Assembly (NCBI GenBank): GCA_035480475.1 | Contig: DATIHS010000016.1 | Location: forward strand, 1-30,445 | Source: Patescibacteria group bacterium | GTDB lineage: Bacteria; Patescibacteriota; Saccharimonadia; Saccharimonadales; DATIHS01 | Length of the DNA stretch: 30,445 bases | Direction of reading: 5' to 3' | Shown here: positions 1 to 30,445 of the stretch, in pieces | How positions within the stretch are numbered: position 1 is the stretch's first letter | Layout: each line of letters begins with the position of its first letter | Position numbers and translations under genes: made by a program | The notes under the pieces: model-generated | Seen by the model: only the letters and a program-made list of their open reading frames with translations | The model's database searches: none | Told to the model about the DNA's origin: nothing

Positions 1-412
1 AATTATTGAGTCCGCATGGGGTTATGCGACATATTTACGACCTTTTCTCATCCGTTAATTACAAATCAGTGTGGCAAAACTCAGAAGTCTTTTTAGGGGT
101 TTCTGCATAAAAATAGAGGCTTTTCTAACCTGTTAATTGCAAAACAGTATGCAGAAACTATTGGACTCTGCTAGGGTTTTTTCTACAAAATTGACACATT
201 TTGCTCTCTGTTAAAGCCAAAACAGTGTAAAAAAATTAAACCTAGTATTTGTATTGGCAAAGATACTTGGCATGTCAGCCCCACAGGGCCAGTGTGTGCG
301 GTTTTAAGGGGTTGGGTTGCATATCCCTCGGTCTGCTTGCCGATCAGGGCTTTTGCAGCCCCTTGCAAAACCCATTTAATATAAATTAGCACTAGCTTAA
401 TTGGCCATTTTT

Positions 413-421
413 TGGTATAAT
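413..421 (+). promoter_or_regulatory. Extended -10 promoter (TGGTATAAT) upstream of the small ORF and recombinase
   Basis: Perfect TATAAT at 416-421 with a TG extension, about 107 nt before the ATG at 529. Confidence 0.5.
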
Positions 422-528
422 GTAGGTAGAGTTGGATGAGTATTTGTACGATACTCATCCGTCACCTAAGCAAAGGTTAGACTAAATCAACTTAAACGGG
501 CATTGACCGAAAGGTTCTTGCCGGAATA

Positions 529-711
529 GTGATGAAGGATAACCTTTCTTTTATTATTGAGGCAGAAAACAAGAAGCTCATTAAGCCCAGGCTTAAAGAG
601 GCTGTTGTTAAGCAGAAAAAATTAACCAAGCGTGAACTACTAGAGTTGGCAAACTATTTATATTCACGTTACGAAACTACCAAAAAGCCCTTGAACATGA
701 GGCCTGACTGA
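529..711 (+). CDS. Small basic hypothetical protein (60 aa), candidate recombination directionality factor
   Basis: Lys-rich ORF with a helical C-terminal segment (KLTKRELLELANYLY), directly upstream of the recombinase. Positional analogue of 15681-15896. RDF role is inference. Confidence 0.5.
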   Translation: MMKDNLSFIIEAENKKLIKPRLKEAVVKQKKLTKRELLELANYLYSRYETTKKPLNMRPD

Positions 712-840
712 TCAATGAATGAAACGGGTACAAATCGTGGTAAACCAAGCAAATAATTTTATAGGTACTAAGGGCAGCTTCTGTAGCCATACCACATGGT
801 GTACCCTGGAAGCTGTCCTTCGTGCTTGTAAGGTGGCATT

Positions 841-2490
841 ATGACCCAAATCAAAGCTATCGTTAACGGCAGAGTTTCTACTCCCGATCAGCTAAAGAAC
901 AACAGCCTTGGCCGACAGGAGGAATCGGTAGAAATTGCTGCTGTTAAACTAGGTGCCGTTATTCCCGACGATGGTAGGTGGGCTGGTAGTGTCAGTAGTA
1001 AAGCTGGCACTAATGTAAAGCGAAAAGACCTGCTGGCAATGGTTGAATACTGTAAAAAACACAAAGACGTAAAGTATGCCATTTTTGATGAGTATGACCG
1101 CTATATGCGCAGCGTCAATGAAGGACCGTATTTTGAAGTTGTATTCCAGCAGCTGGGTGTGAAAGTTTGGTATGCCTCAGAGAGCGACCAGTTCAATGGA
1201 GATGACGCAATGGCTAAGTTTCAGCGAGCTATGAGTGCATACCGAGCAGAAGGAAGCAATGAAGAGCGTCAGCGCAAGTCCGTACATGGCCACGCAAAAG
1301 CTATACGAGAAGGTCGCCACACATTTCCAACCAAACCTGGCTACATAAAGGGTGAGATACCTGGCGTTAAGGTTCCTCACCCCGTCACATTTGAGCCGTT
1401 TCAGACCGCCCTTAGAGAAGTAATTAGCGGGCTTTACGCCCCAACCGAAGCATTAAAACGACTGAACAAGAGTGACTTCACCAAGGTTCATGCTCCCTGG
1501 TCTATGGACAAGTTCCGACAATTCGGTTGTGACCCCTACTACGCTGGCATTTTAGTTATGGACAAGCAGGTTCAAGAGCGCAACGAGTGTGGGCAACACG
1601 AACCAATGATAAGCCTTGAGGACCATGAAGAGTTGGTACGCATATTTACAGGTAAGTTCAAGCCACGAGGGGCAAAAAAGCAGTACAACCCAGACTTCCC
1701 AATGAACAAGGTTCTGGTTTGCGAAGACTGTGGAGGTGAAGTCAAATTCACTGGCTCCAAAAAAAGCAATGGTTATCACCGCAAAAACACCACCTATTAT
1801 TGGAAGTACGAGTGTCGAGGTTGCCACAAGTCATACCACCGCCACGAGGTACACGGCAAAATAACTGAGCGCCTAAACGAAATTCAATACACAGGCAAGC
1901 AACGACAGGAACTTATAGAAGCCTTAGCAACAGTATGGGGTCAGAAAAGGAAAGACAAGGTCCAACAGGTCAAGGCGCTAGAACAGCGTTCTGAGGTTCT
2001 ACAGCAAACCAAGTCAAAGCTGGTAGTTGAAATGGCGCAAGCAGACCCCGAATACAAGCAAGACCTGAAAGACGAAATTGACAAAATAAAAACGCAGATT
2101 GCCAATACTGAGACACTAGTTAGCCAGTCAGATGAGCTTCAAGAAGACTTGCTAGACTTCGTGAAGTTTGGACTGGAATACACCAATACACTAATGGACG
2201 ACTGGTGGAAGTTAGACCACGAGGAACGGGTGCAGTGCCAACAATTGATATTACCAGGCGGAATTTCGTTTAATTCACAGAAAAAAGTTGGCACCACCCA
2301 AATCTCGCCAATTTACACCTTACAGCCAAACAAAAAAGACCTTCGGATTGACCGAAAGTCCCTTATGGTGGAGCTGGCGGGTAATGCTCCCGCGTCCGCT
2401 AGCTTAAAAGTTAGTCTGTCCTACAGGCTTATGACATTTGACGTTGAGACCGATGGCATAATAAATGTCCAAAAAGCCAACGATCTTTAA
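841..2490 (+). CDS. Large serine recombinase (resolvase + recombinase + zinc-ribbon/coiled-coil); last 41 aa encoded by antisense tmRNA
   Basis: N-terminal GRVST catalytic motif, DRYMRS, CEDC...YECRGC zinc ribbon, then a long coiled coil. Confidence 0.92.
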   Translation: MTQIKAIVNGRVSTPDQLKNNSLGRQEESVEIAAVKLGAVIPDDGRWAGSVSSKAGTNVKRKDLLAMVEYCKKHKDVKYAIFDEYDRYMRSVNEGPYFEVVFQQLGVKVWYASESDQFNGDDAMAKFQRAMSAYRAEGSNEERQRKSVHGHAKAIREGRHTFPTKPGYIKGEIPGVKVPHPVTFEPFQTALREVISGLYAPTEALKRLNKSDFTKVHAPWSMDKFRQFGCDPYYAGILVMDKQVQERNECGQHEPMISLEDHEELVRIFTGKFKPRGAKKQYNPDFPMNKVLVCEDCGGEVKFTGSKKSNGYHRKNTTYYWKYECRGCHKSYHRHEVHGKITERLNEIQYTGKQRQELIEALATVWGQKRKDKVQQVKALEQRSEVLQQTKSKLVVEMAQADPEYKQDLKDEIDKIKTQIANTETLVSQSDELQEDLLDFVKFGLEYTNTLMDDWWKLDHEERVQCQQLILPGGISFNSQKKVGTTQISPIYTLQPNKKDLRIDRKSLMVELAGNAPASASLKVSLSYRLMTFDVETDGIINVQKANDL

Positions 2491-2746
2491 TCCGTTTGTC
2501 TTAGCGCTCCCTACGGATCAGTGAGGTGCGAGCGTCCTTGGAAATATGACATCACGGGACACTACCAAGGCGTCGTGTCCAGGATGCAATTCGTTCTTAG
2601 GCGAATTGAAGTGCTGGCTTTAGCGAAAACGCTGAAGCCAAGCGACTGACAAATGTCTTTGCATTTATTCAGGGTTTGCCTATAACGCTGACAAGCGGCC
2701 TGCTGAGCTAACTGTTAAGGTCCAACGTCGAGCTAAAATCAGCCCC
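2366..2746 (-). ncRNA. ssrA: tmRNA (381 nt)
   Basis: 5' GGGGCTG pairs with 3' CAGCTCC-A-CCA including the G3.U alanyl identity pair; T arm GCGGG/CCCGC; internal tag ORF after an AATAAAT-GCA resume context. Confidence 0.95.
2597..2662 (-). other. tmRNA tag reading frame AKTFVSRLASAFSLKPALQFA*
   Basis: Resume codon GCA at 2662-2660 after GAATAAAT; 21 sense codons, then TAA at 2599-2597. Confidence 0.8.
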
Positions 2747-2776
2747 ATATCGTGTCACCTCTGTTGTGACTATTGC

Positions 2777-2785
2777 ATTATACCA
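2777..2785 (-). promoter_or_regulatory. Extended -10 (TGGTATAAT) for ssrA
   Basis: Perfect TATAAT plus TG about 30 nt upstream of the mature 5' end; small leader hairpin GTCAC/GTGAC at 2754-2770. Confidence 0.55.
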
Positions 2786-2816
2786 CTTATGTCAATATTT
2801 TGCTAGGGGATATAGC

Positions 2817-4127
2817 TTAGTGTGTTGCGGCTTCAGAGCCCCAGTCTTCATGCAGCAAGTGAGCAGGCGCCCGGTAGATGATCAGGAATATCAGGCCGCC
2901 TGCGAGCACGGTAATACCGCCCGCGAGCACCGGCACGCTGACGCCAATTTCGGCCAAGTAACCACTCATGGCGGCCGGAATCGTTTGAGCCAGCGATTGC
3001 ACTGAGGCGTTAATGCCCAGCACTTCGCCCTGAATATGTTTATCGGCCGAAATGCTCACCAGGGCCGTAAGGTTGGCAATGGAGTTACCAAGGAAGAAGG
3101 CGAACACGGGGGTGATCCACAATAAGTGGGTCGTATTGCTCGCCAAGAGGTACATAAACAAGGTCAGGCCTGAGCCTATCACGCTGAATCGTACCACTTG
3201 GAATGGCCGCAAACGTTTGGCTAGTAGTGGCGTAAATATGGCCTGCGTAAGCGCAATCCAGATGCCCACAAACGCAAAGAAGTCACCTATATTGTTAGCC
3301 GAAAAGTGCAGCTTTTGGATGAGCATAACCTGAAAGAACGTTTGGAAGAAGGCAAAGCCGCCCCAGAACAAGAAAACCGTGGGAAAGACCACACGCAAAC
3401 CTGGATATGACATGGCAGTAATGATATTACGCACGGACTGGCTCACTTTAAGTTTCAGATGTTTCAGTTGCTTGTTGGTCTCAGGCAGGAGGGTAATGAT
3501 TAGTAAGAAGTTTATGGAGCTCAAGACAGCCGTAAACCAGAATGGCAGGGCCGGACTAAACCAATGGGGTGTCGTAAACAGGCCATAAACGTTAACGTGT
3601 GGTGAGCCAAGTTTGGCGCCTAAGTACGGACCGAGGACAAAGCCGAAACCGAACGCCGCACCAATGAGGGCAAAACGTTTGGCACGGTCTTTGGGAGGTG
3701 TGACATCAGCAATGACGGCTTGGGCGACACTTAAGTTTCCACCGGTAATACCATCGAGCGAACGGCTGAAGAAAAGCAACGGTATGTTTCTGGTAATAAT
3801 ACCAATCGCAAACAGTACATAACCCACTGCCGTACCAAAGATGCTAAAGCCCAAGATAGGCTTGCGACCGAAGCGGTCTGATAACTGGCCTAAAATAGGT
3901 GTGGATAGAAACTGCATAAACGGATAAATGGCCAGTAGCCAGCCCAACAGGATAAGGCCACCTTTATACGTCCAACCTGCCGGTAAAAGATAATAGGCGG
4001 AATGGGGGTTGGCCAACAGCTGGGGAATAATCGGGATCAAGATACCGACGCCTAAAACGTCCAGAAAAATAGTAAAGATAACTATCGGAAGGGCTTTGCC
4101 TTCCAGCCGACGTTTAATTGTATCCAT
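2817..4127 (-). CDS. MFS efflux transporter, DHA1/TetA-like
   Basis: Motif A GQLSDRFGRKP, antiporter motif C GAAFGFGFVLGP, about 12 hydrophobic segments; SD AAGGAGG inside the end of marR. Confidence 0.9.
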   Translation of the reverse strand: MDTIKRRLEGKALPIVIFTIFLDVLGVGILIPIIPQLLANPHSAYYLLPAGWTYKGGLILLGWLLAIYPFMQFLSTPILGQLSDRFGRKPILGFSIFGTAVGYVLFAIGIITRNIPLLFFSRSLDGITGGNLSVAQAVIADVTPPKDRAKRFALIGAAFGFGFVLGPYLGAKLGSPHVNVYGLFTTPHWFSPALPFWFTAVLSSINFLLIITLLPETNKQLKHLKLKVSQSVRNIITAMSYPGLRVVFPTVFLFWGGFAFFQTFFQVMLIQKLHFSANNIGDFFAFVGIWIALTQAIFTPLLAKRLRPFQVVRFSVIGSGLTLFMYLLASNTTHLLWITPVFAFFLGNSIANLTALVSISADKHIQGEVLGINASVQSLAQTIPAAMSGYLAEIGVSVPVLAGGITVLAGGLIFLIIYRAPAHLLHEDWGSEAATH

Positions 4128-4128
4128 T

Positions 4129-4617
4129 TTATGCGCCTCCTTTTAGTTTATGGCCTTTTAGTTGGTGGTGAAGGTCTTGACGGAAATTATCGCGCTGGCA
4201 GGCCGCGTCGTACAGCTTCGTCAGTGCTTCGTGCAGCTCGTTGAGCTGGCTTTCGCTGAGCCGTGCAAAGGTTGGCGAATGGTAGGTATTGAGTTCTTCA
4301 ATGGCACGTTCAGCGGCACGGACACCGGATTTGGAGAGCTTGGTGATATGTTCGCGTCGGTTCTCAGGCGTGACCCTCGTTTCTAGATAACCCTGCTTCT
4401 GTAACACTTTAATTTGGCGGGAAACACTGGCTTCAGTCTGGCCAAGCGCTTCGGCAATATGCTTTTGCAAGATGCTTGGGTGCCACTGTAGTATCATCAA
4501 AATTTTAAATTGCGATAACCCAATGCCGAGCTTATCCTGAAGGACTTGGTCAGATTGGCGGCCCAAACAAAAGGCAAGGCGTTGGATAAGGTAGCCGATG
4601 TTATTTGTAGGGCCCAT
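4129..4617 (-). CDS. MarR family transcriptional regulator
   Basis: SQFKIL...QKHIAEALGQTEASVSRQIKVLQKQGYL...NRR winged helix. Start moved to the ATG at 4617 because GAGGAG lies 7 nt upstream. Confidence 0.88.
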   Translation of the reverse strand: MGPTNNIGYLIQRLAFCLGRQSDQVLQDKLGIGLSQFKILMILQWHPSILQKHIAEALGQTEASVSRQIKVLQKQGYLETRVTPENRREHITKLSKSGVRAAERAIEELNTYHSPTFARLSESQLNELHEALTKLYDAACQRDNFRQDLHHQLKGHKLKGGA

Positions 4618-4636
4618 ATAAGTTCTCCTCAACAGT

Positions 4637-4670
4637 AGTATACTCGCATGATACTTAACACGTCAAGTAT
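4637..4670 (-). promoter_or_regulatory. marR promoter (TTGACG-18-TATACT) with overlapping palindromic operator 4651-4670
   Basis: ATACTTAACACGTCAAGTAT is 16/20 self-complementary and covers the -35 hexamer (4661-4666). Confidence 0.7.
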
Positions 4671-4690
4671 ATCGCTGCGAGGGCAGGGGA

Positions 4691-5488
4691 CTACACCAGG
4701 TTTTGCGCGCGACACACCATATAAAGAACATGCCATTGCTCAAGCGACAGGCGTTGGGCACGGGTACTGGGCTGGATGTAGGTTTCGGCCAACACCGTGG
4801 CGATGGCCGCTTTGTCAGCCCTAAGCCCACCGCTCAAGGAATTTAGGAGCGTTTTACGGCGGGCTGCAAAGCCCGCTTTGACGAGCCGGAAAAAGGCTTC
4901 AACATCAATACCAGGAAAGAGAGGCTGGACCCGACGTTTTAGGATAACCAACTCGGAATCAACTTTCGGTGGTGGTGTGAAGGCGCGGGCTGGGACTTCC
5001 AGCCCCAGACTGACTTCCCAATAAAACTGGGCGCTAACGGAGAGAAGTGACATGTCGCCGGGTTGGGCAGCCACCCGTTCGGCCACCTCTTTTTGGATAA
5101 GGATCACCACGCGTTCGGCACGGTTGGTGGTCTCGGACAATGTGCGGATCAAGTTACTGGTCAAATAGTATGGAATATTGGCCACAACCTTATAGTCCGG
5201 CGGTAAGGTTGTCAGGTCAAAAGACAGGATGTCCTGCTGGACAACCTTGAGGTTACTTGCGCCCAGGTTGCCCGGTAACGCCGCTGCCAGTTTGGCATCA
5301 AACTCAACCGCGACCACTTCCCTGGCCTGTTTTACGAGAAGTTCGGTCAAGGTACCACTGCCAGGGCCGATTTCCAGCACGGTGTCTTCTGGCTGGACTT
5401 CACCCGCATCACAGATAGCCTCCAGAATAGACCGGTCGGTTAACCAGTGTTGGCCCAGTTTTTTATTGGCAAATGGTAAGTCTCCCAT
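4691..5488 (-). CDS. rsmA: 16S rRNA m6,2A1518/A1519 dimethyltransferase
   Basis: KKLGQHWL, VLEIGPGSG SAM motif, VVANIPYYLT, QKEVAER, FTPPPKVDS, F..RRKTL. Confidence 0.97.
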   Translation of the reverse strand: MGDLPFANKKLGQHWLTDRSILEAICDAGEVQPEDTVLEIGPGSGTLTELLVKQAREVVAVEFDAKLAAALPGNLGASNLKVVQQDILSFDLTTLPPDYKVVANIPYYLTSNLIRTLSETTNRAERVVILIQKEVAERVAAQPGDMSLLSVSAQFYWEVSLGLEVPARAFTPPPKVDSELVILKRRVQPLFPGIDVEAFFRLVKAGFAARRKTLLNSLSGGLRADKAAIATVLAETYIQPSTRAQRLSLEQWHVLYMVCRAQNLV

Positions 5489-5546
5489 ATGCTTGCATTG
5501 TACCAGTAACCAGTGTTGGCCCGACCTATTTTACCGAGGCGAAGGG

Positions 5547-6800
5547 TTACCAGTTGTGGTAGGCCACCCAATGCTGGTAGGAGCCCGCCCAGCCACCGTA
5601 ACGGGAGGCGTAGCCGCTACACCACCTCAGCTGTGTGACCGGATTGGTTTGCCAATCAGCGCCTGCGGAGGCCATTTTGCTGCCCGGTGTTGATTGGCAC
5701 ATACCATAACCATAGCCATTTGGAATGTAGGCCGGTGCATAACCTGGGCACGCGCCCGGGTTGCCTTGGAGCTTAGTGGGGCACCAACCAGATTCGTGGC
5801 TGACAATATAGTCAACATAGGGGTAATCGCCTGAGCTAATGCCTGCGGCCGCCATAAGGCTACTGTGGTCGGGTGAGATATATATGGCTTTGCCGCGGGC
5901 AATGATCTGGGTCACTGGTGGCACCGTTATGACTTCTTGAATAATGTGACGGCCAGTTTCTTTGCCGTTTTGCAGGTCGAGCTGATATGTTACGAGTTTC
6001 TTGCCGGCACTACCCTGTTGACGAATGGCTGTGGTTCCAAAACTCAGGCTGGGGTCTTCAACGGTCTGGGTATCAACCGGTATGGCGACTTCAGAGGTCA
6101 CAATCTGGGTACCCGTGCGTGTGACAAAAACTGATAGGTTCGGCGTTAGGGGGGTTTTGGCATCTGGCTGGACGGAATCACCACTACCCAGTTTGATATT
6201 CTTCTCTTTTAAAAGGTCACCGACGGTTTTGGACCGGGTCCGAATGGTCGCTTGGGTGCCATAGAGGTTGAGGTTGGCAGGGGTCGCTCGATCAATGACA
6301 ATTTTTTCGCCAATGACCTGGTCTTTTAGGACGTTGGAGGAGACTTCTTGCTTGAGGTCATCTTCTGGATATACCTGAATGCCCACCTGGGCAGCCACAC
6401 TGCGCGGTGTCGTAGCAGCGCTGAGGGCCTGGACCCGTTTGTCACCGTCAAAAATGGTTACCGGCCGGGCACGGTAAACATTAATACGAAAGTTGTCGTT
6501 ATCTATTGGCGTATCACGTGAAGGTTCAACAATGTCACCGTCGTTCAAGTTAACCTTGGCGCGCACAAGGAAGTCGTTGACATCAATCGCCCGGGTCGGG
6601 ACAATTTGGCGCTTGCCATCAAGGGAAAGTTGCACGACGTGGGAGTCATTGGCACCAATTGTCTGGCCGCCAAGGATGACAGAAGCAAACATCGTACCAA
6701 AACTGAGGAAAATTAAAGTCACGACCGGTACGGCAAAGGGGTGCCGGTGAAATTCACGCGCCATCAGACGCTGCAGGAAGTTTGCTTTACGTTTGGCCAT
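5547..6800 (-). CDS. RpfB/YabE-like cell-wall protein: N-terminal TM, DUF348 repeats, G5 domain, C-terminal lytic transglycosylase-like domain
   Basis: TM at residues ~22-44; repeated ubiquitin-like TxA.TV...L...GI units; G5 segment GSAGKKLVTY...VTQIIARG; catalytic-type HESGW and NPVTQLRW..GY..RYG; classic position upstream of ksgA. Confidence 0.85.
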   Translation of the reverse strand: MAKRKANFLQRLMAREFHRHPFAVPVVTLIFLSFGTMFASVILGGQTIGANDSHVVQLSLDGKRQIVPTRAIDVNDFLVRAKVNLNDGDIVEPSRDTPIDNDNFRINVYRARPVTIFDGDKRVQALSAATTPRSVAAQVGIQVYPEDDLKQEVSSNVLKDQVIGEKIVIDRATPANLNLYGTQATIRTRSKTVGDLLKEKNIKLGSGDSVQPDAKTPLTPNLSVFVTRTGTQIVTSEVAIPVDTQTVEDPSLSFGTTAIRQQGSAGKKLVTYQLDLQNGKETGRHIIQEVITVPPVTQIIARGKAIYISPDHSSLMAAAGISSGDYPYVDYIVSHESGWCPTKLQGNPGACPGYAPAYIPNGYGYGMCQSTPGSKMASAGADWQTNPVTQLRWCSGYASRYGGWAGSYQHWVAYHNW

Positions 6801-6891
6801 AGGTGCTCACTAAGGTGATAATCAAAATAACAAAAACTCACCTGGTGAGCAGTTCTAATTTTAACAAATGTAAGCTAGGGCTTACCAATAT

Positions 6892-9024
6892 TCATAATTT
6901 TTCGAGGGGAGCGAAACTAACGTTCAGTTTTTTGGTCCCACGGCCTTTAAAATAAATGGTCACGTTGTCGCCTTCTACTTCTACCACCGTGCCCACACCA
7001 AAGATTTCATGCTTGACGCCATCGCCCTCATTCAATTCGGGGATATAGCGTGGCTCGGCGGTGGCAAAACGATTGTCGTGCGCGTAGTTATCCTCAAAAC
7101 CGGAAGCAAGGTGCACTTCCCCATCGATTTCACTCAAAAAACGTGAAGGCGGATTGTGCTGTGTGCCCCCGTAGAGCAGGCGTGTGGTGGCATGTAACAA
7201 ATAAAGCTCTTCCTTGGCACGCGTCATTCCCACATAACAAAGCCGGCGCTCTTCTTCCATTTCGGCTTGGTCGTAGAGCGCCCGTGAATGCGGAAAAACA
7301 GTTTCTTCCATACCGATCATGAAGACCACCGGAAATTCCAGCCCCTTGGCGGCGTGCAGCGTCATGAGGGTCACCGCATTGCTACCAAAATCCGCACTGT
7401 CAATGTCGCTGACAAGCGAAACTTCCTCCAGGAAGGTGTCGAGGCCAAAACTTTGGTAACTTTGGGCCACGCTTAAGAGTTCGCGCACGTTTTCTTGCCT
7501 GGTTTCGCCTTGGGGTGTTTTGTCGTCTAAATACGCCATGTAGCCCAGACGCTTAATCAAACTATCGAGCAATACAGGTAAGCTCGTTTCATCCATTAGC
7601 CTACGGAAGCTTTCTAGGATGTCGGACAACTCTGCTAAGGCTTTTTGGGCTTTCGGTGTCAGGCTCGGGTGATGCGCAACTTCGTTTAAGGCTTCTTGCA
7701 AACCCATATCATTGACGGTTTGCCACGTTAAAAAGGCTTCTAGCGATTTGGTACCGATCCCCCGCGTAGGTACGTTGACAATGCGCTCAAAACTAACACG
7801 GTCACCTGGCTGATAGATAAGCCGCAGGTAGGCCATAATGTCTTTGATTTCCTTGCGGTCATAAAAGCGTTGGCCACCGACAATCCGGTAAGGCACGCCG
7901 TAACGTATGAATGTCTCTTCAATGGCGCGGCTTTGGGCGTTGGTGCGGTAGAGGACAGCAAAATCCTTGTACTGATAAGCACCTAAGTCAACCGCGGTCT
8001 TCACACGGCGAATAATGGCTTCGCCCTCGGCGCGCTCGTTGGCAATTTGCATAACTTGGATTGGTTTGCCTTCGCCTGCTTCTGTCCACAGCTTCTTGTC
8101 GGAGCGCTGGGAGTTCTTGGTAATAACGGCGTGGGCCGCGTCCAAGATAGCTTTGGTACTTCGGTAGTTTTGTTCCAATTTGATAATGGTTGCTTTTGGA
8201 TAATCACGCTCAAAGTTGAGAATGTTGCGGAAATCGGCCCCACGCCAGCTGTAAATGCTTTGCCAGTCGTCGCCAACGACGGCGATGTTGTGAGACGGGT
8301 TGGTCAGCAGTTTTACCAACTTATATTGGGCGGCGTTGGTATCTTGGTACTCATCAATCATGATGTAACTAAATTGACGTTGCCACTTCTGGCGAATTTC
8401 CGGATTGACTTGCAAGAGGTGTGCTACCCGGCCAATCAGGTCGTCAAAATCAAGGGCTCCGTTGTCTTTGAGGATTTTTTCGTAGCGTGGATACACTTGC
8501 ACGGTTGCTTGGTGCAGTGGACCTTTGCCCAGGCCCCCATACTCAGCCGGGGTGACGAGCTCATTTTTTGCACTACTAATTAAGCTGGCTAGGGTACGCG
8601 CTGGGAAAGCTTTTTCATCGAGCCGCAACTCTTTACTGGCCTGTTTAATGGCGCTTTGGCGGTCAGCCTCATCAAAGATAATAAAGTTACGTGGCACGGC
8701 TACATATTCACCATCTTGGCGTAAGATACGCACACAAATGCTGTGGAAGGTGCCCATAAATGGCATAAAGCCACGGTTTTCGGGGCGTTCACCTAACAGC
8801 GTGGCGACCCGTTCGCGCATTTCATGGGCGGCTTTATTCGTAAACGTTACGGCTAGAATGTTAAAAGACGTGGCTTTGCCGGTGTCAATCAAATAAGCAA
8901 TACGATGGGTCAAGGTTTTGGTTTTGCCAGAGCCTGCCCCAGCTAAAATTAACAGCGGTCCTTCTGTTGTCTCGACGGCCCGCTGCTGTTCGGCATTTAA
9001 ACCCGCGAATAAGTCTTTTGACAC
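6892..9024 (-). CDS. pcrA: ATP-dependent DNA helicase PcrA/UvrD
   Basis: AGAGSGKT Walker A, VTFTNKAA, IDEYQDTN, VGDDWQSIYSWRGA, LEQNYRS, YRTNAQSR, TLHAAKGLEF, EERRLCYVGMTRA, C-terminal Tudor-like domain. Confidence 0.97.
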   Translation of the reverse strand: MSKDLFAGLNAEQQRAVETTEGPLLILAGAGSGKTKTLTHRIAYLIDTGKATSFNILAVTFTNKAAHEMRERVATLLGERPENRGFMPFMGTFHSICVRILRQDGEYVAVPRNFIIFDEADRQSAIKQASKELRLDEKAFPARTLASLISSAKNELVTPAEYGGLGKGPLHQATVQVYPRYEKILKDNGALDFDDLIGRVAHLLQVNPEIRQKWQRQFSYIMIDEYQDTNAAQYKLVKLLTNPSHNIAVVGDDWQSIYSWRGADFRNILNFERDYPKATIIKLEQNYRSTKAILDAAHAVITKNSQRSDKKLWTEAGEGKPIQVMQIANERAEGEAIIRRVKTAVDLGAYQYKDFAVLYRTNAQSRAIEETFIRYGVPYRIVGGQRFYDRKEIKDIMAYLRLIYQPGDRVSFERIVNVPTRGIGTKSLEAFLTWQTVNDMGLQEALNEVAHHPSLTPKAQKALAELSDILESFRRLMDETSLPVLLDSLIKRLGYMAYLDDKTPQGETRQENVRELLSVAQSYQSFGLDTFLEEVSLVSDIDSADFGSNAVTLMTLHAAKGLEFPVVFMIGMEETVFPHSRALYDQAEMEEERRLCYVGMTRAKEELYLLHATTRLLYGGTQHNPPSRFLSEIDGEVHLASGFEDNYAHDNRFATAEPRYIPELNEGDGVKHEIFGVGTVVEVEGDNVTIYFKGRGTKKLNVSFAPLEKL

Positions 9025-9059
9025 CTAGCTATTCTAGCAAGTTTCCTAAAGGCCGCGGT

Positions 9060-9734
9060 TTATTGCGGCAAAACGTGGACCGGTAACTTGATGCTAGTTT
9101 TGACGAGTTTGGCGTCGATTGCCAAGTACGCCCCAGCCAGTAAGAGAATCAAAACGAGACATACGATCGCAATGCGGTTGTTGCGCCGTCGCGCTTGCTG
9201 GCCAACGGGCAGGAAGTACTTTTTATCATCAATCAACTTTTGTAGGGCGGCTGCTTTGGCTTTTTCTTCCTCGCTGGCAGCGTCATCCCGTTGCTTCTTT
9301 TTGGCATCGGCGGCTTGTTCAACTACCGCATCAACCGTGGCAGCTTCCTCACCACCTTCCTCTTTTTCTGTGCTCTCAGGAGGTTTTTCGTTGTCTTCTG
9401 TGGTGGCGTCTTTTGCAGCTTCCGCTTCGCTCGTCTCATCAGTTTCGGACTTTTCAGGGGCGGCTTCAGCCGCGGCTTCGTCATGCTTTTCAGCTGCTTC
9501 GGTTTTGACTTCTTCTGGCGGAACAATGATTTTGCCGGCGTGGACGGCCAATTTTGCATTCTCTGGACTTAATTCCGGTGCTGCTTCAGCGTCCGGGTCT
9601 TTTTTGACCATGGGGTCTTGCACCATAGGACGGTGCGAGATAATAACCGGCCGGGCAGTCGCGTCTGGCGTAGGCTTGCCAGGTTTAGCCACATCCATTG
9701 TTTTAGAATCGTCGTCTGAGTTATTCGTTGCCAT
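9060..9734 (-). CDS. Hypothetical protein, acidic low-complexity region with C-terminal membrane anchor
   Basis: Glu/Ala/Lys-rich body, then RRRNNR and a hydrophobic helix (IAIVCLVLILLLAGAYLAI); overlaps the tpiA stop by 14 nt. Confidence 0.75.
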   Translation of the reverse strand: MATNNSDDDSKTMDVAKPGKPTPDATARPVIISHRPMVQDPMVKKDPDAEAAPELSPENAKLAVHAGKIIVPPEEVKTEAAEKHDEAAAEAAPEKSETDETSEAEAAKDATTEDNEKPPESTEKEEGGEEAATVDAVVEQAADAKKKQRDDAASEEEKAKAAALQKLIDDKKYFLPVGQQARRRNNRIAIVCLVLILLLAGAYLAIDAKLVKTSIKLPVHVLPQ

Positions 9735-10527
9735 GGTCTTCTGCCTGGTGGGTTACGCTGTAAGCTGCTTCCACGATACCACTGAATTGCTCATAATTTA
9801 AACTGGCACCTCCGACTAACAGACCATCGACACCAGGCGTAGACAAGAGTCCGGCAGCGGTTGAGGCACTGGAGCTGCCGCCGTAGAGAATGCGCACCGA
9901 TTCCGCAACCTTTTTGCCATAGAGATGGCGAATATTATTCCGGATGGCACGTACGGCTTTGGCAATGAGGTCGGGTGTGGGAATCTCGTGATGGGTATAA
10001 TCCTTGCCGTTGCTCAAAGCCCAGATCGGTTCGTAGGCCAATACAATTTGGGCCACTTCACTTGCCGTCAAGTTACTCAAAGCTGTCGTCACTTCGTCGT
10101 GAATAACCTGCAGGGTTTCCCCATCGAGACGTTCCTGACGTGTCTCGCCGACGCACAAAATGGGTATGATGTCGTTGCGGACGGCAGCGGCTACCTTGTC
10201 ACGGACGACTTCTAGGCTCTCGCCAAACTTGTAGCGCCGGTCAGAATGCCCCACAATCGCATAATCCACCAAGCCACGCAGCATCGTAAAGCTGACTTCG
10301 CCCGTAAATGGTCCTTCATCAACGTGGTAGGCATTTTGGGCGGCCAGACCGAACTTGCGGTGGTCTAGCTGTAGTGAGAGGGGTTGTAGAGAGGTTAGGC
10401 TAGGCGCCAGAACAACTTCAATATCCCGATGAATACGGATACGCTCACTCAGCCGATGCAATAACAAACTTCCCTCGTGGACAGTGAGGTTCATTTTCCA
10501 GTTAGCAACAATAAGTGTTTTATTCAT
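9721..10527 (-). CDS. tpiA: Triosephosphate isomerase
   Basis: ANWKMN, GHSDRR, AYEPIWA, YGGS, LVGGASL. Confidence 0.96.
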   Translation of the reverse strand: MNKTLIVANWKMNLTVHEGSLLLHRLSERIRIHRDIEVVLAPSLTSLQPLSLQLDHRKFGLAAQNAYHVDEGPFTGEVSFTMLRGLVDYAIVGHSDRRYKFGESLEVVRDKVAAAVRNDIIPILCVGETRQERLDGETLQVIHDEVTTALSNLTASEVAQIVLAYEPIWALSNGKDYTHHEIPTPDLIAKAVRAIRNNIRHLYGKKVAESVRILYGGSSSASTAAGLLSTPGVDGLLVGGASLNYEQFSGIVEAAYSVTHQAEDHGNE

Positions 10528-10560
10528 AGTACTTATGCTTAGGTTTTATTGTACCATCTC

Positions 10561-11853
10561 TTACTTCTTATCCTGAAGGGCTTCGACCCCTGGCAAACGT
10601 TTGCCGCTCATGAGTTCCAGACTTGCCCCACCACCAGTCGAAACGTGGTTAAAGTAATCGGTCAGCTTGCGGGCCTCCACATAACCGACCGTATCGCCCC
10701 CGCCCACCACGGTGAAGGGCTTGTGGCCAAATTCACCGAGCATAGCGTCAACCAGGAGTTCGGTACCATGGGCAAAGGGCCCAACAGGGCTTCCATAGCC
10801 GGGTGTTTCCGTCACACCGAGCGCACCGTTCCATATAACAGTGTTCGCAAGTTGGATGCCACCCGCAATGAAAGCACCGGAAAACGGCCCAATGTCGAGG
10901 ATCATTTCACTGCTTAGGACACGCTCGCTGCTGCGAGGTGGCCGTTTGGGATAATCCTGGATGGCGGCAACCACGTGCGCATCCCAGTCCACAATCCGCG
11001 TAAAAAGGGGATGGTAGATATCCGTGGCAACAACAGCGTCTTGCGGTAGGTAAAAGATAAATCGATGAGTTTTAGCCTTGGCCCGAGCGTGTTGAATGAT
11101 CTCGCGTGCCAGGGGTACTTCTTCTCTCTCCGCCAGGCTTTTGCCGACCTTGATGCCTTCAGCCAACAAAAAGGTGTTTGCCATCGCCCCGCCTACTGCC
11201 ACAAAGTCGGCAATGTCGATAAAACGCTTTAACATATCAATTTTGTCGGAGATTTTGGCCCCGCCTATAACGGCCACCAGCGGCCGAGCTGGTTTTTCCA
11301 TGACGTCGGTGATGGTATTTACTTCTTTTTCCAACAAGAAACCAGCCACTCCTGGCAGATATTTCGGTAGTTCTGACACGGATACGGCGGGGTGGTGCAC
11401 TACACCAAAGGCATCTTGAACAAAAACTTGGGCGTAAGAAGCAAGCTCCTTGGCAAAAGTTGGGTCGTTGGCCTCTTCTTCGGCGTGAAAACGGACGTTT
11501 TCCAGCATCAAAATACCACCAGATTGCAACGCATCAACCTTAGTTTTGACCGCTGGGCCCACGCAGTCGTCCACAAAATCCACTGGTTTGCCGAGCAGTT
11601 TTTCTAGTCGCTTAGCGCATGGCTTAAGACTGTACTTATTATCTGGTTTGCCGCCAGGGCGGCCGAGGTGCGAGCACAAAATGACTTTGGCGTTTTGTTT
11701 GAGTAGGTATTCTATAGTCGGCAGCGATTTTTTAATACGGTAATCATCGGTGATGCGGCCTTTTTCATCCAGTGGGACATTATAATCCACGCGTACTAAG
11801 ACCCGTTTGTCCTTGACCGTAACATCACGAACGGTTTTTTTATTGAAAGACAC
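10561..11853 (-). CDS. pgk: Phosphoglycerate kinase
   Basis: VRVDYNVP, SHLGRP, LENVRF, IGGAKISDKI, GGAMANTF, VGGGDT, HVSTGGGASLE. Confidence 0.96.
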   Translation of the reverse strand: MSFNKKTVRDVTVKDKRVLVRVDYNVPLDEKGRITDDYRIKKSLPTIEYLLKQNAKVILCSHLGRPGGKPDNKYSLKPCAKRLEKLLGKPVDFVDDCVGPAVKTKVDALQSGGILMLENVRFHAEEEANDPTFAKELASYAQVFVQDAFGVVHHPAVSVSELPKYLPGVAGFLLEKEVNTITDVMEKPARPLVAVIGGAKISDKIDMLKRFIDIADFVAVGGAMANTFLLAEGIKVGKSLAEREEVPLAREIIQHARAKAKTHRFIFYLPQDAVVATDIYHPLFTRIVDWDAHVVAAIQDYPKRPPRSSERVLSSEMILDIGPFSGAFIAGGIQLANTVIWNGALGVTETPGYGSPVGPFAHGTELLVDAMLGEFGHKPFTVVGGGDTVGYVEARKLTDYFNHVSTGGGASLELMSGKRLPGVEALQDKK

Positions 11854-11918
11854 TTCCCACCCTTTTCTGGCCGTTACTTATTCGTATTCTAGCGGGTCTT
11901 GGGCGTTTCACCAAGGAG

Positions 11919-13361
11919 TTATTCGAGCACCCGGACCTTTATAGTGTCGGTGGTCCCCACGACACCCGGATACCGTCCAGACGCTGTAATAATCATGTCG
12001 CCTTTTTCCAGTACTTTACTCTTGCGAAGCCAGTTGGTCAGCTTGGTCGCGGCCAGTTTATCATCTGGCCGTACATACGATTTGGTACCGTAAACGAGAG
12101 CTAGTTGGTTGGCTACGCGGAAATCACTTGTCACGGCAATCAGTGGCCGTCCGGGCCGTCTGGCTGCCAATTGCATTGCGGTCGCACCCGATTTCGTTTC
12201 AGCTACGATCGCTTTCGCCTTTATGGTATCTGCCAGGTCAATCACGGCGTTGCAAATGGCGACCTGCCGTTGCACGACTGTTGACGGCTCTACGGGAAAA
12301 ACTGCTTTGAGTGGGCTATTGGCTTCGGTGTATAGGATGATTCGCTTCATGGTCTCCACAGATGCAATGGGGTATTTGCCATTAGCCGTTTCGTCACTCA
12401 ACATGACGCAATCGGTCCCCACAATCACGGCAGTCGCCACATCCGAAACTTCTGCTCTGGTGGGTTCGGGCGCTTCCGTCATGCTAAAGAGCATTTGCGT
12501 GGCGACGATGGTCGGCTTGGCATAACGCTGTCCGAGGCCAATAAGCTGGCGTTGGATAATTGGCACAGATTCGGCCGGAGCCTCTACCGCGAGATCACCG
12601 CGAGCAATCATAATCATGTCTGTTTCCTGCACAATAGCTTCCATGTGTTCAACGGCGGAGCGCGTTTCGAATTTAGTAATAATTCGCGCGTCCATGCCCA
12701 GGTTAATCATTGCTCTGCGCAAAGCCCGGATATCTGTGGCGGTTTGCACAAAACTCTGGGCAACATAGTCAATATCCTGGGTGGAACCAAAGACTAAGTC
12801 TCGCTTATCCTTGGCAGTTATGACGTCACCCGCAAAATCTGTGTCAGGCAAGTTAAGCCCTTTGCGTCGTAACAAAATTCCATCGCTTTCAGCGCGGCCA
12901 TGTACCACACCATCTTTGACGCTGGTGACCGTTACCCGTACCTTACCATCGTACAAATACATGCTTTCACCGCGTTTGACCTTTTTGGACAGATCATACT
13001 GCAGCGGAATAATGGCGTCGCGTTCATAATCGGCGTTGAACTTAAAACGCAGGCTCTGTCCCTCGGTTACATTTATAATCCCTTCGAAATCACCGAGGCG
13101 GATTTTGGGGCCCTGAAGGTCCTGGATGATAGCGACTGGTTTGCCGTATTCAGTTGCTGCCTGGCGGATCCATTTAATCTGCTGTTCGCGTTCTTCGTAG
13201 GTGCCGTGGCTGAAGTTCAAACGAATACCATTTGCCCCAGCCTTTATGAGCTTAAGGATGGCTGCGTAACTACTGGTAGCAGGACCAAGGGTGGCAATGA
13301 TCTTGGTCCGCTTAAATTTCCCAATAGGAACATTCGGTGTCTTATGCGTCGCTTCCGTCAT
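11919..13361 (-). CDS. pyk: Pyruvate kinase
   Basis: RTKIIATLGP, RLNFSHG, DLQGPKIR, MIARGDLAVE, ATQML.SM...P.PTRAEVSDVA, VMLSDETA.GKYP. Confidence 0.97.
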   Translation of the reverse strand: MTEATHKTPNVPIGKFKRTKIIATLGPATSSYAAILKLIKAGANGIRLNFSHGTYEEREQQIKWIRQAATEYGKPVAIIQDLQGPKIRLGDFEGIINVTEGQSLRFKFNADYERDAIIPLQYDLSKKVKRGESMYLYDGKVRVTVTSVKDGVVHGRAESDGILLRRKGLNLPDTDFAGDVITAKDKRDLVFGSTQDIDYVAQSFVQTATDIRALRRAMINLGMDARIITKFETRSAVEHMEAIVQETDMIMIARGDLAVEAPAESVPIIQRQLIGLGQRYAKPTIVATQMLFSMTEAPEPTRAEVSDVATAVIVGTDCVMLSDETANGKYPIASVETMKRIILYTEANSPLKAVFPVEPSTVVQRQVAICNAVIDLADTIKAKAIVAETKSGATAMQLAARRPGRPLIAVTSDFRVANQLALVYGTKSYVRPDDKLAATKLTNWLRKSKVLEKGDMIITASGRYPGVVGTTDTIKVRVLE

Positions 13362-13411
13362 TCCACATAGTGTAAACGGTTATGCTTTCCTCTGGCAAGA
13401 GACTCGGGTAG

Positions 13412-13440
13412 AAAGCTAAAAGCCCACCAAAGGTGAGCTT
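13412..13440 (-). terminator. Intrinsic terminator, probably the original tRNA-Glu terminator displaced by the insertion
   Basis: Minus strand AAGCTCACC-TTT-GGTGGGCTT (9 bp, one G.U) followed by TTAGCTTT; starts 4 nt after the ATGGTGA repeat copy. Confidence 0.7.
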
Positions 13441-13444
13441 CAAA

Positions 13445-13451
13445 ATGGTGA
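13445..13451 (+). repeat. att core ATGGTGA (left junction)
   Basis: Identical to 17387-17393; opens a 34-codon frame that is in frame with the recombinase after circularisation. Confidence 0.8.
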
Positions 13452-13549
13452 ACTATGTGAAGTCGAAATTGAACGCAATCTGTACTGAACTACTAGAAGT
13501 ATACAGCTACATGAGAGCAATAACAGTAGCAGAATACATCCCTGCTTAG
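13445..13549 (+). other. Detached 3' segment of the recombinase gene (MVNYVKSKLNAICTELLEVYSYMRAITVAEYIPA*)
   Basis: Open 35-codon frame starting exactly at the att core and ending 16 nt before the convergent stop at 13566. Confidence 0.7.
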
Positions 13550-13565
13550 AGTAGAACTATATAAG

Positions 13566-14102
13566 TTATTGAATCTGTCTAAGCAATTCCTGGTATGTAT
13601 CTATCGGGCTTCCTTCTTTAATTTGAATATGTATTTGATTAGGACGATTAGGTAACGCAGCTTCCATGTGTTCATAGAGCTGTGTAATTCTCGGAGTGTC
13701 ATCATTCGTCAATGGCGGCAAGCCAGCTTCGCCCCAAGTGCCACGATTTAATAATCTTTGGATTGCGTGGTCTTTATGGGTAGCTAAATAAAACTCATGA
13801 AACACCGCACCACCATTCGTAGCAATTTGTTCTAACTCTGCAACTTCCTCTGCGTTTGTAACGAGATAAGGCACGATAACATCATGGCCTAATTTGATTG
13901 CAACTCTTAGCATGTCTTTTGTTAATGCAAAAACGAGGTCACGTGCTTCGTCTTCATGGTCCAGCCAGTCGCCAATATTAATTATGAGCTGGTCGCCCTC
14001 AATAACCATTGCAAGTGGATGATTATCTACATACATACGTGCGATAGTTGTTTTACCTGAGCCAGCAAAACCATTTAACAAGATTACTTTTGGATTATTC
14101 AT
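13566..14102 (-). CDS. P-loop small-molecule/nucleotide kinase-like protein (AAA_33 / CPT-TmrB-like)
   Basis: VILLNGFAGSGKTT Walker A, IEGD, lid motif QRLLNRG; 178 aa. Confidence 0.8.
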   Translation of the reverse strand: MNNPKVILLNGFAGSGKTTIARMYVDNHPLAMVIEGDQLIINIGDWLDHEDEARDLVFALTKDMLRVAIKLGHDVIVPYLVTNAEEVAELEQIATNGGAVFHEFYLATHKDHAIQRLLNRGTWGEAGLPPLTNDDTPRITQLYEHMEAALPNRPNQIHIQIKEGSPIDTYQELLRQIQ

Positions 14103-14159
14103 TACATTATAGTAACAGATACAAGTACTGCTATTACGATGAATCAGGGTTTAGTAGGA

Positions 14160-14972
14160 CTACTGTTCCGAGCTGGGTGACGATGATTCTAATGGCGGTA
14201 ACTTAATAGAACCATCGAGTAGTCCCTTCAGATACGGCTTGAAGCGTACTGGGATGGTTTCATCCCTTTGTTCTTCGGGGACATGCACCAATGTCCAGCC
14301 TTCATCCATCACTTTTTCGCCTAAATATGCGAAATCTTCTTCGATAGCTTGCCAGACATTATCAAATATCATTCGTACATCTACAGGGTTATCTGGGTCG
14401 TGTTTCTCATTACGCCTATCTCCACTATGTAGAGCATTTCGATGTGAGGCTAGCATATTCTGCCATAGCTTGCGGTCCGTTCTAGCTACATCCACAAACT
14501 CCGAGGCGTTCGGATGTTCTTCAACAAATTTCTTAGCACCCTTTTCAAACTTCTTATCATCCTGGAATATAAAACCTATCTCAAAACCAAGCTCCTTCAT
14601 AAATAGCTGGAAACGATCCTTATATGCCCACCAAATCGAATTATAGAAGGCTACGTATTCTGCCTGCTGGTCAAATGTCGGAAGCTGATGAAAGCTCTTA
14701 GTATCTTCGATTCGACGCAAGTGAATACAGGCAATCTCTAACTGTTCAACGATCCTATCAAAGCGAAAATCTATCTCATCGCTATTTGGTAGTTGTATGT
14801 ACTTTAGGATGTCTTTAATCTGAATCCACACACGAGGTACAAAAAGCTCCTCAGTGCCAAAGTTAGAAGCTAGCTTAAGCGTAAAACCAGGCGGCAGATT
14901 GCCCGTGTACATTTTACCCTTCGGGCTGTTTTGCTTCTGTCGCTTTGGTTTAGTTCGCTTTTTCTTAGACAT
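14160..14972 (-). CDS. Hypothetical alpha-helical protein, possibly HEPN-like
   Basis: Long ORF. Start placed at ATG 14972 because TATAAT (14980-14985) lies 7 nt upstream. Contains W..ML.SHRNALH (RNxxH). Confidence 0.75.
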   Translation of the reverse strand: MSKKKRTKPKRQKQNSPKGKMYTGNLPPGFTLKLASNFGTEELFVPRVWIQIKDILKYIQLPNSDEIDFRFDRIVEQLEIACIHLRRIEDTKSFHQLPTFDQQAEYVAFYNSIWWAYKDRFQLFMKELGFEIGFIFQDDKKFEKGAKKFVEEHPNASEFVDVARTDRKLWQNMLASHRNALHSGDRRNEKHDPDNPVDVRMIFDNVWQAIEEDFAYLGEKVMDEGWTLVHVPEEQRDETIPVRFKPYLKGLLDGSIKLPPLESSSPSSEQ

Positions 14973-15033
14973 AGTCACCATTATATTATCTGACCCCAAA
15001 TTACTTAAAAAATAGCATACGCAACTGGTTAAG

Positions 15034-15267
15034 CTACCAGACTGTCAGAAAACTCATCATCAGCTTATTCCGATTGCTTTTAGCTGTTTCCATTTTTTCG
15101 GCGAACACAGATTCGTGATTTAGGTAGAAGTAATATGTCTGACGACTTATTCCTGCATATCTACAAGCGTCCTTAATATTAGAGTTGGTTTGTATTGCAG
15201 CTATTAGCTTAGTCATGACTTTAGCGTCTACTTTTAATGGTCTGCCTACGGCATTTTTCACAGTCAT
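15034..15267 (-). CDS. Small HTH protein resembling the N-terminus of phage terminase small subunits
   Basis: GRPLKVD...KLIAAI...NIKDACRYAGISRQTYY; SD AGGAG upstream. Confidence 0.7.
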   Translation of the reverse strand: MTVKNAVGRPLKVDAKVMTKLIAAIQTNSNIKDACRYAGISRQTYYFYLNHESVFAEKMETAKSNRNKLMMSFLTVW

Positions 15268-15477
15268 AAAAACTCCTGTATATTCTTACATTCCTACTAA
15301 TAATTATGACAGGTGGGCATTTTCTCAACTTCCATACATAAACCCATCCTAGACGATCCTAGAGCGTCACAGAGGGTATTCCTGTTCATGCCTTACATCG
15401 AGTATATGACTTGCGACAGTACATATATTATTTTCAGATATAATACGGTACTAACGGTATTTTATGCCGCAATTAAT

Positions 15478-15506
15478 TTGCTTTTTGTTAAACATAAGCG
15501 TATAAT
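15478..15506 (+). promoter_or_regulatory. Sigma70-type promoter TTGCTT-17-TATAAT for the small ORF and recombinase
   Basis: Hexamers at 15478-15483 and 15501-15506. Confidence 0.6.
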
Positions 15507-15680
15507 TATAGGCAGAGTAATCGTTGGGGTTCTCTCCTAGTCGCCACGCTATCATGTCTCATGAAAGTGTATGACCCAGCAGATGTAGCTAAGACCGTGG
15601 TTTTACTAAGACCACACAAGTAATTACAAATTAACTTGCTCTTCGTTTGGCGACTAAGACATCCAACGAAAGGGACAGAA

Positions 15681-15892
15681 GTGTCCAAAATATTAACTGT
15701 ACCTGCTGAGCAGCAGGTTATTTCCGTTAAGGAAGCACGGAAACTTTTAGGACAAAAAGCAAAAACACTAACCAACAAAGAACTCGAAATACTTATCCAA
15801 GAAACAGAAACAGTGGTGAGACTCTCTATACGAACTTTTATTAGTTCGAAAAACATTAAAAATAGTGGTAATATTGAAGGAGCAACATCACT

Positions 15893-15896
<4 letters not shown>
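15681..15896 (+). CDS. Small hypothetical protein (71 aa), candidate recombination directionality factor
   Basis: GTG at 15681 after AAGGGA; ISVKEARKLLG...LTNKELEILI helical motif; stop overlaps the recombinase start (ATGA). Confidence 0.65.
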
Positions 15897-17462
<1,566 letters not shown>

Positions 17463-17522
17463 GTGACTGGACGCAACGCGTTCAGAGACGAATGACCGTG
17501 CTAGTGTACCATAACAGGGGTC

Positions 17523-17553
17523 AAAAAGAAATCCCCGCCACCACGGGGATTTC
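17523..17553 (-). terminator. Intrinsic terminator downstream of the LPNTG surface protein gene
   Basis: GAAATCCCCG / CGGGGATTTC 10-bp stem, 6-nt loop, followed by TTTTT on the minus strand. Confidence 0.8.
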
Positions 17554-17653
17554 ATAAGGAGGTTGTTTTTTTGAGCGGTCAGTCAGTGCTCGTTAAACTG
17601 GCCTAACCTTAGCACATTTTTGCAAATTGCGCTAGTGTTTATCCACAGTTTGT

Positions 17654-18889
17654 TTAGTTGCCGAACTTGCGGCTCAAGACAAAGCGGTGGATCAAGGCGC
17701 CAGCAACCGTCACAGCACCGAAGATGCCAGCGATGTTACCAGCACCAGTGTTTGGCAAGCTAGTAGGTGTTGGAGGCGAAGAAGGTGTTTCTTTACACTC
17801 AGGGCTGTTCTTTGGAAAGCTCTCTTTGCCAGGCACCGTACAGTTTTCCTGGTTTGGTGCAAAGGTAAAGCTACGGGCACAGTCAGAAGATGTCTTCCAT
17901 TCCATGTGGCCGTCAGCAAACTTAACATGGACGCTGGTTACAACATTGTAAGTACCGTCTTTAGCATAGGTGTGCGACTGAGCAGTGAAGTTAGCGTTCT
18001 GGTCAGTGAATTCAGCGCTACCATCACCCCAGTTAACCTTGTGGCCAACAACAGTTGCGTTGGTCAGGCTAGGAGTAATGCTATTGACTGTTACTTTGCG
18101 GCTCTTGAAGTCGACGCTAAAGTCGGCAACTTTACATTCACCAAGTGATTGCTGTTCAGGAACTTCTTGAACGGTTACTTGGTAAACAACCACAATGCGG
18201 TAGTTCCAACAACCCCAGACCATACCGCTGCCAAAGACAGGGTTGCCTAATGAGGTCACTCCGTTGACAGCACTGTCTGGCAAGCCAGCGAAGCTAGGGC
18301 TAGCGACGTTGGTGGTGTATTTAACAGTGTTAGTTACAAGAGTAAGTTTTACTTTCTTGCCATTACAGGTCATGAAAGCAGTATCGCTCACACTAGAGGG
18401 AGTTGCGTTGGAAGCACTGATCGTGCTCTTAAAGGTATATGGATTGTCGTTGTTTTGGCCAATTGGCGCAGTCATCGCCAGTTTGACGTCTTTGGCGACA
18501 GCAGAACCAGTACCATTGTTGTTGTCTTGCGACACGGCGTCGTTGTGGATATAGGTCCAAACGTCAAACTTGTCGCCGGTTTTACAAGCAGTGGTCAGGG
18601 AGTTGCGCAAAGCAGGGTTGTTCTTGTTGCTCGTCACGTCACCTGAGGTGTCAGGGCGGATACGCACGAAGTCTGACTCGTTACCGATTGGCACAGGGCC
18701 TTCGGTTGAGTTGATTGGCGTAGGGTCGCCACAGATGTTGTTGAACACCGGTGTGTGGCTGGTAAAGAAGTCTCCGTTGTTGCTGTATTGGAAACAGCCA
18801 GCGGCATGAGCCAAGCCAGGAGCAGCAAGCGGCATGATGACCGCAGCGGCTGTGAGGGCCAGGCTAGTTACTAATTTCTTGAAGCTCAT
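17654..18889 (-). CDS. Secreted Cys-containing surface protein with PKD domain and LPNTG sortase-type anchor
   Basis: Signal peptide ending AHA; VNWGDG...SHTYAKDGTYNV PKD motif; P/T linker, LPNTG, hydrophobic helix and basic tail (SRKFGN); SD AAGGAG. Confidence 0.85.
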   Translation of the reverse strand: MSFKKLVTSLALTAAAVIMPLAAPGLAHAAGCFQYSNNGDFFTSHTPVFNNICGDPTPINSTEGPVPIGNESDFVRIRPDTSGDVTSNKNNPALRNSLTTACKTGDKFDVWTYIHNDAVSQDNNNGTGSAVAKDVKLAMTAPIGQNNDNPYTFKSTISASNATPSSVSDTAFMTCNGKKVKLTLVTNTVKYTTNVASPSFAGLPDSAVNGVTSLGNPVFGSGMVWGCWNYRIVVVYQVTVQEVPEQQSLGECKVADFSVDFKSRKVTVNSITPSLTNATVVGHKVNWGDGSAEFTDQNANFTAQSHTYAKDGTYNVVTSVHVKFADGHMEWKTSSDCARSFTFAPNQENCTVPGKESFPKNSPECKETPSSPPTPTSLPNTGAGNIAGIFGAVTVAGALIHRFVLSRKFGN

Positions 18890-18922
18890 CTTAATTATCT
18901 CCTTATACTTTCTTTACTTGGC

Positions 18923-20209
18923 TTAGCCACCGATACCGGGGTCGGTACCCTTAGGGGTTTTGTGTGGTGGTTTATGTGGGGGTTTGTGGCCACCACCGCC
19001 GCCACCGCCACCACCGTTTCCACCACCACCGCCATTACCACCGCCACCACCGTTTCCACCACCACCGCCACCGAAGCTTGGTGGGGTACCCGGTGTAGAA
19101 CCGCCATTACCACCACTTTCAGGTGTATTGCCAGGTTGGTTGCTTTCGCGCTTACTATTGGTCTTCTTACCAAAAGTTCCGTTACTGCTACCACCATTGT
19201 TCTTGGATTCCGTCTGTGGTTCCGGTTGTGGTTCTGGTTGTGGCTGAGGTTGCTCTTGTTCCAGTGGTGCACCGATTGCTTTGGTAATGTGTATCTGGCG
19301 GGTAGCGTAATCTATGTACACTTTCTGATCCCGATTACCCTTCAAAGAGTCATCAGCTACCTGGTTCCAGCCAAGGACTGCTACTTGCTTAGGTGCAGCC
19401 ACGGTAAATTGTTCAGGCTTTAGGACAATTTGGTACGGATCTTCTGGATTGCCGGTTGGTTGGACCATGACGCGGAACGTAGGTTCATTAATTGGGGCAG
19501 AATTATCTTGGGCTTTTTTGTAAACATCGGCATTTGCCTTAGCGGTTGCTAGAGCTTTGTCAGGATGTTGGGCGAGGTCCGCTTTAACGGCATTCATATC
19601 AGTGGTCGCAAAGACATTGCCTGGACCACCGCCACCCAGTAAGTCAGCTGAAATAGCTGCCATTGCGGCGTTGGTAGGAGCACTGTCACAGACTTTACCG
19701 TCAGCGCCAAAGAAGAAATTCATCGTATCATTTACATCGGTGAGTGGAGTTGAAGTTGGGGGGTGATCGTGGAGTTCCTCAGGCAAGACGTTGCGCTGTG
19801 CGAAATAAGGGTCCATATGTGGGTAGATACCATTTTTACAAACATCTACGGTTGGAACTTGGTTGGGGGTTGTGGCTACGACGGGCGTGGCTGACGCGCG
19901 GTGTTCATTACCACGACCTTCTACGCCGGCTACTGCGGCTGCCATTAAGGCAACGCCTGCGATGGAACCTATGACGCCATTTCGGAAGGTATGACGTTCG
20001 TTCGTGTCCCGTACAGCTGCCGGAACCATATTCGGTTGAATAGCTGCAACTGGAGCAGTATGTAAATTATTTTGAGCAAGTTCGGCAAAAATGCTGCCGC
20101 CTGCCATGGAAGCGGGTTCCATTGTTGGAACACTCATATAAGGCCCGGCCTCAATAGGTGGCCCAGCGGCTAATACAGCTGCTAAAGTTTCTGCACCAGA
20201 TTGGTTCAT
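18923..20209 (-). CDS. Hypothetical membrane-anchored protein with Pro/Gln, Gly/Asn and HKPP low-complexity C-terminus
   Basis: 428-aa ORF with SD GAGGAGG; single hydrophobic helix at residues ~78-96. Confidence 0.8.
   Translation of the reverse strand: MNQSGAETLAAVLAAGPPIEAGPYMSVPTMEPASMAGGSIFAELAQNNLHTAPVAAIQPNMVPAAVRDTNERHTFRNGVIGSIAGVALMAAAVAGVEGRGNEHRASATPVVATTPNQVPTVDVCKNGIYPHMDPYFAQRNVLPEELHDHPPTSTPLTDVNDTMNFFFGADGKVCDSAPTNAAMAAISADLLGGGGPGNVFATTDMNAVKADLAQHPDKALATAKANADVYKKAQDNSAPINEPTFRVMVQPTGNPEDPYQIVLKPEQFTVAAPKQVAVLGWNQVADDSLKGNRDQKVYIDYATRQIHITKAIGAPLEQEQPQPQPEPQPEPQTESKNNGGSSNGTFGKKTNSKRESNQPGNTPESGGNGGSTPGTPPSFGGGGGGNGGGGGNGGGGGNGGGGGGGGGHKPPHKPPHKTPKGTDPGIGG
18957..19073 (-). 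repeat. Coding low-complexity repeats: (GGGGN)n tract and HKPP-like x3
   Basis: Plus-strand CCACCA/CCGCCA iterations at 18990-19073, translating to GGGGGGNGGGGGNGGGGGNGGGGGGGGGHKPPHKPPHKTP. Confidence 0.85.
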
Positions 20210-20288
20210 AAACTCCTCCTCGGAAATTATGTTTACTCCGTCTCACCGTGCCCACCCCTATTAGAAGAGGTTTTCACGTATAGCTAAA

Positions 20289-20317
20289 ACTCTACCATAT
20301 GCAGGTATAAATGTCAA
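20289..20317 (-). promoter_or_regulatory. Sigma70 promoter TTGACA-17-TAGAGT for the surface-protein operon
   Basis: Perfect -35 at 20312-20317; -10 at 20289-20294 with a TG extension. Confidence 0.65.
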
Positions 20318-20445
20318 TACTTATGACCACATTTCAAGTTAAAGCACAAGCACTTTACACCTTGGGGCGGCAAAAGCGTCTCAATAACAGCTAGTATGCG
20401 CTGCTCAGTATTTCAGGCTGTGAAGTTTCTTACACTTTACGAAAG

Positions 20446-21870
20446 CTAGTTCGTAGGGGCAGAGGTGGGCGGTTGCAATTTTGACTTGTCAAAGCTAAAA
20501 CCAAAGGTACTTCCCGCCCCTTCCTGACTCTTGAAGATAATGCTGCCGCCTTGGGCGACGATAACTTTTTTGGCCATAAACAGGCCGAGCCCGGTGCCAT
20601 CCGGCCGCGCTTTGCGGGCATTGCCAGCGCGGTAGAACTTCGTAAACAGGTGGTGTTGTTCTGCTTTTGGTACACCTAAGCCGTCGTCGGTCACGGTGTA
20701 TTCAATGGTTTTATCGGTTTCACGTATACCAACAACAATATGCCCCCCGGTCGGCGTGTAATAAATGGCGTTGTCCATAAAGTTCATAATCACCTGCCGG
20801 ATCTTAGTTTCGTCCAGCATAACCGACGGGAACTTGGCCGGCTTTTCATAAGATAGCTTCAAGCCACGGGCCTGGGCGGTCTCTTGTAACTGATTGACTT
20901 CACTTTCGACAACATCGGCCAGGTTAGTGGCAACGGCCTCAATCACGAACTTGCCGGTTCGCAAACGCGATACGTTCAAGAGGTCGGCAATCAAATACAC
21001 CATGCGTTGGCTACTGGCAAACGCCTGGCTCAGCAGCTTACGCTGCATTTCGCTAATCTCGCCCGCATCCCCTTCGAGCACCATACTCAAGTAGCCTTTC
21101 ACAGAGGTCAGCGGCGTCCGCAACTGGTGCGAGGCCATGCTGATGAACTCGTCCTTCGTTTCATCCATCGTCTTCAGCTTCTCATTCGTCTTTTGCAGCT
21201 GCCGCAACACTTGCTGGTTCTCCTCAAACAGGAGCTTGTTGTCCAACGCAATCCCCACGACTTCGGCCAGACGGTCCAACAAGGCTTTTTCCTTTTCGGT
21301 AATCTCATTGATGGGTTCTGTGAAACCAACAGCCATCAAGCCAACCAGGCGGTGACGAGATAATAGTTTCATAATTGCAATTGATTTAAGGGGTATAACC
21401 TGGCGCAAAGCTGCCACATCATCAACACTGTCGTGTAGTAAATGAGCTATAAAGTTGTCACTTAACTGTGTTACGTCAATAATTGCGGTACGCTCGGGAC
21501 TTACGATCCATTTGTCATGGTCGTCAAGCTCTACCCGGTAGCGATCTACTTCCGGTAGTCCTTCGAACGAGCTTGCCCACCCCATGAGTTCCAGGAAATC
21601 CTTGTGCGGTGGGTTAGCCATAATGGCCACCAAAGGAAAGCTGGATTTCTCAATAATAGCTTGGGCAATGTTTTGGCAAAGCACCTCCAGCTCGTCGTGT
21701 GATTCCAAAGTAAGGTTATCGATCGTCCGTAACAGAGATAGAGTACGATTAATATCCGCCAGCTCCAGGTTACGCTTGTACATTTCCTGGGTAAGTTGAG
21801 CAACATCAACCTCAAGTCGCTTCTTTTTACTACCAAAAACGGTTTTAAGGTGTGTTCTTTGTTTGTCCAC
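20446..21870 (-). CDS. Cytoplasmic sensor histidine kinase (GAF-like + HisKA + HATPase_c)
   Basis: EFISMASHQLRTPLT H-box, NFMDNAIYYT N-box, DDGLGV G1, FTKFYR F-box, GTGLGL G2; no TM segment. Confidence 0.93.
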   Translation of the reverse strand: MDKQRTHLKTVFGSKKKRLEVDVAQLTQEMYKRNLELADINRTLSLLRTIDNLTLESHDELEVLCQNIAQAIIEKSSFPLVAIMANPPHKDFLELMGWASSFEGLPEVDRYRVELDDHDKWIVSPERTAIIDVTQLSDNFIAHLLHDSVDDVAALRQVIPLKSIAIMKLLSRHRLVGLMAVGFTEPINEITEKEKALLDRLAEVVGIALDNKLLFEENQQVLRQLQKTNEKLKTMDETKDEFISMASHQLRTPLTSVKGYLSMVLEGDAGEISEMQRKLLSQAFASSQRMVYLIADLLNVSRLRTGKFVIEAVATNLADVVESEVNQLQETAQARGLKLSYEKPAKFPSVMLDETKIRQVIMNFMDNAIYYTPTGGHIVVGIRETDKTIEYTVTDDGLGVPKAEQHHLFTKFYRAGNARKARPDGTGLGLFMAKKVIVAQGGSIIFKSQEGAGSTFGFSFDKSKLQPPTSAPTN

Positions 21871-21896
21871 CCCATGTCCTTGTGGTTAGGGTCATC

Positions 21897-22178
21897 TTAT
21901 TTCAAAAGGTCAGGTAATTCTTCAGGTTTAAGCTTATTTGCCAAAGATGCAACAGCTTCTTTGCTAGCTTCAACAGCAATTTGACCAAAGAGATCACGAT
22001 AAGCTTCAATCAATTCTTCAACAGCTTCTTTTTCGTCGCCCACGATAGAAACTGTATGATTAGCCCAATCAACTGATATTCCATCTACTTGTTGTGCTTG
22101 TTGTACAGCAACTGGACCAATTATCAATTCTTGTTGGGAAATGATACGTATAGCAATTTGCACATAAATATCCATCAC
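21897..22178 (-). CDS. Small conserved-looking hypothetical protein (93 aa)
   Basis: Clean ORF coupled to the upstream gene (4-nt overlap) and lying directly before the kinase. Confidence 0.75.
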   Translation of the reverse strand: MMDIYVQIAIRIISQQELIIGPVAVQQAQQVDGISVDWANHTVSIVGDEKEAVEELIEAYRDLFGQIAVEASKEAVASLANKLKPEELPDLLK

Positions 22179-23014
22179 GCCACTCCTGGTTGTACCGGTT
22201 TTATGCGCGTAGTGTTTGGTGTTGAACAGAAACCCATAAGTCCAAAGGTCATAAAGAATAGCCCAGCCGTAAGTACTAAGTCACCCCAGTCTCCGTTGTA
22301 AAAAGTGCCGACAGTTGTTGTATACGAAAAGATGAAGTCGCCAAAATACATTACTGCTAGTCCAACCAATATGCACACCATAGACCAGCGGTAGACACCA
22401 CCAAGGAATTTAAATGATAAACCTAGGATAACTGTAGCAAGTGTTAGGCTCATGACATCTCCGAAGGGATAGGCAATATCTAGAAAGACTTTGAGTGGCG
22501 TTTCGCCTGCTGGTACGAGCACACCTTGTCTGGCGACAGTTACTAACAGGTAATAAGATACAGCGAGCACCAAAATAGGTATAGTGACAACGAGTACTTT
22601 CATAATTGGCTTACGCAAACCATACTTTGCACCTGAAGCCCTAGAAAGATTAATGGCACCAATTGCCCAAAAGACAATACTAAGTGCAAAGCCAATATCC
22701 GCGATTGAGGGATATGGTGCTGCAATTTTCGGTACAAAATTGTAATAAGACCACACCATACTACCCGCTCCCCAAAGGAAAAGACCTAGTCCAAAGTAAA
22801 ACACACTTCGCCCAAGGGCACTATGTAAACGACCCCAGATACTTGATTTAAGAATACCGACAAAACCACCTATGAGAGGTACAAGGCTGAACAGAAACGA
22901 ATAAAAGAAATTGAAATTAGTAGTTGTTTTGCCACTCAAATGTAGCCAAATCCAGTAAATTAGTATAAGAACCAGGTAACCAGCAAAAGCCTTTTGAAAT
23001 TTATTTCTAAGCAT
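22175..23014 (-). CDS. Polytopic membrane protein, possible stand-alone 7-8TM sensor domain
   Basis: About 8 hydrophobic helices; WSYYN...PYPSIADIGF and DIAYPFGD motifs, reminiscent of N-terminal membrane sensor modules. Confidence 0.8.
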   Translation of the reverse strand: MLRNKFQKAFAGYLVLILIYWIWLHLSGKTTTNFNFFYSFLFSLVPLIGGFVGILKSSIWGRLHSALGRSVFYFGLGLFLWGAGSMVWSYYNFVPKIAAPYPSIADIGFALSIVFWAIGAINLSRASGAKYGLRKPIMKVLVVTIPILVLAVSYYLLVTVARQGVLVPAGETPLKVFLDIAYPFGDVMSLTLATVILGLSFKFLGGVYRWSMVCILVGLAVMYFGDFIFSYTTTVGTFYNGDWGDLVLTAGLFFMTFGLMGFCSTPNTTRIKPVQPGVA

Positions 23015-23022
23015 TTGTTTAA

Positions 23023-23051
23023 ACCATAAGGTTTTTGAGCAATATTGTCAA
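23023..23051 (-). promoter_or_regulatory. Promoter TTGACA-17-TATGGT, 8 nt before ATG 23014
   Basis: -35 at 23046-23051; -10 at 23023-23028. Confidence 0.65.
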
Positions 23052-23162
23052 TTGACCGGGCTGTGTACGCTGTTGAAAGCAATTTGCGGAGGTTTATTAT
23101 ATGTGTTAAATTAGAGATAATAAAAGTAAAACAAAACACAAGAGTAAATTAGTTAATTTTTT

Positions 23163-23828
23163 ATGAATACAATTACGACTCGTACTGCCATTGGCTTTCC
23201 CGAACGGAAGGAAGAATGGAATGAAGCTCCTGCACGTTTTACGGAACATACACTTCGTATTGCTGGTCACCCGGTAATGGAAGATTGGGAAGCCAATTAC
23301 ATGGATAAGCTGGCAGAAATTGCTGCTAGTAAGGGTGGAGCAGTATTGGAATTGGGGTATGGTCTGGGGCTTTCATCAGCCGCAATTCAGACCCGTGGCG
23401 TTGACGCTCACTTCATTATTGAATGCCATCCTGATGTGGTTACACGTAGCATTCAGGATTTACATGAGGGTATTCAGGCTAGTCGTGTCCACATCCTTAG
23501 TGGCTTTTGGCAAGACATTACACCTCGATTGCGAGCGGAAAGTTTTGATGGCATTCTTTTTGATACCTACCCCCTGAATGAGGAGGAAATTCATGGTAAT
23601 CATTTCTGGTTTTTTGATGAAGCATTTCGGTTATTGCGACCTGGTGGCGTTTTAACCTACTACTCAGATGAAGTTGACCGTTTCTCAGAAAAACACCTTG
23701 CCAAGCTCGAAGCTGCTGGCTTTCAACGAGAAAACATCGATTTCGAAATTGTCTCTGTTAATCCACCACCAGACTGTGAGTATTGGGAGGCCAATACTAT
23801 TCTGGCACCTATTGTGCATAAAACTTAG
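23163..23828 (+). CDS. Class I SAM methyltransferase, guanidinoacetate N-methyltransferase (GAMT)/Rmt2-like
   Basis: LRIAGHPVMEDWE..YM, KGGAVLELGYGLG, HFIIECH, FDGILFDTYPL, AFRLLRPGGVLTY, EAAGFQRENI, PPPDCEYW; collinear with recalled human GAMT motifs. Confidence 0.85.
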   Translation: MNTITTRTAIGFPERKEEWNEAPARFTEHTLRIAGHPVMEDWEANYMDKLAEIAASKGGAVLELGYGLGLSSAAIQTRGVDAHFIIECHPDVVTRSIQDLHEGIQASRVHILSGFWQDITPRLRAESFDGILFDTYPLNEEEIHGNHFWFFDEAFRLLRPGGVLTYYSDEVDRFSEKHLAKLEAAGFQRENIDFEIVSVNPPPDCEYWEANTILAPIVHKT

Positions 23829-24952
23829 AGTTGTGTGGTTCTCGGTGTAGGAAAACCGTTAAATTTAGTAGTCAATGTAAAAGTGTAGGCGCCCACGTCT
23901 GAGATAACGAGTTTTTCGCCTAGAGCGAGATCCACAGGTAGTTGAATGGCTTTATTTACTATATCTATGTTGTCACCGGTTGGACCAGTAAGAATATAGT
24001 TTTGTAATTCAATATTGGGATGTTCGAGTAATGGTATGACTTTATATTGGGTACGGCCCTGGAAAGCCATGGCTTCGAATAACGCATTGTATACTCCTGC
24101 GTCAATGTAAAGCCATTCGCCATTTGATCTAACGCTTCGTTCAATCACACTGGTCACTAATACGAAAGCATTTGCAACCAGTCCACGCCCTGGTTCTGCA
24201 ATAAATTTTAAAGGGTAAGGCACAGTTAATACCGAGCTGCGTATACTCGCGCCAATTTCTTCAATGGAAGGAATAGCATCAGCAGGTTGATAACTGAACG
24301 GAAAACCACCCCCAAAATTTATCATTTCCACTTTAATACCGTCTGACTCAAGAACCTTTAGGATAGAAACTACATCCTTAATCCCTCTTGCCCAACCATC
24401 TTTATTACGTGCTTGTGAGCCAACATTAAAACTAATACCATAAGGTAGAAGTCCAAGAATTTTAGCTTTTCTCATTAGCTCAACTGCATTCTTTAGCTGT
24501 GTACCAAATTTTTCTGACATATGAAATACACTGTTGGCTCGGTCGTCAACAAGAGCTCGTACATAGACTTTGGAGCCAGGTGCATATAAGGCAAGTTTTT
24601 CTAGTTCGTGCTCTGAATCAAAAGCAAAACGAGAAACACCATATTTTACAAAATACTTAATGTGTTCTACGGGCTTTACAGATGTACCGTAAAGAATTTT
24701 CGAGGCGTCTACCTTAATTGGCTTGAGAAGGGCTAGCTCATACTTTGAGGCCACTTCAAAACTTGAACCTATACTATTTAGAGTTTGCAGGACCTCTTTT
24801 TCAGAATTGGCTTTCATCGCATAACAGATTTCTGTATTTGATGGTAATTCCTTCAGATATCGATGATAATTTTCTTCTAGTTGCTTTCTATCAAAGACAA
24901 AAAAAGGTGTCTTATTGTTCAATCTGCGTATTGCCTCTTTATAATTTGTCAT
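23825..24952 (-). CDS. Fold-type III PLP enzyme, ornithine/lysine/arginine decarboxylase family with altered active site
   Basis: TPFFVFD, YAMKAN (PLP Lys), FEVAS, FGGGF, EPGRGL, GAYT; but FNVGSQ and GPTGD instead of FHVGSQ and GPTCD. Confidence 0.88.
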   Translation of the reverse strand: MTNYKEAIRRLNNKTPFFVFDRKQLEENYHRYLKELPSNTEICYAMKANSEKEVLQTLNSIGSSFEVASKYELALLKPIKVDASKILYGTSVKPVEHIKYFVKYGVSRFAFDSEHELEKLALYAPGSKVYVRALVDDRANSVFHMSEKFGTQLKNAVELMRKAKILGLLPYGISFNVGSQARNKDGWARGIKDVVSILKVLESDGIKVEMINFGGGFPFSYQPADAIPSIEEIGASIRSSVLTVPYPLKFIAEPGRGLVANAFVLVTSVIERSVRSNGEWLYIDAGVYNALFEAMAFQGRTQYKVIPLLEHPNIELQNYILTGPTGDNIDIVNKAIQLPVDLALGEKLVISDVGAYTFTLTTKFNGFPTPRTTQL

Positions 24953-24956
24953 CTGT

Positions 24957-25841
24957 TTAGGATACCGACAATAGTACTATGCCTGCAAGGATAGTAATTG
25001 AAGCAAGTGCTTGTAGCGGGGAAACTCTTTCATTTAGAAATGTCCTTGCTAGGATAATTGTAGGGATTGAAAACGTTGCTGCCAATACAGTGACGATTGC
25101 AGTGTGCGGAGTTGCGCTAAAGCCATATGAAACAGACGCAAAAGCAAAGACATCAAATACACCGATCCCTATGAGATATTTCCACATTTTGTGTCCTCTT
25201 ATGAAGAGTTTACGACCGGACAAGACAGCATATAAAAAGAGTGTGATGGCAGAAAAGACCCTGATACCGAGGAGAAAAGGCACCCAATTGCGTCCATTTA
25301 GAAAACGATCAAGTGCTATTAACCAGAAAGAATAGCTAACTGTTGCGACTAGAATATAATTCAAACCATCAGTTTTGTGTCTACTATGACCTTTTAATAG
25401 TTTGAAGAGATCTAGCGGATTGGTGCTTACCAGTAAAATGCCGCAAAAGACAATAACAATAGCTAATTGTTGCATATTTGTTAATTGCTCATGGAATACG
25501 CTTGCTGAAATAAGTGCAACTATTGCTGCATAGGAAGCAAATATTGGGCTCAAAAGACTCAGTTTGCCTTTTCCAAAAGCAATGTAGGCTGGAATATAAG
25601 ACAAGCCACTATAAACACCTAAGAGAATTACTTTCAAAGTGTCATGAGAATGAGTTGGTGTATGGGGGTGGTAAGCAATAATTAGTACTATCAGTGGGAA
25701 GATCCCTATAAGTTGACCCCAAAATAATGTGGTAACATCACCAATTTTATCGATCGTTTTTTTAGCAAAAAAGTCAGCAGTACCCCAACCAAGCATTCCA
25801 CCTAGGCCTGCAAGCATAGCAACGAGCAAATCGTGGGGCAT
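24957..25841 (-). CDS. EamA/DMT family transporter
   Basis: 294 aa, about 10 TM in two repeats; LLSPIFASY, ARTFLNERVS..QAL. Confidence 0.88.
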   Translation of the reverse strand: MPHDLLVAMLAGLGGMLGWGTADFFAKKTIDKIGDVTTLFWGQLIGIFPLIVLIIAYHPHTPTHSHDTLKVILLGVYSGLSYIPAYIAFGKGKLSLLSPIFASYAAIVALISASVFHEQLTNMQQLAIVIVFCGILLVSTNPLDLFKLLKGHSRHKTDGLNYILVATVSYSFWLIALDRFLNGRNWVPFLLGIRVFSAITLFLYAVLSGRKLFIRGHKMWKYLIGIGVFDVFAFASVSYGFSATPHTAIVTVLAATFSIPTIILARTFLNERVSPLQALASITILAGIVLLSVS

Positions 25842-25883
25842 TTTTTTCCTATCTACTACAAGTATTATATGCGCTTGTATGTA

Positions 25884-25911
25884 AATATAGCTAGATCAAA
25901 TCAGTTGTCAA
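25884..25911 (-). promoter_or_regulatory. Promoter TTGACA-16-TATATT for eamA and the decarboxylase-like gene
   Basis: -35 at 25906-25911 (inside the last codons of the GreA-like ORF); -10 at 25884-25889. Confidence 0.55.
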
Positions 25912-26140
25912 AATCGATAACTATTAACTTGTTTATTTTCCCTTTCAAAAGATATCTTCTTTCTTCATTAATGGTTGCTCCCAGTAATGCAATTCCCACT
26001 GGACTTTGCGAAGATACAACGCCTGTTTCAAATTCCGGATTATGCATGACTTTAAGTTTTCTAAGAGCCCCGTTTTGAAAACGCACCCAGACCCAAATAT
26101 TAGTGGATACTTTTTGCTTTATTCTATTGCTTGTACTCAT
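25901..26140 (-). CDS. GreA/GreB/Rnk C-terminal-domain-only protein (79 aa)
   Basis: VSSQSPVGIALLG matches the ISxxSPxGxALLG signature; no N-terminal coiled coil; own promoter 6 nt before the ATG. Confidence 0.7.
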   Translation of the reverse strand: MSTSNRIKQKVSTNIWVWVRFQNGALRKLKVMHNPEFETGVVSSQSPVGIALLGATINEERRYLLKGKINKLIVIDFDN

Positions 26141-26146
26141 ACTTGC

Positions 26147-26174
26147 AGAATAAGATAGGCATATTTGTTGTCAA
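26147..26174 (-). promoter_or_regulatory. Promoter TTGACA-16-TATTCT, leaderless, for the GreA-C-only gene
   Basis: -35 at 26169-26174; -10 at 26147-26152; overlapped by the imperfect palindrome TTGTTGTC-AATA-GATAACAA. Confidence 0.6.
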
Positions 26175-26237
26175 TAGATAACAACAATCTTAGAATATAG
26201 ATATTGGATTTGTTGCAATGTGCTAACAGGAGTAAAT

Positions 26238-27134
26238 ATGGACACAATAAGTGATGTACTTATAGAACTTGGTCTAAGTCATCGAGAAGCTAGTACATAT
26301 CTGGCTTTATTAGAGTTGGATTTAACAAGTGTGAGTCAAATTTCAAGGCACACTGGGATTAACCGTAGTACTACATATGTGGTACTCAATTCATTAGAAA
26401 AAATGAATCTGGTTAAGGTAGCCGACGACAGAAAGGTCCGAAAATATATGGGGGTATCACCGGATATGCTGTTAGCAAATATGAAGAAAGTAACTGATTC
26501 ACAAGCAAAACGACAGACCGAGCTCGAAGAAATAATGCCTAAACTAAGGGCAATCTATAAAGACACGAGTCACAAACCACTGATTAAAATATATGAAGGT
26601 AAAAAAGGACTCTGGCAAACCTATACCGATGTATTTGAGTCGGGGGTAAAAGAATTCTGGGTCTGTGAAGACCTAACCAACATCTTAAAAATATTTCCTG
26701 AGTTTGTGGAATATGATGCAACGCAAAGGCTTATGAAAGGAATTAGTATCTGTTCAATTTCACCTGCAAAGAAAGCAGATATAAAACTTTGCTCGGGTGG
26801 TCCTTGTATAAATACAGAAGAGATCGCTTTTATACCGCCTGAAATGTTTACTTCTCCTGTGGATATAACCATCTATGGCGACCGAGTGGCGTTTGCATCG
26901 TCAAAAGATTTATTTGGAGTTACTATTGAACATCCGGAAATTGCCACTGCGTTGAAATCAATTTTCGATTTAGCATTTGCAGAAGCAAGGCAGCTTGATA
27001 GAAAATTAAATATCCCTTTAGAGCCTGTCGATCATTTCACGACTCCAGATGATAAAACAAAAATGCCCGCATTGTTAAAAGAACTGAAGAAGAGCTTTGA
27101 ACGAATTAATCAACGTCTTGAATCTGAGGGGTAA
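26238..27134 (+). CDS. TrmB family transcriptional regulator
   Basis: LIELGLSHREASTYLALL...ISRHTGINRSTTYVVLNSLEKMNLV HTH; IKIYEGKKG; DITIYGDRVAF; SD AGGAG before ATG 26238. Confidence 0.88.
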   Translation: MDTISDVLIELGLSHREASTYLALLELDLTSVSQISRHTGINRSTTYVVLNSLEKMNLVKVADDRKVRKYMGVSPDMLLANMKKVTDSQAKRQTELEEIMPKLRAIYKDTSHKPLIKIYEGKKGLWQTYTDVFESGVKEFWVCEDLTNILKIFPEFVEYDATQRLMKGISICSISPAKKADIKLCSGGPCINTEEIAFIPPEMFTSPVDITIYGDRVAFASSKDLFGVTIEHPEIATALKSIFDLAFAEARQLDRKLNIPLEPVDHFTTPDDKTKMPALLKELKKSFERINQRLESEG

Positions 27135-27180
27135 GCTGAAATCGCTTTTGTGGGAGCGGCAATAAGTATAAGATAGAGTC

Positions 27181-27579
27181 ATGGTAAAAATTGTCCTGGT
27201 TGAAGATGACAAAATGCTGGCGGAAATTTACCAGACGCGCCTGCAACTGGCTGGGCATGACTGTAAAGTGGCGAATGATGGTTTGAGCGGGTTGGCGCTG
27301 ATTAAGGAAGAGAAGCCTGATTTAGTCCTACTTGATCTGATGTTGCCCTACCTGTCTGGCGATGGTATTTTGCGTGAGATGCGCAAAAACGACTGGGGTA
27401 AACACACCAAAGCTATCTTTTTGACGAATATTAGTGAGTCTGAGGCACCGGAAGGCCTCGAGAAGCTCGGCTTTGAGCGCTACATTGTGAAGGCCAACCT
27501 GGTCAATAACGAATTAGCGGAAGTGGTGGACACTACGCTGGGCCAAAAGCCAGCTACAGATGCACCTGCGACCGCCTAG
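27181..27579 (+). CDS. Stand-alone response regulator receiver
   Basis: LVEDD, LLDLMLP (phospho-Asp), LTN, IVKA; no output domain. Confidence 0.93.
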   Translation: MVKIVLVEDDKMLAEIYQTRLQLAGHDCKVANDGLSGLALIKEEKPDLVLLDLMLPYLSGDGILREMRKNDWGKHTKAIFLTNISESEAPEGLEKLGFERYIVKANLVNNELAEVVDTTLGQKPATDAPATA

Positions 27580-27627
27580 GCAAGAAATAATTGTGCTCTT
27601 ATGAGACTTTTTAGTACACTTTAAACT

Positions 27628-27999
27628 ATGCCACGCGTTGCCATAGTTGAAGACGACCAAGCAATTTCCCAGATGTACCGGATCAAATTCGAGGCGGAAG
27701 GCTTTGAGGTTGAAACGGCCGAAAACGGCAAACTCGGTTTAGAGCTGGCCGAAAAGATGAAACCAGATATTATTTTGCTCGACCTCATGATGCCAGAGAT
27801 GACCGGTGATGCCATGCTGAAAGAGATGCGCAAGACCGACTGGGGTAAAGACATCAAGGTGATTATTTTGACCAACATGGGCGAACAAGAGGCACCCGCT
27901 GAGCTCAAGGAGTTGGGCGCCAAACGGTTTATTGTGAAGGCAGAAATGACCCCCCGCCAAGTGGCCGAGATGGTCAAAACCGAGCTGGACGCCAAGTAA
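27628..27999 (+). CDS. Stand-alone response regulator receiver (paralogue of the upstream gene)
   Basis: IVEDD, LLDLMMP, LTN, IVKA; shares EMRK.DWGK with 27181-27579. Confidence 0.93.
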   Translation: MPRVAIVEDDQAISQMYRIKFEAEGFEVETAENGKLGLELAEKMKPDIILLDLMMPEMTGDAMLKEMRKTDWGKDIKVIILTNMGEQEAPAELKELGAKRFIVKAEMTPRQVAEMVKTELDAK

Positions 28000-28009
28000 A
28001 CTTGTAATC

Positions 28010-29365
28010 ATGCAAGACCAGTTTAGTTTTAAGCAGTTCCGGGTGAGCGATGACCGGCGTGAGGTCTTTTTTGATTACGAATTGGGCCACAACAGTCAAA
28101 CCTACGGTTTGACCGAGTCCCTGCGGTTTCCGGTACCCCTGTTGGATACACCTGCGCAACAGCGCAGTTTGCGAGCGCTGCACATAGCCCTTGGCATTAG
28201 TTATTACAAGATATTTCTACCTGCGTCTATGGCACATCCTTATGCCATGGATGAACCAGAGGCCGATTTTTGGAATGATGTCTGGCAGCATGGTTTGGGG
28301 GAATTTTTATACGTCAATAAGGTTTCGAGTGACCGTCTGGCGCGCTTTAGCCAACAAGATGGGCAGACGTTTGAACCGCCAGCTGCGGATGCACAGGCCA
28401 GCGGTGCCCTGCTTGGCATTGGCGGGGGCAAAGATTCAATTGTGGCTGGTGAACTTTTGAAAGCCCTGGATGTGCCGTTTGACGGTTTTGTCATGGCCAC
28501 GGGAGAACAACTGGGGCAGACCGGCCAGGTGGCCGAGACGATGCAAGTACCACTACATGCCGTTGGACGACAGCTGGATAAACAGCTGCTGGAGCTACAA
28601 ACTGAGCCGGGTGCCATGCAAGGTCACGTACCTATTTCACTTATTTTCGGGTTGGTTGGCACCGCCTTGGCCGTAGCGCTGGCAAAACGCTATGTGGTGG
28701 TTGCCAACGAGGCCAGTGCAAGCATGCCCCAAGTTGATTGGAATGACGTGGCCGTAAACCACCAATGGAGCAAGTCCTTCGGTTTTGAGCGTTCGTTGCA
28801 GGCATCCATCCAAAAATATATTGCCCCGCAGGTTTGCTACTTCAGTGCCATTCGTCAATTGACATCTGTTGGAGTCGCTAAGATATTTAGCAATTACCCC
28901 GCTTACTTTGAGGTCTTTACCAGCGATAATTTTGTTTTTCGGATAGATCCTGCCAAGCGCCCGGCGGGTCGTTGGAGCTTAGAAAGCCCCAAAAGCCTGA
29001 GCAGCTACATCCTGTTGGCGCCTTGGCTAGACAATGAGTCTGTCCAACGGATCTTTGGCCTGGATTTCTTAAACCAGGCGAGTCTGAAACCCCTGTTTTT
29101 GTCGCTCATGGGTGTGGAAGGGGAACCACCGCTCGATTGCGTTGGGACTGTTCCCGAACTAGTGTTGTCGTTAAACTTGCTCGCCCAGGCTGACCGCTAC
29201 GGCAATACTGTGCTTATGCAATTAGCTAAGGAAAACTGTGTTATTGTGCAAAAAGACTGGCAGGCAGAGCTGGCGGCTATGCTCGAGTTGCAGCCCGAAC
29301 AAGCTTTGCCTTCTGAACTTCAAGACGGCGTCCTGCAATTTTTGCAAGCTAGGTTGGCCCAATGA
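28010..29365 (+). CDS. murL: UDP-MurNAc-L-Ala-L-Glu epimerase
   Basis: PP-loop-like GGGKDS, GHVPIS, NEASAS, VNHQWSKS..FE, DCVG; overlaps the downstream murD (ATGA). Confidence 0.8.
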   Translation: MQDQFSFKQFRVSDDRREVFFDYELGHNSQTYGLTESLRFPVPLLDTPAQQRSLRALHIALGISYYKIFLPASMAHPYAMDEPEADFWNDVWQHGLGEFLYVNKVSSDRLARFSQQDGQTFEPPAADAQASGALLGIGGGKDSIVAGELLKALDVPFDGFVMATGEQLGQTGQVAETMQVPLHAVGRQLDKQLLELQTEPGAMQGHVPISLIFGLVGTALAVALAKRYVVVANEASASMPQVDWNDVAVNHQWSKSFGFERSLQASIQKYIAPQVCYFSAIRQLTSVGVAKIFSNYPAYFEVFTSDNFVFRIDPAKRPAGRWSLESPKSLSSYILLAPWLDNESVQRIFGLDFLNQASLKPLFLSLMGVEGEPPLDCVGTVPELVLSLNLLAQADRYGNTVLMQLAKENCVIVQKDWQAELAAMLELQPEQALPSELQDGVLQFLQARLAQ

Positions 29366-30445
29366 AATTTGACCTCTCCGAATTTGCTGGCAAAGACGTC
29401 GTATTTGTAGGCGTCGGGCAAGGCCGCTCAGTGGCCGGTTTTCAGACTTATCTTGAACAACACGCCGACATAAAAAGTTTTGAACGTGTTGATAAAGAAG
29501 ATGGCGCCGAAGCTTTGGCGTTTCTGCGGGACTATGATCCAAGCCAAACTATTTTTGTTAAAAATGAGGCAATCCCCGGCCCAGAGATGCCAGTGCCCTA
29601 TATCACTCCTCTGCAATTATTCTTCCGATTAGCCCAGGATAATCAGCTCACAACTGTCGGTATTACGGGGACGAAAGGCAAAAGTACCACGGCTGCTCTC
29701 ACGGCGCACATCTTGGAAACAGCGGGCAAGTCGGTTGTGCTCGCCGGCAATATTGGTGTTTCACCGTTACCCGCTCTAAGCGAGGCAAGTCCTGAAACTA
29801 TTTTTGTGCTCGAGCTATCCAGTTACCAGTTGTCTGATTTGAAGACCAGTCCGCATATTTCCGCCTGCATCAACCTCTATAATGACCATGCACCTTGGCA
29901 TGGCTCACAGGAGGCCTACTGGGAAGCCAAGCACAATATTATGCGCTTTGCTGGCGCTGACGATGTTTTTATCTACAATCCTTCCTTCCCTACCATGCAA
30001 CAATGGGCAACGGAAGCAACTTGTCACACCGTTGCTATCGATCCGGCCGAACCGCTGGACCTTCGTGATGCCCAGTTATACGGTGACCATAATCGTCTGA
30101 ATGCCTTGGTGGCACGTGAGATAGCACGGCAGTTTAAGGTAGCTGATGATGTTTCACATAGCGCCCTTCGTTCGTTCCAACCCCTGGCACACCGTATGCA
30201 AACGATTGTGGTCAAAGACGGGCACACCTATATTGACGATGCTATCGGTATGACGCCAGAATCAACCTTGGCCAGTTTGAAGGCCGTTACGGAACACGTC
30301 GGCCCCATCGGATGCTTATTGCTTGGCGGGCAGGACCGCGATTATGACTTTAAAGAGTTATTGCAAAACGTTGCGGATTATAAAATTCCAGCGCTGGTAC
30401 TTTTCCCGAATACCCAAGCCAAAATGAAAGCCGCTTTACCGGCGG
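29362..30445 (+). CDS. murD: UDP-MurNAc-L-Ala:glutamate ligase (MurD/MurD2-type), 3'-truncated by the window end
   Basis: Not in the ORF track; open from ATG 29362 to the window end. ITGTKGKSTT, AGNIG, VLELSSYQL, NDH..WHG..EAY..AK, HRMQ, LLGG.DR. Confidence 0.9.
   Translation, partial: MKFDLSEFAGKDVVFVGVGQGRSVAGFQTYLEQHADIKSFERVDKEDGAEALAFLRDYDPSQTIFVKNEAIPGPEMPVPYITPLQLFFRLAQDNQLTTVGITGTKGKSTTAALTAHILETAGKSVVLAGNIGVSPLPALSEASPETIFVLELSSYQLSDLKTSPHISACINLYNDHAPWHGSQEAYWEAKHNIMRFAGADDVFIYNPSFPTMQQWATEATCHTVAIDPAEPLDLRDAQLYGDHNRLNALVAREIARQFKVADDVSHSALRSFQPLAHRMQTIVVKDGHTYIDDAIGMTPESTLASLKAVTEHVGPIGCLLLGGQDRDYDFKELLQNVADYKIPALVLFPNTQAKMKAALPA

Follow-up and report, generated by a model that had tools for sequence, protein, structure and literature searches.

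The start of the window (the whole stretch of DNA analysed here, 30,445 nucleotides long) carries a tandem array of hairpin units with a narrow distribution, which is well supported as a cargo part of a small serine-recombinase element at the 3' end of the tmRNA gene in a Saccharibacteria-type genome. The window is the entire contig C16 of a 691-kb assembly, 86% complete, from an ultra-small soil bacterium. Compensatory changes in the outer stems of the hairpins, together with the conservation of these stems between orthologues, suggest a single-stranded role, making the left part of the region, to about position 250, a good candidate for a nucleic acid that acts in single-stranded, folded form. 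The initial annotation had proposed a chain of hairpins from 99 to 370 as one structured RNA or single-stranded DNA signal. That proposal is partly supported, for the part up to about 250, where the outer stems are compensated and conserved. The 99-370 region is not one structured RNA. It is a mosaic in which the second and third array units are followed by the scar of a deletion, by what is left of the 3' flank of another gene, and by backbone of the element. The corrected anatomy confines the candidate signal to 17-250 plus a missing unit 0.

The 78-nucleotide hairpin array

The window contains three direct repeats with an exact 78-nt period (17-94, 95-172 and 173-250), so the array begins before coordinate 99. 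Identity from unit to unit is 54-59%, against a background of 27%, and autocorrelation at lag 78 is 0.49 compared to 0.27 +/- 0.04, or 5.6 sd above the mean of the other lags, the strongest signal of its kind in the whole window. The closest relative is L008, a 3.5-kb metagenome contig with a recombinase 89% identical to that of the window (L169 and L170 are identical copies of this contig). The L008 array has four units, starting at 324, 402, 480 and 558, with a complete unit 0 at 324-401; window 1-16 is therefore what remains of a unit 0 that the contig end cuts off. The parts of the array in the window are:

1-16, plus strand: unit 0, 3' spacer only, the rest lying beyond the contig start (blastn alignment to L008)
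17-94, plus strand: hairpin unit 1 (repeat family D1, gapless alignment, CM R1 78.3 bits)
95-172, plus strand: hairpin unit 2 (repeats, fold, alignment, CM 88.3 bits)
173-250, plus strand: hairpin unit 3 (repeats, alignment, CM 77.8 bits)

Each unit is laid out as a hairpin of about 60 nt in which a 12-bp outer stem, its arms separated by 38 nt, encloses a T-rich stretch and a small palindrome, CTGTTAATTGnAAAACAG. The inner motif, CTGTT-N8-AACAG, is conserved among the units, though degenerate in units 1 and 3. The outer arms of unit 1 (20-31/70-81) have two mismatches, with the degenerate inner motif at 52-56/65-69. Unit 2 has perfect arms of 11-12 bp (98-109/148-159), unchanged in L008, and its inner motif lies at 130-134/143-147. 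The arms of unit 3 (176-187/226-237) are imperfect, the inner motif lies at 208-212/221-225, and a deletion junction takes the place of the 3' spacer. The perfect 11-bp stem with an inner CTGTT/AACAG that had been described at 99-109/148-158 is present, is the minimum free energy structure and corresponds to unit 2; a second CTGTT/AACAG, at 208-225, is the inner motif of unit 3. All seven units, three from the window and four from L008, align without gaps apart from a 1-nt indel in unit L0. Units are spaced 78/78/77-78 bp, and unit length is held to the base despite a divergence of about 45% between units.

When taken as a whole, 99-370 folds little beyond chance, with z = -1.86 on the plus strand (7/200 shuffles equal) and z = -0.87 on the minus strand. 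Dinucleotide shuffles of the window contain, on average, 0.7 perfect 11-bp inverted repeats with a loop of at most 60 nt (at least one in 18/40 shuffles), so that chance alone would be expected to supply one in 30 kb. Unit 2 alone folds at z = -2.0 on the plus strand and -2.7 on the minus strand; units 1 and 3 alone give z = -0.43 and +0.16, respectively, which is no improvement on shuffles. The full four-unit array of L008 reaches z = -2.68 as plus-strand RNA, -2.48 as minus-strand RNA and -3.30 as plus-strand DNA (0/100 shuffles equal). That the minus-strand fold nearly matches the plus-strand fold counts against a plus-strand RNA.

Over the seven units, the RNAalifold consensus consists of a 12-bp outer helix and a 5-bp inner helix. 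The outer helix has double changes at 5/12 pairs, and covariation, which had been suggested as a check on the structure among homologues, is seen there between units: the score of 0.311, drawn from four or five independent unit types in 2-3 closely related lineages, compares to 0.153 for shuffled alignments (0/500 reach the observed value) and 0.05-0.13 for slid controls. About 90-92% of outer-helix cells are paired, compared to 39-53% with partners slid. The cores of the arms vary by unit type and each is matched by its partner (TTTTCGGACA/TGTCCGTAAA, TTTTGCGACA/TGTGGCAAAA, TTTCTGCATA/TATGCAGAAA and TTTTTCTACA/TGTAAAGAAA). A variant contig from soil runs X2/X3 has a fifth matched arm pair in unit 3, GTTTTGCGACA/TGTCGCGAAAC, as rebuilt from a difference table from which up to four of the contig's differences are missing; here, 182 and 184 T>G are paired with 229-232 AAAA>CGCG. 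Between orthologous units, outer-stem columns differ at 3/72 positions, compared to 36/162 elsewhere in the units (Fisher p = 0.0005). The inner helix shows zero compensatory change across the seven units and is partly broken in units 1 and 3; it behaves like a conserved sequence, as in a DNA operator. As for strand, a G.T bias had been taken to favor a plus-strand RNA. A slight bias exists: once an invariant terminal pair is set aside, the outer helix has only about four plus-type wobbles against two minus-type mismatches, and the resulting plus-strand preference is weak.

The array family is known from the window, L008 and one soil variant. A search for DNA homologues of 1-840 in 60 genomes of the same order returned only chance matches of 22-29 nt, and an nhmmer profile of the unit, run on about 230 loci, found the window and L008 (with L169/L170) only. 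CM R1 detected no further array copy in 149 other Saccharimonadales genomes and 31 related loci. Within the 691-kb assembly it matched just the three adjacent units; the copies are not dispersed, which argues against a dispersed palindromic repeat of the MITE, REP/BIME or Correia-like kind. A pattern scan of IMG/VR gave 55 single matches, none extending past the pattern, which we read as chance. The earlier statement that the region belongs to no known RNA family agrees with our Rfam searches. Rfam 15 run on the whole window at gathering thresholds returned only tmRNA and tRNA, the best match in window 1-900 at E up to 10 was rliE (16.8 bits, versus a gathering score of 90), and L008 1-2300 gave zero matches at E up to 1. 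No RNA run is among the sequencing runs listed as holding the sequence.

Several other identities were considered and rejected. Protein coding is not supported, in agreement with the original reading that there is no convincing ORF: the 91-aa frame at 183-458 (minus strand) spans the deletion junction and is 40 aa in L008, and neither it nor the short plus-strand ORFs are conserved in L008 or match a Pfam family above cut-off. Reading of the sequence revealed no conserved -35/-10 on either strand that would place a promoter inside each unit. An att-like site for the serine recombinase was likewise dismissed on reading, as the unit is asymmetric about its center and bears no resemblance to the crossover region at the tmRNA end. 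A CRISPR array is not indicated because the entire 78-nt unit is homologous (54-59%), without repeat/spacer alternation. No reverse transcriptase that would accompany a retron msr-msd array is encoded in window 1-4000 or on the 3.5-kb L008 contig; the L232 locus has an RVT_1 gene 4.5 kb from its Zn-ribbon gene and lacks the array. The inner motif does not fit a LexA box, since CTGT...ACAG is spaced by N10, not N8, and the motif is not enriched genome-wide (5 sites in the window's genome versus 3 for the reversed control). The sole LexA_DNA_bind match in this genome, a protein of 149 aa (G000 C76:11909-12358; L242 310-759, minus strand), lacks a peptidase domain, and an 8-nt overlap between its gene and the one upstream leaves no intergenic operator.

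The deletion junction and the recombinase element

Two blocks of the window align to L008, both at 87% identity (blastn): window 1-238 with L008 386-623, and window 267-840 with L008 1660-2239. Between them, about 1036 nt of L008 (624-1659) are absent from the window. This segment holds a promoter region, a native palindrome and a 316-aa Zn-ribbon ORF, and its presence in L008 between the two blocks means that 99-370 is not one conserved RNA. The junction has a short ATTA microhomology. The variant soil contig runs unbroken through the junction without the 1-kb segment, and therefore a second gene-less lineage, about 12% diverged, exists. From the junction rightward, the features are:

238-266, no strand: deletion junction (blastn, L008 sequence and ORFs, pairwise alignment)
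267-322, plus strand: remnant of the lost gene's conserved 3' flank (91% and 87.5% identity to L233 and L237, respectively)
300-372, plus strand: long hairpin closed by GGTTTT/AAAACC and GGGGTTG/CAGCCCC (folded in both the window and L008)
411-419, plus strand: extended -10-like element TGGTATAAT (read from sequence; conserved in L008)
434-460, plus strand: hairpin with a perfect 10-bp stem in the small ORF's leader, or 5' UTR (repeat I14)
532-711, plus strand: small basic ORF of 59-60 aa ahead of the recombinase gene (ORF list)
841-2490, plus strand: large serine recombinase of 549 aa (Pfam Resolvase; PHROG integrase, 1.7e-38)
2366-2746, minus strand: tmRNA gene, the element's integration target (Rfam RF00023, 67.9 bits, E = 1.3e-24)

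The sequences in L233 and L237 that match 267-322 directly follow the same gene in other genomic contexts, indicating that the window lineage formerly had this gene and then deleted it. The hairpin of the 3' flank, which contains CAGCCCC/GGGGTTG, is conserved; it shows no compensatory change, and its covariation term in RNAalifold is unfavorable (+2.12). Two of the stems in the proposed chain, CTAGG/CCTAG closing 171-245 and AGTAT/ATACT around 244-267, span the deletion junction. Their sides lie 1 kb apart in L008, and the two are hence not conserved as stems. Pairing can be drawn as described at 276-314, 315-360 and 351-370, but 268-375 folds at only z = -0.77, and the 315-360 stems fall in a patch that is not alignable with L008. 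The long hairpin at 300-372, which has a z of -1.11 in its L008 version, has an apex (about 323-350; L008 1719-1755) that is not alignable and includes a 9-nt indel, with flanks that are 95-100% conserved. Homology to the 3' flank of the Zn-ribbon gene stops at this apex patch, which is probably an old recombination joint. Positions 323-370 are backbone of the element, preceding the operon of the small ORF and the serine recombinase, and from about 351 onward this backbone is common to L008.

We infer that TGGTATAAT is the promoter element of the small-ORF/recombinase operon; it is without a -35 and was not picked by a consensus promoter scan. The region at 420-530 folds at z = -4.16 (0/200 shuffles equal), and the leader stem within it is shorter in L008 through a 4-nt deletion. 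The small ORF, a candidate recombination directionality factor, matched no family in Pfam or PHROG. It is the first sequence kept in more distant relatives, with DNA conservation shared with L165, L166, L167, L006 and L007 starting at about 602-616, inside the ORF. The recombinase has weak matches to Pfam Recombinase and Zn_ribbon_recom, its homologues (n=335) are for the most part from Saccharibacteria, and the 3' end of its gene overlaps the tmRNA 3' end.

The element is truncated at its left by the contig start, and its continuation was not found in the rest of the window's own assembly. Relatives with longer contigs put the element size at only about 3-5 kb. The far ends of sister elements are marked by tmRNA 3'-end repeats of 12-14 nt, at L165 1799-1812 (5.2 kb upstream) and at L166 8181-8192 (3.3 kb upstream). 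Cargo differs among these sister elements and in L165 includes a HEPN_AbiV gene. In soil runs X1-X4, the summed contig depth over window 2350-2436 is 170-1090x at the tmRNA 3' end, compared to 3-13x for the element, and many contigs diverge into unrelated sequence at 2366. This peak and branching suggest either that the tmRNA end is common to many organisms or that it holds many different insertions.

The Zn-ribbon gene and the origin of the array

In L008, the array is directly upstream of, and co-oriented with, the 316-aa Zn-ribbon gene, and it occupies the intergenic space between two divergent gene starts. The divergent gene is represented by its N-terminal 86 aa (L008 1-258, minus strand), which match only repeat modules of giant proteins (2,000-8,000 aa; best E = 3.7e-23, 12 stretches). 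The 316-aa protein has weak Zn-ribbon matches in Pfam, all under curated cut-offs, and no match to a Rep, Rep_3 or winged-helix family in that database; its protein-atlas neighbors are TPR-like or unnamed.

Other genomic contexts of the gene were taken from members of the protein's 90% cluster (L232-L238). Homology between L008 and five of them (L232, L233, L236, L237 and L238) spans L008 649-1718, starting at a perfect palindrome, CTGTTATTATTAAAACAG, and stopping 83 nt past the stop codon. This native palindrome is one perfect copy of the inner motif, lying 6 nt before a GGGAG ribosome-binding site in 5 contexts, and it spans a TATTAA -10-like hexamer in all gene contexts. In L232, all five pairs of the native element are kept only via G.U pairs on the plus strand. 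The more distant Zn-ribbon homologues L171, L172 and L239 have neither the array nor the native palindrome upstream.

The unit interiors, consisting of the T-rich run and the palindrome, resemble the native element with its T-rich flank. Given this resemblance, and given that the shared homology starts at the palindrome, the array looks like a fourfold amplified, stem-clamped copy of the Zn-ribbon gene's 5' cis-regulatory element, as judged from sequence comparison. L237 matches L008 262-314 and then almost directly L008 649 onwards, which defines the array as a discrete 334-nt block (L008 315-648) relative to L237. In L008, other sequence takes the place of the -35-like hexamer that precedes the native element elsewhere, an arrangement that would fit transcription entering the gene through the array.

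The Zn-ribbon gene moves as a 1.07-kb module comprising the 5' palindrome, the CDS and the conserved 83-nt 3' flank. The module is 87-91% identical at the nucleotide level between genomic neighborhoods and was found in 4/400 sampled Saccharimonadales genomes, a combination of high identity and rarity that suggests recent horizontal spread. A 53-nt promoter-proximal segment (L237 674-726 versus L008 262-314, 92% identical) precedes two unrelated minus-strand genes, indicating a recombination breakpoint at the start codon.

Candidate functions and related systems

We tentatively favor a plus-strand, multi-hairpin RNA acting as a binding platform, a reading in which we have less than even confidence. 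It draws on the covariation and conservation of the outer stems, the co-orientation of the array with the gene, the native element near the Shine-Dalgarno sequence, the replaced -35-like hexamer and the G.U pairs of L232. In this model, the array would be transcribed on the plus strand, being read in L008 as a long leader of the Zn-ribbon gene and in the window as an orphan non-coding RNA toward the recombinase operon. The hairpins would fold independently, with unit-specific outer stems stopping mispairing between units, and every hairpin would display the same inner element to a putative factor that recognizes the native 5' hairpin of the gene. The outcome may be a multi-site platform that binds or titrates this factor, as a cis leader or as a decoy. 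A bolder version, which we consider quite improbable, is that the mobile element of an epibiotic bacterium copied the 5' hairpin of its cargo gene four times, gave every copy a co-varying clamp stem of its own and expresses the set as an RNA decoy that titrates the factor reading this hairpin; the decoy could persist and act in trans after loss of the gene. In that case it might act, for example, on a copy of the gene already present in a newly entered cell, or on the gene's regulator there.

Some of the same observations weigh against an RNA platform. Unit length kept exact to the base is typical of phased DNA sites, and it is somewhat unlikely, yet worth weighing seriously, that the array is a set of double-stranded DNA sites in which the palindrome is the operator of a dimeric DNA-binding protein controlling the promoter of the Zn-ribbon gene and the four 78-bp-phased upstream copies serve as auxiliary operators or for titration, or as iterons of a replication origin of the excised circle. 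The inner motif, conserved as sequence without compensatory change, would be explained in this way, as would the perfect palindrome placed 6 nt before the Shine-Dalgarno sequence and over the TATTAA hexamer in all gene contexts, the spacing of 78/78/77-78 bp retained at about 45% divergence, and the position of the array between two divergent gene starts in L008. A consensus scan also predicted neither a sigma-70-like promoter nor an intrinsic terminator in or near the array that would make it a transcription unit of its own, an absence that is weak evidence. Protein-binding sites would, however, leave unexplained both the covariation and the top ortholog conservation of 12-bp arms standing 38 nt apart. 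Moreover, 78 bp amounts to about 7.4 helical turns, so the sites would not lie on one helix face; the motif, at 5 sites against 3 for its reversed control, is not a genome-wide regulon; the neighboring Zn-ribbon protein has no Rep or winged-helix match; and the 3-5 kb elements examined encode no replication gene.

Because the partner gene is gone from the window, the array there may be a relic, and template-switch 'correction' of quasi-palindromes could yield compensated arms without selection. The corresponding explanation, a decaying tandem duplication of the gene's upstream region that in the window has no function now that the gene is deleted, and whose arms are kept or perfected by intrastrand template switching, we regard as unlikely. 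It accommodates the loss of both the gene and the native element from the window, the limitation of the family to 2-3 close lineages, the imperfect helices and shuffle-like folds of window units 1 and 3, and an array identity to L008 (87%) equal to that of the flanking DNA. It does not accommodate outer-stem columns five times less diverged than the other unit columns, the perfectly compensated arm pair retained in the second gene-less lineage, or the same length and register being held by four unit types. Very unlikely, in our estimate, is a signal in single-stranded DNA of the element, as would form after uptake by the naturally competent host or during rolling-circle or transfer replication, with the hairpins serving as sso/ssi or Frpo-like priming or initiation sites. 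The best folding score of the full array is that of plus-strand DNA, the stems are kept as structure while their sequence varies by unit, and the array sits on a mobile element, all of which suit such a role. Against it, neither the element nor its relatives encode a HUH Rep, relaxase or other ssDNA-processing gene, known sso/ssi are single long hairpins rather than four short tandem ones, and the link to the 5' element of the neighboring gene is left unexplained.

An RNA platform would resemble the CsrB/RsmX-Y-Z sponge RNAs in its layout. These consist of tandem hairpins with variable, co-varying stems that display one short protein-binding element, which also occurs near the Shine-Dalgarno sequence of the target gene. 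Tandem hairpins with variable, compensated stems are likewise found in the array (5/12 pairs, 0/500 shuffles); its inner motif is present in all units, in degenerate form in units 1 and 3, and has its perfect copy close to the Shine-Dalgarno sequence of the Zn-ribbon gene. In the sponge RNAs, however, the constant element is a GGA loop, whereas in the array it is an 18-nt mini-palindrome with a T-rich flank in a large internal loop. The array further differs in having four units only, no predicted promoter or terminator of its own, a binding protein that is putative and, in L008, a position in cis, directly upstream of the gene with the native element.

The iteron/rep systems of theta plasmids, such as pSC101, F oriS/RepE and P1 incC/incA, offer a second parallel. 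Like the array, they have direct repeats at fixed spacing beside a gene whose promoter region bears an inverted-repeat version. Iterons are 17-22 bp long at a spacing of about 22 bp and go with a Rep-type winged-helix initiator, in contrast to 78 bp and no Rep match here. In addition, the array units have co-varying outer arms, and the Zn-ribbon/helical gene occurs without the array in other genomes. Integron attC sites and plasmid single-strand origins share with the array imperfect inverted repeats in which pairing is kept while sequence varies. The attC sites, however, border gene cassettes and are served by tyrosine integrases (IntI), and sso elements are single; the array instead has four head-to-tail units with no genes between and is associated with a large serine recombinase.

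Type III toxin-antitoxin arrays (ToxI, CptI, TenpI) are composed of near-identical tandem repeats of 34-45 nt, followed by a terminator and then an endoribonuclease toxin gene (PMC8860590, PMC12283969). The L008 array is similar in that non-coding tandem repeats lie upstream of a co-oriented protein gene on a mobile or defence-type element. It is set apart by 78-nt units that are 54-59% identical, by the lack of a predicted terminator between array and gene, and by the persistence of the array where the gene has been deleted, as in the window. Pfam and PADLOC searches of the Zn-ribbon protein gave no ToxN/AbiQ/CptN/TenpN-type match.

If the array is a set of DNA sites or a relic, it is ordinary. 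To our knowledge, almost nothing is known of regulation in Saccharibacteria. Should the array instead be expressed as a multi-hairpin RNA, it would be a first case of regulatory or decoy RNA carried as cargo by the minimal serine-recombinase elements that target tRNA/tmRNA genes in these bacteria, and it would show such an RNA arising by amplification of a gene's own 5' element.

Follow-up and report, generated by a model that had tools for sequence, protein, structure and literature searches.

A large serine recombinase gene crossing the CCA end of a tmRNA gene in a Patescibacteria contig, and an apparently undescribed family of tDNA-end integrases

The tmRNA locus and its recombinase

The window, which is the whole stretch of 30,445 nucleotides that was analysed, is an entire contig (C16) of a bin of 103 contigs (691 kb). 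It starts at a 78-nt repeat array within a putative integrative island (island 1), which ends in a recombinase gene whose 549-codon frame runs on for 125 nt into the tmRNA gene (ssrA) of the opposite strand (Table 1). The GC content is 0.39-0.46 in island 1 versus about 0.50-0.55 in the flank, where the gene order MarR-KsgA-G5-UvrD-TIM is syntenic with that of the closest relative (L093). Positions 616-2431 are 80% identical to part of that relative's island (L093:5299-7117), and the cargo to the left of position 616 is unrelated to that of L093. CCA is encoded in all 35 tRNA genes of the bin, and the presence of a second tmRNA gene (contig C85, 90.9 bits) indicates that the bin mixes at least two genomes.

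Table 1. Features of the window at its tmRNA and tRNA-Glu junctions
Feature	Position	Strand	Basis or remark
Island 1, putative right-hand part	1..2365	.	GC, homology to L093, depth; attL beyond contig start
Partner gene, 60 aa	529..711	+	conserved small ORF upstream of integrase
Large serine recombinase, predicted integrated (attR) form	841..2490	+	PF00239, homologues, invariant residues, profile and model matches
Conserved enzyme part, residues 1-510	841-2370	+	homologue coverage
Tail read from antisense tmRNA, residues 511-549	2371-2490	+	overlap with tmRNA
Antisense terminator-like hairpin and T-run within integrase 3' end	2324..2364	-	terminator scan, fold energy, family recurrence
Predicted attR core TGGTGGAGCT	2366..2375	.	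attL/attR pairs of relatives, unitig branch point
tmRNA gene (ssrA), putative integration target	2366..2746	-	Rfam RF00023, full length
Host hairpin and T-run left of island 2 attL	13405-13441		-13.5 kcal/mol
Island 2	13446..17462	.	attL, small ORF, integrase, terminator, attR, tRNA-Glu
Island 2 attL core ATGGTGA	13446-13452
Island 2 small ORF	15681-15896
Island 2 integrase (int2)	15893..17428	+
Island 2 antisense terminator (putative)	17374 to 17359
Island 2 attR core	17385-17391
tRNA-Glu(ttc), island 2 target	17388..17462	-

The tmRNA gene is recognized by Rfam (E 1.3e-24; 67.9 bits, where the gathering score is 47) and was missed by ARAGORN, probably because of its unusual T-loop (AGCAUUA), which the T-loops of relatives' tmRNAs resemble. 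It aligns with those tmRNAs at both ends, and is kept intact despite the insertion. Codon 509 of the recombinase is the ATG at 2365-2367 and codon 510 the GTG at 2368-2370 (841 + 3 x 508 = 2365); the tmRNA terminates in CUCCACCA, whose reverse complement, TGGTGGAG, occupies 2366-2373, with A2365 as the adjoining base just outside it. The coordinates and the Rfam match thus agree with the sequence-only reading, made earlier without database searches, that this ATG GTG is the antisense of the tmRNA CACCA end, and its companion statement that the last 41 residues (509-549) are read from antisense tmRNA is right except for the first base, A2365.

The product is a large serine recombinase with a catalytic domain, a recombinase domain, and a zinc ribbon with an inserted coiled coil. 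Pfam finds the resolvase catalytic domain PF00239 at residues 10-159 (E 7.9e-9) and does not find PF07508 in this protein, although it does so in int2 and in some homologues. In an alignment of 17 diverse members R11, S13, D86, R87 and R90 are invariant, and four zinc-ribbon cysteines (C297, C325, C328 and a partner) are invariant or nearly so. At positions 220-438 the family profile hits chains of the A118 integrase (4kis and 6dnw; E 9e-10), in a match that spans the recombinase, zinc-ribbon and coiled-coil part of that enzyme. An AlphaFold model of a full-length relative, P0029 (mean pLDDT 85), has strands at 291-332 and long helices at 351-452, and matches the full-length integrase-att complexes 9dxd, 9dxh and 9iu2 (Foldseek, E 1e-10 to 1e-11). 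The genome has only two serine recombinases, both of them large; no small second type was found.

The other enzyme is int2, 23% identical to the 841..2490 product (E 4e-23) in an alignment reaching their common Met-Val, and its gene crosses the CCA of tRNA-Glu(ttc) just as the first crosses that of tmRNA. With both overlaps located, the earlier proposal of two related recombinases on different stable RNAs is borne out. On the integrase tree int2 forms a very long branch. The hairpin and T-run to the left of the island 2 attL would follow tRNA-Glu in an empty site.

Homologues, attachment sites and the C-terminal tail

The query has more than 300 homologues, whose alignments span 93-96% of it and stop at residue about 510 (the Met-Val); those bearing organism names belong to Saccharibacteria and Doudnabacteria. 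Their C-termini fall into a few classes: MVEL.G.AP.S, read from antisense tmRNA (about 56 of the best 120 homologues); MVRV..L, read from antisense tRNA-Gly (about 50); and a few long conserved tails. Eighty loci of species-representative genomes were fetched, 73 of which were usable. In 67 of the 73 a minus-strand tRNA or tmRNA gene lies across the end of the ORF, its CCA falling on the same aligned codon each time, so that the junctions at CCA anticipated by the sequence-only reading are general among homologues; such a recurrence of one junction in independent loci is far beyond chance. The contrary possibility, that homologues end at this point regardless of a neighbouring tDNA, is contradicted by these 67 loci. 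The other six lack a tDNA directly after the junction, are nested among the tRNA-Gly enzymes, and look like tandem arrays.

The targets in the 67 loci are of 12 kinds, including tRNA-Gly(gcc) (36 loci), tmRNA (10, those missed by ARAGORN being confirmed with Rfam), tRNA-Lys (7) and tRNA-Arg (4), as well as Ala, Ser, Gly(tcc), Glu and Val; the tRNA-Glu(ttc) of the window is a thirteenth. TGG, the complement of CCA, is present in every junction, the discriminator being A, U or G according to the target, and some clades use a different frame in which TGG is read as Trp. The varying discriminator and frame imply that the constraint sits in the DNA and not in the peptide. On the integrase tree, enzymes with the same target group together (22 changes, versus 35.7 when shuffled), and the 841..2490 enzyme belongs to a clade, with 99% support, of eight members that target tmRNA. 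A given clade uses a single tDNA, and the specialisation of the family is for the 3' ends of tDNAs. The suggestion of a family specialised on the universal NCCA end is therefore right as to the TGG in all junctions and the many targets, but has to be narrowed, because each clade is tied to one tDNA. This is apparently a large, undescribed family of tDNA-end serine integrases in ultra-small (Saccharibacteria-type) bacteria; full-text searching of the literature found no paper on such a family in CPR bacteria, the precedent found being in Dehalococcoides (see below).

Since the contig starts inside island 1, the predicted upstream att copy is absent from the assembly, and the island is present only in part. 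No attL was found elsewhere in the same genome by BLAST of positions 1-2800, by a regular-expression search for TGGTGGAG on all contigs, or by six-frame tail motifs, nor does the tmRNA 3' part recur anywhere in the genome over more than the core length, the separate tmRNA of C85 excepted. On contig C90 a tmRNA-like 3' end follows a hairpin; Rfam gives no match at this place, even at E <= 1, and the likeness is taken as unexplained or due to chance. Weak matches between C85 and positions 400-730 of the window are not collinear, and are likewise attributed to chance.

The missing arrangement is present in relatives. The closest, L093 (84% protein identity), has an island of 5249 bp with attL at 1803, attR at 7052 and a 14-nt common core, CTTATGGTGGAGCT, and the tmRNA at its attR is confirmed by Rfam. 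The core TGGTGGAGCT at L093:1803 leads, in the integrase frame, into an open tail (MVELVLENWHQIEPELGRWKDILVIPW...) of about 38 codons that is conserved, and it is preceded by a minus-strand hairpin of -14.4 kcal/mol with a weak T-run. Seven further tmRNA-type pairs have the same layout, so that an upstream att copy with a terminator before it and an open frame after it, as had been predicted, exists in relatives, with the reservation of the weak T-run in L093. A search with a hidden Markov model of the tail located attL in most loci, giving 31 attL/attR pairs that delimit islands of 3.2-10.4 kb; it does not pick up the divergent tail of island 2. In the 31 pairs attL and attR are identical over 6-14 nt, starting from TGG and extending 0-4 nt leftward, with tmRNA-clade pairs other than L093 sharing 7-12 nt, and the cores are never shorter than TGGTGGA in tmRNA elements, TGGTGC at tRNA-Gly or TGGAGG at tRNA-Lys. 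With so short an identity the crossover is confined within the CCA, discriminator and last 2-3 acceptor-stem positions, and the RNA gene is restored whichever dinucleotide is crossed. The idea that the enzymes encode their crossover as Met-Val accordingly survives in part: the aligned junction is shared, but the crossover is bounded only to the first 6-7 nt, and the Trp reading of some clades departs from it. Inspection by eye found no centre of inverted symmetry of the P/P' or B/B' arms that is consistent across subclades, and no inverted internal copy of attP was found in the surveyed loci.

The tail encoded beyond attL, predicted to belong to the excised form, comprises about 33 conserved residues in predicted helices, modelled at residues 501-539 with pLDDT of about 68-89. 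Its codons 11-31 have a third-position entropy of 1.57 (versus 1.10 and 0.88), which is a coding pattern, and codons 7-10 (AAAGTTTACAC) are fixed at silent positions too, as expected for a putative outer P' half-site binding motif ending about 26 bp from the core. Judging from the paired attachment sites, integration would exchange this conserved tail for antisense tDNA read to a chance stop. Upstream of the integrase, an ORF of at least 35 codons ends just before the gene in 72 of 73 loci. The encoded proteins are similar within the tmRNA clade (E 1e-13 to 6e-5), and an iterated hidden Markov model recovers the helical motif ELA.FLY..Y in 65 of the 72. The product of 529..711 has no Pfam match. 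This partner of about 60 residues is a candidate directionality factor or regulator.

The antisense hairpin and occupancy of the tDNA site

On the tmRNA strand, 1 nt past the CCA and within the integrase gene's 3' end, begins a hairpin of 13 pairs (2364 to 2334, -16.3 kcal/mol, z -3.5), followed by the T-run UUUUUUGUUU (2333 to 2324), which is the antisense of the codons for a conserved Asn-Lys-Lys-Asp (NKKD). Of the 75 family junctions, 68 have a hairpin with a T-run; among 750 antisense windows used as controls, 15 (2%) do. Pairing holds in 91% of the cells of the short-stem type, and double-sided changes number 49 where 12 are expected, a value reached in none of 500 shuffles; the loop is UUCG on the tRNA-sense strand, and G-U pairs occur on that strand only. 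Host sequences are similarly furnished, with a hairpin and T-run about 5-10 nt after the CCA at empty tmRNA sites of other genomes, and a hairpin in 19 of 30 attL host arms and 5 of 6 empty sites. Such a hairpin and T-run, here at 2324..2364, probably replace the displaced terminator of the tRNA or tmRNA gene.

Unitigs of the four source soil metagenomes, whose depths are rough values, gave 12.6, 6.07, 7.41 and 4.8 for the island against 26.6, 8.44, 15 and 7.42 for the adjoining, strain-specific tmRNA unitig (ratios of 0.47-0.72), and 2365/2366 is precisely where the assembly graph forks. By these depths, a third to half of the cells with this tmRNA have another occupant or none; empty sites need not be the cause of the lower island depth, which a second strain carrying some other occupant could also explain. 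An alternative left flank of the window strain was not obtained from Logan contigs, in which the loose ends at 2366 mostly come from other species with the same conserved end of tmRNA.

Another sign of mobility is seen in locus L073, which has a P-core-P' junction in addition to attR. Elements also appear to stack in tandem at the tDNA. An older attL-like site lies at position 617 of L093. Among the loci without an adjoining tDNA, the junction of L032 is followed by another element, with an unrelated large serine recombinase (27% identical to the N-terminal part of int2) ending in tRNA-Gly, and a tRNA-Gly is found 1.4 kb further on in L043 and 9 kb further on in L051. Because of the likeness between the P arm and the host arm, attR may stay open to further insertion, which would place the newest element nearest to the tDNA. 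The cargo of relatives' islands consists of small genes, mostly without Pfam matches, with a HEPN_AbiV protein in one; these islands, small at 3.2-8 kb, have no recognisable transfer genes.

Proposed mechanism and relation to known systems

Positions 1-2365 are very probably part of a small integrative island that was put at the 3' end of the tmRNA gene by its own serine recombinase. We infer an actual recombination event, as well as a terminator function, roles of the tail and partner, and serial re-use of attR. According to the proposed mechanism, the window would hold the integrase-proximal part of the island, and attP would lie inside the integrase gene, the last 45 or so nucleotides of conserved coding sequence serving as the P arm, TGGTGGA(GCT), antisense to the CCA and acceptor end of the tmRNA, as the core, and the stretch encoding the conserved helical tail of about 33 residues as the P' arm. 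The corresponding attB would consist of the host terminator, the CCA and the body of the tmRNA gene, with strand exchange in the first 6-7 nt of the core, and the tmRNA sequence would be left unchanged by recombination. The integrase would swap its conserved tail for antisense tmRNA, reaching a stop by chance 39 codons past Met-Val, and the displaced host terminator would be substituted by the antisense hairpin and T-run carried in integrase codons.

It is hardly credible that the overlap is incidental, and that a resident invertase, resolvase or domesticated gene merely sits beside the tmRNA with its true site elsewhere: Pfam does detect only a resolvase domain in the 841..2490 product, and island 1 has no second att site in an assembly whose contig begins inside it, yet the same codon meets the CCA of 12 kinds of tDNA in 67 of 73 loci, 31 loci have a matching attL with the conserved tail frame 3-10 kb upstream, the protein has the complete architecture of a large serine recombinase, and both the GC content and the depth of island 1 are unlike those of the flank. 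A somewhat better candidate, although still improbable, is an ssrA island of the Dehalococcoides type, with a crossover in the T-loop, a tmRNA direct repeat of about 20 bp, and a DsiB/DsiA pair. The overall design is the one described there, with a 540-residue enzyme, an att overlap, antisense ssrA and tandem islands (PMC3146451); against it, the identity of attL and attR ends 7-14 nt from the CCA, P' departs from the tmRNA sequence before the T-arm, there is no second serine recombinase and no ParB, RecF or Mom module (the two serine recombinases of the genome both being large, and the cargo genes mostly lacking Pfam matches), and the same family uses many tRNAs.

Instead of a terminator, the conserved hairpin might be a palindrome that binds protein in the P arm, or a structural element of the integrase mRNA. 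This is unlikely, as the stem sequence covaries freely, which favours structure over sequence, and the G-U pairs, the UUCG loop and the T-run work only on the tRNA-sense strand; nevertheless, the hairpin lies within the roughly 25 bp expected of an attP half-site, and its likeness to the hairpins of host B arms could serve recognition and would account for the re-use of attR. The terminator and binding roles do not exclude each other. The island reading can be extended, tentatively, into a self-contained landing module in which the integrase reads the conserved acceptor and T-arm DNA of any tRNA-like gene, the P arm is both a portable terminator and a mimic of the host arm, and the tail is a state switch. 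If so, attR would stay a usable target and elements would pile up beside the tDNA, and only the excised form would be competent for integration, the tail-less form being inert or biased toward excision.

The closest known counterparts are the ssrA islands of Dehalococcoides, which carry a 540-residue serine recombinase, DsiB, whose gene always overlaps att (McMurdie et al. 2011, PMC3146451). The DsiB gene does not reach a stop codon before antisense ssrA or the following island of a tandem downstream series, and the authors suggested that the enzyme is complete, or fully functional, only on the circular form (PMC3146451). Their target is a single-copy ssrA, with a 20-bp direct repeat and insertion in the T-loop, and the islands have a six-gene module that includes a small serine recombinase (DsiA), a RecF-like protein, ParB and Mom (PMC3146451). 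Compared by description, the recombinase of the window resembles DsiB in the att overlap at the 3' end of its gene and in the antisense reading of ssrA. It differs in that the core of the tmRNA clade is 7-14 nt long at the CCA and acceptor end, ending before the T-arm; in having a lone partner of about 60 residues in place of a DsiA/ParB/Mom module; and in the conserved tail predicted for the excised form, the putative built-in antisense terminator, and the targeting of at least eight tRNA species by the family. The principle is thus already known from DsiB, and what differs here is the core at the CCA end, the many tRNA targets, the conserved tail, and the proposed built-in terminator.

Large serine integrases of phages and integrative conjugative elements (A118/LI, Bxb1, phiC31 and SPbeta SprA) have the same domain plan and short cores, and a small accessory protein is likely another feature in common. 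Unlike the enzymes described here, for which attP is predicted within the integrase gene, they have protein-coding targets, with attP beside the integrase gene. The only recombinase at the tmRNA junction is of the serine type. Myxophage Mx8 has a tyrosine integrase, IntP/IntX, with attP in its coding sequence, so that integration alters its C-terminus; integration-dependent immunity systems also employ tyrosine integrases, and there the changed protein is the repressor. In such systems of mycobacteriophages attP lies in a coding sequence, and the C-terminus is changed on integration (PMC8092301). The streptococcal IME_Spy2096_SNF2 likewise has a recombination site inside the gene of its serine integrase, but its target is the protein-coding snf2 and not a tDNA (PMC5357655). 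Large serine recombinases are also present in 27 of 937 Prochlorococcus tycheposons and related cryptic elements.

Serine integrases are reported to prefer coding sequences (PMC13626063, PMC8092301), and according to Islander they are not known to target tDNAs (PMC4383910). The premise that tDNA targeting is a trait of tyrosine integrases therefore reflects the textbook view (PMC4383910), but had already been broken by DsiB in 2011 (PMC3146451). The tDNA islands of tyrosine integrases (Islander/TIGER; PMC4383910) share with those described here the target in the 3' part of a tDNA, the restoration of the gene, and tandem arrays at hot spots; they differ in that their integrases belong to an unrelated superfamily and their tDNA-fragment repeats are typically tens of bp long, whereas the core is 6-14 nt here. 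Against the practice of expecting only tyrosine integrases at tDNAs, a whole serine integrase family, abundant in Saccharibacteria and other CPR bacteria, targets them with a very short core, leaving the RNA gene undamaged and apparently bringing a terminator of its own. Serine integrases are preferred tools for the unidirectional insertion of large DNA, and a family with conserved tDNA ends as natural targets, and with many switches of target, offers a resource for studying and re-aiming half-site recognition. The family also presents a testable case of an enzyme whose C-terminus may report its integrated or excised state, and accounts for much of the traffic of small accessory genes beside tRNA genes in these tiny genomes.

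The tmRNA genes and a look-alike

The tmRNA at which the integrase island of the window is inserted has an unusual T-loop (2366-2400, minus strand): AGCAUUA where a UUCGAAU-like form is usual. The T-loops of related Saccharibacteria tmRNAs read GGCAGUA or UGCGAUU. Such departures may be the reason that ARAGORN misses the tmRNA genes of the window and its relatives. The same source bin holds a second tmRNA gene (Table), which has a plain terminator (hairpin and T-run) past its CCA, and duplicate copies of several tRNAs; two related genomes are therefore probably mixed in this bin. On another of its contigs (C90, about 3640-3720), a hairpin and T-run are followed on the opposite strand by TGGTGGAGC, a stem-loop and GTCCGC, an arrangement that looks like a tmRNA 3' end, and a search of this region against Rfam gave no match even at E <= 1.

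Features at related loci and elsewhere in the source bin
Feature	Location	Strand	Remarks
Second tmRNA gene	L095 (contig C85 of the source bin), 2064-2444	-	90.9 bits, scoring above the window tmRNA
LOOT RNA (RF03000)	L002, 9191-9301	-	66 bits
519-aa protein with HEPN_AbiV domain	L093, 3427-4986	-	precomputed Pfam; in the island of the closest relative
Large serine recombinase, 554 aa	L032, 12505-14169	+	distant; 27% identity to the N-terminal part of the second window recombinase
tRNA-Gly	L032, 14157-14232	-	554-aa recombinase gene ends in its CCA end

Element ends

The attL sites of 34 loci share the motif AAAGTT(T/A)(T/A)CAC at +19 to +30 from the TGG that starts the att core, with silent codon positions also conserved; the version in the tmRNA clade is AATTGGCAC. 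The motif is probably a recognition motif of the P' half-site. One 6.5-kb contig (L073) begins with an attP-type junction (1-110), in which 76 nt of integrase 3' end lead through TGGAGG into the conserved tail frame, and at its end (5790-5913) the same integrase 3' arm is joined to tRNA-Lys. Two copies in tandem or a circle formed by excision would account for this contig.

Cargo, variants and a second recombinase type

The LOOT RNA lies within a tmRNA-targeting island, approximately 450 nt upstream of the operon of the conserved small ORF and the integrase. As the HEPN_AbiV protein shows, at least some islands of this integrase family carry abortive-infection-type defence genes. Positions 344-472 of the window occur within one metagenome as two sequence variants (10 differences and one indel) of similar depth (6.9 and 8.2), and the island thus has at least two haplotypes. 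The gene of the 554-aa recombinase contains a hairpin in its 3' end. Because this enzyme is only distantly related, the habit of ending in the CCA end of a tDNA may extend beyond one family of serine recombinases.

Follow-up and report, generated by a model that had tools for sequence, protein, structure and literature searches.

We propose that positions 15521 to 15669 of the analysed DNA encode a cis-acting, structured 5' leader of the mRNA for a small ORF and a large serine recombinase. Judged from sequence comparison and predicted folding, this leader probably limits or gates translation. The window, meaning the whole stretch of 30,445 nt that was analysed, comes from a 0.69-Mb Saccharibacteria (CPR) assembly. 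Two criteria place the leader in the translational-control class: the SD and the start codon lie in a conserved helix, and a covarying long-range pairing closes the structure beside the ribosome-binding site. Most likely, the leader keeps recombinase production low or gated.

The leader belongs to a mobile island (13445 to 17393) of low GC content (about 0.41 vs about 0.51). The sequence ATGGTGA is read at both bounds, at 13445-51 and 17387-93, the second copy lying at the CCA end of tRNA-Glu, where the island is inserted. Hence, the island is about 3.9 kb long. It is flanked by pyruvate kinase and tRNA-Glu(UUC) (17388-17462, minus strand). The minus strand of the island encodes a P-loop kinase (13566-14102), a 279-aa protein without assigned function (14160-14999) and, divergently, a 77-aa HTH protein (15034 to 15267; phrog_4102, E 7e-12). 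An intergenic region of 413 nt separates the HTH gene from a 71-codon ORF on the plus strand (15681 to 15896), which starts with GTG. The stop codon of this ORF overlaps the start codon of the recombinase (ATGA). The recombinase itself (15893 to 17428, plus strand, 511 aa) has the domains Resolvase, Recombinase and Zn_ribbon_recom and matches phrog_95, a serine integrase; its final codons are the antisense strand of tRNA-Glu. The 71-codon ORF has 32 homologues and the ATGA overlap is present in every locus. Pfam, PHROG and the ESM Atlas gave no usable assignment for its identity. We rejected an att site (attP, attL or attR) as an explanation for the leader because the leader is internal, 1.7-2.1 kb from the element ends at 13445-51 and 17387-93.

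For positions 15521-15669, RNAfold returns a multibranched structure of -46.6 kcal/mol, which is both the MFE and the centroid structure and is identical to the one that the first-pass annotation had drawn. Dinucleotide-preserving shuffles (n = 200) reach -31.4 ± 3.6 kcal/mol (z = -4.24), and none of them folds as well. On a 150-nt grid over the whole window (404 windows; z has a mean of -0.35 and an sd of 1.27), a score of -4.2 would rank about sixth. The scores above it include tRNA windows and the leader of the other recombinase, and the tmRNA window lies just below. That the structure is more than chance is indicated by the pairing in its homologues (below).

Every stem and all three hairpins of the first-pass annotation were found at the positions that it gave. 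The outer stem P1 pairs TCGTTGG (15521-27) with CCAACGA (15663-69). At full length, its 5' strand on the transcript is UCGUUGGG (15521 to 15528) and its 3' strand is UCCAACGA (15662 to 15669), whose final base lies 1 nt 5' of the SD. The second stem, P2, pairs TAGTCGCCA (15538-46) with TGGCGACTA (15648-56), or UAGUCGCCA with UGGCGACUA in RNA letters. These stems enclose the P3 hairpin (15546 to 15570, including UCAUG-UCU-CAUGA), an extra hairpin inserted into the junction (15597 to 15615, GTGGTTTT-ACT-AAGACCAC, as RNA GUGGUUUU-ACU-AAGACCAC) and the P4 hairpin (15617 to 15638, CAAGT..ACTTG, in full CAAGUAAUU-ACAA-AUUAACUUG).

The structure is also placed relative to the expression signals as the annotation had claimed. 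A sigma-70-type promoter (15478 to 15506, plus strand: TTGCTT, 17-nt spacer, TATAAT) predicts a transcript start at about 15513-15514. P1 ends at 15669, the SD AAGGGA occupies 15670-75 and the start codon GTG 15681-83. The SD and the start codon share a further hairpin (15670 to 15686) of 5 bp, GGACA (15673-77) with UGUCC (15682-86). Across homologues, this pairing of the SD (GGGAC) with the start codon is worth -4.6 to -5.5 kcal/mol. The SD hairpin is weak (about -5 kcal/mol) and independent of P1, which weakens the case for an effect of P1 on translation.

Homologous loci were gathered from genomes and metagenomes with the recombinase and the small ORF as queries. Their record titles name Saccharimonadia or Saccharibacteria. 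Among these loci the recombinase is 68-93% identical and keeps its tRNA-derived C-terminus; the small ORF and the ATGA overlap are conserved as well. Cargo differs between the homologous islands. From promoter to small ORF, the loci carry at least six unrelated sequence types of leader. Many of the loci share the promoter box (ACTTGACA..17..AAGCGTATAATTA), even with differing leader sequence. The leader of the window is of type A, which has 15 members (the window, L052, L054, L063, L055, L060, L077, L056, L057, L003, L061, L040, L071, L074 and L067). Leader lengths (145-186 nt) differ by non-multiples of three, on which ground we rejected a coding reading of the leader. A minus-strand ORF (15506-15856) and upstream extensions of the small ORF were rejected because they are not conserved, and a short AUG frame in P3 because it is missing from the other members.

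The conservation and covariation that the first-pass annotation had called for are present: pairing is retained in the 14 other, diverged homologues. Folded individually, all 11 homologues of an initial set have the same architecture of P1, P2, P3, P4 and SD hairpin, and the four type A members found later have the P1 and P2 arms and the inner hairpins as in the first 11. On the plus strand, the z-scores of the homologues range from -2.9 to -6.7. The common form of P1 is CGUUGGN / NCCAACG, with CGUUGG invariant in all 15 sequences, and that of P2 is UAGUMGCC / GGCKACUR. In a MAFFT alignment of the 11 sequences, 97.4% of the cells of P1, P2 and the SD hairpin pair, vs 27-50% for slid partners. 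The covariation score of this alignment is reached by none of 500 shuffles. With all 15 sequences and 40 pairs, now including P3 and P4, 86.6% of cells are paired vs 28-44% for slid partners; because the sequences fall into about five clades, the covariation amounts to a handful of events in few lineages.

P1 (7-8 bp) is paired in 96-98% of its cells. Its one-sided changes are all wobble-compatible (G-C to G-U, U-A to U-G), and its last pair is GU, UA, AU or GC. The fifth pair of P2 is C-G in seven sequences and A-U in eight, a compensatory change, and compensatory pairs are found in P1, P2, P3 and P4 alike. A hairpin stands at the P3 position in 15 of 15 homologues, made from at least seven unrelated stem sequences. 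The P4 position likewise holds a hairpin in all homologues, in at least five versions (for example CAGAUAAAU..AUUUAUCUG), and its pairs C-G, A-U and G-C/U are conserved. The SD/start hairpin GGACA/UGUCC is invariant in all 15 sequences, as is GAAAGGGAC..RUGUCC, and the start codon (GUG in 12, AUG in three) keeps a constant position.

The first-pass annotation had offered two readings of this structure, a new cis-regulatory RNA or a cloverleaf DNA signal such as an origin or a packaging site. The first gained computational support: as a candidate cis-regulatory RNA, the stretch has a promoter directly 5', plus-strand covariation in 15 leaders, an SD/start hairpin abutting it and no Rfam family. 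The second was not supported. The extra hairpin at 15597-15615 occurs only in the window's clade (window, L052, L054); L067 has a different extra hairpin at another site, and the remaining members have none. Since these hairpins are restricted to lineages, and most homologues have two inner hairpins only, the conserved core is a three-way junction and not a cloverleaf. A hammerhead-like core and a tRNA-like cloverleaf were dropped for their sequence and the variable number of arms.

Substitutions from U-A to U-G and from G-C to G-U are present in P0 (a helix at the 5' end, described below), P1 and P2. Such changes are neutral in a plus-strand RNA, while they would produce A-C mismatches on the other strand. 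Hence, we assign the structure to the plus strand. In two members (L055, L060) the plus strand also folds much better (-35 vs -26 kcal/mol). Energy alone is not decisive for the strand, as both strands fold well in most members.

A DNA-level signal would be a cruciform or single-stranded origin, a pac site for the HTH protein, or a recombination site. The well-folding minus strand of most homologues fits such a signal. One neighbour supports it too: the 77-aa HTH protein is similar to the N-terminal DNA-binding part of terminase small subunits. However, the many G-U pairs argue against a role for the DNA strands, and a duplex site bound by a protein would not be expected to show long-range compensatory changes. 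Moreover, the structure is phased to promoter, SD and start codon, and crossover occurs 1.7 kb away, at the tRNA CCA end. Pfam-domain and PHROG matches within the island include no replication, relaxase, transfer or packaging ATPase gene. Of 28 loci examined, 17 have the HTH gene beside the leader, and the remaining loci mostly end before that point. Co-evolution of the leader with the HTH protein was rejected, because HTH subtypes are distributed without regard to leader type, and this argues against a pac site as well. We therefore regard a DNA-level signal as very improbable and return to the RNA leader.

The 5' end of the transcript adds a helix, P0, and P1 has an alternative partner; both were missing from the first-pass annotation. 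P0 (15514 to 15533, plus strand) pairs AGAGU (15514-18) with GUUCU (15529-33). It is a helix of 4-6 bp in all homologues, begins 7-8 nt past the -10 box and comes in three covarying versions: AGAGU/GUUCU, AGAAU/AUUCU and AGAGA/UCUCU. By the conserved promoter box (TTGACA-17-TATAAT), the transcript would begin right at the lower end of P0. The loop of P0 consists of the 5' strand of P1 with 1-3 and 0-2 nt on its two sides. Because this strand lies inside the loop, P0 and P1 have the geometry of an H-type pseudoknot, and we consider it probable that they form one.

Pairing of the 5' end probably also protects and stabilises the mRNA. Could stabilisation be the only role? In that case, the paired 5' end and the compact fold would shield the mRNA from 5'-end-dependent RNases and leave translation unaffected. 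In favour of this reading, P0 pairs the very first predicted nucleotides, and in leaders of another type (type B) a long hairpin likewise begins 1-2 nt away from the predicted start. Yet a simple 5' hairpin would suffice for this purpose, and stabilisation leaves unexplained why P1 ends exactly at the SD, why the SD and the start codon form a hairpin, and why CGUUGG has a second partner. A pure stabiliser is therefore, in our view, rather unlikely.

The second partner of CGUUGG lies in the junction. This mid motif, CCCAGC (15575 to 15580, plus strand; consensus N-C-Y-A-R-C, then AGA), can pair with GUUGGG (15523-28) to form a helix that we call P1alt. P1alt has 6 bp in 14 of the 15 sequences and 5 bp in the remaining one (L056). 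It is paired in 97.8% of its cells vs 23-56% for slid partners (n = 15). Its sixth pair (G-C, U-G or A-U) varies in step with the P1 strand. At the end of the shared strand, the variable base is G where the mid motif has C and the 3' strand of P1 has U or C, it is U where they have G and A, and it is A where both have U. L074, independently of its clade, has changed at all three positions at once (G with C and C). L067 and L071 have lost the P1 pair but retain that of P1alt. L023 is a chimera, type A in its 5' half and type C in its 3' half, and lacks the 3' strands of P1 and P2. It retains P0, P3 and P1alt, and its partnerless P2 strand has diverged. These two covarying partners of one invariant strand suggest a folding switch.

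The duplex energies are about -10 kcal/mol for P1 and -5 to -10 kcal/mol for P1alt. A nested fold that has P1alt but no P2 falls short of the closed fold by 10-13 kcal/mol, under an energy model for nested structures that cannot score the P0/P1 pseudoknot or the P1/P1alt switch. Given this difference, P1alt would either be an intermediate of co-transcriptional folding or coexist with P2 in a pseudoknot.

These observations can be combined into a mechanism. Transcription would begin at about 15513-14 at the predicted promoter, and its first five bases would pair as P0. The P0 loop (CGUUGG) would then pair with CCAACG, about 140 nt downstream and directly 5' of the SD. With P1, P2, P3 and P4 formed, the entire UTR would become a compact, probably pseudoknotted domain that abuts the SD/start hairpin. 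This closed state would offer no single-stranded landing site for the 30S subunit, and thus we propose that translation of the small ORF is low. Since the ATGA overlap would couple the recombinase translationally to the small ORF, recombinase translation should be low too.

The P1alt motif would be transcribed about 90 nt before CCAACG and could capture CGUUGG first. The P1alt state would leave CCAACGAAA, 5' of the SD, single-stranded. We infer a folding switch because P1 and P1alt share CGUUGG and because P1alt would free CCAACGAAA. The switch could be kinetic, acting during transcription, or be set by some factor. In both cases it would allow a short or conditional burst of translation. An intrinsic terminator (a hairpin followed by a U-run) was not found before the ORF in type A leaders, for which reason a transcription attenuator was rejected; types B and C do have such hairpins.

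A stronger version of this idea is a true sensor, a riboswitch-like element or protein operator that selects between P1 (closed) and P1alt (open). It could respond to a metabolite, or to a protein such as the 71-aa product, the 77-aa HTH protein, the recombinase or a ribosomal protein. An invariant strand with two mutually exclusive, covarying partners fits a sensor. The unpaired junction nucleotides are conserved (N-C-Y-A-R-C-AGA, J12 with UCUCU, GAAAGGGAC), and a three-way junction with a pseudoknot is a topology like that of many riboswitches. However, the junction accepts extra hairpins at differing sites (the window's clade and L067), which is rare for a tight ligand pocket, and no Rfam riboswitch matches even at E up to 10. 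Sister elements carry unrelated leaders instead. The gene context implies no ligand, and there is no candidate ligand or binding protein. A true sensor thus seems unlikely to us, though worth keeping in mind, and we continue with the leader as a structure that limits or gates translation.

How much the recombinase depends on this particular leader can be read from the other types. Recombinases that are 72-93% identical are preceded by the six or more unrelated leaders, so the type A structure is not indispensable. Where another type precedes the same recombinase, it too ends in a hairpin that sequesters the SD or resembles a terminator, which points to a common need to damp expression. Conversely, one type A leader (L063) continues through the start codon into an unrelated small ORF and a recombinase that is only 23% identical. 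Because of this locus, we conclude that the cassette from promoter to start moves as a unit.

The same data bear on the possibility that the RNA acts in trans, as a guide or scaffold for the recombinase akin to the bridge RNA of IS110 or as an independent small RNA. Its position directly upstream of the recombinase gene, its structure, its variable hairpins and its conserved internal motifs would all suit such an RNA. But the enzyme is a large serine recombinase with DNA-binding domains of its own and not of the IS110 type, whose enzymes combine a DEDD/RuvC-like domain with Tnp. Complementarity of the leader to both island junctions and to tRNA-Glu is no better than that of shuffles (z -1.0 to +1.6). 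Near-identical recombinases that share the tRNA-Glu target have unrelated leaders, the same leader also stands before the 23% identical recombinase, and no terminator separates the leader from the ORF. It is less likely that the RNA itself is a recombinase cofactor, and a trans-acting RNA of any of these kinds is highly unlikely. The cis-acting leader remains our preferred reading.

The type A motif is rare. In the window's own genome, a covariance model (R1) built from the 15 type A leaders matches a single copy. The model has no match in 35 distant viral-contig recombinase loci and none in the loci with other leader types. By DNA similarity, the 261-nt region has no further copy in its own genome and no homologue in 60 order-level relatives, and is thus single-copy. 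Scanning 400 genomes of the class for the pattern returned one more true member (L063) and one chance match in a coding region (L064). Two pattern matches in viral contigs were dismissed as chance, both lying in GC-rich coding DNA. Recombinase relatives in viral contigs are at most 28% identical over long matches, and none of them has the motif.

Rfam 15, which covers riboswitches, T-boxes, self-cleaving ribozymes, int-alpA and known leaders, matches at gathering thresholds only tmRNA and tRNAs in the whole window and nothing at the leader. At E up to 10, the region 15000-16200 has only two chance snoRNA matches, both outside the leader. A T-box leader was rejected because there is no match to RF00230 (E up to 10) and no U-run terminator hairpin in or after the leader. 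Contigs from four RNA-library runs (three metatranscriptomes and one that is probably DNA) contain HTH and recombinase genes of relatives only, which is no proof of transcription; the leader was not found in the contigs of any of the four runs.

Large serine recombinases are major genome-engineering tools, and they drive many prophages and islands. To our knowledge, control of their expression is understood in few cases only, and for CPR bacteria, Saccharibacteria included, we know of almost nothing on mobile elements or the regulation of genes. Here, we supply an alignable RNA family: 15 sequences, a covariance model (R1), and promoter, SD and start as defined signals. The covariation-supported helices of this family and the apparent two-partner switch at the ribosome-binding site make post-transcriptional control of the mobility of a CPR island directly testable. 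The swappable leader cassettes before near-identical recombinases are a natural comparison set for the tuning of recombinase dosage. If the sensor reading were true, an RNA would gate excision and integration of a minimal tRNA-targeting island in an ultra-small CPR bacterium.

How does the leader compare with known systems? Our literature search turned up no account of structured leaders before serine recombinase genes, nor of islands of this kind in Saccharibacteria. We class the leader as a previously undescribed RNA family that fits no Rfam family and is of a known functional kind.

By sequence and architecture, the leader belongs with none of the hok, IS10, IS200 and tisB systems. The closest functional parallels concern mRNAs that fold back on themselves. 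The mRNAs of the hok family (plasmid R1-type killer loci) reportedly use fold-back inhibition and metastable 5' structures, as Gultyaev, Franch and Gerdes are said to have described in 1997. In hok, a long-range pairing between 5' and 3' end closes the mRNA and silences a sequestered SD, to which the closing pairing of the leader is comparable. Alternative helices form earlier in transcription, as we propose for P1alt. Both also have coupled covariation in which one strand has two partners, here CGUUGGN with the mid motif and with NCCAACG. However, the leader has no sequence or architectural similarity to hok, and no antisense RNA is evident. The hok closure uses the 3' end of the mRNA and is relieved by 3' processing, whereas the closure of the leader lies in the 5' region only. 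Furthermore, hok controls a toxin, and the leader precedes a recombinase operon.

Mobile elements offer a second parallel. The transposase mRNA of IS10 is subject to fold-back inhibition, and in the 5' UTR of IS200 tnpA a stem-loop occludes the SD. As we propose for the leader, RNA structure at the ribosome-binding site there keeps the recombinase of a mobile element scarce. In contrast to the single hairpins or read-through pairings of these elements, the leader is a 150-nt multibranched structure with a probable pseudoknot and an alternative pairing. The enzyme it precedes, a large serine recombinase, belongs to an integrative island of a CPR bacterium, and the leader has no Rfam match.

The bridge RNA of the IS110 family is encoded in a non-coding end beside the recombinase gene. 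Like the leader, it is a structured RNA of about 150-180 nt whose non-coding source region adjoins a recombinase gene in a mobile element. The two differ in recombinase family; the leader is not complementary to target or donor, and the leader type is uncoupled from recombinase and target.

Finally, the tisB +42 mRNA has a 5' pseudoknot and a standby site that serve a sequestered RBS (PMC7708055). It shares with the leader a structured 5' region with an element at the 5' end, an RBS sequestered in a hairpin and access via an upstream single-stranded stretch. The difference would lie in the direction of the effect and in the position of the site. The 5' structure of tisB is described there as activating standby binding at a single-stranded site 100 nt upstream (PMC7708055). 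In the leader, the candidate landing site CCAACGAAA adjoins the SD and is itself the strand that P1 would capture.

Leader cassettes are exchanged independently of both the recombinase and the divergent helix-turn-helix (HTH) gene. In the homologous locus L063 (877-2421), the type A leader, the structured element that occupies 15521-15669 in the window, occurs together with the 77-aa HTH gene, as it does in the window's island. The 67-aa ORF that follows the leader differs from the window's small ORF, with only the first two codons in common, and the large serine recombinase is only 23% identical to that of the window. Therefore, promoter, leader and start recombine as a unit.

We compared the roughly 200 nt that precede the small ORF in L005, L006, L017, L007, L008, L018, L023, L004, L016, L019 and L009-L011. 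At least six unrelated leader types, with a similar promoter upstream, precede recombinases that share 72-93% identity. Type B leaders open with a hairpin of 64 nt, and a U-run comes after it. In type C the SD and the AUG lie inside a long hairpin, again followed by a U-run. The leader of L023 is a chimera: its 5' half is type A, its 3' half is type C, and the junction lies at CCAACAGA.

The window's minus strand carries a 30-codon ORF (MNRNTL..., 15297-15389) in the stretch that separates the HTH gene from the promoter. The DNA block around its start (TCCAGAGGGTATTC..GTTCAT) is also found in intergenic regions of L007, L008, L056 and L060. Possible readings of this segment are a small gene and an operator region.

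The islands of the window (13445-17393), L052, L057, L060 and L067 have a common core at tRNA-Glu, consisting of the HTH gene, leader, small ORF and recombinase, and differ in their cargo. For example, the window's island carries a P-loop kinase and a 279-aa protein, L052 NTP_transf_2 and EcoR124_C, L057 a beta-lactamase-fold protein, L060 Mrr_cat and L067 Ser_hydrolase. Much of this cargo is defence-like.

A second large serine recombinase of the window (841-2490), 23% identical to the first, runs into the CCA end of the tmRNA. Two segments of the 150-nt grid scan here, 376-525 (z -4.5) and 751-900 (z -5.3), belong to the most structured ones in the window; the lowest z (-5.5) belongs to 20851-21000 on the plus strand, within a minus-strand ORF (20446-21870). 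The layout of the second locus (400-900) is parallel to that of the first: TGGTATAAT (about 413-421) is followed by a leader (about 428-531) that starts with GGUAGAGUUGG and contains a strong hairpin (434-461), by a small ORF (about 532-713) that shares the KEA..K.LT..EL motif with the small ORF of the first locus, and by a structured spacer between this ORF and the recombinase start.

Follow-up and report, generated by a model that had tools for sequence, protein, structure and literature searches.

The window analysed here, a 30,445-nucleotide stretch of DNA from a tiny-genome Saccharibacteria-like bacterium whose genome is 86% complete, carries a homologue of GAMT, the creatine-making enzyme of animals, beside a variant PLP decarboxylase and an EamA transporter. 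These genes appear to be the enzymatic half of a larger sensor-linked unit which would make, export and perhaps sense its product, an overall explanation that we would accept about as readily as doubt. If it is true, then a CPR bacterium makes, exports and perhaps senses an undescribed methylated arginine-derived amine, which may resemble N-methylagmatine. New here are the tie between a GAMT relative and a sensor-linked decarboxylase operon, as well as the predicted sensor domain c6, and we found no published description of a sensor-linked decarboxylase-methyltransferase-exporter cassette in the literature.

Gene content and composition of the locus

An earlier, sequence-only reading of this DNA had described five open reading frames at 23163-27134, encoding a GAMT-like methyltransferase, a decarboxylase, an EamA protein, a GreA-C-only protein and a TrmB regulator, and all five are present in the sequence as described. 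The 4-nt overlap it reported between the ends of the first two genes is also real; positions 23825-23828 are common to both frames, and the sequence reads C-TTAG, with a TAG stop on the forward strand and a TAA stop on the reverse. Its remark that the region is AT-rich was borne out by the GC and GC3 profile, although the block begins at 21897 rather than 23163 and so includes the genes for c8 and c6 too. From c8 through TrmB, the genes have a GC of 0.36-0.45 and a GC3 of 0.19-0.36, compared with ~0.50 and 0.55-0.65 for the flanking kinase, receiver and MurL genes and a genome mean GC of 0.492. The step is sharp at both borders, and no other 5-kb window in the genome has a GC as low as 21897-27134. 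Several conserved partners lie outside the five-gene region, namely c6, c8 and a kinase to the left and two receivers to the right. The c6 and GAMT-like genes diverge from an intergenic region (23015..23162, no strand) with promoter-like hexamers at +23073-23100 and -23051-23023; the number of such hexamers is not above chance for the region, and no Rfam match was found within it.

The two enzymes

The GAMT-like gene (23163..23828, +) encodes a 221-aa short form of the GAMT-family SAM-dependent guanidino N-methyltransferases, which matches human GAMT (3orh) with an E of 1.9e-47 over aligned residues 17-220 and which precomputed Pfam annotation places in PF27704 (GuanidinoAc_N-MeTrfase). It keeps both the WE-motif Glu and the DTYP-motif Asp, and this pair is invariant in the family; the role of Asp134 in GAMT has been described (PMC12842229). 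The family is highly conserved, with a mean column identity of 61%. Relative to vertebrate GAMT, 13 residues are missing from the loop that follows the GGVLTY strand, the one that reportedly holds the carboxylate of guanidinoacetate.

A decarboxylase adjoins the GAMT gene in 13 of the 14 closest GAMT homologues, in three gene orders (convergent, divergent and co-directional), and in the GAMT tree the decarboxylase-linked GAMTs group together with good support (98/92) in a single clade. An EamA gene is also present in five of 80 GAMT loci, four of them within the five context-A loci. Three kinds of exporter (EamA, an EamA-like protein and LysE) are found near GAMT homologues, which are also accompanied by acyltransferases. 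The order-level census found GAMT in three of 400 genomes and the decarboxylase in 34; the one other full-length GAMT, in G103, lies ~30 bp from its decarboxylase. Of the set of two enzymes, exporter and regulator that the sequence-only reading had put forward, the enzymes and the exporter do recur together in this neighbourhood search, but the GreA-C ORF (in none of the 80 GAMT loci) and TrmB (in no syntenic locus) do not, and the full five-gene set is not conserved.

The decarboxylase (23825..24952, -; 375 aa), present as a single copy in the genome, belongs to a variant clade of the alanine-racemase-fold (group IV) PLP decarboxylases (Orn_Arg_deC_N, E 2.2e-47; Orn_DAP_Arg_deC, E 4.2e-14), with Lys/Orn decarboxylase and eukaryotic ODC as its closest solved relatives. 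It retains 17 of the 20 residues listed as critical in ODC (PMC5518511), the PLP lysine included. The remaining three give substance to its earlier description as modified, with H197->N, D332->Q and C360->G in mouse ODC numbering. Among 120 homologues, the equivalents of the PLP lysine, the GGG phosphate loop, E274, R277, D361, D364, Y389 and F397 are invariant or nearly so, the C360 position is Gly in 103, and none of these nearest homologues keeps both the His and the Cys. The H197 position is Asn, His or Tyr across the clade. That at D332 is Gln in all family members, which suggests that the enzyme may act on something other than a standard basic amino acid and may not carry out a plain decarboxylation.

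At around 15 loci the decarboxylase beside GAMT is replaced by an AdoMet_dc-like pyruvoyl enzyme, sometimes fused to GAMT, whose ESH processing motif is intact in 12 of 15 cases; AdoMetDC homologues acting as arginine or ornithine decarboxylases have been documented (PMC10407285). The same swap occurs within the c6-c8-kinase frame at L037 and L029, the former of which adds an NNMT/PNMT-type amine N-methyltransferase, and this would fit a substrate bearing both amine and guanidino groups.

The sensor module

The c6 gene (22175..23014, -) encodes a 279-aa membrane protein of no Pfam family, whose AF2 model (pLDDT 89.5) has eight TM helices and no fold match in the PDB (best TM 0.44). Its homologues comprise 2724 representative clusters at E<=1e-3, with fusions to PAS-HisKA-HATPase, TrmB, NB-ARC STAND NTPases, c8 and c8 plus a MazG-like domain. 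Among the best 150 representatives c8 is fused to the c6 C-terminus in 18, and one c6-PAS-HisKA-HATPase, two TrmB-c6 and also NB-ARC-c6 proteins were seen. Because of these fusions with c8, kinase, TrmB and STAND partners, c6 is predicted to be a new, previously undescribed sensor-type input domain. No similarity was detected between c6 and the HisKA_7TM sensor regions of kinases flanking GAMT in other contexts, and c6 also occurs without the decarboxylase, for example in G012. The 93-aa soluble protein c8 (21897..22178, -), again of no Pfam family, adjoins c6 in seven loci and five relatives and is a putative small cytoplasmic partner or adaptor of c6; its AF2 model (pLDDT 95) has no significant match in the PDB.

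The adjoining histidine kinase (20446..21870, -; 474 aa) has a GAF-HisKA-HATPase_c architecture (HisKA 9.7e-17, HATPase_c 2.9e-24, weak GAF) and a native GC of 0.50; it has no hydrophobic segment and hence no TM segment, making it soluble. Its nearest counterparts are found in GAMT-less relatives (70% to the G027 kinase). On the other side lie two receiver-only response regulators. One (27181..27579, +; 132 aa, native GC; Response_reg 1.8e-17) is 78% identical to the receiver adjoining the EamA-decarboxylase operon of G027, and the other (27628..27999, +; 123 aa) has Response_reg in the called genes. The c6-c8-histidine kinase set and the two receivers frame the cassette and accompany the decarboxylase and exporter more constantly than any other genes.

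Origin of the block

In GAMT-less relatives (G056, G039, G053 and G027) and two other CPR contigs, EamA, decarboxylase, c6, c8 and kinase genes follow each other on one strand. These gene orders show the ancestral unit to be one operon of these five genes with receiver-only regulators alongside, widespread in Saccharibacteria and other CPR bacteria, and GAMT is evidently a rare add-on to it. In the source lineage the GAMT gene sits between the decarboxylase and c6 in the opposite direction. The source decarboxylase matches those of GAMT-bearing loci at 55-61% as against 44-47%, and the source EamA at 49-53% as against 36-40%. Given the step in composition and these incongruent similarities, with kinase and receiver nearest to G027 and decarboxylase and EamA nearest to GAMT-bearing loci, we infer that c8-c6-GAMT-decarboxylase-EamA, together with the GreA-C-like ORF and TrmB, came in from a relative of lower GC and took the place of the resident copy between the native kinase and receivers.

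The EamA/DMT-family membrane protein (24957..25841, -; Pfam EamA E 5.5e-28, two repeats), a presumed exporter, is conserved upstream of the decarboxylase in relatives and is predicted to be co-transcribed with it; a strong promoter-like site (25911-25884, -) lies before its gene. The GreA-C ORF (25901..26140, -; 79 aa) scores 26.8 bits for the C-terminal domain of GreA/GreB, marginally under the 26.9 cut-off, and, save for one borderline match, was found only in its own genome among 200 of the order; it is apparently species-specific and outside any conserved set. The TrmB-family gene (26220..27134, +; HTH E 5.2e-14) has a likelier start at 26238, where an ATG is preceded by AGGAG. TrmB is evidently a lineage-specific insertion; it was not found in syntenic loci, and L006/L007 and G027 have their EamA and receiver genes directly side by side. 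The earlier claim that TrmB regulates the cassette thus finds nothing in synteny, but TrmB residues 16-263 share 32% identity (E 3e-30) with the N-terminal portion of a TrmB-c6 fusion protein, and since a homologue over its whole length is fused to c6, a local regulatory role in the source species stays plausible.

Proposed pathway and alternatives

We propose that the decarboxylase would convert a basic amino acid which the cell scavenges, arginine being the likeliest, to its amine (agmatine) and that the GAMT-like enzyme, with its guanidino-binding Glu/Asp pair but without the guanidinoacetate carboxylate loop, would use SAM to methylate the guanidino nitrogen; metK is present in the genome. 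EamA would export the methylated product. The c6/c8/kinase set would sense the product or its precursor and signal via the single-domain receivers, with TrmB possibly the transcriptional output in the source species. Substrate, reaction order and product are all inferred, and the effect on a host that the sequence-only reading suggested is likewise conjectural. Co-transcription of c6 with pathway genes does not, by itself, prove product sensing.

Other explanations need to be weighed against this one. A housekeeping role, in which the decarboxylase provides the one polyamine of the cell (putrescine, cadaverine or agmatine) for use on its ribosomes and nucleic acids, beside only loosely related neighbours, would suit both its nearest solved relatives and its status as the sole polyamine-type enzyme found; AdoMet_dc, spermidine synthase, arginase/agmatinase, agmatine deiminase and ADI/amidinotransferase were not found in the 86%-complete genome. 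However, presence in 34 of 400 genomes indicates that this is not a core function, and the fixed operon partnership with exporter and sensor kinase, the invariant change at the substrate residue D332 and the link to a guanidino methyltransferase also count against it, so that we consider it unlikely. Slightly less credible is a self-contained mini-cluster of the five originally described genes, which are indeed all adjacent and share an AT-rich composition, with TrmB divergent from the GreA-C/EamA/decarboxylase strand across promoter-like sites and its type linked through a TrmB-c6 fusion to the cassette's sensor. Such a cluster takes in two genes absent from the comparable loci, GreA-C and TrmB, and leaves out the constant partners c6, c8, kinase and receivers. 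We give the same low credence to decarboxylation-antiport for pH homeostasis or energy, in which, as in AdiA/AdiC or in CadA/CadB with the CadC sensor, an amino acid enters and the amine leaves via EamA or c6, while a sensor-controlled gradient arises from the protons consumed. Decarboxylase, membrane proteins and sensor do share one operon, and this might serve a fermenter whose energy sources are few, but a module for energy gain would have no reason to spend SAM on methylating its product and the fusions mark c6 as a sensor domain rather than a transporter. Known acid-resistance decarboxylases, moreover, have the aspartate-aminotransferase fold and work with APC-family antiporters, and EamA/DMT proteins are known as exporters.

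The remaining alternatives concern single enzymes. Yeast Rmt2, of the same superfamily as the GAMT-like protein, methylates protein arginine, and the guanidino-binding residues would fit peptidyl arginine too, with the adjacent decarboxylase then incidental; this is very unlikely given that GAMT recurs together with decarboxylases of two unrelated folds, gene fusions included, and with exporters and acyltransferases. We rate as just as improbable a catalytically inactive decarboxylase acting as a regulator or binding protein, like antizyme inhibitor among ODC relatives. The three altered ODC-critical residues would allow for this, but the conservation of the PLP lysine, phosphate loop and further key residues argues otherwise, as does the active-looking pyruvoyl decarboxylase that takes its place in the c6-c8-kinase frame. 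True creatine synthesis from guanidinoacetate, already thought unlikely in the sequence-only reading, is hardly credible; the strong similarity to GAMT and the JGI label of homologues ('guanidinoacetate N-methyltransferase') speak for it, whereas no amidinotransferase/ADI-family gene was found in the genome and the presumed carboxylate loop is deleted. We know of no creatine-using genes in such organisms.

Comparison with known systems

The sensor-linked unit that we favour recalls several known systems in part. With vertebrate GAMT (EC 2.1.1.2; 3orh, 1xcj, 1khh) the methyltransferase shares homology over the whole catalytic domain, the SAM-binding motif and the Glu/Asp pair for holding and deprotonating the guanidino group, but it is ~15 residues shorter and has decarboxylases, exporters and sensor kinases as its partners rather than an amidinotransferase. 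The decarboxylase has the two-domain alanine-racemase fold of the Selenomonas Lys/Orn decarboxylase (5gjm), mouse ODC (7odc) and chlorella virus ADC (2nv9), from which its clade differs at H197, D332 and C360. SznE is reportedly of a different methyltransferase type from the GAMT-like protein. It is an arginine N-methyltransferase, and saskemycin has N-methylagmatine units (PMC12637814), giving a bacterial precedent for guanidino N-methylation of free arginine-type compounds and for N-methylagmatine as a natural building block, although these genes lie in large actinomycete antibiotic clusters rather than in a sensor-linked three-gene cassette. The AdoMetDC-derived pyruvoyl arginine/ornithine decarboxylases SpeDA/SpeDC (PMC10407285) resemble the enzymes that hold the PLP decarboxylase's place by, or fused to, GAMT in other loci; their fold is unrelated to it and they were not found in the source genome.

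CadABC and AdiAC encode decarboxylase, membrane transporter and sensor together and include no methyltransferase, whereas the unit here has one, along with a different decarboxylase fold and transporter family. The staphylococcal agrBDCA autoinducer operon likewise brings together maker, exporter, membrane sensor kinase and response regulator, but its signal is a peptide and its parts are unrelated in sequence, and here sensing of the product is putative.

Results

The sequence-only reading joined a GAMT-like methyltransferase, a decarboxylase homologue, an EamA exporter, a GreA-C protein and a TrmB regulator into one mini biosynthetic or detoxification cluster at 23163-27134. We clustered the neighbours of 80 GAMT-homologue loci, taken from one genome per species with simple longest-ORF gene calls, and in counts that take in related, non-independent genomes the core of that proposal was borne out: GAMT and decarboxylase genes adjoin in 13 of the 14 closest GAMT homologues (57-65% identity), with convergent, divergent and co-directional arrangements all represented, the 14th lying at a contig end, and an EamA gene also occurs in 5/80 loci. 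A membrane protein of 270-310 aa (c6) is also encoded in seven of the 80 and a protein of about 93 aa (c8) in six; their counterparts in the window lie to the left of that interval at 22175-23014 (-) and 21897-22178 (-), with a histidine kinase gene next at 20446-21870 (-). The exporter gene (24957-25841, -) clearly belongs to the EamA/drug-metabolite transporter family, as had been proposed, its product scoring 98 bits with two EamA repeats and having eight hydrophobic segments.

A GAMT homologue was found in 0/60 sampled families of the same order, and four of these families (G056, G039, G053 and G027) carry EamA, decarboxylase, c6, c8 and kinase genes on a single strand without GAMT, a receiver gene being transcribed divergently from EamA; two more decarboxylase homologues from other CPR lineages lie in the same five-gene operon. 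The decarboxylase family occurs in 34 of 400 sampled genomes of the order and GAMT in 3. The one other full-length GAMT among the 400 (genome G103) is located about 30 bp from its own decarboxylase, and no decarboxylase in that sample is closer to the window enzyme. Given the operons lacking GAMT and these frequencies, the decarboxylase and its exporter are first and foremost partners of the c6-c8-kinase genes, GAMT being added only rarely, between decarboxylase and c6. In an Andersenbacteria-like locus (L100:95-4476) the five-gene operon is preceded by a branched-chain-type ABC importer for amino acids and by a MazG-like gene, and its kinase is followed by a second GAF kinase.

The methyltransferase itself (23163-23828, +) encodes 221 aa and matches human GAMT at E 1.9e-47 (3orh, residues 17-220) and rat GAMT, over nearly full length, at E 4.6e-45, upholding the earlier designation; its precomputed family is PF27704, GuanidinoAc_N-MeTrfase (EC 2.1.1.2 family). 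The glycine-rich motif for class I SAM binding is present, with VLELGYGLG aligned to VLEVGFGMA, and G65, G67 and G69 are invariant across 29 homologues. E43 and D134, also invariant in the homologues, align with the guanidino-binding Glu (E45) and catalytic Asp (D134) of the rat enzyme, the role of Asp134 in GAMT having been described (PMC12842229). These alignments make the protein a genuine member of the GAMT sequence family. It has a 13-residue gap, common to the whole short family, at the putative guanidinoacetate-carboxylate loop. In the rat enzyme this loop reportedly binds the guanidinoacetate carboxylate through the backbone of L170/T171 (Komoto et al. 2004). No amidinotransferase (PF02274) that could supply guanidinoacetate turned up in the genome, which is 86% complete. 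Creatine synthesis would call for both the carboxylate loop and the amidinotransferase, neither of which was found here.

GAMT homologues occur mainly in lineages that depend on hosts or are predatory (CPR bacteria, DPANN archaea, Bdellovibrionales, Rickettsiales and Coxiellaceae) and are also present in a few actinomycetes (Streptoalloteichus, Streptomyces). A 234-aa short-form homologue with 60% identity to the window protein (P0107) is listed under the fungus Cladobotryum mycophilum, on a contig of 7.6 Mb, and represents either interkingdom transfer or a mislabelled sequence.

The gene at 23825-24952 (-) encodes 375 aa and contains both Pfam domains of the alanine-racemase-fold decarboxylases (162 and 53 bits, cut-offs about 23), in keeping with its description as a decarboxylase homologue, and it does converge on the GAMT-like gene with four bases in common, as had been noted. 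The solved structures most closely related to it are the Selenomonas Lys/Orn decarboxylase (3e-47) and eukaryotic ODCs; the NCBIfam equivalog cut-offs for lysA, DokD, nspC and speA were not reached (best lysA, 180 vs 298 bits, the others far below). We aligned the protein to mouse ODC and checked the 20 critical residues listed in PMC5518511, which include H197, the substrate-binding D332 and the product-forming C360. Seventeen are kept, D88 as Glu, whilst H197 is replaced by Asn, D332 by Gln (Gln298, counted along this alignment) and C360 by Gly. Among 120 homologues the PLP lysine is kept in 119, and E274, R277, D361, D364, Y389 and the GGG phosphate loop, which the window protein also has, are invariant. 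The D332 position is Gln in 120/120, the H197 position is N in 81, H in 37 and other residues in the remainder, and the C360 position is G in 103 and C in 16; His and Cys occur together in 0/120. The decarboxylases of relatives without GAMT combine H or Y with G, and the more distant decarboxylases of a second GAMT context retain His and Cys, with Gln likewise present. The protein is, as aligned, a member of the fold family but departs from the ODC type in three catalytic-site features.

The kinase has HisKA and HATPase_c domains and no membrane segment. No Pfam family was found for c6 or c8. AF2 models give c6 as an 8-helix bundle (pLDDT 89.5) and c8 as a small helical/β protein (pLDDT 95), and searches of the PDB with these models returned nothing significant, with only generic GPCR-like bundles for c6 (E >= 3.6e-3, TM <= 0.44) and N-terminal halves of H-NOX proteins for c8 (E > 1, TM about 0.5). 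The c6 profile matches 2,724 representative clusters. Of the best 150 c6 representatives, 18 are c6-c8 fusions, one of which (P0385) aligns through its C-terminal part with the window c8 (35% identity, E 5e-18); the same 150 include one c6-PAS-HisKA-HATPase protein, two TrmB-c6 proteins, several fusions of an NB-ARC STAND NTPase to c6 and one c6-c8-MazG-like protein. This is the fusion pattern expected of a signal-input domain, and c6 appears to be a membrane input domain, hitherto undescribed and reused widely. We read c6, c8 and the kinase together as a probable split membrane sensor kinase. The c6 domain (window 22175-23014; homologues P0365-P0514) also occurs alone. That it might be the detached HisKA_7TM region of the kinases flanking GAMT in other contexts was considered and rejected (hhalign probability 0.7%).

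To the right of the exporter the earlier proposal fared less well. The 79-aa ORF at 25901-26140 (-) exists, and its match to the GreA C-terminal domain is marginal (26.8 vs a cut-off of 26.9 bits); it does not have the N-terminal coiled coil plus C-terminal domain of GreA/GreB. Its membership of the cassette is contradicted by its occurrence in 0/80 GAMT loci and in one doubtful case in 200 genomes of the order. The TrmB regulator (26220-27134, +) has a clear HTH (E 5.2e-14), so that part of the claim stands, but synteny with the cassette was found nowhere else. In two cassette loci (L006 and L007) EamA is followed directly by receiver genes with no TrmB between, and in L007 then by MurL. The window protein scores 33 bits against cut-offs of 500-650 for TrmB equivalogs with a sugar-binding C-terminal domain, and its residues 16-263 align to the N-terminal part of one of the TrmB-c6 fusions (32% identity, E 3e-30). 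Both receivers downstream (27181-27579 and 27628-27999, +; 132 and 123 aa) are single-domain proteins without a DNA-binding output domain, and TrmB may provide, in the window species, the transcriptional output that receiver-only regulators lack. The second receiver directly follows the first, and the cassettes of L006 and of L037, a Saccharibacteria locus, are also flanked by paired receivers. The TrmB start is likelier to be the ATG at 26238, behind an AGGAG at the usual distance, than the GTG at 26220; public gene calls give 298 aa. TrmB-like genes also lie 1-7 kb from a GAMT homologue in L027, L030 and L050 (Nanoarchaeota and a 'Methanosarcinales' bin), with 22-25% identity to the window TrmB; TrmB being common in archaea, this proximity may be fortuitous. 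No Rfam family, guanidine riboswitches included, matched within 20300-28100, and no convincing operator emerged when the two intergenic regions were searched for repeats. The frequency of promoter- and terminator-like sites does not exceed chance, several being placed sensibly upstream of genes.

The assembly comprises 691 kb in 103 contigs (86% complete), the window being contig 16. The closest homologues of the studied genes are labelled Candidatus Saccharibacteria or Saccharimonadales and genomes of the order span 0.5-1.6 Mb, so it is reasonable to regard the organism as biosynthetically reduced and probably episymbiotic. The block is AT-rich, as first noticed: genes across 21897-27134 have GC 0.36-0.45 and GC3 0.19-0.36, against about 0.50 and 0.55-0.65 in the flanking genes on both sides. 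It holds the lowest 5-kb window in the GC profile of the genome, and the steps fall exactly at the kinase/c8 and TrmB/first receiver borders. The kinase and receiver are closest to GAMT-less relatives (70% and 78% in G027, against at most 55% and 46% to GAMT-bearing loci), whereas the decarboxylase and EamA are closer to GAMT-bearing loci (55-61% and 49-53%) than to GAMT-less relatives (44-47% and 36-40%). We infer that a GAMT-bearing version, donated by a relative of lower GC, took the place of the resident EamA-decarboxylase-c6-c8 segment. Cassette composition is not deviant in L006 and L007, and four second-context loci again show an AT shift in the GAMT-decarboxylase pair. Two bins, L004 (labelled uncultured Gammaproteobacteria; 38% GC, with the full order kinase-c8-c6-GAMT-decarboxylase-EamA) and L015 (Tepidisphaerales), hold cassettes otherwise typical of Saccharibacteria, which suggests mis-binning or cross-phylum transfer.

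About 15 other GAMT loci carry an AdoMet_dc-type pyruvoyl protein beside or fused to the GAMT homologue, its ESH processing motif intact in 12/15, together with GNAT and 7TM-GAF kinase genes that lie behind one for an OmpR-type regulator. In L037 and L029 a pyruvoyl enzyme occupies the place of the PLP decarboxylase within the c6-c8-kinase frame, and it is established that some AdoMetDC homologues act as arginine or ornithine decarboxylases (PMC10407285). That two decarboxylases of unrelated fold occupy one and the same position argues that amino-acid decarboxylation is the required step. Three kinds of exporter recur with GAMT homologues, namely EamA, an EamA-like protein and LysE. L037 (5480-11117) represents a richer version of the pathway, with c6, c8, kinase and GAMT accompanied by an LPG_synthase_C-like protein of the aminoacyl-lipid synthase type, an amine methyltransferase of the NNMT/PNMT/TEMT family and the AdoMet_dc-like enzyme. 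A fourth context (L045, L070 and some 12 further loci from Bdellovibrionales, Magasanikbacteria and others) has no decarboxylase nearby and combines an unknown 150-200-aa protein, an EamA-like transporter, a GARS-like ATP-grasp ligase, GAMT and a 7TM histidine kinase. Homologues of the accessory genes of these other contexts (GNAT, ATP-grasp and others) were not found in the 86%-complete genome.

Discussion

The simplest reading of these genes is a putative route in which the decarboxylase would convert arginine to agmatine, the GAMT-like enzyme, with its guanidino-binding and deprotonating Glu/Asp pair, would methylate agmatine to N-methylagmatine, and the product would then be exported. N-methylagmatine units do occur in a natural product (PMC12637814). 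The genome carries metK; genes for AdoMetDC, spermidine synthase, arginase/agmatinase, agmatine deiminase and amidinotransferase/ADI were not found at 86% completeness.

Several other explanations need to be weighed, all of which we rate lower. Housekeeping polyamine supply would account for a decarboxylase of this fold, one found, on the other hand, in just 34 of the 400 genomes. An acid-resistance antiport would likewise use a decarboxylase paired with a transporter, a pairing seen here beside sensor genes; a methylation step at the cost of SAM speaks against it. Methylation of protein arginine by the GAMT-like protein would also act on a guanidino group; against it stand the recurrent decarboxylase and exporter neighbours. 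An inactive decarboxylase would accommodate the three exchanged residues; the conservation of the lysine and phosphate loop across the clade points instead to selected, predicted PLP-binding enzymes in which the substrate pocket and the proton-donor site have been remodelled, and not to a decaying gene.

A wider reading is speculative and, taken whole, rather unlikely to be right: the cassette would be a self-contained small-molecule signalling system of ultra-small episymbionts, in which a methylated guanidino-amine made from scavenged arginine is exported by EamA and read by c6/c8, passing to the soluble kinase and single-domain receivers, with c6 recruited elsewhere by TrmB and STAND NTPases. 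In the literature on bacterial GAMT, methylagmatine and GAMT in CPR we found no description of such a cassette, and the JBC decarboxylase papers do not mention the link to GAMT.

Biosynthetic capacity is almost lacking in Saccharibacteria and other CPR bacteria, and a conserved small molecule that they export and perhaps also sense would therefore be a rare handle on how they communicate with each other or with their hosts. The decarboxylase clade suggests that the 'essential' ODC residues His197, Asp332 and Cys360 are replaceable under purifying selection, which poses a testable question of mechanism and substrate, and the bacterial and archaeal GAMT family, concentrated in host-dependent or predatory lineages, is relevant to how the animal creatine enzyme arose. 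With 2,724 clusters and no solved relative, c6 may represent a novel input module at the membrane, serving kinases, transcription factors and STAND NTPases. Amongst known systems, the unit appears functionally to resemble operons that combine a maker, an exporter and a sensor; its gene content fits that of autoinducer-type operons, with sensing of the product by the kinase being putative here.

What the first reader, a model, noticed from the sequence alone, without database searches (positions are those of the whole stretch)
23825..24952. Decarboxylase homologue with both the PLP-stacking His and the catalytic Cys replaced
The codons read AAT (Asn176, 24425-27) in FNVGSQ and GGT (Gly326, 23975-77) in GPTGD. 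In eukaryotic-type ODC these are His197 (stacks on PLP) and Cys360 (protonates the intermediate; mutants shift toward transamination). The PLP Lys, Gly loop, EPGR and Tyr are kept, so the cofactor is probably bound. Different chemistry or a bulkier (for example methylated) substrate is plausible.
Basis: partly seen in the sequence, partly recalled or inferred. Interest (0 to 1): 0.7.

Follow-up and report, generated by a model that had tools for sequence, protein, structure and literature searches.

The report
ODC-type decarboxylase lacking catalytic Cys and His
A tiny Saccharibacteria-type bacterium carries an intact, conserved ornithine-decarboxylase-like enzyme whose "universal" catalytic cysteine is glycine and whose cofactor-stacking histidine is asparagine. 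This is a family trait shared by over a hundred relatives, not decay, and the gene sits in a conserved transporter, methyltransferase and sensor-kinase cluster.

Summary
ORF 23825-24952(-) encodes a 375-aa fold-type III (ODC-type) PLP decarboxylase homologue. Asn176 (AAT) sits where ODC has His197, and Gly326 (GGT) where ODC has Cys360.

The changes are not private. The 128 nearest homologues (43-62% identity, Saccharimonadia, Andersenbacteria and other CPR) form one clade in which none has both His and Cys:
- Position 326 is Gly in 112, Cys in 15 and Ala in 1.
- Position 176 is Asn in 84, His in 40 and Tyr/Cys/Ser in 4.
- Both positions flipped at least 6-9 times on the trees.
- Sixteen of the 20 other critical ODC residues are kept: K47, E72, R132, G214-216, E253, R256, D327, D330 and Y356 in all 128, and K148, G354 and F364 in 125-127.

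The GAMT-like neighbour is a true GAMT homologue, but it also accompanies canonical His/Cys relatives, so it does not explain Asn/Gly. The constant partners are a ~270-aa membrane protein and a 92-aa protein. A GAF histidine kinase and an EamA transporter are usually present too.

Most likely this is an active decarboxylase of a basic or guanidino amino acid with relaxed or rerouted Cα protonation. A switch to aldehyde formation is the interesting alternative.

The parts
23825..24952 (-). ODC-type fold-III PLP decarboxylase homologue, 375 aa (P0001)
   Evidence: Pfam Orn_Arg_deC_N E 2e-47 plus Orn_DAP_Arg_deC E 4e-14. AlphaFold model has pLDDT 95.2. The best PDB fold match is T. brucei ODC 1f3t, TM 0.90.
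24425..24427 (-). Asn176 codon AAT, at the position of ODC His197 (PLP stacking)
   Evidence: In the clade: N 84, H 40, Y 2, C 1, S 1 of 128.
23975..23977 (-). Gly326 codon GGT, at the position of ODC Cys360
   Evidence: In the clade: G 112, C 15, A 1 of 128.
24812..24814 (-). Lys47, Schiff-base lysine (ODC Lys69)
   Evidence: Invariant in 128/128 clade members and in all relatives compared.
24059..24061 (-). Gln298, aligned with the specificity-helix Asp332 of ODC
   Evidence: HMMER alignments to 5gjm and 7odc. Gln in 128/128 variant-clade and 13/13 type-A proteins. The region is gap-prone, so the equivalence is less certain than for the other residues.
24683..24685 (-). Thr90 (ODC Asn112 position), clade-specific and tracking Gly326
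   Evidence: Thr in 106 of 113 rows with Gly/Ala326. Ser/Asn/Ala in 14 of 15 rows with Cys326. The same direction was seen in 2-3 of 4 independent pairs, which is not significant.
24740..24742 (-). Tyr71 (ODC Thr93 position, next to Glu94), clade-specific Tyr/His
   Evidence: Y 107 and H 14 of 128 in the clade, against G/N/S/A in canonical relatives.
24957..25841 (-). EamA/DMT-family transporter, 294 aa, ending 4 nt upstream of the decarboxylase start
   Evidence: Pfam EamA E 5e-28. Directly upstream of the decarboxylase in 16 of 18 variant-clade loci.
23163..23828 (+). GAMT-like SAM methyltransferase, 221 aa (P0272), convergent with the decarboxylase and overlapping its 3' end by 4 nt
   Evidence: Human and rat GAMT at E 2e-47 and 5e-45, with a 13-residue deletion relative to them. 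Precomputed Pfam PF27704.
22175..23014 (-). Multi-pass membrane protein, 279 aa (P0271), with a sensor-domain-like fold
   Evidence: No Pfam hit. The Atlas model aligns over 240-260 residues with N-terminal membrane domains of GGDEF and histidine-kinase proteins, TM 0.71-0.79. A homologue is present in 18/18 variant-clade loci.
21897..22178 (-). Conserved 92/93-aa protein of unknown function, overlapping the membrane-protein gene by 4 nt
   Evidence: Follows the membrane protein in every locus whose flank reaches it. No family assigned.
20446..21870 (-). GAF-HisKA-HATPase sensor histidine kinase, 474 aa
   Evidence: Pfam. Follows the 92-aa gene in 10 of 12 fully viewed variant-clade loci.
27181..27579 (+). 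Single-domain response regulator
   Evidence: Pfam Response_reg E 2e-17. A homologue lies near the cluster in most related loci.

Best explanation
P0001 is a functional, homodimeric PLP enzyme of the ODC/L-ODC/ADC type. It belongs to a Patescibacteria (CPR)-specific clade that descended from canonical His/Cys decarboxylases and lost the requirement for the Cys360/His197 pair.

It most likely still binds a basic or guanidino L-amino acid through Asp327, Glu293 and Gln298, forms the external aldimine on Lys47-PLP, and decarboxylates it. The Cα proton would then come from something other than the canonical thiol. Candidates are water in the space opened by Gly326, Lys47, or the clade-specific Thr90 or Tyr71.

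The amine product is probably moved by the translationally coupled EamA transporter and, where the GAMT-like enzyme is present, N-methylated on a guanidino group.

The gene is part of a conserved module with a sensor-like membrane protein, a 92-aa protein, a GAF histidine kinase and a response regulator. The product may therefore be a low-flux signal or envelope/pH-homeostasis metabolite rather than a bulk polyamine precursor. That would explain why catalytic efficiency at the protonation step is under relaxed constraint.

Shown: fold, residue states, clade conservation, repeated flipping and gene neighbourhood. Inferred: activity, substrate class, proton source and physiological role.
For: - Intact ORF with both Pfam domains. 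The model has pLDDT 95 and TM 0.90 to T. brucei ODC.
- Sixteen of the 20 residues listed as critical for ODC (PMC5518511) are kept in the clade, 13 of them in 128/128 and K148, G354 and F364 in 125-127. These include the Schiff-base Lys, the phosphate loop, E253/R256, D327/D330, Y356 and the CO2-pocket F364.
- The clade is one side of a branch. All His+Cys rows fall on the other side, with support 84/79, and it is nested beside His/Cys CPR decarboxylases with support 97/89.
- G/C at 326 changed at least 6-9 times and H/N at 176 at least 6-8 times. This argues for relaxed or alternative constraint at just these sites.
- Only one PF02784 gene was found in the genome, so no canonical partner subunit is available.
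- ADI/amidinotransferase, agmatine deiminase, spermidine synthase and arginase/agmatinase families were not found in the 86%-complete genome. The product is therefore not feeding standard polyamine synthesis.
- The neighbourhood is conserved across 18 loci from several CPR classes.
Against: - No biochemical data exist for any clade member.
- From my own recollection of Jackson et al. 2000 (cited but not read here), C360A/S mutants decarboxylate slowly and mostly mis-protonate at C4'. A plain amine-forming reaction without this Cys is therefore unproven.
- No His+Cys combination occurs in 128 clade members, although each state is one nucleotide away. This hints that the canonical pair may be selected against, which fits a changed reaction better than mere relaxation. 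The pattern is not statistically secure.
- The substrate is unknown, and Gln298 in place of the specificity Asp argues against simple ornithine or lysine.
- In the window, the methyltransferase gene lies antisense between the decarboxylase and the membrane-protein gene. A single operon is therefore not shown here.
Confidence: 0.5

Rival explanations
1. Reaction-specificity switch. With the Cα proton donor removed, and often the stacking His as well, the quinonoid formed after decarboxylation is protonated at C4' or attacked by O2. The enzyme would then make an amino- or guanidino-aldehyde (for example 4-guanidinobutanal, or 4-aminobutanal that cyclises to Δ1-pyrroline) instead of an amine. It would be a natural fold-III counterpart of aromatic aldehyde synthases and plant OLADOs.
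For: - In fold-I decarboxylases, loss of the proton donor (Tyr to Phe) or of the stacking His192 (to Asn) converts decarboxylases into aldehyde synthases, repeatedly and in parallel (PMC7497351; bioRxiv 10.1101/2024.06.04.597157).
- The two residues changed here are the fold-III positional counterparts.
- No clade member of 128 carries both His and Cys.
- From recollection, ODC C360A/S mainly yields γ-aminobutyraldehyde plus PMP (Jackson et al. 2000, cited, not read).
Against: - Cys326 reappears at least 4-5 times inside the clade and His176 several times. This is odd if either residue restores amine formation.
- No aldehyde-handling enzyme or keto-acid partner is conserved in the 18 neighbourhoods.
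- PMP formation without a recycling half-reaction inactivates the enzyme.
- O2 use is doubtful for many CPR habitats.
- The absence of H+C is not statistically robust, with only 4 well-supported independent G/C contrasts.
Confidence: 0.2
2. Pseudoenzyme or ligand sensor. The protein binds PLP and an amino acid but no longer turns over. It acts as the ligand-binding partner of the adjacent membrane protein and GAF-kinase module, in the way antizyme inhibitor is a non-catalytic ODC homologue.
For: - Constant linkage to a sensor-like membrane protein, a 92-aa protein and a histidine kinase.
- Two catalytic residues are lost.
- Mouse ODCrp keeps all 20 critical residues yet showed no activity on Orn, Lys or Arg.
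Against: - Residues needed only for chemistry and CO2 release are kept in all or nearly all of the 128 proteins: K47 and N365 in all, F364 in 127, plus E253 on the pyridine N.
- By my recollection, antizyme inhibitor has lost the Schiff-base Lys, whereas here it is invariant.
- A translationally coupled transporter suggests substrate or product flux.
Confidence: 0.08
3. Decay. The substitutions are strain-private damage to an ordinary ODC/ADC gene.
For: None beyond the two substitutions themselves.
Against: - 112 of 128 homologues share Gly326 and 84 share Asn176, at only 43-62% identity to the window protein.
- The frame is open.
- All other functional residues are kept in all or nearly all members.
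- Synteny is conserved across CPR classes.
Confidence: 0.01

Closest known systems
Eukaryotic-type ornithine decarboxylase and bacterial lysine/ornithine decarboxylase (T. brucei/mouse/human ODC; Selenomonas ruminantium and Vibrio vulnificus L/ODC), fold-type III (AR-fold)
   Same: - Same two-domain fold (TM 0.89-0.91) and 27-32% identity.
- E-values 1e-38 to 1e-47.
- Same Schiff-base Lys, Gly loop, EPGR, Tyr, the Asp next to the Cys position, the dimer-interface Asp and Lys, and the CO2-pocket Phe-Asn.
   Different: - His197 is Asn, Cys360 is Gly, Asp332 is Gln and Asp88 is Glu.
- It has clade-specific Thr90 and Tyr71.
- It sits in a transporter and sensor-kinase cluster, not a polyamine pathway.
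- No spermidine synthase, agmatinase or agmatine deiminase was found in the genome.
PBCV-1 arginine decarboxylase (2nv9/2nva), an ODC-derived ADC
   Same: Same fold and size (TM 0.90; E 2e-33). A guanidino substrate would fit the neighbouring GAMT-like enzyme.
   Different: The viral enzyme keeps His and Cys. No evidence here identifies arginine as the substrate.
ODC C360A/C360S laboratory mutants (Jackson et al. 2000, Biochemistry 39:11247; cited in PMC7857480, not read here)
   Same: The same position loses the thiol.
   Different: Those are engineered single mutants of a eukaryotic ODC. Here the change is natural, ancient, shared by over 100 sequences and accompanied by other clade-specific changes.
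Fold-I aldehyde synthases (plant AAS/PAAS, insect DHPAA synthase, plant OLADO)
   Same: Natural decarboxylase descendants in which the Cα proton donor or the PLP-stacking His (His192 to Asn) is replaced. This is the same logic of residue loss.
   Different: They have an unrelated fold (type I). This is an analogy only, and no product data exist for the CPR clade.
Antizyme inhibitor and ODC-related pseudoenzymes
   Same: ODC homologues with altered catalytic residues.
   Different: By recollection they lose the Schiff-base Lys and PLP binding. Here every PLP ligand is invariant.

Membership tests
Fold-type III (AR-fold, group IV) PLP-dependent basic amino-acid decarboxylases (Pfam PF02784 + PF00278) | N-terminal TIM-barrel PLP domain plus C-terminal β-sheet domain | tested here: met
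   PF02784 at 162 bits (cut-off 23.4) and PF00278 at 53 bits (cut-off 23). Model pLDDT 95 and TM 0.90 to ODC 1f3t.
Fold-type III (AR-fold, group IV) PLP-dependent basic amino-acid decarboxylases (Pfam PF02784 + PF00278) | Schiff-base Lys, Gly-rich phosphate loop, Glu on pyridine N, Arg and Tyr on phosphate (ODC K69, G235-237, E274, R277, Y389) | tested here: met
   K47, G214-216, E253, R256 and Y356 are present, and invariant in 128/128 clade members.
Fold-type III (AR-fold, group IV) PLP-dependent basic amino-acid decarboxylases (Pfam PF02784 + PF00278) | PLP-stacking His (ODC His197) | tested here: not met
   Asn176. His is present in 95/99 more distant representatives.
Fold-type III (AR-fold, group IV) PLP-dependent basic amino-acid decarboxylases (Pfam PF02784 + PF00278) | Catalytic Cys from the partner subunit (ODC Cys360), stated to be conserved in all AR-fold decarboxylases (PMC7857480) | tested here: not met
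   Gly326. Cys is present in 96/99 more distant representatives.
Fold-type III (AR-fold, group IV) PLP-dependent basic amino-acid decarboxylases (Pfam PF02784 + PF00278) | Acidic residues binding the distal cationic group (ODC Asp361 next to the Cys; Asp332 on the specificity helix) | tested here: inconclusive
   Asp327 is kept in 128/128. The Asp332 position aligns with Gln298 in 128/128. The helix region is gap-prone, and a conserved Glu293 lies five residues upstream.
Fold-type III (AR-fold, group IV) PLP-dependent basic amino-acid decarboxylases (Pfam PF02784 + PF00278) | Decarboxylase activity yielding an amine | not testable with these tools
   Needs enzyme assays.
Diaminopimelate decarboxylase LysA (NCBIfam TIGR01048 equivalog) | Score at or above the curated cut-off | tested here: not met
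   180.4 bits against a cut-off of 297.9. PDB matches to ODC and L/ODC are far stronger than to DAPDC.
Antizyme-inhibitor-like catalytically dead ODC homologues | Loss of the Schiff-base Lys and PLP binding (definition from recollection) | tested here: not met
   Lys47 and all PLP ligands are invariant.
Guanidinoacetate N-methyltransferase family (the neighbour P0272) | Full-length similarity to GAMT, including the guanidino-binding acidic residues | tested here: met
   Human GAMT 3orh at E 2e-47 over residues 17-220. The PVMEDWE and FDTYPL motifs are aligned. Precomputed PF27704.
Guanidinoacetate N-methyltransferase family (the neighbour P0272) | The segment after GGVLTY that, by my recollection, binds the guanidinoacetate carboxylate | tested here: not met
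   A 13-residue deletion relative to human and rat GAMT. A substrate other than guanidinoacetate is likely.

The most novel reading that the evidence does not exclude
The clade is the first natural fold-type III 'decarboxylase-aldehyde synthase'. By discarding the Cys360/His197 protonation pair, it would convert a basic or guanidino amino acid in one step into an amino- or guanidino-aldehyde or cyclic imine. That product would serve as a diffusible signal, made, exported by EamA and sensed by the co-conserved membrane-sensor and GAF-kinase module of ultra-small CPR bacteria.
Probability: 0.12. Interest if true: 0.85.

Novelty: new variant of a known kind. Interest (0 to 1): 0.62.

Why it matters
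[quoted passage not shown] A large clade under purifying selection breaks that rule. It toggles Gly/Cys and His/Asn while freezing every other active-site residue.

This is a natural experiment on how the fold controls Cα versus C4' protonation. The same question underlies the decarboxylase-to-aldehyde-synthase switches seen in fold-I enzymes.

It also points to an uncharacterised small-molecule module in Patescibacteria: transporter, decarboxylase, GAMT-like guanidino methyltransferase and a dedicated sensor kinase. In sister clusters an N-acyl synthase-like GNAT is also present. These organisms have almost no biosynthesis, and such a module could mediate signalling or interaction with hosts. 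Assays on one or two recombinant proteins would settle the chemistry.

Tried and rejected
- A pattern scan of genome contigs with the single protein found no relatives. The genome search was used instead.
- I tested whether the 279-aa membrane protein is a split-off copy of the 7TM region of the long kinases in sister clusters. HMM searches gave no significant match (E above 0.5). Only predicted-structure similarity to sensor membrane domains supports a sensor role.
- hhalign found no relation between the small proteins of the two cluster types (probability below 1%).
- Covariation of position 326 with positions 90, 176 and 71 was tested by independent contrasts. There are only 4 well-supported contrasts, so no test can reach significance.
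- Literature searches for bacterial GAMT homologues, N-methylagmatine and Saccharibacteria ODC found nothing on this family.
- The heterodimer 'prozyme' idea, in which a canonical paralogue supplies the Cys, was rejected. The genome has a single PF02784 gene, with the caveat that it is 86% complete.
- The LysA assignment was rejected.
- Decay was rejected.
- dN/dS was not attempted because synonymous sites are saturated at 43-62% protein identity.
Full report
**Observation**

The ORF 23825-24952 on the minus strand is open and gives a 375-aa protein, P0001. 24425-24427 reads AAT (Asn176, in FNVGSQ) and 23975-23977 reads GGT (Gly326, in GPTGD).

Pfam finds both domains of the ornithine/DAP/arginine decarboxylase family: PF02784 at E 2e-47 and PF00278 at E 4e-14. 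The best solved relatives are:
- Selenomonas ruminantium lysine/ornithine decarboxylase 5gjm (E 3e-47)
- mouse, human and T. brucei ODC (E about 1e-43 to 1e-46)
- Vibrio L/ODC
- chlorella-virus arginine decarboxylase

Diaminopimelate decarboxylases are much weaker, and the LysA equivalog model is missed (180 bits against a cut-off of 298).

In the printed alignments Asn176 lies on the His of FHVGS and Gly326 on the Cys of GP(S/T)CD. With the 7odc numbering these are His197 and Cys360. An AlphaFold model built on 86 homologues is confident (pLDDT 95.2, pTM 0.92). It superposes on T. brucei ODC, SrLDC and cvADC at TM 0.90-0.91.

**All 20 critical ODC residues**

I used the list of 20 residues critical for ODC given in PMC5518511 and mapped it through the 7odc alignment.

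| ODC residue(s) | Window protein | State |
|---|---|---|
| K69, E94, R154, K169, G171, S200 | K47, E72, R132, K148, G150, S179 | kept |
| G235-237, E274, R277 | G214-216, E253, R256 | kept |
| D361, D364, G387, Y389, F397 | D327, D330, G354, Y356, F364 | kept |
| D88 | E66 | changed (a change also seen in half of canonical bacterial relatives) |
| H197 | N176 | changed |
| D332 | Q298 | changed |
| C360 | G326 | changed |

So 16 are kept and 4 differ. The position is the specificity-helix Asp that binds the distal amine in ODC, L/ODC, ADC and CASDC (PMC7857480). That stretch is gap-prone in alignments, and an invariant Glu293 lies five residues upstream, so the equivalence is less secure than the others.

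**Private decay or family trait?**

The 120 best homologues from 5.8 billion proteins are 47-62% identical. They come from metagenomes and MAGs labelled Saccharimonadales, Saccharibacteria and Andersenbacteria. Their states at 176/326 are N/G 64, H/G 37, N/C 16, and C/G, S/G and N/A once each. None is H/C.

An exhaustive HMMER search of 1.84 billion representatives gave 9504 relatives. Among the best 150, 127 are H/C, and the variants are confined to the nearest clusters.

In a set of 128 variant-clade proteins, every kept critical residue is conserved in all or nearly all members (13 positions in 128/128; K148, G354 and F364 in 125-127), while 176 and 326 vary. That is the signature of purifying selection on a working PLP site, with changed constraint at exactly two positions. 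It is not the signature of a pseudogene.

**Phylogeny**

I built an IQ-TREE tree of 68 proteins with the two trait columns removed.
- All His+Cys rows fall on one side of a branch (support 84/79).
- The variant clade (51 rows) sits next to His/Cys decarboxylases of other Saccharimonadia (97/89).
- Inside the clade, G/C at 326 needs at least 6 changes and H/N at 176 at least 6. On a 149-row tree the figures are 9 and 8.
- Well-supported sister pairs differ only in one state, for example P0021 (N/G) with P0034 (N/C) at 100/100, and P0108 (H/G) with P0120 (N/G) at 100/98.

Each flip is a single nucleotide (GGT/TGT, AAT/CAT). Yet His and Cys never occur together in the clade. Naive independence would predict about 5 of 128, but there are only about 4 well-supported independent contrasts, so this is a hint and not a result.

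Two further clade-specific residues may matter:
- Thr90 (ODC Asn112 position) accompanies Gly/Ala326 in 106 of 113 rows. It is replaced by Ser/Asn/Ala in 14 of 15 Cys326 rows.
- Tyr or His at 71 (next to the Glu94 equivalent) is present in 95% of the clade, against Gly/Asn/Ser in canonical relatives.

Either could be part of a substitute proton relay. I could not measure distances because model coordinates are not exposed.

**Neighbourhood**

The gene is patchy. It was found in 28 of 301 genomes of the same class and 19 of 401 of the phylum, at the thresholds used. The closest species-representative homologue (61%) is in another class, which suggests transfer within the CPR.

Two cluster types emerged.

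| Feature | Type A | Type B |
|---|---|---|
| Decarboxylase | canonical His/Cys | variant clade (18 loci, including the window) |
| GAMT-like methyltransferase | present, opposite strand | present in 8 of 18 loci |
| Transporter | none noted | EamA directly upstream (16/18; 4-nt spacer in the window) |
| Downstream genes | ~130-aa membrane protein, then a FeeM-like GNAT (N-acyl amino-acid synthase family) | ~270-aa membrane protein (18/18), then a 92-aa protein |
| Kinase | 726-824-aa kinase with HisKA_7TM and GAF domains | ~480-aa GAF-HisKA-HATPase kinase (10/12 fully viewed loci) |
| Response regulator | present | nearby |

The predicted structure of the membrane protein resembles the N-terminal membrane sensor domains of GGDEF and kinase proteins (TM 0.71-0.79 over 240-260 residues). 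It shows no sequence relation to the 7TM region of the type-A kinases.

**The GAMT question**

The neighbour P0272 is a real GAMT homologue (human GAMT at E 2e-47). It keeps the two acidic motifs that, by my recollection, hold the guanidino group. It lacks a 13-residue segment after GGVLTY that, again by recollection, binds the guanidinoacetate carboxylate. The likely substrate is therefore another guanidino compound.

GAMT-like genes flank His/Cys decarboxylases in 10 type-A loci. They flank N/G and N/C loci in 8 of 9 cases. They flank none of the 9 His/Tyr176+Gly326 loci examined. The methyltransferase is thus ancestral to both types and was lost in some lineages. It does not track Gly326, and its association with Asn176 inside the clade follows one subclade.

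**Metabolic setting**

The genome is 691 kb, in 103 contigs, and 86% complete. It has one PF02784 gene only. I found no ADI/amidinotransferase, agmatine deiminase, spermidine synthase or arginase/agmatinase family member. The product therefore does not enter standard polyamine synthesis, and no canonical paralogue could lend a Cys across a heterodimer interface.

**What is known**

[quoted passage not shown] The clade is an exception to a stated universal.

From my own knowledge, Jackson et al. 2000 (cited there but not readable here) showed that ODC C360A/S mainly mis-protonates at C4', giving γ-aminobutyraldehyde and PMP.

In unrelated fold-I decarboxylases, natural loss of the proton donor (Tyr to Phe) or of the stacking His192 (to Asn) creates aldehyde synthases, repeatedly and in parallel (PMC7497351; bioRxiv 10.1101/2024.06.04.597157). 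Literature searches found nothing on this CPR family.

**Interpretation**

The best-supported reading (about 0.5) is an active decarboxylase of a basic or guanidino amino acid. Its Cα protonation no longer depends on Cys360/His197. It works in a low-flux, sensor-linked module with an exporter and, in part of the clade, a guanidino N-methyltransferase.

The repeated reappearance of Cys and His argues for functional equivalence of the states. The absence of the His+Cys pair and the fold-I precedents keep a reaction-specificity switch to aldehyde formation alive (about 0.2). A non-catalytic sensor is unlikely because residues needed only for chemistry are kept in all or nearly all members (about 0.08). 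Decay is excluded.

**Verdict**

This is a new variant of a known enzyme kind. It is of real interest to PLP enzymologists and to CPR biology, and it needs simple biochemistry to resolve.

Noticed in passing
window 23163-23828 (+); P0374: The GAMT-like methyltransferase family is more conserved than the decarboxylase (58-75% identity among 120 homologues). One 60%-identical member is annotated from a 7.6-Mb contig of the fungus Cladobotryum mycophilum. This could be inter-domain transfer or a shared short-form GAMT lineage.
   Followed up: no
L039:8743-14626, L035, L037, L038, L040 (sister Saccharimonadia genomes): Sister 'type A' clusters have this gene order: GAMT-like MT, canonical decarboxylase, ~130-aa membrane protein, FeeM-like GNAT (N-acyl amino-acid synthase family), 7TM-GAF histidine kinase, response regulator. 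This looks like a synthase-plus-receptor module for an N-acylated guanidino amine.
   Followed up: partly
L042:9303-10085: In a Cys326/Asn176 locus, a second methyltransferase of the NNMT/PNMT/TEMT amine N-methyltransferase family sits between the GAMT-like gene and the membrane-protein gene, and there is no EamA.
   Followed up: no
window 20446-23014 (-): The membrane protein (279 aa), the 93-aa protein and the GAF kinase have 4-nt overlaps or short spacers. They look like a sensor kinase split into three polypeptides. The trio is conserved across CPR classes.
   Followed up: partly
L049 (G567:C5:9621-13736): The closest species-representative homologue of the decarboxylase (61%) lies in a genome of another class of the phylum, while the best in the window's own class is 55%. 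The gene was found in under 10% of the genomes searched. This suggests lateral spread within the CPR.
   Followed up: no
L059 (G558:C14): A distant homologue (34% identity) has Leu at the Cys360 position with His kept, and is also next to an orf279-like membrane protein. Two others have Ser at the His position with Cys kept (L061, L063).
   Followed up: no
window 28010-30444 (+); L033, L030, L044: MurL-like epimerase and MurD-like ligase genes lie a few kb from the cluster in the window and in three related loci. Other loci have Ddl/VanW or PBP/MreC nearby. The best PDB relative, SrLDC, makes cadaverine, which by my recollection is attached to peptidoglycan. This may be synteny only.
   Followed up: no
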